NCBI GenBank assembly: GCA_903854535.1
Contig: CAINWR010000027.1
Span: 1-41,074 of the forward strand
Direction of reading: 5' to 3'
Source: Candidatus Staskawiczbacteria bacterium
GTDB taxonomy: Bacteria; Patescibacteriota; Minisyncoccia; Minisyncoccales; Staskawiczbacteraceae
DNA: 41,074 nt
Of the stretch, positions 1 through 41,074 are shown one piece after another. Numbering within the stretch: position 1 is the first letter of the stretch; each line of letters opens with the position of its first letter. The translations under genes and the position numbers were made by a program. Below the pieces are notes generated by a model. That model did not search any database and was not told the origin of the DNA. It saw only the letters and a program-made list of their open reading frames with translations.

Positions 1-1655
1 AAGAACTGCAAGCCGAGCAAATGATAAAAATTCCTTTAGAATTAGTTGACCCTCAAAGAAATGAAAACTGGAAGGAAATAATTGATAAAGTTGTAGCAAA
101 AAGAGAGGAGCTAGAAAAAATTGCAATAAAATTGAAAAATAATAAAGGAGTTTATATAAGACCTATTGCTTTATTGCAGGCAGAAAGAGCAGGAAAAGAT
201 CAAGAACAAAATATAAATTTTGTGCATACAGAACACATTAAAAAATATTTACTTGAAAAACAAATTCCATTATCGCAAATTGCAATAAAAACCGCAGAAA
301 AAAATGAAATAAAAGAAGAAAATTTGTTATCAGAACAAAGTGAAATCCGCTATATTCTAACCAAAGAAGCATTAAAAGAGGGCTGGGATTGCTCTTTTGC
401 TTATGTTTTGGGAGTTATGCCAAATGCAAGAACAGAGTCATCTATGGTACAGTTAGTTGGTAGAATTTTAAGGCAACCATATGGAAAATATACAGAAGTT
501 GAGGCGTTAAATAAAAGCTATGTTTATTATTCTTATCATCGAGAGGGCAGTAGCGAGCAAGTTTTAAAAAATATTTGGAAGGGCTTTGAAGAAGAAGGTT
601 TGGAGGATTTATCAAAATTTGTTTCTAGTGATTCTGGTCCTAGTGGGTCAAAAGCTAAAATTGTTAAAATTAAAGAAAATATTCGCAAAAAATATCAGAA
701 TTCTTTATATTTGCCTACTTGGGTAATTACAAAAGAAAAACGAAAATTTTATTATGATACAGATATTAAAAAAAATATAAATTGGGATAATATAGATAAA
801 AAAGTTTTTGAATATCTGCAAGATAATATTTTAAACAATTTAAGTGAAATACAAAGTGATATTGGCTATCTTATAGATTTAGATAAAAAATCAGAAAAAA
901 TTGTTTTAGAGGAAACATATAAGAAAGAATATTTTGATGTTTTGTATTTAGCTAAAAGAATTTTTGAGGTTGTAGAAAATGGATTTATTTCTTATGATTT
1001 ATCTTTGAAAATTATTAAAAATTTAGAAAAATTAAAAAATACAAATTTATTAAAAAATAGATTTGGCTTTATTGCTTCGCAAGTTGTAGTATTTTTAGAA
1101 ACAGAGAAAAAAGAGCAAGAAAGAAAAGTTTTTGAGAAAATGCTTAATGGAAATATATTGAATTTGATTGTTTCAAATAATGCTTTGGGGTATAAATTAC
1201 CAGAAAAAATGGAAATTTATCCTGAAGGAAGAAATTACGAAAAAAATTTGTTTGAAGAGTCCAGCTCCGTATCTATGAATACATTGGAAAAAAGTGTTGC
1301 TCAACTAATTGATGAAAAAGAATCTGTCTTGTGGTGGGTGCGAAATTTTGCTAGAAGTAGGGGTTGGTATTTTGTAAAAGGTTGGCGAAAAAATAAAATT
1401 TATCCTGATTTTATTATTGCTCAAAAAGACAAAAATGAAAATTTAAAATTGGTTTATATTTTTGAATCAAAAGGAGAACATTTAATTGGTAATGAAGATA
1501 CAAATTATAAGAAAGCTATTTTTAATTTTATAAATTCGCAAAATAAAAATATAGAAGAAATTGATAATCTGAAGTTTAAAATAAATAAAAATTTTGATTT
1601 TGAATTTATTGAAGGGGAAAAAGAAGAACTGGAAATAAACAAATTATTAAACTAA
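1..1655 (+). CDS. Type III restriction endonuclease Res-like subunit (SF2 helicase C-terminal part + PD-(D/E)xK nuclease), 5'-truncated by the window edge
   Basis: Frame is open from the window edge (ELQAEQMIK). Helicase motifs ALKEGWDCSFAY and QLVGRILRQP; C-terminal YPDFII...FESKGEHL nuclease motif. Confidence 0.8.
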   Translation, partial: ELQAEQMIKIPLELVDPQRNENWKEIIDKVVAKREELEKIAIKLKNNKGVYIRPIALLQAERAGKDQEQNINFVHTEHIKKYLLEKQIPLSQIAIKTAEKNEIKEENLLSEQSEIRYILTKEALKEGWDCSFAYVLGVMPNARTESSMVQLVGRILRQPYGKYTEVEALNKSYVYYSYHREGSSEQVLKNIWKGFEEEGLEDLSKFVSSDSGPSGSKAKIVKIKENIRKKYQNSLYLPTWVITKEKRKFYYDTDIKKNINWDNIDKKVFEYLQDNILNNLSEIQSDIGYLIDLDKKSEKIVLEETYKKEYFDVLYLAKRIFEVVENGFISYDLSLKIIKNLEKLKNTNLLKNRFGFIASQVVVFLETEKKEQERKVFEKMLNGNILNLIVSNNALGYKLPEKMEIYPEGRNYEKNLFEESSSVSMNTLEKSVAQLIDEKESVLWWVRNFARSRGWYFVKGWRKNKIYPDFIIAQKDKNENLKLVYIFESKGEHLIGNEDTNYKKAIFNFINSQNKNIEEIDNLKFKINKNFDFEFIEGEKEELEINKLLN

Positions 1656-1708
1656 TTTCAATGGCTCAATGGGTTTTGTTGTTGGACTGATGGGATTTTG
1701 TGTTATAA

Positions 1709-1738
1709 CAATTCGCTCAAGCCCGTGTGAGCGAATTG
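1709..1738. repeat. 11-bp perfect inverted repeat (CGCTCA...TGAGCG hairpin family)
   Basis: caattcgctca-agcccgtg-tgagcgaattg; same core at 6336-6351 and 27869-27901. Confidence 0.7.
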
Positions 1739-1832
1739 CGTAAAAGTTTTGCACAACTTGGGTTGTGTTTTTTGTTTTGTAAAAATGTTAAAATAAACTA
1801 ATTTATTATTAAAATTAAAATTTAAAAATTTT

Positions 1833-2180
1833 ATGATTACAAAATTGCAAAAAGGTTTATTATGGTTATTTGGAGCAATGTTTTTAGTGCCCGAAATTTT
1901 ATGGAGTCCAGTTTTGAATTTCTCTTATTCTATTTGGGAAGGGAAAAATATCCCAACAATTTTGAGACCAAATTTTCTAATAAGTTCGGATTACAGGAAA
2001 TTGGCGATTGGGGTTGTTTTAATTCAGTGCTTGGGTTTAGTTATGAGTTTAATTTTTATTCTTAAGTCTGATTATAAAATTATTTTAAAAACATTTTTAT
2101 TAATTGTCGTATCTTTGTTGCTGATGTTATCAATATTAGTTTTTATTTTTTTGTTAGCCACAATTAACATGGGTTTTTAA
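1833..2180 (+). CDS. Small membrane protein, about 3 TM helices
   Basis: 115-aa ORF with three hydrophobic stretches, 23 bp upstream of the lipase-like gene. Confidence 0.65.
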   Translation: MITKLQKGLLWLFGAMFLVPEILWSPVLNFSYSIWEGKNIPTILRPNFLISSDYRKLAIGVVLIQCLGLVMSLIFILKSDYKIILKTFLLIVVSLLLMLSILVFIFLLATINMGF

Positions 2181-2203
2181 AATTATTATTAACAAAAAAT
2201 CTT

Positions 2204-4729
2204 ATGAAAAATAAAATCACAAATAAATTACTATCATTATTAATTTTGGTAACATTGTTAATTCCTCTGTTTTCGAATGCTTGGATTATTGTTCCCTCTG
2301 TAAACCTAACTATAGTTGTTAATACAGAAGGGCAAGAAAATAATTTTAACTTCAAAATTCAAAGTGAAGCTTACAACTGTGAATATGACCCAACAACAGG
2401 TGGAGAAATTTGTTCATATTCTTGGCAAGACATAGATAATTTTTCTTTGCAAACAATAAATTTTACAGCAGAAAAGAATTTCCCAGAATTTGGTGCTTAT
2501 GGACCATATAAAATTACTCAAGAAATACAAGCAGGTTTTAGGATTGATAGTATAAGTTGTATTAGTGAAGATCCAGAAAACCTTTTTGCATATCAGCCAG
2601 ATGGAATAATTTTTACTCCAAAAGCTTGGACAAGCATAATTTGTAGTTTTAATAATAAAAAAGTTACAGATAAAACTCCTGTTTTGATTGTTCCTGGGAT
2701 TACTGGGACGGAAATGAAAAAAGATAGCGAGTTGTTGTGGGCAGATATTACAAGAATGTTAAATCCGTTACAATCAGACAGTTTTTTAGATCCATTAGCG
2801 TTTAATGATGATTTAAGTCCTTCAGATGTCGGAGTTTTTACAGGTGATGTTTTAAGAAATCCAAATGGACTTTTCGATTATACTCAATCTCTTATTAGCG
2901 AATTTATTAATCAAGGATATATTGAGAACGAGACTCTTTTTACATTTCCTTATGATTGGCGATATGGGGTGAGTGGTGTGAATGGAGATGGCTCGCCCAA
3001 TGGCGAAGCGGGCAAAACTAATTCTGATTTGCTAAAAGAAAAAATAATACAGATTCTACAGCAAACAGGGGCAAGCAAGGTTGATGTAATAGCTCACAGT
3101 ATGGGTGGATTAATTGTTAAAAAATATGTGATAGACAATACAGACCCAGCAAACCACAAAATCAATAAAGCAGTATTTGTGGGGGTACCGAATACAGGTT
3201 CGGTAAAAGCTGTAAAAGGTTTGATATTGGGTGATAATATGGGAGTATATTTTGGCCCACTTGGATTAAATGATAATGAAATGAGAAAAATATCTGCCAA
3301 TATGCCCGGGGTTTATGACCTTTTGCCTTCACAGAAATATTATGACACTAAGGGCAGTTTTATTAAAACCATAGACTACAAAAACCCAATTAATTTGTTT
3401 GACGATGAAGTAAAAGATTTAAATTATCAGGAGTTTGAAAATTATTTAGTGCAAGATAAAAATTTAAATGGTCAGGCATTTAATAATTCTGAAAATCTGC
3501 ACACACAGAGTTATGATGATTTTGATTTAAGAACAGCGGGAATAGATTTGTATAGAATAACAGGATGCAAGGCAGGAACTATGAATAAAATTACAGAAAG
3601 AAAAGAAGGAATTATGAGCCTTTGGGAAGGCATGGAATTTGGCAAGGGAGACGGTACGGTTATTTTGGAAAGTTCTACAAATTTACCCATAGATCAAGAT
3701 AAGAAATATTTTGCCCTTGTTTCTGATCACGGAAAAATGCTAAGTCAAAATGGTATTCGCCAACAGATTGCAAACATAATATCGGGTAGTAATTTGGCAG
3801 TTAGCTCAAGTATAATTACGCAAGATGTAAACCAGTGCCAGCTTAATGGCAAGGCAATAGAAGTTTTTAGCCCTGTAGATATTTTTGTTACAGATCAAAA
3901 TGGAAACAAACTTGGTTTGGCAGAAGATAAAAGCACAATCAACGAAATTCCAAACGCCAGTTTTGAGATAATGGGCGAACATAAGTTTGTATACTTACCA
4001 ACAGATAATAACCAAACATATACAATAAATATGCAAGGCACAGGCACAGGAACATACACAATAAATGTAAAAGACATTCAAAATACAGAAACTACAAAAA
4101 TAGAAAGCTTTATTAATTTACCAGTTACTGCAAGTTTGATTGGCACAGTCAATTTGGCTGAGGCAAGGTCTCAGACAACTTTAACTGTAAAAGAAACTCC
4201 AAGTTCTGAAGTAATTACAATTTATCCAACTCCAGAGGATACTATTGCTCCAGAGGTGGTAATTGAGTTTGATCCAGTTAAAAAAGATTTAAAGTTTTCT
4301 GGTAAAGATAATTTGAGTCTACCTTCAGAAATAACAATTACAGATAAAGATGATATAATCACGCTTACCGACGAAGCAGGTAACACAACTGAAATTAAGC
4401 TTAAAGACAAAAACAGAAAAATAACAATGAAAGCCGAAATCAAGTCCATAAAGTATAATGGAAAGCTTGCAGATACAAGCAAAAACAAAATGGCATTCTT
4501 GTGGCTATATGACAAAAATAAAAATCTTAAAATGCTTTCCCAATATGTAGCTTCAACCCTTCGACATAGCTCAGGGCAAGAGAAAGATTATAATGTGTTG
4601 GCAGTTTATAACGGCAAAAATACAACCTTGCTTGGCAAAGATGCTTCGGGTAAAATACTTAAAACTGAGAAAGGTTTAAAGATTCTCAAGGTCACCACAA
4701 ACAATGGAGACCTAAATTGGAGTTATTAG
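2204..4729 (+). CDS. Secreted alpha/beta-hydrolase (LCAT/PGAP1-like lipase/acyltransferase) with extra beta-rich domains
   Basis: Signal peptide; PVLIVPGITGT, FPYDWR, nucleophile elbow IAHSMGG, GVPNTGS, GDGTV, and late His (SDHGKM). Confidence 0.8.
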   Translation: MKNKITNKLLSLLILVTLLIPLFSNAWIIVPSVNLTIVVNTEGQENNFNFKIQSEAYNCEYDPTTGGEICSYSWQDIDNFSLQTINFTAEKNFPEFGAYGPYKITQEIQAGFRIDSISCISEDPENLFAYQPDGIIFTPKAWTSIICSFNNKKVTDKTPVLIVPGITGTEMKKDSELLWADITRMLNPLQSDSFLDPLAFNDDLSPSDVGVFTGDVLRNPNGLFDYTQSLISEFINQGYIENETLFTFPYDWRYGVSGVNGDGSPNGEAGKTNSDLLKEKIIQILQQTGASKVDVIAHSMGGLIVKKYVIDNTDPANHKINKAVFVGVPNTGSVKAVKGLILGDNMGVYFGPLGLNDNEMRKISANMPGVYDLLPSQKYYDTKGSFIKTIDYKNPINLFDDEVKDLNYQEFENYLVQDKNLNGQAFNNSENLHTQSYDDFDLRTAGIDLYRITGCKAGTMNKITERKEGIMSLWEGMEFGKGDGTVILESSTNLPIDQDKKYFALVSDHGKMLSQNGIRQQIANIISGSNLAVSSSIITQDVNQCQLNGKAIEVFSPVDIFVTDQNGNKLGLAEDKSTINEIPNASFEIMGEHKFVYLPTDNNQTYTINMQGTGTGTYTINVKDIQNTETTKIESFINLPVTASLIGTVNLAEARSQTTLTVKETPSSEVITIYPTPEDTIAPEVVIEFDPVKKDLKFSGKDNLSLPSEITITDKDDIITLTDEAGNTTEIKLKDKNRKITMKAEIKSIKYNGKLADTSKNKMAFLWLYDKNKNLKMLSQYVASTLRHSSGQEKDYNVLAVYNGKNTTLLGKDASGKILKTEKGLKILKVTTNNGDLNWSY
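2992..3012. repeat. 21-bp palindromic element CTCGCC-N6-CGAAGCGGG, in frame in lipase gene
   Basis: ctcgcc-caatgg-cgaagcggg; same arms at 11855-11875. Confidence 0.65.
4556..4580. repeat. REP-like element (CCCTTCGAC..GCTCAGGGCA), in frame in lipase gene
   Basis: Reverse complement matches intergenic 6276-6300 at 22/25; degenerate copy at 13186-13208. Confidence 0.7.
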
Positions 4730-4817
4730 CGCAAGTTATGGACTTTTGGAATATAATATGCTATTATAATCGTATATTATGTTAAAAATAACATAATACA
4801 CGAACAAAGTAATAAAT

Positions 4818-5432
4818 ATGCAATTTATTGATTTTAAGCAACAATTAAGTAATTTTGTAATTTTTAATCTGGCTGATATAAGAAAAATCGAGGCAGGTTT
4901 TGATTTACGCAGATTATCTGAGTGGCAAAACAAGAGCTATATAAAAATGATCCGCAAGGGTTATTACATATTTTCTGATATAGAAATAAACGAGCAGATT
5001 TTGTTTTTGATTGCAAACAAAATTTATGAGCCGTCTTATGTTTCTTGCGAAATGGCTTTGTCTTTTTATGGGCTCATTCCAGAAGGAGTTTATTCTGTAA
5101 CTTCAATTTCAAGTAAAAACACAAGTAGGTTTAAGACACCCGTTGCCGAGTTCTCGTATCGCAAGGTAAAGCCAGAATTATTTTTTGGCTATAAGTTAAT
5201 GACGATAAATAACCAACAATATAAAATTGCAGAAATTGAAAAGACAGTTTTGGATTATTTGTATTTAAATCCGCAAATGAAAGATAGTGCAAACTTTTCA
5301 GAGTGGAGGTTTAACGCTCAAGATTTTTTAGCAAAAGTAAATATGGAAAAGTTTAATGAATATTTAAAAGTTTTTAACAACAAACAACTAAACAAAAGAG
5401 CAGAAAAATTTTTAAAGTTTATTAAGCAATAA
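4818..5432 (+). CDS. abiEi: AbiEi-like antitoxin / transcriptional regulator (type IV TA)
   Basis: wHTH-like N-terminus with IRKGYY, PSYVSCEMALSFYGLIPE, IAEIEKTVLDYLY; 5 bp upstream of an AbiEii gene. Confidence 0.8.
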   Translation: MQFIDFKQQLSNFVIFNLADIRKIEAGFDLRRLSEWQNKSYIKMIRKGYYIFSDIEINEQILFLIANKIYEPSYVSCEMALSFYGLIPEGVYSVTSISSKNTSRFKTPVAEFSYRKVKPELFFGYKLMTINNQQYKIAEIEKTVLDYLYLNPQMKDSANFSEWRFNAQDFLAKVNMEKFNEYLKVFNNKQLNKRAEKFLKFIKQ

Positions 5433-5437
5433 AAATT

Positions 5438-6223
5438 ATGTTAACCTTGCAACAGATAGAACAGCAATACCCAGAAAATATACGGGCATTTAAGCGGGGA
5501 ATTTTGCGTGAGTATTTGCAATACAAAATTTTAGAGATTATTTTTTCTTCTGAATTTGCCAGTAAGCTTTCTTTTATGGGTGGCACGGTTCTGCGACTGG
5601 TTTATGGAAATACAAGATTTTCAGAAGATCTGGATTTTGATAATTTTGGTCTTACAGAAAATGAATTTAACACATTGTCTCTAATAATTAAAAAGGGCTT
5701 GGAAGCACAGGGCTTAAAAACAGAAATTAACACAGTTGCTAAAGGAGTTTTTAGATGCAATATACGGCTACCAGAAATTTTGTTTGCTAACCAACTTTCA
5801 CCATTTAGAGAAGAAAAGATTTTAATTCAGGTAGATTCTTTTGCTCAAAATTTTGATTACAAACCGGAAAAAAAGAACATCAATAAGTTTGATGTGTTTT
5901 CTGAGATTTTTACAACCCCGCCAGATGTTTTACTTTCTCAAAAGATTTATGCAATTTTCAATCGAAAAAGAGCCAAGGGTAGGGATTTTTACGACATTGT
6001 GTTTTTGCTTTCTTTTGCAAAGCCCAATTATGAATACTTACAGCAAAAGTTAAACATAAGTTCGCCAGATGAGTTAAAGCAAAAAATTGCTTTGATTTGT
6101 AGGGAATTAAATTTTGCGGAATTGGCAAAAGATGCCGAGCCATTTTTATTCTCACCTCAAGATAGTAAAAAGATTAAGCTATTTTTAGATATAGTGAGTA
6201 GTGGGGTAGGGCAAATAATTTAA
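5438..6223 (+). CDS. abiEii: AbiEii/AbiGii nucleotidyltransferase toxin (type IV TA)
   Basis: FMGGTVLRLVYGNTRFSEDLDF and KIYAIFNRKRAKGRDFYD motifs. Confidence 0.88.
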   Translation: MLTLQQIEQQYPENIRAFKRGILREYLQYKILEIIFSSEFASKLSFMGGTVLRLVYGNTRFSEDLDFDNFGLTENEFNTLSLIIKKGLEAQGLKTEINTVAKGVFRCNIRLPEILFANQLSPFREEKILIQVDSFAQNFDYKPEKKNINKFDVFSEIFTTPPDVLLSQKIYAIFNRKRAKGRDFYDIVFLLSFAKPNYEYLQQKLNISSPDELKQKIALICRELNFAELAKDAEPFLFSPQDSKKIKLFLDIVSSGVGQII

Positions 6224-6275
6224 TAGAGTTTGGCTTGTGTTTGTGACAGATCTGGAATGAAAAAGCTTTCGTCGG

Positions 6276-6300
6276 CCTGCCCTGAGCCGTGTCGAAGGGT
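6276..6300. repeat. REP-like element, intergenic copy
   Basis: cctgccctgagccgtgtcgaagggt, inverted relative to 4556-4580. Confidence 0.7.
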
Positions 6301-6333
6301 AGTTTGCCAAAAAGTTCTAACAGCATCTACTAG

Positions 6334-6377
6334 CCCGCTCAAGCATGAGCGAGGCTCGCCAGTGGCGGCCCGCTCCA
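6334..6377 (+). repeat. Double-hairpin element ending in CCCGCTCCA (copy 1)
   Basis: cccgctca-agca-tgagcgaggctcgcca-gt-ggcggcccgctcca; near-identical to 27867-27926. Confidence 0.75.
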
Positions 6378-6379
6378 AG

Positions 6380-6407
6380 AAAAAATCACATTTAAATGTG
6401 ATTTTTT
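6380..6407. terminator. Probable bidirectional intrinsic terminator
   Basis: aaaaaatcacatttaaatgtgatttttt palindrome between convergent genes. Confidence 0.55.
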
Positions 6408-6431
6408 ACTGTATGATTATTATTATAGTTT

Positions 6432-7844
6432 TTAGAATATTAATCCTTGGCAATCAGAGCTCATTGTGCCGTTATCAATAAATCCTTGTATACATGTAGC
6501 TCTTCTATATACACTGTTTGCATAAGCAGAAGATCCGCCATAATATCTTGAAGCAGCATTTTTTTCTGCTGTAGCTGTCTGTTTATCAGCTCCAAGATCT
6601 GCAAGATAAAGTCCAGAAGCTGTAAAAGAGTCTTTAATAGCCCATGGGTCTGGTGATTTTCCTAAAAGTGTTTTGAGTTTATCATCATATAATTTCCAAG
6701 TAGATGGTATGAACTGAGCTGGTCCCATAGCTCCACCCCAACCTGAAGGTTGGCCCGAATAATAGACTGGTATCCAACAGGATACAGGTGTGTTAAAAGG
6801 GTCTTTACCCAATCTTGTTGTAATTTCAACAAATGGCAATACATCTCTAGTTGGTTTCATTACCCTAATAACTGTAGCTCCGGTTTTAATTCTTTTCCCA
6901 GTTCCAGTACTTTTATCTACTAAAACACATTGCCCAACATTTTTACCAATAGCTGACTCTTGGCTTATAATTGCCAGCAAGAAAGCTGGTCTTAATCCTA
7001 CCAAACTAGCTGCTGATTTTGCTATTTCTAATGCTTCTCCAAAAGTTGGGGCTTTTGAAACTCCAACCATTTCAAATAATTTAGCTCTAATAGCAGCTAC
7101 TTTTTTTTCAGCTTCTTGTTTATCTTTTAGTTGCTCTTGGTATTGAGCTTCAGTTAATTTTAAATATTGCTCTTTTTCTTTTTTGGCTTGTTCTGATTGT
7201 TGTTTTTGTAGATTTTGTAAAGCTATAGCTTTTTGTAATTCATCAACCTCATTATCCATTTTACTTTTTTGTTCTTCTAAGTAATTCTTTAGGTCTTGTG
7301 TGCTATCAAGTAATTCAGATACCTTAGAATTTAATCTTTCAAGATAAACTAAATTACTAAAAAAGTCAGAGATATTTCCCTCTAATAAAATTTCAATTGT
7401 TGATTTTTTATTTTCTTCATATATTGATCTTAAGATGTTTGTAATTTGTTCTTGAGAACTATAAATTTTATTTGATGTCTTATCAATTGAATTTTTAGTA
7501 TCACCAATTTGAATATTTAAACCCTTTACTTTAATAGTGCCTTGTTTTATTTGAGTTTCTAAACTAGAAATTTTTTGCTTAGAATTTGCAATAGCTGTGG
7601 TTAAAGTCTTTTTCTCAGCTGCGGTCTTGGTCATATCATTTGCTATTTTTTCAGCTTCTGCTTCATAGTACGTGGCACATTTTTCTAAGGTTATTTTACA
7701 GTCTGTAGCTGATAAATTAGAACAGCCGTTTTCATTTTCTGAAATATTTTTACATGTAGCAGATAGATCTTCAGCTAACGCAAAATAGGGCATAAAAACC
7801 CCTAGTAATAGTAATAAAAAACATGCGAAAAATTTCTTAAGCAT
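6432..7844 (-). CDS. Secreted coiled-coil protein with C-terminal lytic murein transglycosylase (SLT/MltB-like) domain
   Basis: Signal peptide, long PcsB/CwlO-like coiled coil, AIISQES catalytic Glu, GAMGPAQFIPSTW. Confidence 0.85.
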   Translation of the reverse strand: MLKKFFACFLLLLLGVFMPYFALAEDLSATCKNISENENGCSNLSATDCKITLEKCATYYEAEAEKIANDMTKTAAEKKTLTTAIANSKQKISSLETQIKQGTIKVKGLNIQIGDTKNSIDKTSNKIYSSQEQITNILRSIYEENKKSTIEILLEGNISDFFSNLVYLERLNSKVSELLDSTQDLKNYLEEQKSKMDNEVDELQKAIALQNLQKQQSEQAKKEKEQYLKLTEAQYQEQLKDKQEAEKKVAAIRAKLFEMVGVSKAPTFGEALEIAKSAASLVGLRPAFLLAIISQESAIGKNVGQCVLVDKSTGTGKRIKTGATVIRVMKPTRDVLPFVEITTRLGKDPFNTPVSCWIPVYYSGQPSGWGGAMGPAQFIPSTWKLYDDKLKTLLGKSPDPWAIKDSFTASGLYLADLGADKQTATAEKNAASRYYGGSSAYANSVYRRATCIQGFIDNGTMSSDCQGLIF

Positions 7845-7862
7845 GTTTTTATTATAAACTTA

Positions 7863-8519
7863 TTATTTAATTTCTTCAACTACATCCTCAGTTTTCTTCT
7901 CTTTTTCTACTTTTTCAACTTTGCTTACATCTTCTTCTACCGGTGTAGATAATTCTTCTTCAACGCTTTCTACAGCTACAGCAACAGCTATAATTTCCTC
8001 AGGCTTTTTTAAGATTTCTACATTACTTGCAACTTTCAAATCTTTAATTAAAATATGATCTCCAATGTTCTTTAATAAAGTTAAATCAACTTTAATTTCA
8101 TGTGGTAAATTTTGTGGTAAAGCTTTGACTTCTATTTCTGTAAAATTTTTCACTAAATTAGCTCCCAAATCTTTTACTGCAAAAGATATGCCTTCAAACA
8201 CTAGTGGTATTGCTACTTCTACTTCTTCTTTAAGGGAGGCTTGGAAAAAGTCTATATGAATAGGACTGCCTGTTATAGGATCTCTCTGAATTTCGTGAAT
8301 TAAAACAGATCTTTTTTCTTTTTTGTCATCTATAGATAATTCAATTAATGAGCTTTCTCCTGCAACTTTTAAAACTTTTAAGAATTCTTTTAAATTTACT
8401 TCTATAGAAGCATTTTTCTCTCCTGGCCCATAAACTACAGCAGGTACAATATCTTGCATTCTTAACTTATTAGTAAGCCTACCAAGAATTGTCCTTGTTT
8501 TTGCATTTAAAGTAATCAT
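7863..8519 (-). CDS. rplY: 50S ribosomal protein L25 (Ctc form)
   Basis: VPAVVYG, IQRDPITGSPIHIDF, ALPQNLPHEIKVD; start taken at MITLNAK (8519). Confidence 0.93.
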   Translation of the reverse strand: MITLNAKTRTILGRLTNKLRMQDIVPAVVYGPGEKNASIEVNLKEFLKVLKVAGESSLIELSIDDKKEKRSVLIHEIQRDPITGSPIHIDFFQASLKEEVEVAIPLVFEGISFAVKDLGANLVKNFTEIEVKALPQNLPHEIKVDLTLLKNIGDHILIKDLKVASNVEILKKPEEIIAVAVAVESVEEELSTPVEEDVSKVEKVEKEKKTEDVVEEIK

Positions 8520-8599
8520 ATTTTTAAAATCAATCCCTACTCTCATCTTTTAATTTATTACTAAGAAATTAAAAGATTACCATTGTGATTAATTATTTT

Positions 8600-8818
8600 T
8601 TATTTCTCTATTATTATACATTGAACAGGGCAAGATTCTGCTGCTGTTTGTGCGCTATCTAAATCATTTGTTTCAAGCTCGAAATTTCCAGCTGAGTTTT
8701 TTTCACAACCTTTTAATTTTGATTTGCCATCATCTGCCATTTCAAAATATTTTGAGCATACAGCTGCGCATGACCCGCAACCAATGCATTTTTCATGTTC
8801 TATTATAATTTTCGCCAT
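8600..8818 (-). CDS. Single-cluster ferredoxin
   Basis: CIGCGSC ... CPVQCI. Confidence 0.9.
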   Translation of the reverse strand: MAKIIIEHEKCIGCGSCAAVCSKYFEMADDGKSKLKGCEKNSAGNFELETNDLDSAQTAAESCPVQCIIIEK

Positions 8819-8893
8819 AAAAATTTTATATTTAATAATGTTTATATATTAGTATATTTTAGTCTTTTTGTAAATACCTGTCTGTAAAATAAT

Positions 8894-9880
8894 CTATTTA
8901 ATTTCTTCTTTTTCTACTTTTACTTTTTCAAATTCTTGCAAGCTGGTTAAAAGGCCATTTTTAGCTCCAGTTTGAGATAAGCAACTTGTAGAATTAGCAA
9001 TGCCAAGCTGAATGGCTTTCTCAATATTACCATTTTCTTTAATAAATGCTGATACAAATCCAGAAGCAAAAGCATCACCAGCTCCTACTGTATCAGCTAC
9101 TTGGGTTTTAAGAGTTTTAGCTGAATAAATGAATTCTCCATCAGAAACTACTACACCATCTTTGCCTTTAGTCATAATTGCAATTCCTGGGCAAAGTTTA
9201 TCTAATTTTTCAAAAATTTGTTTTTCTTTTTTAAATGGAATCTTAGTAAGAAAAGAAGCTTCTTCTTGATTGAGAATTAAAATATCTATTTTAGCTAATA
9301 TTTTTTTAAGTAAAGCTTTTGGTAAAGATAATTGAGAGTGACCTGGATTAGCAACTGTTTTTATGTTATTTTCTTTAGCAAAATCCACAATAGCTTCAAA
9401 GTTATTGCACAAATCTCCAGCAAGTGGAGCTAAATAAAACCATCTTGTTTCTCTTATGTCTTGCCAAGGAATCATATCTTTGTGCAAAAGCTCAGAAGCT
9501 CCTCTGTATACAAATATAGTGCGATCTTCTTTGAGCCCAGAAAGCACTACAGAGTGGCTGGTGGCTCTTTCAGAAAATCTTTTTACAAAACGAATATCTA
9601 CATTAAATTTAGAAAGTTCATCAATCAGAGCTGTTCCCGAAACATCAAGCCCTACTGCTCCGCAAAAAGCAGTTAAAAATCCTTGCTTAGCAAATCCAGC
9701 TGCTGTATTAGTTCCACCTCCACCAGAAGAAAAGTGCATTTCTTCTACATCAACTTTACTGCCCAATCCAAAGCAAACTCCTTTGCCAGTAATAAATTTT
9801 GTTGATCCTAAAATTTTAAACTTTTCAGGTTTAATGTATATATCCTGAATAGCTGACCCAAATGTAATTATATCGTACAT
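8894..9880 (-). CDS. PfkB-family carbohydrate kinase
   Basis: GGGGTNTA, NQEEA, DTVGAGDAFASG. Confidence 0.92.
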   Translation of the reverse strand: MYDIITFGSAIQDIYIKPEKFKILGSTKFITGKGVCFGLGSKVDVEEMHFSSGGGGTNTAAGFAKQGFLTAFCGAVGLDVSGTALIDELSKFNVDIRFVKRFSERATSHSVVLSGLKEDRTIFVYRGASELLHKDMIPWQDIRETRWFYLAPLAGDLCNNFEAIVDFAKENNIKTVANPGHSQLSLPKALLKKILAKIDILILNQEEASFLTKIPFKKEKQIFEKLDKLCPGIAIMTKGKDGVVVSDGEFIYSAKTLKTQVADTVGAGDAFASGFVSAFIKENGNIEKAIQLGIANSTSCLSQTGAKNGLLTSLQEFEKVKVEKEEIK

Positions 9881-9887
9881 TTTTGTG

Positions 9888-9945
9888 AATTTTCAATTTT
9901 AAATTTCTAATTTTCAATAAATTTTTCAATTAGACAATTTTCAAT
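9888..9945. repeat. Degenerate heptamer array (AATTTTC)n
   Basis: Several aattttc-like units fill the intergenic spacer. Confidence 0.5.
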
Positions 9946-9951
9946 TGAATT

Positions 9952-10632
9952 TTAAATATGTTCTTTTACGCAATCAAGAGAGAGGTTTTTAAACTTATTT
10001 ATTGCTTGTTTGTTGAATAAATTTTCCTGCCTTAAAAATGGTTTGATTATTCTTAATGCAAACGCCCAAGCCTTTCTTTCTGATAACACAATTTCTTGAT
10101 TTGTATTTGTTTTTCTAAATGGTTTTCCATATTTCTCTGGCTCTGCGTGAATATGACCAATTTCATGTAATAATGCAAGTATTACTTTTGGTTCTGTTAT
10201 GTCTCCATAAACAGTTACGATTTTTTCTTCAGGGTATTCGCCACTTTTTTCTAAATCATTAGATTTTGGATCAAATAAAGCTCGGCAATCTTCTGGCATA
10301 ATATCCATTATATTTATTTCATAGTCATCAATTTTTAAAATTAGGTGGCTAATTTCTAAAAAAAATCTTTTTTGTTCCTCATCTGAAAAATATGCAGATG
10401 TTCTATACTCAATAAGTAAGGTGATGCCCCCATTTTTAATTTCCATTCCACAAACCTCGTCATATTTTACTTCGCCAATTTTTTGCGATAGAAAAATTAA
10501 AGCACCCCTAGTTGCTTCTTGTTCTTTTGGGTTGCTTATTCTTTGTTTAATAATTTTTTCTACTCCTTCTGATATTGGGTAGGAATTTTCTAATTTTAGC
10601 CCTTCATTTTCTCGTTCAATTGGTTCTTTCAT
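9952..10632 (-). CDS. Hypothetical protein with HExxH zinc-metallopeptidase-like motif
   Basis: ALLHEIGH followed by ERKAWAFA. Confidence 0.65.
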   Translation of the reverse strand: MKEPIERENEGLKLENSYPISEGVEKIIKQRISNPKEQEATRGALIFLSQKIGEVKYDEVCGMEIKNGGITLLIEYRTSAYFSDEEQKRFFLEISHLILKIDDYEINIMDIMPEDCRALFDPKSNDLEKSGEYPEEKIVTVYGDITEPKVILALLHEIGHIHAEPEKYGKPFRKTNTNQEIVLSERKAWAFALRIIKPFLRQENLFNKQAINKFKNLSLDCVKEHI

Positions 10633-10660
10633 AATTTTTTATTTAATTTAAATTTGTCCC

Positions 10661-10688
10661 TTGACAAGAAGTTTTAATTTGCTATAAT
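10661..10688 (+). promoter_or_regulatory. Consensus sigma70 promoter pointing into the 3' end of the pemK gene
   Basis: TTGACA(10661-66)-16 bp-TATAAT(10683-88); no plausible + strand ORF downstream. Confidence 0.7.
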
Positions 10689-10694
10689 TAATCT

Positions 10695-10766
10695 ACAAAC
10701 GGCTTCGGCCCTCTCTTGCTTAAAAACAAGAGTAACTATCTGAGAAGCGCTATAAGCGCTTCTTTT
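10695..10766 (+). ncRNA. Candidate small antisense RNA convergent with pemK/mazF
   Basis: GGC-UUCG-GCC (10701-10), ctcttg/caagag (10713-32), terminator-like agaagcgct-ata-agcgcttct-ttt (10743-66). Confidence 0.55.
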
Positions 10767-11113
10767 AGTTTGGTAAAATTATTCTCGCTCATTGTATCAA
10801 TTTTATACTGTAATCTTTTTGTGTCTATCAATCTAATTTGTGACAATATCGCTACGCTTTGATTTGAAATTTTAAAGTAGTATTTTCCTATTTTATCGGT
10901 TCTAGTTAGTGGTAATATCCATGCTACATCATTATTAAATTTTAGTAAAATAACTGCAGGTCGCAAAAAATTTTCACCACTGCCATCTTGTTCAAATCCA
11001 ACATTTTCTCCAAGCGAAGCAAACCAAATTTCTCGTTCATGAAAAAATGGACGTTTTTTATCGTTATGGATTTTTGATTTTCTATCGTGCCATTTTTTAT
11101 AATCCTTTTTCAT
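10736..11113 (-). CDS. PemK/MazF-family endoribonuclease toxin-like protein, no adjacent protein antitoxin
   Basis: EIWFASLGENVGFEQDG, RPAVIL, LPLT, LSQIRLIDTKRL; starts 2 bp after the ppsA stop. Confidence 0.85.
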   Translation of the reverse strand: MKKDYKKWHDRKSKIHNDKKRPFFHEREIWFASLGENVGFEQDGSGENFLRPAVILLKFNNDVAWILPLTRTDKIGKYYFKISNQSVAILSQIRLIDTKRLQYKIDTMSENNFTKLKEALIALLR

Positions 11114-11115
11114 TT

Positions 11116-13569
11116 CTATTTTTGTAATTTTTTTTCAAGAGCTGATATGGCGATTTTGGTTTTTAAAACTGCATCGGGGGAGAGGGATAAAGACTCTATT
11201 CCTTTTTCTACTAAGAACTCTGCAAAGTCTGGGAAAGTAGATGGGCCGTCGCCACAAATTCCAATATATTTGTCATTGTTTTTACAAACTCTTATTGCTT
11301 CTTCAAAAAGTTCTTTGGTAGCTTCATTTTTTTCATTGCCAATATGAGCTATTTCTCCATTATCACGATCTAAGCCCAAGGTCAATTGAGTCAAATCATT
11401 TGATCCTATAGAAAATCCATCAAAAATTTCTAAAAACTTTTCAGCTAAAATCACATTAGCTGGGATTTCACACATAACATAAATTTTTAATCCAGATTCT
11501 TGAGATAACCCATTCTCCTTCATTATGGCAATAACTTTTTTACCCTCTTCTACGGTCCTACAAAATGGAATCATAACTTGCACATTATCAAGCCCATATT
11601 CTTCTCTTACTTTTTTGATAGCCCTACACTCTAAAGCAAAAGCATCTTTGAATTTTGGATCATAGTAGCGCGAAGCTCCGCGAAAACCAATCATAGGGTT
11701 TTCTTCTTTTGGCTCAAAAGTTTCTCCCCCAACAAGCGACCTATATTCATTGGTTTTAAAATCTGAAAATCTTACAATCACTTGTTTTGGATAAAATGCT
11801 GCCCCTATTTTACCAATACCTTGAGCTAATTTATCAATATAAAATTGTATCTTACTCGCCTCGCGTCGAAGCGGGTCATCCCATCCTGCTGTAATTTTAT
11901 CTACTTGAGTTTTTGTTTTTTTATCTAATTTATTATAATTTAAAAGAGCAAGCGGGTGTACTTTTATATAATTGGCAATTATGAATTCTTCGCGAGCAAG
12001 CCCCACGCCATCATTTGGAATAAAGCTTAAGGCAAAAGCATGATCTGGCTCTCCCAAGTTCATAGTAATTTTGGTTTTGGTTTTTTCTATATTAGATATA
12101 TCTGTTTTTTTAATTTCAAAAGGTATTATGCCCTCATAAACTTTCCCTTCTTCGCCTTCTGCACAAGAAACTGTAATTTCTTGCCCAGATTTTATTTTTT
12201 TAGATCCTGTAACAGACCCAACCACAACAGGAATACCAAGCTCTCTTCCAATTATTGCAGCATGGCAAGTTCTACCACCTCTATCTGTGACAATAGCTGA
12301 AGCTATTTTCATAGCAGGCACCCAATCTGGATCTGTCATTTCAGTTACTAAAACTTCCCCAGCTTTAAATTCTGCTACATTTTTTACATCTTTTATTACG
12401 TGAGCTTTCCCTTGCCCAATTTTATTTCCCACACTAAGGCCTATTACTATAGTTTGTAGTTTATGATTTATAGTTTGTAGTTTATACTCCTCTAGTACAC
12501 TTAAATTTTTTTTGCTTTGAACTGTTTCTGGTCTTGCTTGTACAATAAATAATTTTCCTGTTTTTCCATCTTTAGCCCATTCCATATCCATAGATTTTTT
12601 GTAATGTTCTTCAACTATTATTGCCCATTTTGCTAATTGCAAAGCTTCATCATCTGATATAGAAAAACTTTCACGTTCTTTTTTGCTTGTAATAATATTT
12701 TTTGTTGGATCTTTGGCTTTGGTGTTTGGATTATAAACTAATTTTTCTTCTTTAACTCCTAGTTTCTTATCTATAACTGGTTTAAAACCCTTTTTAAGCG
12801 TAGTTTCGAAAATATAAAATTGATCAGGATCAACTCTTCCTTTTACTATATGTTCTCCTAATCCATAGCTAGCATTAATAAGCACTACATCACCAAATCC
12901 AGATTCAGTATCACAAGAAAACATAATTCCAGAAACTCCAAGATCAGATCTTACCATTTTTTGTATTCCTACAGATGAACCTACTTTGAGTTGATCAAGT
13001 CCAAGCTGATTTCTGTAAACAATAGCTCTATCTGTAAAGAAAGAAGAAAAACAATCTTTGACTGCTTTAACTAATCTCTCATGGCCAGAGATATTTAAAT
13101 AGGTCTCAAATTGCCCAGCGAAAGAAGCATCTGGATTATCTTCTGCAACTCCTGAAGTTCTTACTGCTACATCAGTATTTTCAAATTGTTCTGAGCTTGT
13201 TGAAGGGTATTTTTTTGACAAATCATCATAAGCATCAAATAATTCTTTTTGCAAATCTTCTGGTAATTCTGCGTTTAGTAATAAATCTCTGCAAGCCTTA
13301 CCAACTTGTTGGACGCTTTTTACATTTTTAGGATCTAAAGTTTTAAAGACATTATTAAGTTTTTCTTCTAATCCATTTTCTTTGATAAACTTCCAATAGA
13401 AATTTGTAGTTAAAGCAAATCCATCTGGTACAGCAACCCCTTTTGAAGTAAGCTGTGTAAACATTTCACCTAAGCTTGCATTTTTTCCACCAACTAGCGG
13501 GACATCAGTCATTCTTAATTCTGAAAAGTGTAAAATATTTTTTTGATCTCTATTTATTTCATTTGCCAT
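11116..13569 (-). CDS. ppsA: Phosphoenolpyruvate synthase
   Basis: VGGKNASLGEM, SFAGQFET, phospho-His motif GGRTCHAAI, FSIGSNDLTQLTLGLDRD. Confidence 0.96.
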   Translation of the reverse strand: MANEINRDQKNILHFSELRMTDVPLVGGKNASLGEMFTQLTSKGVAVPDGFALTTNFYWKFIKENGLEEKLNNVFKTLDPKNVKSVQQVGKACRDLLLNAELPEDLQKELFDAYDDLSKKYPSTSSEQFENTDVAVRTSGVAEDNPDASFAGQFETYLNISGHERLVKAVKDCFSSFFTDRAIVYRNQLGLDQLKVGSSVGIQKMVRSDLGVSGIMFSCDTESGFGDVVLINASYGLGEHIVKGRVDPDQFYIFETTLKKGFKPVIDKKLGVKEEKLVYNPNTKAKDPTKNIITSKKERESFSISDDEALQLAKWAIIVEEHYKKSMDMEWAKDGKTGKLFIVQARPETVQSKKNLSVLEEYKLQTINHKLQTIVIGLSVGNKIGQGKAHVIKDVKNVAEFKAGEVLVTEMTDPDWVPAMKIASAIVTDRGGRTCHAAIIGRELGIPVVVGSVTGSKKIKSGQEITVSCAEGEEGKVYEGIIPFEIKKTDISNIEKTKTKITMNLGEPDHAFALSFIPNDGVGLAREEFIIANYIKVHPLALLNYNKLDKKTKTQVDKITAGWDDPLRREASKIQFYIDKLAQGIGKIGAAFYPKQVIVRFSDFKTNEYRSLVGGETFEPKEENPMIGFRGASRYYDPKFKDAFALECRAIKKVREEYGLDNVQVMIPFCRTVEEGKKVIAIMKENGLSQESGLKIYVMCEIPANVILAEKFLEIFDGFSIGSNDLTQLTLGLDRDNGEIAHIGNEKNEATKELFEEAIRVCKNNDKYIGICGDGPSTFPDFAEFLVEKGIESLSLSPDAVLKTKIAISALEKKLQK
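11855..11875. repeat. 21-bp palindromic element CTCGCC-N6-CGAAGCGGG, in frame in ppsA
   Basis: ctcgcc-tcgcgt-cgaagcggg, read as PLRREAS. Confidence 0.65.
12450..12484. repeat. Heptamer array (TAGTTTR)x5 inside ppsA
   Basis: tagtttg tagttta tgattta tagtttg tagttta, read as KLQTINHKLQ; same unit at 25252-25286. Confidence 0.7.
13186..13208. repeat. Degenerate REP-like element in frame in ppsA
   Basis: ttgttctgagcttgttgaagggt, read as PSTSSEQ; resembles 6276-6300. Confidence 0.6.
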
Positions 13570-13623
13570 AATTTTTTATATTTTAAAAAATAATATTCAT
13601 TAATTATATCTTTTTGTAGGGAA

Positions 13624-13663
13624 GTCCGCAAACCTTGACTTTTTATAAATTGTAGTATAAACT
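13624..13663 (+). promoter_or_regulatory. sigma70-like promoter containing a 16-bp direct repeat
   Basis: gtccgcaaaccTTGACT-17 bp-TAAACT; the 16-mer is repeated exactly at 16337-16352. Confidence 0.55.
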
Positions 13664-13719
13664 ATATCTGTGGATCATTGACAACAATTTCTTGTTCTTG
13701 TGAATTTCCGGAGGATAAA

Positions 13720-14871
13720 GTGATTGATCAAGAACTTCAAGCAAAACTTGATGCCCTAAAAGAAATTAAGGGGCAGTACATGGTCGGATCCCAGACTGCT
13801 TACTGGTTTCTAAAGGCGCGGCGACACTATGACAACTTGTGCAATCGTCTCCACAAGTTGGGGTGCAACATCAGTGTAAACGAAGCGTCTTTGGTAACCG
13901 GCAACATCTTGACCGCATCGAAGACTGCAATAGCGATGACCTTGGTTGTAAACAGCACCATGGATCATCCGTATGTTGGTCTCGACACCTGTGTCCATGC
14001 ATTTGTACTCCCGACGCTACTTCAAGAAAGGAAAACAAAAATAAATAACTTGCATCAAGTCGGCGAAGTGGTCTGGACAGTCGATCCGTTGCCGATTTTC
14101 AAGCTCGTGCTAGACGAGTCTCGGGCGACAGACATATCGCCAGAATTCTCGGTTGGCGCGGTGCTTAAGCTCTTACTTTCGGATGTCGCACGACATGTAA
14201 AGTTCTTGGTCTGTTGCAGGACCGGAGAAAGAGTTTCTCTTTCAAACGTGGCGGAGAGAACGGAATTCCGCAATGCCCGCCGGGATACTCTTGAAGATCT
14301 GATTTTGCAAAGATTGGAATACCTTAATACGTTAGATGATGAAGTGGCCGAGGAAATTGACGAAGATTATCTTCGCCTCGTCCGGCAACTTTCAGAATCT
14401 TACGATCAAAAAGATCTTTCACAGTGCCATCTGATAATGCAGGTGATAACGGTGAGGGAAATCACTCAATCGCTCGAAATGGAAATGGTCACGGTGGTTC
14501 GCGAAAGTTGCTTGCAAGAAGAATGCCTGCTTCTGCTCGGGGTTGAGCAAATCTTTGCCAGAGCCGAAGCAGAGTATACTCTCGGCACGATCGATGTGGA
14601 GCGGCGTATAGCAGTGAATCTCGTCTATGAGCACATGCAATCAGTCGGAGAGATCACACGATCAGAGCAATCTGAGCAGTTGATCGACCTTGCGATTGCG
14701 GAGTTTCTCCGTAAAAGAGATGTTAGTAAAAGACGTCTTGCGCAGTTGGTTGATCTTGATGTTCCAGACCAGATCATTCGAGACGAGGAATATCTACTTA
14801 AAAAGCGACGATACTTTTATTTGTCGCTCAAGAAGAATCGGTCATGGCTGATTGCTTTCTTTGCCAGATGA
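13720..14871 (+). CDS. Hypothetical protein (GC-richer ORFan)
   Basis: Long ORF; GGAGG at 13710-14 precedes GTG at 13720; has its own promoter and terminator; no family recognised. Confidence 0.7.
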   Translation: MIDQELQAKLDALKEIKGQYMVGSQTAYWFLKARRHYDNLCNRLHKLGCNISVNEASLVTGNILTASKTAIAMTLVVNSTMDHPYVGLDTCVHAFVLPTLLQERKTKINNLHQVGEVVWTVDPLPIFKLVLDESRATDISPEFSVGAVLKLLLSDVARHVKFLVCCRTGERVSLSNVAERTEFRNARRDTLEDLILQRLEYLNTLDDEVAEEIDEDYLRLVRQLSESYDQKDLSQCHLIMQVITVREITQSLEMEMVTVVRESCLQEECLLLLGVEQIFARAEAEYTLGTIDVERRIAVNLVYEHMQSVGEITRSEQSEQLIDLAIAEFLRKRDVSKRRLAQLVDLDVPDQIIRDEEYLLKKRRYFYLSLKKNRSWLIAFFAR

Positions 14872-14892
14872 GTTGCGATAGCTGGATACGTG

Positions 14893-14928
14893 GCCAGTGG
14901 GACGGGCAAACCGACCACTGGCTTTTTT
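14893..14928 (+). terminator. Intrinsic terminator
   Basis: gccagtgg...ccactggc followed by T6. Confidence 0.8.
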
Positions 14929-15056
14929 ATTTTAGCTTAGCTGTCTAAATACTTTGTGGGTACGATCGTAGTGACAAGGTGTTTTGCAAATTTTTGGGGA
15001 TTTTGGGATTTTATGGTATATTGTAAATAGTTCAAAATATAAAATAAAAATTTTCA

Positions 15057-15575
15057 ATGAAAAAGTTTTTTTTAGCAATATTGTTGTTTTTAGTAATAGC
15101 TATACCAGTGATGGCAGAAGAATGTCCTTTTGGCCTAAAAAATGATGCTTATCCTGGGCAATGTGGAAGATATATAGATAAAAATAAAGACGGCTATTGT
15201 GATTATTCTGAAAACGAAAATGAAGTTGTAAGTTCTACAAATGAAGAAATTAAAAAATCTCCATATAATTTTTTGGCAATTACTTTTATTACAATAGGAG
15301 TTTATATTATTTCTTGGCTTTTGGCAAAAAATAAAAAAATCACTGTAATTCAACATAGAAAATTTTGGAATATTTTGCTTTTAGCTTCTTTTATAATCAC
15401 CGCCATTACTTCTGTAGTTTATCTTTTGCGATTGGAATTTGGTATAGAAATAGGGGAAATTAAAGATTTATCTTTTTGGCACATAGAAATAGGTTATTTT
15501 ATGATTTTAGTTTCTATATTTCATAGTTTGTGGCATATTCCTTATTTTAAGACGATATTTTATGCAAGAAAATAA
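15057..15575 (+). CDS. Membrane protein with exported Cys-containing N-terminal motif and His-containing TM helices (DUF4405-like)
   Basis: Signal peptide, CPFG..YPGQCGRYID..DGYCD, WHIEIG...FHSLWH; overlaps arsM by 14 nt. Confidence 0.7.
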   Translation: MKKFFLAILLFLVIAIPVMAEECPFGLKNDAYPGQCGRYIDKNKDGYCDYSENENEVVSSTNEEIKKSPYNFLAITFITIGVYIISWLLAKNKKITVIQHRKFWNILLLASFIITAITSVVYLLRLEFGIEIGEIKDLSFWHIEIGYFMILVSIFHSLWHIPYFKTIFYARK

Positions 15576-16296
15576 TATCAAAGAAATTGTAAAAGATGCT
15601 TACAAAAAAATAGCTACAGAAGATAAAAAATGTGGCTGTAGTTGTAGTAGTGCTAAAAATATTTCAAAAAGTATAGGATATACAGAAGAAGAATTGAAAA
15701 TTGTGGGCCAAGCAAATTTGGGTTTGGGGTGTGGCAATCCTTTGGCTTTTGGTAAAATAAAAGAAGGCGATATTGTGCTTGATTTAGGCTGTGGGGCTGG
15801 GATAGATGCAATTTTGGCAGCTAAAAAAGTTGGTAAAAATGGCAAAGTGATTGGCGTAGATATGACAGAGGAAATGATCAAAAAAGCTAAAGAAAACGCT
15901 AAAAACAGCGGAGTTGAAAATACAGATTTTTTATTAGGAGAAATTGAAAATTTGCCCTTGCCAGATAATTTTGTAGATACAATAATTACAAATTGCGTAA
16001 TAAATTTGACTCCAGACAAAGCCAAAACATTTTCAGAAGCTTATAGGGTTTTAAAGCCGGGCGGGCAAATTTATCTTTCTGATATTGTATTATTACAAGA
16101 ACTTACACAAGAGCAAAGAAATAACAATGAATTAATTTCTGGTTGCGTGGCAGGAGCTTTGTTGAGAGATGATTATTTGGCAAAAATAAAACAAGCAGGA
16201 TTTAACGTAAAAATTTTGCATGAAAATACGGGTATTAGCAAACAGCAATATAATGGAATTCCTTTGGAAAGCATAATGGTCCAATTAGTAAAATAA
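15562..16296 (+). CDS. arsM: Arsenite methyltransferase
   Basis: CGCSC, GLGCGNP, SAM motif VLDLGCGAG, NCVINL, GCVAGA. Confidence 0.88.
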   Translation: MQENNIKEIVKDAYKKIATEDKKCGCSCSSAKNISKSIGYTEEELKIVGQANLGLGCGNPLAFGKIKEGDIVLDLGCGAGIDAILAAKKVGKNGKVIGVDMTEEMIKKAKENAKNSGVENTDFLLGEIENLPLPDNFVDTIITNCVINLTPDKAKTFSEAYRVLKPGGQIYLSDIVLLQELTQEQRNNNELISGCVAGALLRDDYLAKIKQAGFNVKILHENTGISKQQYNGIPLESIMVQLVK

Positions 16297-16336
16297 ATTT
16301 TAAAATTTGAAGCTGGGCTTAGTTCAGTTTTTTGTT

Positions 16337-16377
16337 GTCCGCAAACCTTGACATAAATAACAATCATATGTTATTAT
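16337..16377 (+). promoter_or_regulatory. sigma70 promoter with extended -10, second copy of the 16-bp repeat
   Basis: gtccgcaaaccTTGACA-18 bp-TATTAT with TG at 16369-70. Confidence 0.6.
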
Positions 16378-16416
16378 TAAATATGCATTTCAGACGACCT
16401 TAATGGGGAAAATTCG

Positions 16417-16584
16417 ATGTTTAAAGAAGTTTATTCAATTCGATTGTCATGTAACGTGAAGGCCCAACTCGATAAAGTTGCCGAGGCCGAAGAGCGTACC
16501 GTTTCTTGGTTGATTAATCGAGCCGTCAAAGAATTTCTTGCACGCAGAGAAGAAAATCAAGTAGCAGAGAAGCGCGGCAGCTGA
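16417..16584 (+). CDS. Ribbon-helix-helix (CopG/Arc-like) DNA-binding protein, 55 aa, not in the ORF track
   Basis: MFKEVYSIRLSCNVKAQLDKVAEAEERTVSWLINRAVKEFLARREENQVAEKRGS; GGGGA upstream; flanked by promoter and terminator. Confidence 0.75.
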   Translation: MFKEVYSIRLSCNVKAQLDKVAEAEERTVSWLINRAVKEFLARREENQVAEKRGS

Positions 16585-16605
16585 ATCCAGCAGGAATTGC
16601 TATTG

Positions 16606-16658
16606 GCCGTTGAGCGGGGGAGAAGGACTAAAAATTCAAACCCCACCCAACGGCTTTT
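16606..16658 (+). terminator. Intrinsic terminator
   Basis: gccgttg..gggg...cccc..caacggc followed by tttt. Confidence 0.65.
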
Positions 16659-16735
16659 CTATTATATTTTTTTTGTTAAAATTATGAAAAAAGGCGACTT
16701 TGTGGGTCGCCACTGTGCACCGCTAAAGTTTTTTA

Positions 16736-17197
16736 TTAGCGGGCGCTCATTTCAAAAGACTCGATCCTTGTCTCGTGGTCTCTTGTTTTTTTGTGCAGAT
16801 AATTTATCCAACGGATTGCACTTAATATAAACTCCTCTTGTTTTTTCTGTTGAGAGATTTGCTCTTGGCACCACTGGCGAAGTTCACCATAGGTGCAAAC
16901 GCTTATCGGAATTTGGAGTGGTAGGAGGCCGATGTCATCTAAAATAATGCCAAAGAAATTGTCTGAAAGTTTTGCTATGCGTACCAATCTTACAGAATCG
17001 CAAGAAAATCTTTGTTCTCCAATTAGAATTATAGCTATGCCATGATTATTGCTGGCATATTTACCACCTAATTGAGAGCCTTCAAATAATTCCTCGCCAT
17101 TGCTTCCTTTAGGAAAAAGAATGATATTGTTAAAGGGTAATTGAATGGGTTCGATCATTTTTTTGTTCCTTATAAAAGGGTAAGAAATTGTATGCAT
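16736..17197 (-). CDS. Hypothetical protein (ORFan); true start may be MIEPIQ at 17158
   Basis: 153-aa ORF; AAGGA precedes the second Met; ggcgac/gtcgcc + U-tract terminator at 16688-16711. Confidence 0.55.
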   Translation of the reverse strand: MHTISYPFIRNKKMIEPIQLPFNNIILFPKGSNGEELFEGSQLGGKYASNNHGIAIILIGEQRFSCDSVRLVRIAKLSDNFFGIILDDIGLLPLQIPISVCTYGELRQWCQEQISQQKKQEEFILSAIRWINYLHKKTRDHETRIESFEMSAR

Positions 17198-17288
17198 TTA
17201 TATATTATGTTTTACATAGACTATTGTCAATAGTAAAAAAGTTTGATATTATTAGAAATTGTTATAATTAAATAAAATGTAAATATAT

Positions 17289-18557
17289 ATGAAAGCAGAA
17301 GTAAAAAAGTTGCCAAAAAGCCAACTAGAAATAACCTTTGAAGTAACAGCTGAAGAATTTAAAGAACATACAGAACATGCTTTAGAGCATTTAAAGGCTC
17401 ATGTTAAAGTAGATGGATTTCGCCAAGGAAACGTGCCTTTAAAAATTGTTGAAGAAAAAGTGGGAGCTGAAAATTTGCTTATGGAAGCAGGGGATCATGC
17501 AGTAAAGCATGTTTATTATGATTATATTGCGCAAAATAAATTGGAAGTAATTGGTGAGCCAGAAGTATCTATTGTGAAAATTGCAAAGGGAAGTGAATTT
17601 ATTTTTAAAGCAAAAATTACAGTTTTGCCAGAAGTGGAATTGCCAGATTATAAAGAAATTGCTAGCAAAGTAAAAAGTAAAGATATAGAAGTCACAGAAA
17701 AAGAAATGCAAGAATCTATAAATTACTTACAAAAAACCAGAGCCAAATTTTCACAGCAAGATAAATTGGCTGAGAAGGGTGATTTTGTAGATGTAGAATA
17801 CTCGGCTGTAGAAATTAATGAGGGCAAGGTTGTAAAAGACAAGTTTATTTTGGGTGAAGGTGGAATGGTAAAAAGTTTTGAAGAAAATGTGGTTGGCATG
17901 AAAGCTGGAGAAGAAAAAGAATTTCCAGTTGATTTTCCAGAAAATACTACACGCAAAGATTTAGCTGGTAAGAAAATTAATTTCAAAGTAAGAATGATTT
18001 CTGTGCAAAAAATGGAATTACCAGAAATAAATGATGAATTTGCCAAGAGTCTTGGTGCTTTTGATACATTGGTAGCTTTTAAAGAAGAAATTAAAAAAAA
18101 TATCCATATAGAAAAAACAGAAGAAGAAAAGCAAAGAAAGAGAGGAGAAATTTTAGAAAAAATTGTAGAAAAAGCAAAAGTAGAACTTCCAGAGAAATTA
18201 GTGGGGTATGAGAAAGAGAGATTGTTTGAAGATATGAAACAGCAAATTGCTCAAAATTTCAAAATAACATTTGAAGAGTATTTAGCTTCTGTGAAAAAAA
18301 CAGAACAAGAAATTAAAGACACATTTGCCTTGCAAGCAGAAAAAAGGTTGAAAAGCTTTTTGGTTTTAAAAGAAATTGGAAAAAAAGAGAGTATAATTGT
18401 TGATGAAAAAGAATTAGAAGAAGAGATGAAAAAAGCTATGGCAATGTACACAAAAGAGCAGTTGACTAATATTGACTCAGAGCAGTTAAAGGAATATACT
18501 AAAGGTGTAGTTTATAATGAAAAAGTTTTCCAAATTTTGGAAAATCTTTCAAAGTAA
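17289..18557 (+). CDS. tig: Trigger factor
   Basis: VDGFRQGNVP ribosome-binding motif, FKBP-like middle domain, upstream of clpP. Confidence 0.95.
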   Translation: MKAEVKKLPKSQLEITFEVTAEEFKEHTEHALEHLKAHVKVDGFRQGNVPLKIVEEKVGAENLLMEAGDHAVKHVYYDYIAQNKLEVIGEPEVSIVKIAKGSEFIFKAKITVLPEVELPDYKEIASKVKSKDIEVTEKEMQESINYLQKTRAKFSQQDKLAEKGDFVDVEYSAVEINEGKVVKDKFILGEGGMVKSFEENVVGMKAGEEKEFPVDFPENTTRKDLAGKKINFKVRMISVQKMELPEINDEFAKSLGAFDTLVAFKEEIKKNIHIEKTEEEKQRKRGEILEKIVEKAKVELPEKLVGYEKERLFEDMKQQIAQNFKITFEEYLASVKKTEQEIKDTFALQAEKRLKSFLVLKEIGKKESIIVDEKELEEEMKKAMAMYTKEQLTNIDSEQLKEYTKGVVYNEKVFQILENLSK

Positions 18558-18582
18558 AAATTGTTATTAAATTTAAAAAAAT

Positions 18583-18798
18583 ATGGCAAAAAAAATAACA
18601 TTAGATAATTTAGCCATAATGATCGGAAAAGGCTTTGCTGGCGTAGATAAAAAATTTGAAGTTGTGAATAAAAGATTTGATGATATGGATAAACGATTTG
18701 ACAGAATAGAAAATATTTTGATTAAACAACAAAATGAAAGAATAGAAAAATTGGAAACAAGAATGCATCGGCTCGAAGAGGCATTAGTTATAAAGTAA
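18583..18798 (+). CDS. Small coiled-coil protein with heptad repeats
   Basis: VDKKFEV-VNKRFDD-MDKRFDR repeats; followed by hairpin aaaactggca/tgccagtttt. Confidence 0.7.
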   Translation: MAKKITLDNLAIMIGKGFAGVDKKFEVVNKRFDDMDKRFDRIENILIKQQNERIEKLETRMHRLEEALVIK

Positions 18799-18894
18799 AA
18801 ATCACAAAACTGGCAGAAGTGCCAGTTTTTGTTTGCAAAAAATATTCGAAAAAAATTTGACTTTGGGTGCGTAAAAGAGTATGATATAAATAAC

Positions 18895-18956
18895 AATTAT
18901 CAAGTATCAATTATCAAGCATCAAGTTTGAAAATTGAGATTTGAAAATTGAAAATT
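18895..18956. repeat. Pair of inverted heptamer arrays in the clpP leader
   Basis: aattatc aagtatc aattatc aagcatc ... tgaaaat tgagatt tgaaaat tgaaaat. Confidence 0.65.
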
Positions 18957-18963
18957 AGTTAAA

Positions 18964-19545
18964 ATGCCGATAGTACCAACTATTGTAGAAAAATCACAGC
19001 GCGGTGAGCGCGCATACGATATATTTTCAAGGCTTTTAGAAGAGCGCATAATTTTTTTGGCGGGTCCCGTAACAGATATGAATGCTAATGTAGTAATAGC
19101 TCAAATGCTTTACTTGGCTTCAAAGGACTCCAAAAAAGATATTAAGCTCTATATCAATAGCCCTGGTGGTTCAGTTACAGCAGGTTTGGCAATTTATGAT
19201 ACAATGCAGTTTTTAAAGTGCCCAGTTTCCACTATCTGCGTAGGGCTTACAGCTTCTATGGCAGCAGTTATTTTATCAGCAGGCACCAAAGGCAAGAGAT
19301 TTGCTTTGCCTAATGCTGAAATTTTGCTTCATCAAGTAGCTGGGGGAGCCCAAGGACAGGCAGCAGATATCGAAATAACAGCTCGTCAAATTATCAAGAT
19401 GAAAGAAAAGCTAAATCAAATTTTGGTAAAACATACAGGGCAAAAGTTTGATAAAGTAGTTACAGATACTGATAGAGATTTTTATTTGACAGCAGAAGAA
19501 GCAAAAGAATATGGGCTTATTGATGAAGTGATAGGTGGAAAATAA
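18964..19545 (+). CDS. clpP: ATP-dependent Clp protease proteolytic subunit
   Basis: [36 protein letters not shown]. Confidence 0.97.
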
Positions 19546-19562
19546 AGCCGACTATTAAACTC

Positions 19563-19644
19563 GGCAACAAACTTTTTTCCGTTGCTGGTAACCCCCTTTG
19601 CCTCTACGGGCAAGTGGGCCAGGGACTACAAAAAGTTTATTGCC
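19563..19644 (-). ncRNA. Candidate rod-like structured RNA
   Basis: 15-bp closing stem ggcaataaacttttt/aaaaagtttgttgcc (one G-U on - strand), inner ctgg/ccag, ccc/ggg, ttgcc/ggcaa. Confidence 0.4.
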
Positions 19645-19771
19645 TCGTTCCAAAATATATCGTATAAAAATGCTCACCCGCGCAAGCGAGTTTTTTTGTA
19701 AAAAAAAGAACCCGATAAGTATCATGACTCTCGGGTTGACGAAGAAATTCTTCGACCATCCTCGCATTTTA

Positions 19772-20017
19772 TTAAGCGAGGATTTCAATCACGGCAGGTT
19801 CTCCGGCGATACTGTGCTGCCAATTCATGTTGCCGGTAGCAAAATCAGACGCTGGCAGCCATGCATCATAGCCACACCTTCCTTTAATAAGTAGGTGGTG
19901 TTGCCCTTGTTCAGAAAAACATCTGAATACCTCTCCTTCGATGGGATCGTAGATTCCAGATTTAGTGCTGATGCGAACCTTGACTCCTTTGACTAGCTGA
20001 TCTGGGTACGGATTCAT
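19772..20017 (-). CDS. Hypothetical protein (GC-richer ORFan)
   Basis: 81 aa; AAGGAAGG upstream; aacccga/tcgggtt + U-tract terminator at 19700-19737. Confidence 0.6.
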   Translation of the reverse strand: MNPYPDQLVKGVKVRISTKSGIYDPIEGEVFRCFSEQGQHHLLIKGRCGYDAWLPASDFATGNMNWQHSIAGEPAVIEILA

Positions 20018-20119
20018 TAAGCCTTCCTTTCATATTTTATGCTGTAAGAGGGGGGGAGAATATTTAAAATATAAACTAAAATTATATAAAAAGCAAGTAA
20101 AATTATTAAAATTAAATTT

Positions 20120-21652
20120 ATGGAACAAAATATTGTATATATAATTATTGGGGCTTTGGCTTTGATAATTGGTGTAATTATTGGTTATTATATTCGTCAA
20201 TCAATAGCTAAAAAAAGAGCAGGTACACTTGAAGCTAAGCTTGAAAAAAGAGTAGCTCAAGTAAAAGAGGAAACATCAGCTTTGGTGAAAAATGCTGAGA
20301 AAAAAGCTTTTGAAATTACAGAGAAAGCTGAAAAAGAAATTGATCAAAGAAGAAAGGAGTTTTTAAGATCACAAGAGATTTTGCTTTCTAGAGAAAAATT
20401 ATTAGAAGATAAAATTTCTAATTTTGAAGCAAAAGAAAATGAGCTTAAAGATAAGGTAGAAAAAGTAAGAGCTATTAAAGAGAGTTTAGATGGTTTAAGA
20501 AAAGAAGCAGAAGTAAAATTAGAAAAAGTCGCCAATCTTTCAAGAGATGATGCAAAAAAGGAATTATTAGCTTTAGTTGAGATAGAGTCTGAAAAAGAAA
20601 TTATAGAAAAAATGAAAAAAATGGAAGAAAGAGGCAAAGAAAGATTAGATGCTAGAGCAAAAGAAATAGTAACTTTAGCTATTCAAAAGTGTGCTGTAAA
20701 TCATACTCAAGAATTATCTACTACAACATTTATGTTGGCTTCAGAAGATCTTAAAGGTAGGATTATAGGTAAAGAGGGTAGGAATATTAAAACTTTTGAG
20801 AAACTAACTGGAGTAGAATTAATAGTAGATGAAACTCCAGATTCAATAGTGATTTCATGTTTTAATCCTATAAGAAGGCAAATTGCTAAATTGGCTTTAG
20901 ATAAATTAGTTCAAGATGGTAGAATTCAACCAGCAAAGATTGAAGAGAAAATTGAAGAAGCAAAAACAGAAATATCAAACACAATCAAAGAAGCTGGTGA
21001 AAAAGCAGTTTATGATACAGGCATAATTGGTATGCATGATAAATTAATTCAAATTTTAGGTAGATTGTATTATAGGACATCTTATGGGCAGAACGTTCTT
21101 CTTCATTCTATAGAGATGGCATTTTTAGCAGAAACTATTGCAGAAGAATTAGGAGCTAATAGTCAAATTGCAAAAAGAGCTGCGCTTTTGCATGATATTG
21201 GAAAAGCTATAGATCAGCAAATGCAAGGTTCTCATATTGAAATTGGAATTAAGATTTTAGAGAAATTTGGTGAGAAACAAGAGATTATTAATGCGATGAG
21301 AGCTCACCATGATGATTACCCAGCAGATACTTTAGAAGCTGTAATTGTAAAAGTAGCTGATGCTATTTCTGGAGCAAGACCCGGAGCTAGGAAAGACACA
21401 ATAGAAAATTATTTGCAGAGATTAAAGAATCTTGAAGATATTGCCAATAGATTTGATGGGGTTGATCGTACTTATGCTATACAGGCTGGTAGAGAAATAA
21501 GAGTGTTTGTAAAAGCAGATAAGGTAGATGATTTACAATCTCAGAAAATGGCCCGCCAAATTGCAGAAAATATTGAAGAAGAGTTGCAATATCCGGGTGA
21601 AATCAAAGTCACAGTAATTCGCGAAACTCGCGTTGTAGAGTTTGCTAGATAA
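20120..21652 (+). CDS. rny: Ribonuclease Y
   Basis: N-terminal TM, coiled coil, KH motif KGRIIGKEGRNI, HD motif LLHDIGK, ADAISGARPGAR. Confidence 0.97.
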   Translation: MEQNIVYIIIGALALIIGVIIGYYIRQSIAKKRAGTLEAKLEKRVAQVKEETSALVKNAEKKAFEITEKAEKEIDQRRKEFLRSQEILLSREKLLEDKISNFEAKENELKDKVEKVRAIKESLDGLRKEAEVKLEKVANLSRDDAKKELLALVEIESEKEIIEKMKKMEERGKERLDARAKEIVTLAIQKCAVNHTQELSTTTFMLASEDLKGRIIGKEGRNIKTFEKLTGVELIVDETPDSIVISCFNPIRRQIAKLALDKLVQDGRIQPAKIEEKIEEAKTEISNTIKEAGEKAVYDTGIIGMHDKLIQILGRLYYRTSYGQNVLLHSIEMAFLAETIAEELGANSQIAKRAALLHDIGKAIDQQMQGSHIEIGIKILEKFGEKQEIINAMRAHHDDYPADTLEAVIVKVADAISGARPGARKDTIENYLQRLKNLEDIANRFDGVDRTYAIQAGREIRVFVKADKVDDLQSQKMARQIAENIEEELQYPGEIKVTVIRETRVVEFAR

Positions 21653-21658
21653 TATAAG

Positions 21659-21703
21659 AACAAAAAAGTGGTGAGCGCTCCGACTGCTCACCACTTTTTG
21701 TTT
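21659..21703. terminator. Bidirectional intrinsic terminator
   Basis: aaaaagtggtgagc...gctcaccacttttt between convergent genes. Confidence 0.85.
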
Positions 21704-21729
21704 GCTAGTTATTAGTTACTAATTATGAA

Positions 21730-22989
21730 TTACTCGTAGCGAAGAGCTTCTATAGGGTCGAGTTTTGAGGCGCTTCGAGCTGGCAATACTCCAAAGCCAA
21801 TTCCAATTATAGCAGAAACTCCTACGCCAAGTATGATTGAATAAAATGGTACTTTATATGCCCATTCTAAGCCACTTGAAACTGCAATCAAAGAAATAAC
21901 CCAACCTCCAAAAGCACCTAAAATAATTCCCAAAATTCCTCCAATAATTGTAACCAAAACAGATTCAACTAAAAATTCTGTTAAAATATCTTTGTTTTTA
22001 GCTCCCAATGCTTTTTTGAGTCCAATTTCAGAAGTTCTTTCTGTAACTACTACATACATAATATTCATAATTCCCACCCCACCAACTATTAAAGAAATGC
22101 TTGCAATGCAAATCAACAAAATTGTAATTCCTGAAAAAATTGTATTGAAAGTGTCCATTGCTTGAGCTTGAGTGGTAACTGTAAAATCATCTTTAACTGG
22201 ATCTGTTATATTATGATTTTTGCGTAAAATTGTTTTTATTTCTTCTGATGTTGCTTCCCCTAAATTAGAATCTTTCAATTGAACTATGCCTACCAATAGA
22301 TGATCAATGCCAAGTAATTTTTTTTGAGCTGTTTGGAGGGGGATATATAATATATCATCTGCTCCAGCTCCACCAAAATTACCTTGCTCATCGTAAACTC
22401 CTATTACTTGAAAGTTTAAATTTCCTACTTTAATTAATTTACCCAAAGGATCATCTTGTCCAAATAAATCATTGGCAATATTATATCCCAAAATTACAAC
22501 TTGAGAAGCTCCCATATCTTCTGCTTGCGTAAAAAATCTGCCAGATTTTAAAGTATTTTTATCAATTTCAAATCTTTTGTAAGAAGATCCATAATAAATT
22601 ACACTTTTTGCATTATCTCTATAACTTGCTACTGCAAGTCCTGTAACAATGCCATAAGATGCTTTTACATTTCCTAATCTTTCAATATCAGTAAGATCTT
22701 TTTGTTTAAAAGTGGTAATTGCTACAGCAGAACTAGCTCTACTAAAATCTGCTGATGTGGCATTGTTTGATGCTCTATTTTTAGTGGTAGGAGGAACTCT
22801 TGTTTCTACAAAAAGTGTGTCTGTGCCATAAGCTTGAAGTTGAGCATCAATCAAGCTACGAAAACCAGCTCCTGCAGAAAGTACCAAAATAACTGTGGCA
22901 ATTCCAATTACAATTCCCAAAGTCGTCAAAATAGTCCTAACTGGGTTAGCTTTTAAAACTTTGATAGATTGTTGTAATGCTTTAAACAT
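21730..22989 (-). CDS. MacB/FtsX-family ABC permease
   Basis: LTTLGIVIG, GGVGIMNIM..VTERTSEIGLKKALGA, LDPIEALRYE. Confidence 0.92.
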   Translation of the reverse strand: MFKALQQSIKVLKANPVRTILTTLGIVIGIATVILVLSAGAGFRSLIDAQLQAYGTDTLFVETRVPPTTKNRASNNATSADFSRASSAVAITTFKQKDLTDIERLGNVKASYGIVTGLAVASYRDNAKSVIYYGSSYKRFEIDKNTLKSGRFFTQAEDMGASQVVILGYNIANDLFGQDDPLGKLIKVGNLNFQVIGVYDEQGNFGGAGADDILYIPLQTAQKKLLGIDHLLVGIVQLKDSNLGEATSEEIKTILRKNHNITDPVKDDFTVTTQAQAMDTFNTIFSGITILLICIASISLIVGGVGIMNIMYVVVTERTSEIGLKKALGAKNKDILTEFLVESVLVTIIGGILGIILGAFGGWVISLIAVSSGLEWAYKVPFYSIILGVGVSAIIGIGFGVLPARSASKLDPIEALRYE

Positions 22990-22995
22990 AATATT

Positions 22996-23032
22996 AGTTA
23001 TAAAGTTATCAAGTTATAAAGTTTATAAAGTT
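22996..23032. repeat. Octamer array (GTTATAAA)n, left boundary of four-helix-bundle cassette
   Basis: gttataaa gttatcaa gttataaa gtttataaa gtt. Confidence 0.75.
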
Positions 23033-23045
23033 CTACGATGACGAG

Positions 23046-23390
23046 TTATAAAGTCTTGATGAAGCCGGAAAGTAATCGGCCGATTTCTGTGCAACGATTT
23101 TGTAGGTCGTCGAATTGTTTTTGATTTATGTAATTTAATTTTAAAGCCAAATTCAACATTGACCTTACTTCGCCAGCCGATCCTTTGGCAATATAAAGAA
23201 AGTTGGTTAACTCTTTATTGCTACGCCTTTCAAAACCTTCTGCAATGTTGTTGGAAATACTTACAGCCGCTCTTTGAATTTGATCTTTGAACCCATAATC
23301 ACGGTTATTTCTAAAAATATCATAAACAATTACTGATAATTCTGTTCCTTTCTGCCAAGAAATAATGTCTTCAAACCTTTCTATTTTCAT
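23046..23390 (-). CDS. Four helix bundle protein (23S rRNA IVS-protein family)
   Basis: FEDIISWQK, DQIQRAAVSISNNIAEGFER, FLYIAKGSAGEVRS. Confidence 0.92.
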   Translation of the reverse strand: MKIERFEDIISWQKGTELSVIVYDIFRNNRDYGFKDQIQRAAVSISNNIAEGFERRSNKELTNFLYIAKGSAGEVRSMLNLALKLNYINQKQFDDLQNRCTEIGRLLSGFIKTL

Positions 23391-23407
23391 GAAATAAAGT
23401 TTTCAAG

Positions 23408-23914
23408 TTATAGTTTATTAAAATATTTATCAAATGTTTCTTGTGGCGTTTCATTGCTATTATCAATATAATTTTCTTCACCAATGAAATTTTTTGATTC
23501 TTCAAAATCTTTGTAAAGTCTTTTAACGGACTCGTCCCCAGAAGTCCAACACTCTCTTTTTTTATCTCGTTCAATTGTGGTTTCAACTGAAGGCTGTATA
23601 ACCTTAAATATTAAATTTTTTCCAAAAAGTTTCTTAAATTTATTAATGTAATCTTCTCCTAAAATTACATAGTCAACTACCACACACTCTTTCTTGTTAA
23701 ACATTTCTTTTATCCTTTTTAATAGCTCATTTTTTACAATCTCTAATTTTTCAGGGTACAAAATAATATTCTCTAAACCTGGAAAAAGTTCTTTTTTAGT
23801 TTCGTCACCAGAAATATATTTATATCCAAATTTTTCCGCAACTAATTTGCAGAGGGTTGTTTTTCCCACTCCAGTAGGTCCTGTAATTATTAATACAAAA
23901 TTATTATCTGACAT
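23408..23914 (-). CDS. P-loop nucleoside/nucleotide-kinase-like protein
   Basis: IITGPTGVGKTT, VVVD, ERDKKR lid, IDNSNETPQET. Confidence 0.8.
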   Translation of the reverse strand: MSDNNFVLIITGPTGVGKTTLCKLVAEKFGYKYISGDETKKELFPGLENIILYPEKLEIVKNELLKRIKEMFNKKECVVVDYVILGEDYINKFKKLFGKNLIFKVIQPSVETTIERDKKRECWTSGDESVKRLYKDFEESKNFIGEENYIDNSNETPQETFDKYFNKL

Positions 23915-23936
23915 AAAATATTTTTTTAATCTTCGT

Positions 23937-23972
23937 ACTTTATAACTTTATGAACTTTACAACTTTATAACT
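23937..23972. repeat. Octamer array (ACTTTATA)n, inverted relative to 22996-23032
   Basis: actttata actttatga actttaca actttata act. Confidence 0.75.
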
Positions 23973-23975
23973 ACA

Positions 23976-25247
23976 CTATTCGTATCTTAATGCATCTATT
24001 GGATTTAGACTACTAGCTTTAAGGGCGGGGTACAATCCAAAAATTACGCCTGTTAAAATTGAAACTCCGATTGCCAATAAAACAGAATTAATTGAAACCA
24101 CAAACGCCCAATCATATCCTAAATATTCCATAAGCAAAGAAATTAGCCAAGAAATAATTATGCCAATAATAATTCCTACAATTCCACCAAGAAAGGTAAG
24201 TGTGCCAGCTTCTAGTAAAAATTGACGCATAATTGCCATATTGCTAGCCCCAACTGCTTTTCTTAAGCCAATTTCACGAGTTCTTTCTGCTACAGTAGCT
24301 AACATTATATTTAAAATTCCAATACCTCCAACTACCAGAGAAATTCCTGCCATTGCGGTTAAAAATAATCTTAAAGCATCTGTAATTGTGCTTAAGATTT
24401 CTAAAGCATCAGCAATATTTCTTACTGTAAAATCAATATCAGAATCTTTGAGTATCCTGTGGCGTTGTTTTAAAAGGCGAGTAGTATCATCTATTGTTTG
24501 TTGCACATTTTCTGAAAAATCTACTTTTATGTTTATTGCTTGTAAATAATTGATTCCCAAAATTTGTTTTTGTCCAATTGGTAAAGGAATAAAAATCATA
24601 TCATCATTATCTTGAAAGAATGCAGACCCTCTTGGAACTATTGTGCCTATTACGCGCAAAGGTATTCCGCCAGCTTCTTTTTGAGAAGTACTTTTTACTT
24701 TTATAACTTGTCCAATAGGATCTATTCCAGATTGACCAAATAATTGCTCTGCAACATATGATCCTAAAACAACTACATTTGATCCGCCCGAACTTTCTTC
24801 TTCAGTAAAAAATCTGCCTGCTTGCATATCAAAAGCAGTTACTTGAGGTAAGTAAGAATCTGTTCCCATAAAACTAGTATCTAGTGTTTTATTGGTCCAT
24901 GTAACTGAAGCCTGTCCTCTCACCAAAGAATTTACAGCTTTTGCATGTGGTACTTCATTGCCATCTCTTATATCTTGAGCATCTCCATCTGTGAGAGTTG
25001 TAATTACAATTCCAAAAACTTGAGCTGGTGGGCCTTTCTCATTGCTTTTCCCTGGTTGCACAGAAAGTAAATCAGATCCTAGTTTTGTGATTTGTCCTAA
25101 AATTAAACTTTGTGCTCCTGCCCCCAAAGCAATAATTATAATTACTCCAGCTACTCCAATTACAATTCCAAGTATAGTTAAAAATGACCTGCCCTTCCTA
25201 GCAAGTAAAGTACGAATTACTAATTTTATTGTTCCCAAAAAATCCAT
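23976..25247 (-). CDS. MacB/FtsX-family ABC permease
   Basis: RSFLTILGIVIGV, GGIGILNIM..VAERTREIGLRKAVGA, LNPIDALRYE. Confidence 0.92.
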   Translation of the reverse strand: MDFLGTIKLVIRTLLARKGRSFLTILGIVIGVAGVIIIIALGAGAQSLILGQITKLGSDLLSVQPGKSNEKGPPAQVFGIVITTLTDGDAQDIRDGNEVPHAKAVNSLVRGQASVTWTNKTLDTSFMGTDSYLPQVTAFDMQAGRFFTEEESSGGSNVVVLGSYVAEQLFGQSGIDPIGQVIKVKSTSQKEAGGIPLRVIGTIVPRGSAFFQDNDDMIFIPLPIGQKQILGINYLQAINIKVDFSENVQQTIDDTTRLLKQRHRILKDSDIDFTVRNIADALEILSTITDALRLFLTAMAGISLVVGGIGILNIMLATVAERTREIGLRKAVGASNMAIMRQFLLEAGTLTFLGGIVGIIIGIIISWLISLLMEYLGYDWAFVVSINSVLLAIGVSILTGVIFGLYPALKASSLNPIDALRYE

Positions 25248-25251
25248 GAGT

Positions 25252-25320
25252 TAGTTTGTAGTTTGTAGTTTGTAGTTTGTAGTTTTTTATTCTGCCAACT
25301 ACTCACTACTAACTACTCAC
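25252..25320. repeat. Heptamer array (TAGTTTG)x4-5 followed by an inverted (AACTACT)-type array
   Basis: tagtttg x4 + tagtttt, then aactact cactact aactact. Confidence 0.75.
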
Positions 25321-26033
25321 TTGACGAGGTCTTTATCTGCTGTGGCTATTGTGCGATTTTTGACTTTTTCGTCTGAAACTATCATTCCATCTTTTACGCG
25401 AATAATTCTTTTAGCGTGGTTTGCAGTATCTGTTTCGTGAGTTACTAAAATAATTGTTTTACCCTCATCATTTAGTTTTTGTAAAATATTCATTACGGTA
25501 TTTCCAGATTTAGAATCTAAGTTTCCTGTTGGTTCGTCAGCAAACAAAACAGCTGGTTCGTTTACAAGGGCGCGAGCAATAGCTACTCTTTGCTTTTCTC
25601 CACCAGAAATTTGATTAGTAAAATATTTTAATCTATGAGAAAGCCCCACAGAAGCCAAAGCCTTTTCTGCTAATTTATCATAGTCTTTCCGCCTACTATA
25701 TATAAGAGGCAATTTTACATTATCTAGCACAGTTGTACGAGCAAGTAAATTGAATGATTGGAATACAAAACCTATTTTTTCATTTCTTAACATTGCCAAA
25801 TAATTATCATCAAAATCTTTGGTGTCTTTGCCTTCAAATTCAAAAGTTCCAGAAGTAGCTCTGTCTAAAAAACTTAAAATATGCATTAAGGTTGATTTGC
25901 CACTTCCTGAAGGCCCCATAATTGCTACAAACTCACCTTCATTTATTTCAAAACTTACATCATGTAAAACATGAGTAATTACTTCATCATTTACATAATT
26001 TTTCTTTAAATTTTGTACTTTTATTAGTGTCAT
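25317..26033 (-). CDS. ABC transporter ATP-binding protein (LolD/MacB-like)
   Basis: GPSGSGKST, ISGGEKQRVAIARAL, FADEPTGNLD, VTHE. Confidence 0.95.
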   Translation of the reverse strand: MTLIKVQNLKKNYVNDEVITHVLHDVSFEINEGEFVAIMGPSGSGKSTLMHILSFLDRATSGTFEFEGKDTKDFDDNYLAMLRNEKIGFVFQSFNLLARTTVLDNVKLPLIYSRRKDYDKLAEKALASVGLSHRLKYFTNQISGGEKQRVAIARALVNEPAVLFADEPTGNLDSKSGNTVMNILQKLNDEGKTIILVTHETDTANHAKRIIRVKDGMIVSDEKVKNRTIATADKDLVK

Positions 26034-26038
26034 AATTA

Positions 26039-27589
26039 TTATGGCTTTAAGTAAGTTACAACTTCTTGCTCTTCTTCAATGCCTGATAAAATTTCTATTA
26101 ATCCACCATCTGCCTGCAAACCTGTTTGCACTTCCACTTCTTTAAATGATTTTGTTTTAGAATCTGTGATCACTCTTGCATATTGCTTTTTATTTTTATT
26201 AATTACAGCAGAGTAGGGAATAGATAAAATATTATCTTTTTTAGCTACCATTATTGTCATATTAGCTGTCATGCCAGGTTTTATTTCTGGAATATTGTCT
26301 AAACTACCTTTTATCTTGTAATTTACTACTCCAGAAATTACTGTAGATGCAGGATTAATTGTGAGTACTGTACCTGTAAAATGTTTATCTGGTCCTAAAG
26401 CATCAAAAGTATAATCAATATTTTGACCTATTCTTAAAGATGCAATATTTGCTTCTGAAACATCTGATTCTGTATGAAGGCTATTTATATCTTGCAAAGT
26501 TATTACGGGCATTGTGGCTGTAGCTAATTGACCTATTTTTGTATCTACAAGAGTTATAGTGCCTTTTAATGGTGCAGATAATATTGTGTTGTTTAGAGTC
26601 ACTTGAGCTGAAGAAACTTGTCCTTCTGCTGAAATAATTTGAGCTTTATATAAATCAATGTCTTCTTGGCGAGCAGGAGCTTTTTTGAGAGCTAATTGGC
26701 TTTCAGCTTTTTCTAAAGCTATTTGATATGAATATATTGCTTGTTGTGAATTAGATATATTTAAAAGACCGGTATTTATATAACCTTTTTGTAAATCAAG
26801 AGATGATTTTTCTGTTGAAGGAATGCTGGTGTTGTAAATTCCTTGATCGCAAGCATCTCTAGTTATTCTTAAATTTTCTGTGGTTGTGTTTAACTCTTTG
26901 ATTGTTTGCAAAAGCGCTGTATCAATATCAGTATGGATTAAAGTTAATTTTGCTTTATCTAAATATTTTTTTGTGTTTAGTAAAGATTCGGAAATTAAGT
27001 TTTTGCTATTTTGAACTCTTATACCTTCTTGATCTGAACTATTGAAGTAATTATTTTTAAGCGAATCAATTGTTGTGAATGCATTATATATTTTTGTATA
27101 AGCATCATCTAAATATGCAAGTGCGTCATTATATGCGTTTTCTAGATCTTGTTTTGCTGATTTTATTGAATCTTCATATATTTTTATATCTTCTGGCGTA
27201 GAGCCTGCTATTAATTTATTGTAATTTGCTTTAGCTTGCGCTAAAGATCCTTGAGCTATTGTTAAATTAGCTAAAGCTGAACTTTGATCTAAAATAGCTA
27301 AAGTTTGTCCTGTATAAACATCATCTCCTTCTTTTACATAGACTTGCTTTACGATTCCCGAGCCTTGAAAGCTTAAGTTTAAACTAGTTCCGCTAACAAC
27401 TTGACCTGTTGCAAGAACTGTTTGCTCAAGGTTTTGTTTAACTGCTTTAGTAGTTTGTATTGAGCTTAAATCTTTTTCTCTACCAAAAATAAACCAACTT
27501 ATAATAGCAACAATTAAAACTATTATAATTGTCCATATTATTTTTTTCTTTGACCATTTTCTTAAGAATTTGGGTAAATGTATTTTCAT
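26039..27589 (-). CDS. Efflux periplasmic adaptor (MacA/HlyD-like)
   Basis: N-terminal TM, lipoyl halves VYVKEGDDV and LSAPLKGTI, coiled coil, IKPGMTA. Confidence 0.88.
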   Translation of the reverse strand: MKIHLPKFLRKWSKKKIIWTIIIVLIVAIISWFIFGREKDLSSIQTTKAVKQNLEQTVLATGQVVSGTSLNLSFQGSGIVKQVYVKEGDDVYTGQTLAILDQSSALANLTIAQGSLAQAKANYNKLIAGSTPEDIKIYEDSIKSAKQDLENAYNDALAYLDDAYTKIYNAFTTIDSLKNNYFNSSDQEGIRVQNSKNLISESLLNTKKYLDKAKLTLIHTDIDTALLQTIKELNTTTENLRITRDACDQGIYNTSIPSTEKSSLDLQKGYINTGLLNISNSQQAIYSYQIALEKAESQLALKKAPARQEDIDLYKAQIISAEGQVSSAQVTLNNTILSAPLKGTITLVDTKIGQLATATMPVITLQDINSLHTESDVSEANIASLRIGQNIDYTFDALGPDKHFTGTVLTINPASTVISGVVNYKIKGSLDNIPEIKPGMTANMTIMVAKKDNILSIPYSAVINKNKKQYARVITDSKTKSFKEVEVQTGLQADGGLIEILSGIEEEQEVVTYLKP

Positions 27590-27707
27590 AATTTTTATGA
27601 TTAAATGATTATTAAAGAATTATAACATAATTACAAAATAAATAAAAGTTGATTTTTGCATATAATATTTTGACTTTTAATAAAATAAATGATATATATT
27701 TATTATA

Positions 27708-27779
27708 CGGGGTATGGTGCAACGGCTAGCACGAGCGCTTTGGGAGCGCTTAATCTCAGTTCGAATCTGAGTACCCCGA
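27708..27779 (+). tRNA. tRNA-Pro(TGG)
   Basis: Acceptor cggggta/taccccg, anticodon arm agcgc-ttTGGga-gcgct, T-loop ttcgaat. Confidence 0.93.
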
Positions 27780-27801
27780 CACGTAGTTATTTTGTTGATA
27801 T

Positions 27802-27872
27802 GCGGGTATCGTATATCGGTATTACCTTAGCTTTCCAAGCTAATGAGAGGAGTTCGACTCTCCTTACCCGCT
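27802..27872 (+). tRNA. tRNA-Gly(TCC)
   Basis: Acceptor gcgggta/tacccgc, anticodon arm ttagc-ttTCCaa-gctaa, T-loop ttcgact. Confidence 0.93.
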
Positions 27873-27926
27873 CATTTTTTAAAATTTCAAAAAATGAGCG
27901 AGGCTCGCCATAGGCGGCCCGCTCCA
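27867..27926 (+). repeat. Double-hairpin element ending in CCCGCTCCA (copy 2), fused to tRNA-Gly 3' end
   Basis: cccgctca...tgagcgaggctcgcca-ta-ggcggcccgctcca, followed by terminator tcgcc-tttc/ggcga-T6. Confidence 0.75.
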
Positions 27927-27994
27927 TAAAATTCGCCTTTTCGGCGATTTTTTGATATTATAAATTTGTAAGAAAATAGTTAAAATTAAAAATT

Positions 27995-28570
27995 ATGAAT
28001 AAGCAAATTAAAGTTATTATTTCAATTGTTGTTGTAATTATTGTTTTGATAATGGGGGTCTTAAGTGTTTATTTGTATAAAGAAAAAATAAAAAAAGATT
28101 CACCAATTGTAAATGATTTTCAAGAATGTGTTGATGTGGCAGGTCTTGTAGAAGAAAGTTATCCTCGCCAATGCAATTTTAATGGTCATAATTTTACTGA
28201 AGATATTGGAAATGAGCAAGAAAAATCAGATTTGATTATTTTAGAAAATCCGCGCCCAAATCAAATTATCCAAAGTCCTTTGTTAATTAAAGGGAGGGCA
28301 AGAGGAATGTGGTTTTTTGAAGCAAATTTTCCTGTAATTCTTGTAAATTGGGATGGCTTAATAATAGCAGAGGGATTTGCTACTGCGAAAGGAGATTGGA
28401 TGACAGAAGAATTTGTGCCTTTTGAAGCAAATCTTTATTTTACAATTGATAAAGATATTTATAGTAATAGAGGCGCTTTAATATTAAAAAAAGATAATCC
28501 TTCTGGTTTACCAGAGCATAATGATGCATTAGAAATCCCAATAATTTTTGAAGATATAAAAAATAAATAA
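27995..28570 (+). CDS. Membrane-anchored protein with Gmad2-like immunoglobulin domain
   Basis: TM, FQECV..G..ESYPRQC, GRARGMWFFEANFP, KDNPSGLP. Confidence 0.75.
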   Translation: MNKQIKVIISIVVVIIVLIMGVLSVYLYKEKIKKDSPIVNDFQECVDVAGLVEESYPRQCNFNGHNFTEDIGNEQEKSDLIILENPRPNQIIQSPLLIKGRARGMWFFEANFPVILVNWDGLIIAEGFATAKGDWMTEEFVPFEANLYFTIDKDIYSNRGALILKKDNPSGLPEHNDALEIPIIFEDIKNK

Positions 28571-28688
28571 GTTGGAATTATTAATTTTTATTTTTATTTA
28601 ACTAAGCCCTTAATTGGGCTTTTTGGTTGTAACAAAAGACCCGAGATATTTCTCGGGCATGGCTTGGGGAGTAAAGGCCTAGCAAGGC

Positions 28689-28937
28689 TTATCGCCCGCG
28701 ACAAGACCTCTCCTTGTAGTTAAGCTGTCGCTTACGGCGATAACACCTTGGCTCGTTTAACTTTTTCTCGATTGCTTCTTTTACCGCAGTAGGTACTTTA
28801 AAATCATCTGACGAATCTTCAGACCCATCATTGAATCTATAGATGCACCATTCTCCACTGTGATAATCGCCTTTTGCAAAGAAGGTGACTTTTTTGCCTG
28901 TTTTTGTTTCAACACACTCAATCTCTATATAAACCAT
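28689..28937 (-). CDS. Hypothetical protein (ORFan)
   Basis: 82 aa; AAGGAG upstream; cccgaga/tctcggg hairpin at 28640-28657. Confidence 0.6.
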   Translation of the reverse strand: MVYIEIECVETKTGKKVTFFAKGDYHSGEWCIYRFNDGSEDSSDDFKVPTAVKEAIEKKLNEPRCYRRKRQLNYKERSCRGR

Positions 28938-29069
28938 TGCACTCTCCTTTGGTTAGAGGATATGTTTACTTATTTTATAGTAGACCTTTTTATTAAAACT
29001 TCAATAGTTTTGTTATTTTTATATTAGTGATATAATAAATCAATATTAATAAATTAAATAAAAAATCAT

Positions 29070-29423
29070 ATGGAAGATTTAAATAATCAATCTTCGCCAA
29101 ATAATTTATCACAAGATAATATTCCATCTCAAGCTTCAAGTACACCTCCTTTGCCAGAAAAAAGAAAATCAACAAGTGTTTTGAAAATTTTAGTTGTTGT
29201 AATTGTTTTGCTATTAGTTGGTGTTGGAGCTTTTGGTGCTGTATTATACACAAGAGTATATGATCCAGCTTGGAGTCCTTTCAGGCCAAACCCAGAGCAG
29301 GTTTTAATGCAGATGATGCAAAATATGCAGAATGTAAAAACTGTTAGCTCTCAAACAAAAATGAGCTTATCTTTCGATGATAGTAAAAAAATAAATATTG
29401 ATTTCTTGATTGCATATCCATAA
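29070..29423 (+). CDS. Single-pass membrane protein, possibly truncated
   Basis: Pro/Ser-rich N-terminus and TM helix; stops shortly into an apparent extracellular domain. Confidence 0.55.
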   Translation: MEDLNNQSSPNNLSQDNIPSQASSTPPLPEKRKSTSVLKILVVVIVLLLVGVGAFGAVLYTRVYDPAWSPFRPNPEQVLMQMMQNMQNVKTVSSQTKMSLSFDDSKKINIDFLIAYP

Positions 29424-29656
29424 TTGTAAAATGAAGTTAATTGTAATTGATTTTATTGTTTCAATTTACAATTTCCATCGTCTTACCGCAATGAATTTCG
29501 GTTTGAAATTATATGATTTAACCGACATGCTTTCAGTTTGATTTTATATGATTTAATACGTTAACTTGAGGATATTAGATATTTCTGGTATAATTAGACT
29601 ATAAAAATTGTTTAAAGGTCGGATAAAAATTTAAATTATTAAATAAATAAAAAAAT

Positions 29657-30109
29657 ATGGAAGGAGAAATAAATCATGAGGAAGAACAAGTTTCAACTGA
29701 AAATCCACCTGCAGAGAGCTTAGAAGGTGGAAGCATAGAAGGGCAAGAGATAAATGCAGAAAATATTATAGAAAAAAAGAAAGAATTTAGACAAAGAGAG
29801 AAAAGCTGGAAAGATGGTGTTAATGAAGTAATTGATGCATATAGTGAATTTGGTTTTGCAAAAGCAGGAAAATCAAAGGATGATGAGTATTCTGCATTTG
29901 GAAAAATGTTTTTATATTCAAAAGATAATCCAGAAATGTTTGAACATGGAAGAGGTCAAGAGTTTCTTAAAGTTTTAGAAGTTTTAACTGGAAAGTTTGT
30001 AGAAATTTCTACTCTTAAAGGGGAAATACAAAAGTACGAATATAGAAAAGAGAAACAAGGACAAGATGAAAAAGGAAAATCCTTACTTGATAAACTTAGT
30101 GCAATTTAA
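29657..30109 (+). CDS. Hypothetical charged protein
   Basis: 150-aa ORF with host-like composition; aaaaaagcca/tggctttttt terminator at 30132-30158. Confidence 0.65.
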   Translation: MEGEINHEEEQVSTENPPAESLEGGSIEGQEINAENIIEKKKEFRQREKSWKDGVNEVIDAYSEFGFAKAGKSKDDEYSAFGKMFLYSKDNPEMFEHGRGQEFLKVLEVLTGKFVEISTLKGEIQKYEYRKEKQGQDEKGKSLLDKLSAI

Positions 30110-30192
30110 TTTTTTGAACTTAGAAAATTACAAAAAAGCCAAAAAAAATGGCTTTTTTGCTTTTAATTTTAGAATTTTATAAAAATTAATAG

Positions 30193-30252
30193 TTATTCAC
30201 AGATTTTTGTGCTCAAAGTGGGGCTTGACTCGGTTTTTAAATCAAGTAAAAT
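30193..30252 (+). promoter_or_regulatory. nrdD promoter with upstream DnaA-box-like site
   Basis: TTATTCACA (30193-201, 1 mismatch to TTATCCACA); TTGACT(30225-30)-16 bp-TAAAAT. Confidence 0.45.
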
Positions 30253-30302
30253 AGATTATGCAACTTATAAAAACAATTTAGAAAAATATTAAAATTAAAA
30301 AC

Positions 30303-32456
30303 ATGTCAAAGCCAAAAAAAGTTAAAAAAATATCAGCTCCAGCAAAACAAGAAAATAAAATAACAAAAGTTTTAAAAAGAGATGGGAGGGTTGTTGAGTT
30401 TGAGCCAGAAAAAATTATTGATGCAGTACACAAAGCCATTACATCTGTTGGGCATGGTAATGGAGCTGAATCAAAAAAAGTTGGCAATAGAGTTGTTGAT
30501 ATTTTAAATAGAAGATTTAAAAAAGATGAAATTCCAACAATTGAACAAATCCAAGATATTGTAGAAGAAGTTTTGATTTTAGAGGGATTAGTTGAAGAAG
30601 CAAGAGCATATATATTATATAGAGAGCAGAGAAGAAAGGTAAGGGAGCTAGGAACTGCTGTTGATGAATCCTCAGAAAAAGTTGACAGTTATTTAAAGGA
30701 GCTTGATTGGCAGGTTAAAGAAAATGCCAACATGACATTTTCTTTGCAGGGACTTAATCAATATGTGGGATCATATATTTCCAAAAAATATTGGTTAAAC
30801 AAGATCTATCCAAAAGAAATTAGAGAAGCTGCTTTTGCTGAAGATTTTCACATTCATAATTTGGAATTAATTGCCCCTTATTGTGCGGGTTGGGATTTAT
30901 ATGACTTTTTAGTAAAAGGTTTTGGTGGAGTGTCGGGAAAAATTGAATGTAAACCTCCAAAACATTTCAGGACTGCTTTGGGGCAATTAGTGAATGTGCT
31001 TTTTACTCTTCAAGGAGAAACAGCTGGGGCTAATGCAGTATCTAATTTTGATACATTACTTGCTCCATTTATAAGATATGATGGTTTAACTTATAAGCAA
31101 GTAAAACAAGCAATGCAAGAATTTTTGTATAATTGTATGGTGCCTACTCGTGTAGGATTTCAAACACCATTTTTAAATGTTTCTTTAGATGTAAAACCAC
31201 CAGCATTTTTAGCTAAAATGCCGGTTGTAATTGGTGGAGAAATAAAAAACGAAACTTATGGGGAATTTCAAGAGGAAATGAATATGTTTATTCAAGCTTT
31301 TTATGAAGGTTTAATGGAGGGAGATGCTAAAGGCAGACCATTTACTTTCCCAATACCAACAGTTTCAATTGGAAAAGATTTTGATTGGGATAATCCAAAT
31401 TTAGATAAATTATGGGAAGCAACTGCCAAATATGGAATTAATTATTTTTCAAACTTTGTGCAATCAGATATGAGTCCAGATGATGCAAGGTCAATGTGTT
31501 GCCGACTTAGATTAGATAATAGAGAATTATATAAAAGGGGCGGGGGGCTTTTTGGATCTAGTCCAAAGACCGGCTCAATTGGAGTAGTTACAATCAATTT
31601 GCCAAGAATTGGTTATTTATCAAAAACTAAAAAAGAATTTTTTGAAAGATTGGGGCATTTAATGGACTTAGCAAAAGAGTCTCTGGAAATTAAAAGAAAA
31701 GCTTTAGACAATTTTATGGATAAAGGGCTTTATCCATTTTCAAGACATTATTTGTCTGATGTGAAAAAAATGAGAGATACTTATTTTGGAAATCATTTTT
31801 CAACGATTGGATTAATTGGAATGAACGAAACTTTGCTTAATTTTATGGGAGTGGGAATTACTGACAAGCAAGGTAAAAAATTTGCTTTAGAGGTTATGGA
31901 CTTTATGAGGGACACAATGATAAAATTTCAAGAAGAAACTGGAAACTTATATAATTTAGAAGCAACTCCTGGGGAGGGGACGGCTTATAGGCAAGCAAAA
32001 GCAGATAAAGAAAGATTTCCAGATATTATTACAGCTGGCACGAAAGAAGTGCCATATTACACAAATTCAACTCATCTGCCAGTAAATTATACAGATGACC
32101 CATTTGAAGCTTTAGAATTGCAAGATGAATTACAAACAAAATATACTGGCGGAACTGTGCTTCATTTATTTTTAGGGGAAAAGATTTCTGATCCAAATTC
32201 AGCTAAAAATCTTGTAAGAAAAGTTTTTGATAAATTTCATTTACCATACATAACCTTAACTCCAACATTTTCTATTTGCCCAACTCATGGATATATTGCA
32301 GGAGAACATTTTGAATGTCCACAGTGTGCTATTAAACAACCTTGTGAAGTATATTCAAGAGTAGTGGGTTATATTAGACCGGTGGGTCAATGGAACAACG
32401 GCAAAAAACAAGAATATGGCGAAAGAAAAGAATACAAAATGCCAGCAAAATGTTAA
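30303..32456 (+). CDS. nrdD: Anaerobic (class III) ribonucleoside-triphosphate reductase with ATP cone
   Basis: KRDGRVVEFEPEKI ATP cone, SMCCRL, EATPGEG, CPTHG..CPQC, glycyl-radical loop YSRVVGYIRP. Confidence 0.95.
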   Translation: MSKPKKVKKISAPAKQENKITKVLKRDGRVVEFEPEKIIDAVHKAITSVGHGNGAESKKVGNRVVDILNRRFKKDEIPTIEQIQDIVEEVLILEGLVEEARAYILYREQRRKVRELGTAVDESSEKVDSYLKELDWQVKENANMTFSLQGLNQYVGSYISKKYWLNKIYPKEIREAAFAEDFHIHNLELIAPYCAGWDLYDFLVKGFGGVSGKIECKPPKHFRTALGQLVNVLFTLQGETAGANAVSNFDTLLAPFIRYDGLTYKQVKQAMQEFLYNCMVPTRVGFQTPFLNVSLDVKPPAFLAKMPVVIGGEIKNETYGEFQEEMNMFIQAFYEGLMEGDAKGRPFTFPIPTVSIGKDFDWDNPNLDKLWEATAKYGINYFSNFVQSDMSPDDARSMCCRLRLDNRELYKRGGGLFGSSPKTGSIGVVTINLPRIGYLSKTKKEFFERLGHLMDLAKESLEIKRKALDNFMDKGLYPFSRHYLSDVKKMRDTYFGNHFSTIGLIGMNETLLNFMGVGITDKQGKKFALEVMDFMRDTMIKFQEETGNLYNLEATPGEGTAYRQAKADKERFPDIITAGTKEVPYYTNSTHLPVNYTDDPFEALELQDELQTKYTGGTVLHLFLGEKISDPNSAKNLVRKVFDKFHLPYITLTPTFSICPTHGYIAGEHFECPQCAIKQPCEVYSRVVGYIRPVGQWNNGKKQEYGERKEYKMPAKC

Positions 32457-32463
32457 ATAAGAA

Positions 32464-32507
32464 GCAAGCCCTCCTTCGTCCCGCTTAGCGGGACTACGAA
32501 GGGCAAG
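32464..32507. repeat. GC-rich palindromic element flanked by GCAAG direct repeats
   Basis: gcaag-ccctccttcgtcccgc-tta-gcgggactacgaagg-gcaag. Confidence 0.65.
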
Positions 32508-32589
32508 TAGGACCTCCAAAAAGTCGCTTTGCAATGAAGCGGTTTTTTTGTATAATAAATAATAAAAATTAAATTTGAAATTTAAAAAT

Positions 32590-33558
32590 ATGCAAGTGAA
32601 AAATTTATTTGATGTGTTAAAAAAACAAAAGATATTAAAGTCTATATTTTTACATTCGTTAACAGTTTTAATTTCTGTGTTAGTTGTTTTTGCAATAACT
32701 AATGCCGGAAGCTTAAGCCCAACACTAAGCCCAGCTTCAACATTTTACACACTTGCAGATATTTACACGCGCCTCACAACCAATGCCACAGCAACAGAAG
32801 CAAACCACGATTTAAATACAAGCAATTCCCCAGCATCAACCTTCTACACACTCAAACAAATCTACGATGTAATTCCTACAATTGACCCAGCAAAAGTAAA
32901 TGTTGGCACAACATATCTTGGAGTTACAGGAACTTTACTTGGCAATATGTGGAATGGGACTGCAGGCATCACTGTTTTGCCTGCTGGTGCATATCCTCAG
33001 TCGCTTGGAGGTGTGGAAGATTGGAATAGAAACACGGTAATGCCAGTAGATACATATAAATCAACTTGGGTTTCTTGTCATGCGGGAAGCACTCCAAATG
33101 ATGCGGGCAACAATTATTGTGGCACAAATGATACGAATGCAGATAAATTAGATGTTGATACTGGTTTAATATGGTCAAAAATGTTAAATAATGGCGTCTC
33201 ACATAGATGGTTTTGGGCAAATAATTGCGCTTATCCAAATGGGCTTCCTGGAGACGATGGAGTTTGTAATTCCAATGGAGAGGTTGCATGTCAGTGTGTA
33301 AAGTTGACTAGTAACAAAACTGGATGTGAGGCGCAAGATGGTTGGCACCTTCCTTATCAAAAAGAGCTAATGCAAGCATATATCAATGGATCTTGGAGTG
33401 GATTGTCTCCAGGGACTTGGTTTTATTGGGCCTCTACTACTGCATCTCAATATACTGAAAGGGCGTGGTTTGTGGATATATCTTCTGGTAATACGGTTTA
33501 TAGTAATAAAACAAATTATAATCAGACTCTATGCGTAAGGTCAATATATAATAATTAA
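32590..33558 (+). CDS. Membrane-anchored protein with C-terminal DUF1566/Lcl (C-type-lectin-fold) domain
   Basis: TM, duplicated SPASTFYTLxxIY, DVDTGLIW, GWHLPYQKEL, YWAST, AWFV, CVR. Confidence 0.75.
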   Translation: MQVKNLFDVLKKQKILKSIFLHSLTVLISVLVVFAITNAGSLSPTLSPASTFYTLADIYTRLTTNATATEANHDLNTSNSPASTFYTLKQIYDVIPTIDPAKVNVGTTYLGVTGTLLGNMWNGTAGITVLPAGAYPQSLGGVEDWNRNTVMPVDTYKSTWVSCHAGSTPNDAGNNYCGTNDTNADKLDVDTGLIWSKMLNNGVSHRWFWANNCAYPNGLPGDDGVCNSNGEVACQCVKLTSNKTGCEAQDGWHLPYQKELMQAYINGSWSGLSPGTWFYWASTTASQYTERAWFVDISSGNTVYSNKTNYNQTLCVRSIYNN

Positions 33559-33595
33559 AAATATTTATTTTAGCGTATGTTAAGATAAAAATAAT

Positions 33596-33805
33596 ATGAT
33601 AAAATTAGGAAAGTATAGACATTTTAAAGGGAAAGAATATGAAGTTATTGGAGTTGCAAAACATAGCGAAACTTTAGAAGATTTTGTAATATACAAAGCA
33701 CTTTACAATGAAGGACAAATTTGGGCTAGACCAATAAATAATTTTCTAGAAGAAGTTGAAGTCGATGGTCAAAAAATTCTAAGATTTATTTATATAGAAA
33801 AATAA
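33596..33805 (+). CDS. DUF1653-family protein
   Basis: GKYRHFKGKEYEVIGVAKHSET...YKALY...WARP..F. Confidence 0.9.
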   Translation: MIKLGKYRHFKGKEYEVIGVAKHSETLEDFVIYKALYNEGQIWARPINNFLEEVEVDGQKILRFIYIEK

Positions 33806-33809
33806 AATT

Positions 33810-34331
33810 ATGTTAACAGTAGAACAAGAAAAATGGTTAGAACATTTAAATAGCACAGATAAAATTGAGATTTTAGCATATAATCCGGAATCAAATATAG
33901 TTTTTGAGGAAATTAAAAAAGAAATTCATAATTTCTTGCCAGAAGTGGAAGTTTTACATTGTGGTTCTACTGCTTTAGAAATTTTGGGTCAAAGTGAAAT
34001 AGACATTTATGTACCTGTTTTAGAAAAAGATTTTGATAGATATCTAGAAAAAATGAAAGAACATTTTGGCCAGCCTGCTAGCTTTTATCCATTAGAAAGA
34101 GTAAGATTTGTAAGGCGTGATAATAGAATGAAAATAACTATATTTTTAATGAATCAAGAGTTAGATAAATGGAAAGATCATATTAAATTTGAAAATTATT
34201 TAAAAGAAAATAAAGAAGCTTTGCAAAAATATATCAAAGTAAAAGAAGAAAGTAACGGCTTATCAACTCGCGAATATTATCGCAAAAAGCTAGAGTTTAT
34301 AAATGAAATATCAAATAAAATAAAAACATAA
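33810..34331 (+). CDS. GrpB-family nucleotidyltransferase-fold protein
   Basis: YNP, HCGSTA, EIDI, F.NYL, Y..VK, YYRKKLEFI. Confidence 0.8.
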   Translation: MLTVEQEKWLEHLNSTDKIEILAYNPESNIVFEEIKKEIHNFLPEVEVLHCGSTALEILGQSEIDIYVPVLEKDFDRYLEKMKEHFGQPASFYPLERVRFVRRDNRMKITIFLMNQELDKWKDHIKFENYLKENKEALQKYIKVKEESNGLSTREYYRKKLEFINEISNKIKT

Positions 34332-34385
34332 TAAAATATCCTTGGTTATCATGTGATAACCTTAAAATAAATTTAGCTAATAAAT

Positions 34386-35189
34386 ATGAGTATGAATTTT
34401 TCAAGAGATCGAGAACCTGTGGCAGGAAGTATTGTGCCAGATTTTGATTATGCAGAATCGCAGTTTGAAGATAGAAAAGCACGACTTCAAGAAATTGCTG
34501 ACAGAAGCCATTTGTTCGAGACTGAGGATGGCTATAAAAGAAAGGTTTTTGCCCATAGTGGATATGTTTTCTTTCCTGATGTTAGTAAAAGAATGGAGTT
34601 TGATAAGTTAAACAATTTAGCTGATAAGGCGCCAAATTTGATTTATGCATTACCACCTTCTTCTGAAATTAAAAAATTAACACCATGGGACAAAGAAGTA
34701 GTAGAGGCATACGCTGGAAGATATAAGATTCACTTGATGCCTTGTCAGGAATATGTTCCGTTTGTGATTGCAAGATTGCATGAAGCCCTAGAGAGTGATC
34801 TTGAATTTAGAAATGCATTGAAAAATTTTAAGGTTTTTGAAGGCACAGAGGATTATAGAAAAAAGCAAAAAGACGTCTTTCCAATTATTGTTTTGTATCC
34901 GCATCCCACAAAAGAAAATGCACAAATTGTTTTAGATAAGGTTTTGGAATGTTTTAAAGATTTTGATAATATTAGCACTGGTGAAACTCCGCGATTAAAT
35001 CAAAAAATTACAGATTTAGTTCATTATGCTCAAGGAGATGCTGATATCAAAAAAAGATATAAAAAACACATTGAATCTTTATGGGGAGAAGGCGTTGCTG
35101 ATTCTGGAGGTATTTTCGAGTCAGACTTTATTCATTTTAAGGGTGATTATAAATTAAAGTTACCAGATATGGGGACAAAAAATAAATAA
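34386..35189 (+). CDS. Hypothetical protein, possible phosphothreonine-lyase/HopA1-like fold
   Basis: YKIHLMP...NFKV...PIIVLYP motif order. Confidence 0.6.
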   Translation: MSMNFSRDREPVAGSIVPDFDYAESQFEDRKARLQEIADRSHLFETEDGYKRKVFAHSGYVFFPDVSKRMEFDKLNNLADKAPNLIYALPPSSEIKKLTPWDKEVVEAYAGRYKIHLMPCQEYVPFVIARLHEALESDLEFRNALKNFKVFEGTEDYRKKQKDVFPIIVLYPHPTKENAQIVLDKVLECFKDFDNISTGETPRLNQKITDLVHYAQGDADIKKRYKKHIESLWGEGVADSGGIFESDFIHFKGDYKLKLPDMGTKNK

Positions 35190-35207
35190 AAAATAAATTT
35201 TAAAAAT

Positions 35208-35930
35208 ATGATAATAGCTGGGTTGCAAAAAACAACATTAATAGATTATCCGGGCAAGATTGCTTGTATTGTTTTTTTGGCTGGATGTAATTTTAGATGT
35301 CCTTGGTGTTATTCTGCAGAATTAGTTTTGCCAGGAAAAATTATAAAACAGCCAAGAATCTCAGAAAAAGAAATTTTTGATTTTTTAAAAACTAGAAAAG
35401 GACTTTTGGAGGGGGTTGTTTTATGTGGGGGAGAGCCAACAATAAATAAAGATTTGCCAAAGTTTATAAAAAAAATAAAAAATATGGGTTTTGCAGTTAA
35501 GCTTGATACAAATGGATCAAATCCTAAAATGCTTCAAGAATTAATTGATGCAAAATTAATAGATTATGTGGCAATGGATATTAAGACTTCGCAAAAGTCA
35601 AAAGTCAAAAGTCAAAAGTTTAATTATGAAGATTTATTTATTGATGGTGTAGGCATGAAAGACATAGAAAGGTCTGTAGAGATTTTGAAGAAAGGCTTAA
35701 TTGACTGGGAATTTAGAACAACTGTAGTGCCTAGCGTACATACAAAAGAAGATTTTTTACAGATTGCTAATTGGATAGGCGGGCCTAGTGTAAAATATTA
35801 TTTACAGAATTTTGTAGCTCAAAAAACAATTGATCCGGATTTTGAGAAAATAAAGTCATATAACAAAGATTGGTTAGAAGAAGTTGCTAAAGAAATTTCT
35901 CCTTATTTTAAAGAATGTAAAGTCAGGTAA
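35208..35930 (+). CDS. nrdG: Anaerobic RNR activating radical-SAM enzyme
   Basis: TLIDYPGK, GCNFRCPWC, GGEPT, KLDTNGS, EFRTT; downstream of nrdD. Confidence 0.92.
   Translation: MIIAGLQKTTLIDYPGKIACIVFLAGCNFRCPWCYSAELVLPGKIIKQPRISEKEIFDFLKTRKGLLEGVVLCGGEPTINKDLPKFIKKIKNMGFAVKLDTNGSNPKMLQELIDAKLIDYVAMDIKTSQKSKVKSQKFNYEDLFIDGVGMKDIERSVEILKKGLIDWEFRTTVVPSVHTKEDFLQIANWIGGPSVKYYLQNFVAQKTIDPDFEKIKSYNKDWLEEVAKEISPYFKECKVR
35592..35619. repeat. Perfect heptamer array (CAAAAGT)x4 inside nrdG
   Basis: Read as QKSKVKSQK. Confidence 0.85.
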
Positions 35931-35989
35931 ATTTTTATAAAAGAAAAGTCGCTTTTTGGGCGACTATATATTACTTAAAGGCTAAGCTG

Positions 35990-36268
35990 TTAGATATCTT
36001 TTTCTGCAAAAGATATTTTACAGCCATAATCTTCTACAAACTCTTGTAGAGCAGAGTCGAGCTCTTTGTTGAGCTTCTCATTGCGATCTATCCATTTAAA
36101 GCAAATTAAATTGCCTTTTTTGGAGCAACAGGTTCCTGCAACAAATTGTATAATTCTTTCTATTACAGGTTGAGCTAATTGCTTAATATCATCAGCCATT
36201 TGCATGGTGATGATTACAAATTTGCCCAATCCTTCTTCCATGTAACAAGGGTTATTAGTTGTCATCAT
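35990..36268 (-). CDS. Hypothetical protein (ORFan)
   Basis: MMTTNNPC...; extended -10 TGgTATGAT near 36312-36320; agtcgc/gcgact hairpin at 35947-35965. Confidence 0.55.
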   Translation of the reverse strand: MMTTNNPCYMEEGLGKFVIITMQMADDIKQLAQPVIERIIQFVAGTCCSKKGNLICFKWIDRNEKLNKELDSALQEFVEDYGCKISFAEKDI

Positions 36269-36338
36269 AGTTTTGCCTTTGCAAAAGAGTGAATGTGCTA
36301 GCACCTATTTAATCATACCAAAAAATAGGAAAAATAAA

Positions 36339-37865
36339 ATGACTTCATCGAAAATATTATTTTTAATTGGCATTTCTTTTATTGGAGGAGTGTTTTTAAG
36401 TTCAATTTTTGCAATACCTCAAATAATTATTTGGGCTTTTTTATTGATAGGAATTTTGTTAATTATTTTTTCTTTTTATAAAAAGATATTTATAATTTTG
36501 GGATTTTGTTTATTAATATTTTGCTTGGGTATTTTAAGATATCAAATATCTATATTTAATATAGAAAATAATGATTTAATCCAGTTAAATGATAAGCAAG
36601 ATGAAATAACTTTAAATGGGACAGTAGTTAAAGAACCAGATAATAGAGATAAAGTTCAGAGATTAAAAGTAAAAGTTGATAATTTTGGTGGCTTAGTTTT
36701 AATAACAAAAAATAGATATCCAGAATATAATTATTTAGATAAAATTGAAATTACAGGTAAGCTTAAAACACCAGCTGATTTTGGAGATTTTAATTATAAA
36801 AATTATTTATTAAAAGATGGAGTTTATTCTGTGATGGATTTTCCCAAGACAGAACTAATTTCTAGATTCGCTTCAAGTAGCTTTGGCCAATTAGGGTTTG
36901 AAAAAGTTTTATTTGTAAAACAAAAATTACGAGAATCTATAAGGCAAATATATTTACCTCCAGAAAGTTTGGTTATAGAAGGCACAATTTTGGGTGATTC
37001 TAGTGCTTTGACTCAAGAACTAAAAGATCAATTAAATATCACAGGACTTCGTCATATTATAGCAGTGTCTGGAACTCATATAATTATTTTATCTTCTATA
37101 TTGATGTATTTGTTTTTATTTTTGGGGTTTTGGAGGGGGCAAGCTTTTTATGGATCTATTGCATTTATTTGGCTTTATATATTACTTACTGGGCTTCCAG
37201 CTTCAGGGATTAGAGCTGGAATTATGGCAACTTTGTTTTTATTTGCTCAGAAAATAGGCAGAAATGCTGGAGGAGAAAGAATAATAGTAATGTCCTGTGC
37301 TTTAATGCTTTTAATAAATCCTTTGCTTTTATTTTATGATATTGGTTTTCAATTATCATTTTTAGCTGTTTTGGGTTTAATTTATTTACAAAAACCAATT
37401 AATGAATTTTTAAAATTTATAGTAAGTTTTATAAAAAATAAAATAAATAAAGCAAAAAAACCTCAAAAAGAAAATGAGAAATTAGATAGTATTTTTAATA
37501 TGGTTTCTGCCACATTATCAGCTCAGATTTTTACAATTCCAATTATGCTGTATAATTTTGGCAATATTTCCTTTATAGCCCCTATAACAAATATTTTGGT
37601 TTTACCTATAGTAGAATATTTAATGATTTTTGGATTTTTATCTTCAATAATTGGCATATTTTCAGAATTTTTGGGATTTATAATTTCAATTCCTAGTTAT
37701 TTTTTAATTATTTATTTTTTAAAAATTTTAGAAATATTTTCGCAAGCTTGGGCAATGAAAGTTTTTGAAAATGTGCATTGGATTTGGCTTATAATTTTAT
37801 ATTTGATTATTATAATTTTTGTAGCTTGGGTAAAAAAGAAAGAAAGAGAAAATAGATTTTATTAA
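36339..37865 (+). CDS. comEC: ComEC/Rec2 competence membrane protein (no metallo-beta-lactamase domain)
   Basis: DUF4131-like N-terminus, TGLRHIIAVSGTH, SGIRA, NPLLL..IGFQLSF, NILVLP. Confidence 0.92.
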   Translation: MTSSKILFLIGISFIGGVFLSSIFAIPQIIIWAFLLIGILLIIFSFYKKIFIILGFCLLIFCLGILRYQISIFNIENNDLIQLNDKQDEITLNGTVVKEPDNRDKVQRLKVKVDNFGGLVLITKNRYPEYNYLDKIEITGKLKTPADFGDFNYKNYLLKDGVYSVMDFPKTELISRFASSSFGQLGFEKVLFVKQKLRESIRQIYLPPESLVIEGTILGDSSALTQELKDQLNITGLRHIIAVSGTHIIILSSILMYLFLFLGFWRGQAFYGSIAFIWLYILLTGLPASGIRAGIMATLFLFAQKIGRNAGGERIIVMSCALMLLINPLLLFYDIGFQLSFLAVLGLIYLQKPINEFLKFIVSFIKNKINKAKKPQKENEKLDSIFNMVSATLSAQIFTIPIMLYNFGNISFIAPITNILVLPIVEYLMIFGFLSSIIGIFSEFLGFIISIPSYFLIIYFLKILEIFSQAWAMKVFENVHWIWLIILYLIIIIFVAWVKKKERENRFY

Positions 37866-37941
37866 ATAAAAAAGCCCCGACTCGCACATGGCGTGCCGGT
37901 GGCTTGGTTTGCATCTTGGTGACAGATTGTCTCCGCAACGC

Positions 37942-38538
37942 CTAGTCGATTTTGACCACTTCTGGGTTAGGGTTGACTAGACCCTTCTCCTTGTCCGTGA
38001 AGCTGAAATACAACATCACGAGTTCCAGCTCCGGAGTTCTCTTGGCAAAGAACTCTTTGATCGCAGGAAAATCCTTTTTCCCTTGGTGCGGGTCTGTGAA
38101 TCCGTAGTGCTTGATGCAAGCACAATCCTCGTGCTCTGCAACAATAACCATTGTCATTGATGGGGCGGGGTGCTCCAAGATAATGTCTAGGTCGGTTTTT
38201 TCCGCTAGACACTTGCAGTCCATCAGAACTGGGTTTGCCAAGGGATCTGGCCCACCCGGAACGACGATCGGGAAGCACTCTTCCTCCATGAGCCCGTAGC
38301 GTTCCCTGATTTTCTTATACATACACAGGCGCGGGTCGGAGCAGCACACAACGATCGCCCTGACCTTTGGGGATTCGGTTTGTTGTTGCTCTTGAGAGCT
38401 GACTTTCTGGCTCGAGTTTGTCCCAATTGCAATCAGCCAAAATGTTGCTGCGACAATTGCAAGCGCTTGAACCGCATGTAAGATACTTCCCCAGGCTGTT
38501 GGCTCCGGGCCAATTACTAACCTTACCAATTTCTTCAT
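37942..38538 (-). CDS. Membrane-anchored beta-carbonic-anhydrase-like protein
   Basis: TM then CCSDPR, VPGG, HEDC (CxD...HxxC Zn ligands); AGGAG before ATG at 38538. Confidence 0.65.
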   Translation of the reverse strand: MKKLVRLVIGPEPTAWGSILHAVQALAIVAATFWLIAIGTNSSQKVSSQEQQQTESPKVRAIVVCCSDPRLCMYKKIRERYGLMEEECFPIVVPGGPDPLANPVLMDCKCLAEKTDLDIILEHPAPSMTMVIVAEHEDCACIKHYGFTDPHQGKKDFPAIKEFFAKRTPELELVMLYFSFTDKEKGLVNPNPEVVKID

Positions 38539-38575
38539 CAATCTTCTCCTTCTTGTGAAATTGACCAAACAATGC

Positions 38576-39028
38576 CTAAGTCCACACAATGCCGTTAGCA
38601 AAAAGTTGCTCGAAGGTTTTGTCTTCCCGGAGAAAGTGCGCCGACACTGGTCTGCCGGGAAACATTTCTTCAATGTTCTTTGCAGCAATTACCGTGTCGT
38701 CCATTTTCTCTTGCAAACTGAAATCACATCCCTTGAATCTGGGGAACCTTCCGAGCATTTTGTAAATTCCGCAATCATGTCCAATTATTCGAAAGTTAGG
38801 CTGTGCGAAATTGTCTAATGCAAAGAGAGTGTCTTCCATGATGGCAGCAACTTTCATTGAGAAATACAATGGCCTCGCCAAGGCCGGCACGGTGCCAAAT
38901 AGTCCGATAGGAGCCACAAGTTTGCCTTCTGGCACCAGCAAACGCTTGGCGTATTTCCAAGTGTTAGCTTTTTCGGCGCGCGGATCTGCACACAAAAAAA
39001 AGATGCCGTCTGCTTGTTCGCTTTTCAT
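38576..39028 (-). CDS. Beta-carbonic-anhydrase-like protein (divergent)
   Basis: LCADPR ... GHDCGIY; AAGGAG upstream. Confidence 0.6.
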   Translation of the reverse strand: MKSEQADGIFFLCADPRAEKANTWKYAKRLLVPEGKLVAPIGLFGTVPALARPLYFSMKVAAIMEDTLFALDNFAQPNFRIIGHDCGIYKMLGRFPRFKGCDFSLQEKMDDTVIAAKNIEEMFPGRPVSAHFLREDKTFEQLFANGIVWT

Positions 39029-39262
39029 TGGTAACTCCTTGTCAAAGAACGATTTTTGTTAGTCAAACGACTTGACTGTAACAGATAAACATTATCATAA
39101 ATTTTGTCAAATTTCAATGGTGTAACATAATTTTGGGGGTTTTGCACAGCTATTGACTTTAGGCAAGAAAAAAAATAGAATTAGACAATATCAGATAAGA
39201 TATTTTAAGAAAATTTAAAGAAATTGTTGCTAGAAATAGTATTAAATATATATAAACCTAAA

Positions 39263-39739
39263 ATGGATACAAAAAACTTTTTTCTAACAAAGTCAAAATT
39301 AAAAGAACTTAAAAAAGAGTATGAAGAATTGATTGTTCTAGAAAAGCAAAAATCAAGTGAAGGTGAAGCTCCTAAAATTTTTGAATCTGAAGATTTAAAC
39401 CCTGATTTTGTAAATTTTCAAGATGATTTAAATTTCTTAAGATCTAGAATTGATGATTTAAAAAACGTATTTGAGAACCATATATTAATTAAAAATCCTC
39501 CAAAAGATAAGAAAAATGTAATTGATTTAGGGGCTAAGGTTAAGATTGATATTGATGGGCAAAAAGATGAATTTATGATTGTAGGTACTTTGGAAGCAAA
39601 TCCAATGCTTGGCAAAATTAGTAATGAATCTCCTGTGGGAGCTGCTTTAATAGGTCATAAAGTTGGAGATGAGATAATAGTGCCATCTCCTGTAAAAACA
39701 ATTTATAAAATAAAAAGCATTAAATACGAAATAAGCTAG
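39263..39739 (+). CDS. GreA/GreB-family transcription elongation factor (atypical tip)
   Basis: FLTK..LKELKKEYEEL, IVGTLEANP..GKISNESPVGAALIGHKVGD. Confidence 0.85.
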   Translation: MDTKNFFLTKSKLKELKKEYEELIVLEKQKSSEGEAPKIFESEDLNPDFVNFQDDLNFLRSRIDDLKNVFENHILIKNPPKDKKNVIDLGAKVKIDIDGQKDEFMIVGTLEANPMLGKISNESPVGAALIGHKVGDEIIVPSPVKTIYKIKSIKYEIS

Positions 39740-39752
39740 TCTTATTAAATTT

Positions 39753-40391
39753 ATGACAAATGTTTTAAAGTTTTTAAATCAAGTTACTAAGCTTAAAGAA
39801 ACTCCAAGGCAAGGTTGGGTTTTGCGTGGAATTAAAAACCCAGAAAGTATCGCAGATCATAGTTTTAGAGTAGCTTTGATGGCTTGGGTGTTAGGTAAAC
39901 AAAAAAATAATCTTAATCTTGAGAAAATTATTAAAATGGCTTTAGCTCATGATTTGTGTGAAGTATATGCTGGAGATATTACTCCTTATGATACAATATT
40001 GCCCAAAGATCCTAAGAAGAGAAAAGAAATGCTCAAAACTTGGCCTAAATTTACAGAATCTCAAAAAAAGAAAATATCTGAAAAAAAATATATTAAAGAA
40101 AAGCAAGGCTTAGAAAAATTAATAAAGGATTTGCCTGCAAACTTAAGTAAAGAGATAAAAGCTTTGTGGCAAGATTATGAAAAAAGATTAAGTCCAGAAA
40201 GTAGATTTTTAAGACAAATAGATAGAGCAGAAAATTTATTACAATCTTTGGAATACTGGCAAAAAAATAAAAATTTACCTCAAAAAGCATGGTGGGTTCA
40301 GGCAAATCAACTTTTTGATGATAAAACAATAATTGATTTTGTAGAACATATGGATAAAGAATTTTACAAAACTCATAAACCAAAACATTAA
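39753..40391 (+). CDS. HD-domain 5'-deoxynucleotidase-like protein (HDDC2/YfbR-like)
   Basis: LKETPRQGW, ESIADHSFR, AHDLCEVYAGDITP, IDRAE. Confidence 0.88.
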   Translation: MTNVLKFLNQVTKLKETPRQGWVLRGIKNPESIADHSFRVALMAWVLGKQKNNLNLEKIIKMALAHDLCEVYAGDITPYDTILPKDPKKRKEMLKTWPKFTESQKKKISEKKYIKEKQGLEKLIKDLPANLSKEIKALWQDYEKRLSPESRFLRQIDRAENLLQSLEYWQKNKNLPQKAWWVQANQLFDDKTIIDFVEHMDKEFYKTHKPKH

Positions 40392-40510
40392 AAAATAATT
40401 TTAGAAAATCTCTGTAAAAGGAGATTTTTTATTTACATGTTTAAAAATTTCTGATAGTATCTATTTGTCAGTTTGTTGTTCTTTCGAGACTTTATTGTGG
40501 AGAACCTAAG

Positions 40511-40813
40511 ATGGCCAAGAGTAATTTCATTAAATTGGGCAAGGGTAGGTGGGTTAGTGTTTGGATTAGTTCTGTTGGTAAAGACCCTTTACAAGAAATT
40601 GCAAGAGAAACAGGTAGTGTGATCGGATCTAAGGTAAGGTGCTTTTATTGCGACAATAGAAGCGGAAGCGGTTTTGATTTTTTCTGGAGGAAAGATCTTA
40701 ATCCACATGCTGTAGCTGGAGCATTAAACAAGCTAGCTAATATTCTTAAAGCTAAAATTTCATTTGATGATTGCATTGGAGTAATGGGCCACAGAATTGT
40801 AGGGATCAGCTGA
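40511..40813 (+). CDS. Hypothetical protein (ORFan)
   Basis: GGAG upstream; promoter TTTACA(40432-37)-17 bp-TAGTAT. Confidence 0.6.
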   Translation: MAKSNFIKLGKGRWVSVWISSVGKDPLQEIARETGSVIGSKVRCFYCDNRSGSGFDFFWRKDLNPHAVAGALNKLANILKAKISFDDCIGVMGHRIVGIS

Positions 40814-40833
40814 TATTTTAAGGAGTATAGGTT

Positions 40834-41001
40834 ATGGCAGATAAACTAAAAGAAATTGTGATGGAAGCAGATGAAGTCAATGTAATTTTGCGCTTATTGG
40901 AGATTGCACTGATTACGCAGAATTTGAAAGGATTATTCAGTGGAAATGAAAAACAATCTATGAGAAAGGCTTATAAGAAAATTTCTGGCAATGATATTTG
41001 A
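40834..41001 (+). CDS. Small hypothetical protein, 55 aa, not in the ORF track
   Basis: AAGGAG at 40820-25; MADKLKEIVMEADEVNVILRLLEIALITQNLKGLFSGNEKQSMRKAYKKISGNDI. Confidence 0.6.
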   Translation: MADKLKEIVMEADEVNVILRLLEIALITQNLKGLFSGNEKQSMRKAYKKISGNDI

Positions 41002-41027
41002 TATTGTTGTCAGTTTAAAACTCGCTT

Positions 41028-41050
41028 GAGCTGGGCAACCAGCTCTTTTT
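41028..41050 (+). terminator. Intrinsic terminator
   Basis: gagctgg-GCAA-ccagctc followed by T5. Confidence 0.85.
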
Positions 41051-41074
41051 GTTTGCAAAAAGTTTAATTTTAAT

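Follow-up and report, generated by a model that had tools for sequence, protein, structure and literature searches.

A subfamily of MazF/PemK-fold toxins with a convergent small RNA gene as candidate antitoxin

Related toxin–antitoxin systems

The MazF/PemK proteins are among the most studied toxin families, and their control has been attributed to protein antitoxins. Copies that lack a partner are commonly classed as 'orphan' toxins. Toxins of the ToxN type have an endoribonuclease fold related to that of Kid/MazF. In the type III systems (ToxIN, CptIN and TenpIN), the RNA antitoxin is encoded by an array of tandem repeats upstream of the toxin gene, on the same strand, with a terminator between the two. 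Among type I systems, txpA/RatA, bsrG/SR4 and fst/RNAII have convergent antisense RNAs that overlap the toxin gene at its 3' end, and SymE/SymR has an enzyme as its toxin. RalR/RalA is reported as another type I system with an enzyme toxin (PMC4041452). Lastly, an antisense RNA against E. coli mazEF, called aMEF, is reported to stimulate expression (PMC8749433).

We analysed a 41,074-nt stretch of DNA from Candidatus Staskawiczbacteria bacterium (contig CAINWR010000027.1, positions 1 to 41,074), hereafter the window. It harbours a gene for a putative PemK/MazF-fold toxin and, converging on its 3' end, a predicted small RNA gene. This arrangement resembles type III systems in that an RNase toxin is associated with a small structured RNA as putative direct inhibitor, without a protein antitoxin. 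However, the toxin is a PemK/MazF protein proper and not ToxN/AbiQ, CptN or TenpN (PF02452 is its only Pfam match, and PADLOC yields none). In addition, the RNA gene comprises one unit only, located downstream on the opposite strand and predicted to be transcribed from a promoter of its own. The upstream repeat array with its terminator is absent, and neither the ToxI family of Rfam nor any other is matched. Like the convergent type I systems, the locus combines a strong promoter with a small RNA that extends over the 3' end of the toxin gene, its terminator lying inside this gene or next to it. Nevertheless, its toxin is a 125-aa soluble RNase instead of a small membrane peptide, the RNA overlaps the ORF with its U-tail only in the majority of relatives, and the non-overlapping 5' part of the RNA is conserved in sequence across phyla. 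The small hydrophobic peptide that is typical of type I, albeit not universal, is replaced by a soluble MazF-fold protein of 125 residues. As for the complementarity expected of type I, the two genes are convergent in all loci and the RNA overlaps the ORF by 31 nt here, while fuller pairing would depend on read-through of the toxin transcript.

SymE/SymR and RalR/RalA have, like the putative pair at our locus, a nuclease-type toxin placed under a small RNA rather than a protein. However, the RNAs of these systems target the 5' part of the mRNA or work in trans through short complementarity, their toxin folds are different, and we found no 5' complementarity for the RNA described here. With the type II systems MazEF and PemIK the locus shares the toxin fold and the conserved positions of the catalytic Arg and Thr/Ser residues, but it has no MazE or PemI, and its toxin carries an extra basic helix and a longer beta1-beta2 loop. 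It also differs from the canonical MazF genes of the same phylum, in which MazE is present (two of four genes) and the RNA absent. aMEF is similar in being a modulatory RNA transcribed in the direction opposite to a mazF locus; nevertheless, that system retains MazE, and aMEF is not a substitute antitoxin. A 'pemK RNA motif', a name associated with Rfam or Wikipedia, does not occur in the main text of PMC5737381, and none of the Rfam families, whatever their name, matches our RNA. Our literature search returned no paper on this RNA or on a dedicated RNA antitoxin of a MazF/PemK toxin; the TSS tables of the C. jejuni dRNA-seq study (PMC3656092) may already list a start site that faces CJE1470.

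The toxin gene and the convergent small RNA gene

The toxin gene (10736-11113, minus strand) codes for a protein of 125 residues that matches the Pfam family PemK_toxin (PF02452) with an E value of 2.4e-9 and 37.8 bits, for a cut-off of 23.1. The source genome encodes four toxin paralogues, each above that cut-off. A profile built from 30 homologues found EndoA/YdcE of B. subtilis (4mdx, 1ne8) with an E value of 2.5e-9 and aligned the Arg of the RPVL motif and the Thr of the PLT motif of the toxin with the RPVLV and AITAQ motifs of EndoA. We take the Arg (RP) and Thr/Ser (PLT) to be the catalytic residues of the MazF family. Residues G35, N37, E41, G44, R51, P52, Q92 and R100 are invariant in the 30 homologues, and a Thr or Ser is found at position 70 in all of them. 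In a Foldseek comparison of the AlphaFold2 model (pLDDT 82.3) with the PDB, every top match was a MazF protein, with TM scores of 0.6-0.7. The model, the structural matches and the alignments agree on a MazF/Kid-type barrel with the Arg (RP) and Thr/Ser (PLT) positions. The alignment and the model also revealed two marks of the subfamily, a basic N-terminal helix of approximately 22 residues and a longer beta1-beta2 loop. Based on these features, the toxin is predicted to be a MazF/PemK-fold endoribonuclease of a distinct subfamily. Neither NCBIfam nor PADLOC gave a match for it or for the 226-aa ORF downstream.

The toxin gene follows a ppsA-like gene (817 aa; 11116-13569, minus strand; Pfam PPDK_N, PEP-utilizers and PEP-utilizers_C) by 2 bp, as the preliminary description had stated: the stop codon of ppsA occupies 11116-11118, and the toxin gene begins with an ATG at 11111-11113. 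We see neither a promoter nor a ribosome-binding site that would belong to the toxin gene, which is probably co-transcribed with the ppsA-like gene. In 20 of the 32 related loci, no more than 25 nt separate the toxin start from the end of a long upstream ORF on the same strand.

That description had also reported the lack of a protein antitoxin, which our searches bear out. No antitoxin gene adjoins the toxin gene, the MazE profile PF04014 has no match in the whole source genome (100% complete), and we found no conserved small ORF beside the toxin in the 32 loci. The adjacent, co-transcribed antitoxin gene of type II systems is therefore missing, given the 2-nt gap to ppsA and the absence of PF04014 matches. 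The 5.8-kb plasmid of H. suis that harbours a related toxin has five annotated features, with no antitoxin among them, and for the related MazF of CJIE4 it has been reported that a MazE gene could not be detected beside the toxin (PMC3995785). The sole RHH_1 match of the source genome is a solitary RHH gene with a strong promoter of its own, 5.3 kb away (16417-16584). On a Nitratiruptor plasmid, a 62-aa ORF located just past the RNA promoter looks RHH-like by eye, although Pfam gives nothing for it, and a small ORF that looks AbrB-like, by eye only, is found downstream in another relative (L020). Lastly, the ORF downstream of the toxin gene at our locus (226 aa; 9952-10632, minus strand) starts 28 nt beyond the -35 box of the RNA promoter and contains a HEIGH motif. 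Its Pfam match to Peptidase_M78 is weak and below the cut-off (E value 0.0038). We discarded this M78/IrrE-like ORF as a toxin partner, as it is not conserved beside the homologues.

All elements of the small RNA gene named in the preliminary description were found at their positions. The promoter, on the plus strand and facing the toxin gene, consists of a -35 box TTGACA (10661-10666), a 16-nt spacer that contains an extended -10 TG (10680-10681) and a -10 box TATAAT (10683-10688). It had been called perfect, and indeed it is the sole 12/12 match within 12 kb, whereas 9/12 matches are commonplace in the same 12 kb (56, versus 42.1 +/- 6.7 in shuffled sequences). In the 32 related loci, TTGAC is invariant and the -10 box nearly so, and the promoter is also conserved among 77 matches of the RNA model R2 in 80 species. 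The promoter had been said to serve no ORF, in agreement with our finding that the only plus-strand frame downstream is a 48-aa frame with a TTG start (10716-10862). An RNA-encoded peptide was discarded, since this frame crosses the terminator and the RNAs of relatives, of approximately 45 nt, are too short.

The predicted RNA has approximately 72 nt (10695-10766, plus strand) and scores 77 bits with model R2. Both its ends are predictions, with the start placed at an A 7 nt after the -10 box and the end in the U-run past the terminator. The 10694-10775 region folds at -27.6 kcal/mol (z -4.5), and none of 200 shuffles folded as well. As a prediction, the RNA of about 70 nt with three hairpins proposed earlier thus holds. 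It begins with a single-stranded leader, ACAAAC (10695-10700), variants of which are ACAAAU, AUAAAU and ACUUUU in relatives. Hairpin 1, GGC-UUCG-GCC (10701-10710), follows; its distance to the -10 box is gapless in the 32 loci and shows rare 1-nt indels across the 77 matches. Next come hairpin 2, with a 6-bp stem (CUCUUG/CAAGAG) and an 8-nt loop (10713-10732), and a terminator hairpin with a 10-bp stem, a 3-nt loop and a U-run (10742-10766), which lies within the last 10 codons of the toxin gene. The top terminator-like site of the 12 kb coincides with it (10742-10764, plus strand, then UUUU). The RNA and the toxin ORF thus overlap by 31 nt (10736-10766). Hairpin 2 doubles as the terminator in the majority of relatives, where its U-run lies over the toxin stop codon. 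From this stop codon to where hairpin 2 ends, the median gap is 6 nt.

The hairpins might have been merely the terminator of the ppsA-pemK transcript, as the preliminary description had considered. We rejected this as their sole role, because the U-run 3' of the hairpins is present on the plus strand only, with none on the minus strand, and because in 27 of 32 loci the fold of the RNA strand is better than that of the complementary strand. Rfam gave only sub-threshold chance matches for the region (E value <= 10) and for 14 related loci (E value <= 1), and ARAGORN detected no tRNA or tmRNA at the locus. We also looked for a repeat array of the type III kind and found none near the toxin gene, the sole tandem repeat being an AT-rich 12-mer at 9909-9957.

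Distribution, conservation and decay of the pair

In 79 genomes of the family, in which the lists of toxin and RNA matches were cross-tabulated by hand, a convergent RNA gene is found behind all 36 intact-looking homologues, and at the 3' end and on the opposite strand in 42 of 44 PemK-like places. We read the RNA gene directly in 32 of 32 loci, including those of the four paralogues of the source genome. In a sample of 150 other genomes of the phylum, the RNA follows 19 of 20 subfamily members by eye and 17 of 20 by model R2. Genome-wide, model R2 located it at 74 loci in 80 species, and four more were recognized by eye, i.e. approximately 78 of 80. Only three model R2 matches are off-site in the 120 kb of these 80 species (L114, L136 and L152). 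The GGCTTCGGCC motif and the reverse-strand promoter are therefore conserved behind the homologues, with covariation, a check that the preliminary description had proposed. The promoter and RNA arrangement is beyond chance, and its conservation in every set of homologues is the main proof.

A pattern scan with a 10-sequence alignment detected at least 490 coding relatives of the toxin in species genomes, the majority of them in Patescibacteria. The module is also present in cultured Methylocystis, in a metagenome-assembled genome of Omnitrophota and on plasmids of Helicobacter and Nitratiruptor, and a more distant form of it is found in CJIE4 prophages of Campylobacter. Four canonical MazF genes of the same phylum have neither the N-terminal extension nor the RNA, and two of them have an overlapping MazE gene (E values 1.4e-5 and 4.1e-8). 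The flanking genes vary between loci, while the RNA stays with the toxin. Class-C copies of the module have identical flanking genes across genera.

In hairpin 2, six of seven base pairs have changed on both sides in the family set, and seven of seven in the genome-wide set. In the former, 96.8% of cells are paired, versus 72.9% after shuffling (0/500 shuffles reach this value), and the covariation score is 0.595 versus 0.161; in the latter, the values are 98.5% versus 73.3% and 0.590 versus 0.143, with slid controls at most 0.163. These statistics overstate independence, since the sequences are related to each other and were aligned by fitting to the model. The GC, GC and CG pairs of hairpin 1 are kept in 70-72 of 74 scored cells genome-wide, and hairpin 1 differs in other toxin clades (GGG-AUUA-CCC, UGCC-AUUU-GGCA).

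Over 153 pairs, identity amounts to 93% for the leader and hairpin 1 together, compared with 54% at the third positions of identical residues and 43% in the promoter spacer. Judging from these sequences, synonymous sites are saturated while the leader and hairpin 1 stay conserved, and their identity exceeds what complementarity alone requires. Methylocystis suflitae has the same leader, hairpin 1 and UCCGAG linker, and in the Omnitrophota genome the leader and stem are shared and the layout is similar. The toxin is the only other part that travels with this conserved 5' element. Nevertheless, the conservation could have another source, namely constraints acting on the initially transcribed region or on the complementary 3' UTR of the toxin mRNA.

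Among the 79 family genomes, an intact RNA gene is kept at six of eight degraded toxin genes. Three RNA genes stand alone where the toxin has gone, and only three intact toxins have no detectable RNA (L069, L136 and L152). Such an asymmetry of decay, with the RNA outlasting the toxin, is expected of a toxin and its antidote. The four paralogues present in one genome have four different versions of the leader and hairpin 1, as insulated pairs would show. Analogous convergent RNAs are found beside NYN-domain RNases in the same genomes, and one P-loop kinase-like gene has this layout as well.

Possible roles of the small RNA

The sequences show the anatomy of the module, its conservation, the covariation of the RNA, the missing protein antitoxin and the asymmetry of decay. 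That the RNA is transcribed, that the protein is toxic, that it is neutralized and how are inferred. A whole MazF/PemK subfamily consistently carries a structured small RNA gene in place of a protein antitoxin, and the pattern suggests an undescribed RNA antidote for this family. The RNA is probably the antitoxin, by whichever mode. If so, it would blur the boundary between types I, II and III, explain a class of orphan toxins, give genome annotators a simple rule and provide a compact protein-RNA pair for study. It would also mean that very small genomes devote their strongest promoters to such RNAs.

We propose a two-part module composed of a MazF/PemK-fold toxin and an RNA antitoxin. The toxin would be expressed from the transcript of the upstream gene, and the small RNA would be transcribed toward it from the near-consensus extended -10 promoter. 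The RNA would comprise a 6-nt leader, a hairpin conserved in sequence, a short linker, a variable, GC-rich hairpin and the terminator, and its abundance would keep the toxin harmless. As for the main mode of action, we tentatively favour that the conserved 5' element, made up of the leader, hairpin 1 and the linker, binds the toxin protein directly. The binding might be akin to that of type III RNA antitoxins to ToxN, but with a single-copy, convergent gene. Having no terminator of its own, the toxin transcript is expected to read through the RNA gene, and antisense pairing together with head-on transcription would probably add a second layer of control. We lean towards protein binding on indirect grounds, namely the conserved 5' element and the basic helix specific to the subfamily. 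However, the strictly convergent, abutting position of the gene is not required for a protein-binding RNA and suits antisense better, and the same layout next to the unrelated NYN RNases could reflect an RNA-RNA mechanism for which the fold of the toxin is irrelevant.

A bolder variant, which we regard as doubtful, would be a new type of toxin–antitoxin system in which the RNA is a decoy that cages the RNase. Its 5' end, set by the promoter, would be the recognition sequence of the RNase, and since no nucleotide precedes the recognition site there would be nothing to cut. With hairpin 1 holding it in place, the triphosphate-ended leader would act as a pseudo-substrate that blocks the active site of MazF and cannot be cleaved, and the hairpins would be gripped by the basic N-terminal helix. 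The NYN RNases would be served by the same design, with a short conserved leader and a hairpin terminator. If true, convergent RNAs would represent a general means of caging RNases in Patescibacteria, and also on plasmids and prophages of Campylobacterota.

Several other roles of the RNA were weighed against that of an antitoxin. It might instead be a partner that assists the RNase as a cofactor or as a guide-like specificity subunit, or that is its preferred substrate, and the pair a ribonucleoprotein enzyme or a self-limiting processing system. The strict partnership and the sequence-conserved 5' element would fit such a role, and so would the constant flanks of the class-C copies, which look like long vertical residence and not like a mobile addiction module. 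Nevertheless, this is improbable: the decay pattern, with RNAs that survive the loss of the toxin and intact toxins that are rarely without RNA, suits an antidote, small plasmids and a prophage (for the distant form) are usual homes of addiction modules, and a 6-nt leader is too short for a guide. We consider it just as improbable that the RNA gene is an insulator or a regulator of its neighbours, which, with its strong head-on promoter and terminator, would stop read-through between the operon and the inserted gene or tune the downstream gene without affecting the toxin. Housekeeping genes of one orientation frequently enclose the module, leaving very little space, as reflected by the upstream ORFs, which in 20 of 32 loci end no more than 25 nt from where the toxin gene starts, and by downstream start codons that in some cases lie a few nt past the -35 box. 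However, the flanks differ from locus to locus while the RNA follows the toxin, and neither the conservation of the leader and hairpin 1 across phyla nor the presence of the module on a 5.8-kb plasmid would be explained. An ordinary type II system, with a protein antitoxin elsewhere or overlooked and an incidental RNA, is very unlikely. The solitary RHH gene with its strong promoter, which is within the window, and the RHH- or AbrB-like small ORFs seen by eye near two relatives might be taken as candidates. Against them stand four toxin paralogues for a single RHH match and no MazE match in a 100%-complete genome, the lack of a conserved small ORF beside the toxin in 32 loci, and the persistence of the RNA behind approximately 78 of 80 species' copies, which would not be expected of an incidental RNA.

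The RNA antitoxin that we favour might also work by antisense only, as in type I systems; this is the main rival of protein binding, although we hold it to be less likely. The RNA would pair with the 3' end of the read-through toxin transcript, over 31 nt of the ORF here and over its full length in the 3' UTR, and the duplex would be cut, e.g. by RNase III. The toxin mRNA would then decay or stay untranslated, head-on transcription would lower toxin transcription, and the hairpins would serve only the stability and termination of the RNA. In every case the RNA gene converges on the toxin gene and adjoins or covers its stop codon (the median gap to hairpin 2 being 6 nt), and the toxin strand has no U-run after the hairpins, so that its transcript should hold the full complement. 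Unstable antisense antitoxins are typically expressed from a strong promoter, and the layout shared with NYN RNases and one P-loop kinase-like gene suggests independence from the toxin fold. However, complementarity in cis is indifferent to sequence, and yet the leader and hairpin 1 are 93% identical and conserved across phyla. Moreover, the RNA overlaps the ORF by no more than its U-tail in the majority of relatives, and the subfamily-specific features of the protein would be left unexplained. Nor does the RNA pair consistently with the 5' region of the toxin gene: duplex energies with the -40 to +30 region around the toxin start gave a mean z of -0.49 over 18 loci, on which basis trans antisense action on the toxin start was rejected as a general mechanism. 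Two loci are outliers in this analysis, with z values below -2.5 (L012 and L016), and a third that has the same upstream gene as both (L022) has a z value of -1.97.

Toxin gene and predicted RNA gene

The source genome (844 kb in 77 contigs, ~31% G+C, 100% complete) has as its closest proteins those named Candidatus Staskawiczbacteria or Parcubacteria in their sources. In the window, a ppsA-like gene (11116-13569, reverse strand; Pfam PPDK_N, PEP-utilizers and PEP-utilizers_C) is followed, 2 nt further on the same strand, by the 125-aa toxin ORF (10736-11113), which matches PemK_toxin (PF02452) above cut-off (E 2.4e-9). After 103 nt comes a 226-aa reverse-strand ORF (9952-10632) with a HEIGH motif and a match to Peptidase_M78/IrrE that stays under the threshold (E 0.0038); located directly downstream of the module, it showed no conservation beside toxin homologues when the neighbours of related loci were compared.

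A profile of 30 homologues matched B. subtilis EndoA/YdcE among other MazF structures (E ~1e-9); the arginine of the invariant RP and the threonine of PLT aligned with their EndoA counterparts. The AlphaFold model (pLDDT 82.3) has a MazF barrel, and its top Foldseek PDB matches are all MazF. Two features mark the subfamily, which has four paralogues in the source genome: a basic N-terminal helix (residues 5-17) in a ~22-residue extension with no EndoA counterpart, and a beta1-beta2 loop ~5 residues longer that bears an invariant G-x-N-x-G-x-E motif.

Facing the toxin on the forward strand is a promoter (10661-10688) composed of TTGACA (10661-10666), a 16-nt spacer with TG, and TATAAT (10683-10688), the sole 12/12 promoter match in a scan of 12 kb. 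The top terminator-like site of this stretch, with its U-run, lies on the same strand at 10742-10764, within the toxin's final 10 codons. The predicted small RNA (~10695-10766, forward strand) folds at -27.6 kcal/mol (z -4.5) into GGC-UUCG-GCC (hairpin 1), a 6-bp hairpin (hairpin 2) and a 10-bp terminator stem. Re-read in the window, the toxin gene, promoter, hairpins and terminator agree in all details with the preliminary description. In most species hairpin 2 itself is the terminator and the U-run spans the toxin stop codon, with a median gap of 6 nt; a third hairpin inside the ORF, as in the window, is a variant seen in the bacterial family of the source genome.

That no MazE/PemI antitoxin gene adjoins the toxin, as had been proposed, was borne out: no conserved small ORF was found on either side of it in 32 loci, and a MazE profile had no match in the whole source genome. 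A solitary RHH gene of 55 aa (16417-16584, forward strand; RHH_1, E 1.3e-6; 16348-16584 with its TTGACA-18-TATTAT promoter, which includes TG) lies 5.3 kb from the toxin and is the only RHH_1 match of the genome, versus four toxin paralogues.

In 20 of the 32 loci, a long housekeeping gene lies directly upstream and stops no more than 25 nt before the toxin start. Many toxin starts of loci L009-L038 are 2-25 nt past the stop of the upstream gene, and by eye no GGAGG-like ribosome-binding site was found in the start regions of the toxin genes read there; these features suggest weak or coupled translation of the toxin.

Conservation and spread of the RNA gene

Among 79 genomes of the same family, 27 harbour homologues, whose 47 table rows correspond to 44 places, 36 intact-looking and eight degraded. 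Of the latter, three are split genes and three are fragments, while one has an in-frame stop and one an internal deletion. The DNA beyond the toxin stop was read directly in 32 loci, or 33 counting L034, where covariance model R1 found the RNA. The conserved reverse-strand promoter and hairpin motif anticipated behind homologues is present in all 32, where the strand opposite the toxin carries a TTGACA/TAnnnT promoter and a 6-nt leader, then a short and a GC-rich hairpin joined by a linker of 2-6 nt, and finally a U-run. A second covariance model, R2, built from the directly read loci and run across the 79 genomes, detected the RNA at 42 of the 44 places (36/36 intact, 6/8 degraded), missing only two short fragments of one genome (G051). 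Its 40 top matches (at least 57 bits) comprise 37 that adjoin a PemK place and three RNA genes with promoter and hairpins intact and no toxin ORF: L039 (G005:C1), L040 (G032:C14:79369) and L041 (G032:C2). L039 sits downstream of the same gene that precedes the class-C toxin in loci L033 and L035, which suggests that the toxin was lost and the RNA retained.

Because the alignments were fitted to the model and their sequences are kin, the following figures are generous: 96.8% of cells are paired in the family alignment versus 72.9% after shuffling (none of 500 shuffles as high), with both-side changes in 9 of 10 pairs; in the genome-wide alignment 98.5% are paired versus 73.3%, the covariation score is 0.590 (slid controls at most 0.163), and hairpin 2 co-varies as envisaged, all seven of its pairs having changed on both sides. 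Despite this fitting, the stems differ visibly between loci. The promoter, U-run and G-U pairs all favour the strand opposite the toxin as that of the RNA; this strand gave the more stable fold of the two in 27 of 32 loci (-29.65 vs -26.48 kcal/mol).

In 150 other genomes sampled phylum-wide, 19 contain the toxin subfamily. By eye, a convergent promoter with two hairpins was recognized behind 19 of the 20 strong copies, and R2 locates the RNA at the expected position in 17; the four weak matches are canonical short MazF proteins, none with the RNA and two with an overlapping MazE gene. When one genome of each species was scanned with a pattern, at least 490 coding relatives emerged, and the analysis continued with the 80 best. 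An R2 match follows the toxin immediately on the opposite strand in 74 of these 80 (69 by script criterion and five with a misplaced stop call, owing to in-frame stops, a frame offset or the C-terminally extended ORF of L161); the element is visible by eye in four more (L109, L118, L134, L140) and was not detected behind the toxin in L136 and L152. These 80 records are mostly from Patescibacteria, and include Methylocystis suflitae NLS-7, an Omnitrophota MAG and an alphaproteobacterial MAG. The same leader and GGC-UUCG-GCC hairpin recur in Methylocystis, where the UCCGAG linker is kept too, and in the alphaproteobacterial copy; in the Omnitrophota copy, leader and stem are identical but the loop is GAAAG.

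By eye, relatives on Nitratiruptor and Helicobacter plasmids have an extended -10 promoter, and their hairpins end where the toxin gene stops; the same holds for a more distant MazF, that of the Campylobacter CJIE4 prophages. In the Nitratiruptor plasmid (L094; NZ_AP023062.1, locus 1622-1810), an annotated 62-aa hypothetical protein, RHH-like by eye and with no Pfam match, is encoded divergently just past the RNA promoter; it could be a regulator of that promoter or of plasmid copy number. In phage CJIE4-3 (L176; KF751795.1, locus 1080-1290), a 'toxin MazF' with 31.8% identity to the window toxin over 78% of the query (E 3e-4) is located between terminase and portal genes. By eye, a TGnTATAAT promoter and a ~100-nt predicted RNA face it, with a GC hairpin and U-run at the end of the RNA, inside the last MazF codons. 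For CJIE4, PMC3995785 states that a MazE gene was not found beside MazF.

Putative function, mode of action and relation to known systems

Judging from the genomic sequences, the small RNA is probably the RNA antitoxin of the PemK/MazF toxin, a reading based on their partnership, on the missing protein antitoxin and on the asymmetry of their decay. As to how it would act, we tentatively place direct binding of the RNA to the toxin protein first. The leader (10695-10700) and hairpin 1 (10701-10710) are 93% identical over 153 locus pairs, compared with 54% for third codon positions of identical residues and 43% for the promoter spacer. This element persists across phyla, and apart from the RNA gene only the toxin moves with the module. 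Such identity favours protein binding, since a cis-antisense RNA requires no particular sequence, and it weighs against pure antisense action on the toxin transcript, which we rank second as somewhat less likely. Antisense action is favoured by the convergent, abutting position, which never varies, and by the occurrence of the same layout with NYN RNases. It is also favoured by the lack of a terminator on the toxin strand, since the toxin transcript would then be expected to include the RNA's complement. No consistent complementarity of the RNA to the toxin start region was found.

The RNA also occurs together with the basic N-terminal helix and the longer loop of the subfamily, which favours direct binding; the extension, the longer loop and the RNA are all missing from canonical MazF genes. 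The four paralogues of the source genome carry four different versions of the leader and hairpin 1, which fits binding, as does the RNA inhibition of ToxN, a toxin structurally related to MazF. Both layers, protein binding and antisense, would be expected to operate together.

The proposed way of working resembles that of type III systems, but two defining features of that type are missing: a toxin of the ToxN family and an upstream repeat array. The arrangement resembles that of 3'-overlapping type I systems; however, their toxins are small peptides, unlike this one, and most relatives show only minimal overlap. Relative to type II, it has the toxin without the antitoxin. The small RNA matched no Rfam family, and no description of the system was found in the literature, the coverage of which stopped short of the supplementary motif lists of PMC5737381 and TSS tables of PMC3656092.

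Similar predicted RNAs facing other genes, and other sequence features

A second module of the same design involves NYN-domain proteins (PF01936) of ~175-195 aa, faced by a convergent RNA with a strong promoter, a short conserved leader, one hairpin and a U-run across the NYN stop codon. Three of the four NYN genes of the source genome have one (G000:C32:7990-8564, G000:C43:1976-2531, which is locus L003, and G000:C37:5712-6250). Further NYN modules are found at L044, L046-L050, L053, L054, L056 and L057, and this type makes up 10 of the 20 lower-scoring R2 matches fetched. Pfam confirmed three of the proteins (E 1.5e-21, 3.7e-21 and 3e-14), and the others were recognized by eye from a GDSDF motif. 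A 187-aa P-loop kinase-like protein (AAA_18, E 8e-11) at L045 (G039:C5:249621-249692 plus flank) is likewise faced by a comparable convergent promoter, followed by two hairpins and a terminator.

G+C rises to 0.42-0.48, against a window mean of ~0.31, at 13678-14871 (forward strand), 19001-20000 and 38001-39000; the first of these islands holds a 397-aa ORF divergent from ppsA and without a Pfam family. Elsewhere in the source genome, L002 (G000:C63:9797) and L004 (G000:C71:17264) are near-identical copies of the strong promoter (CCCTTGACAAG...TGCTATAATTAATAT) that drive structured leaders and ORFs with a G+C content clearly above that of the genome.
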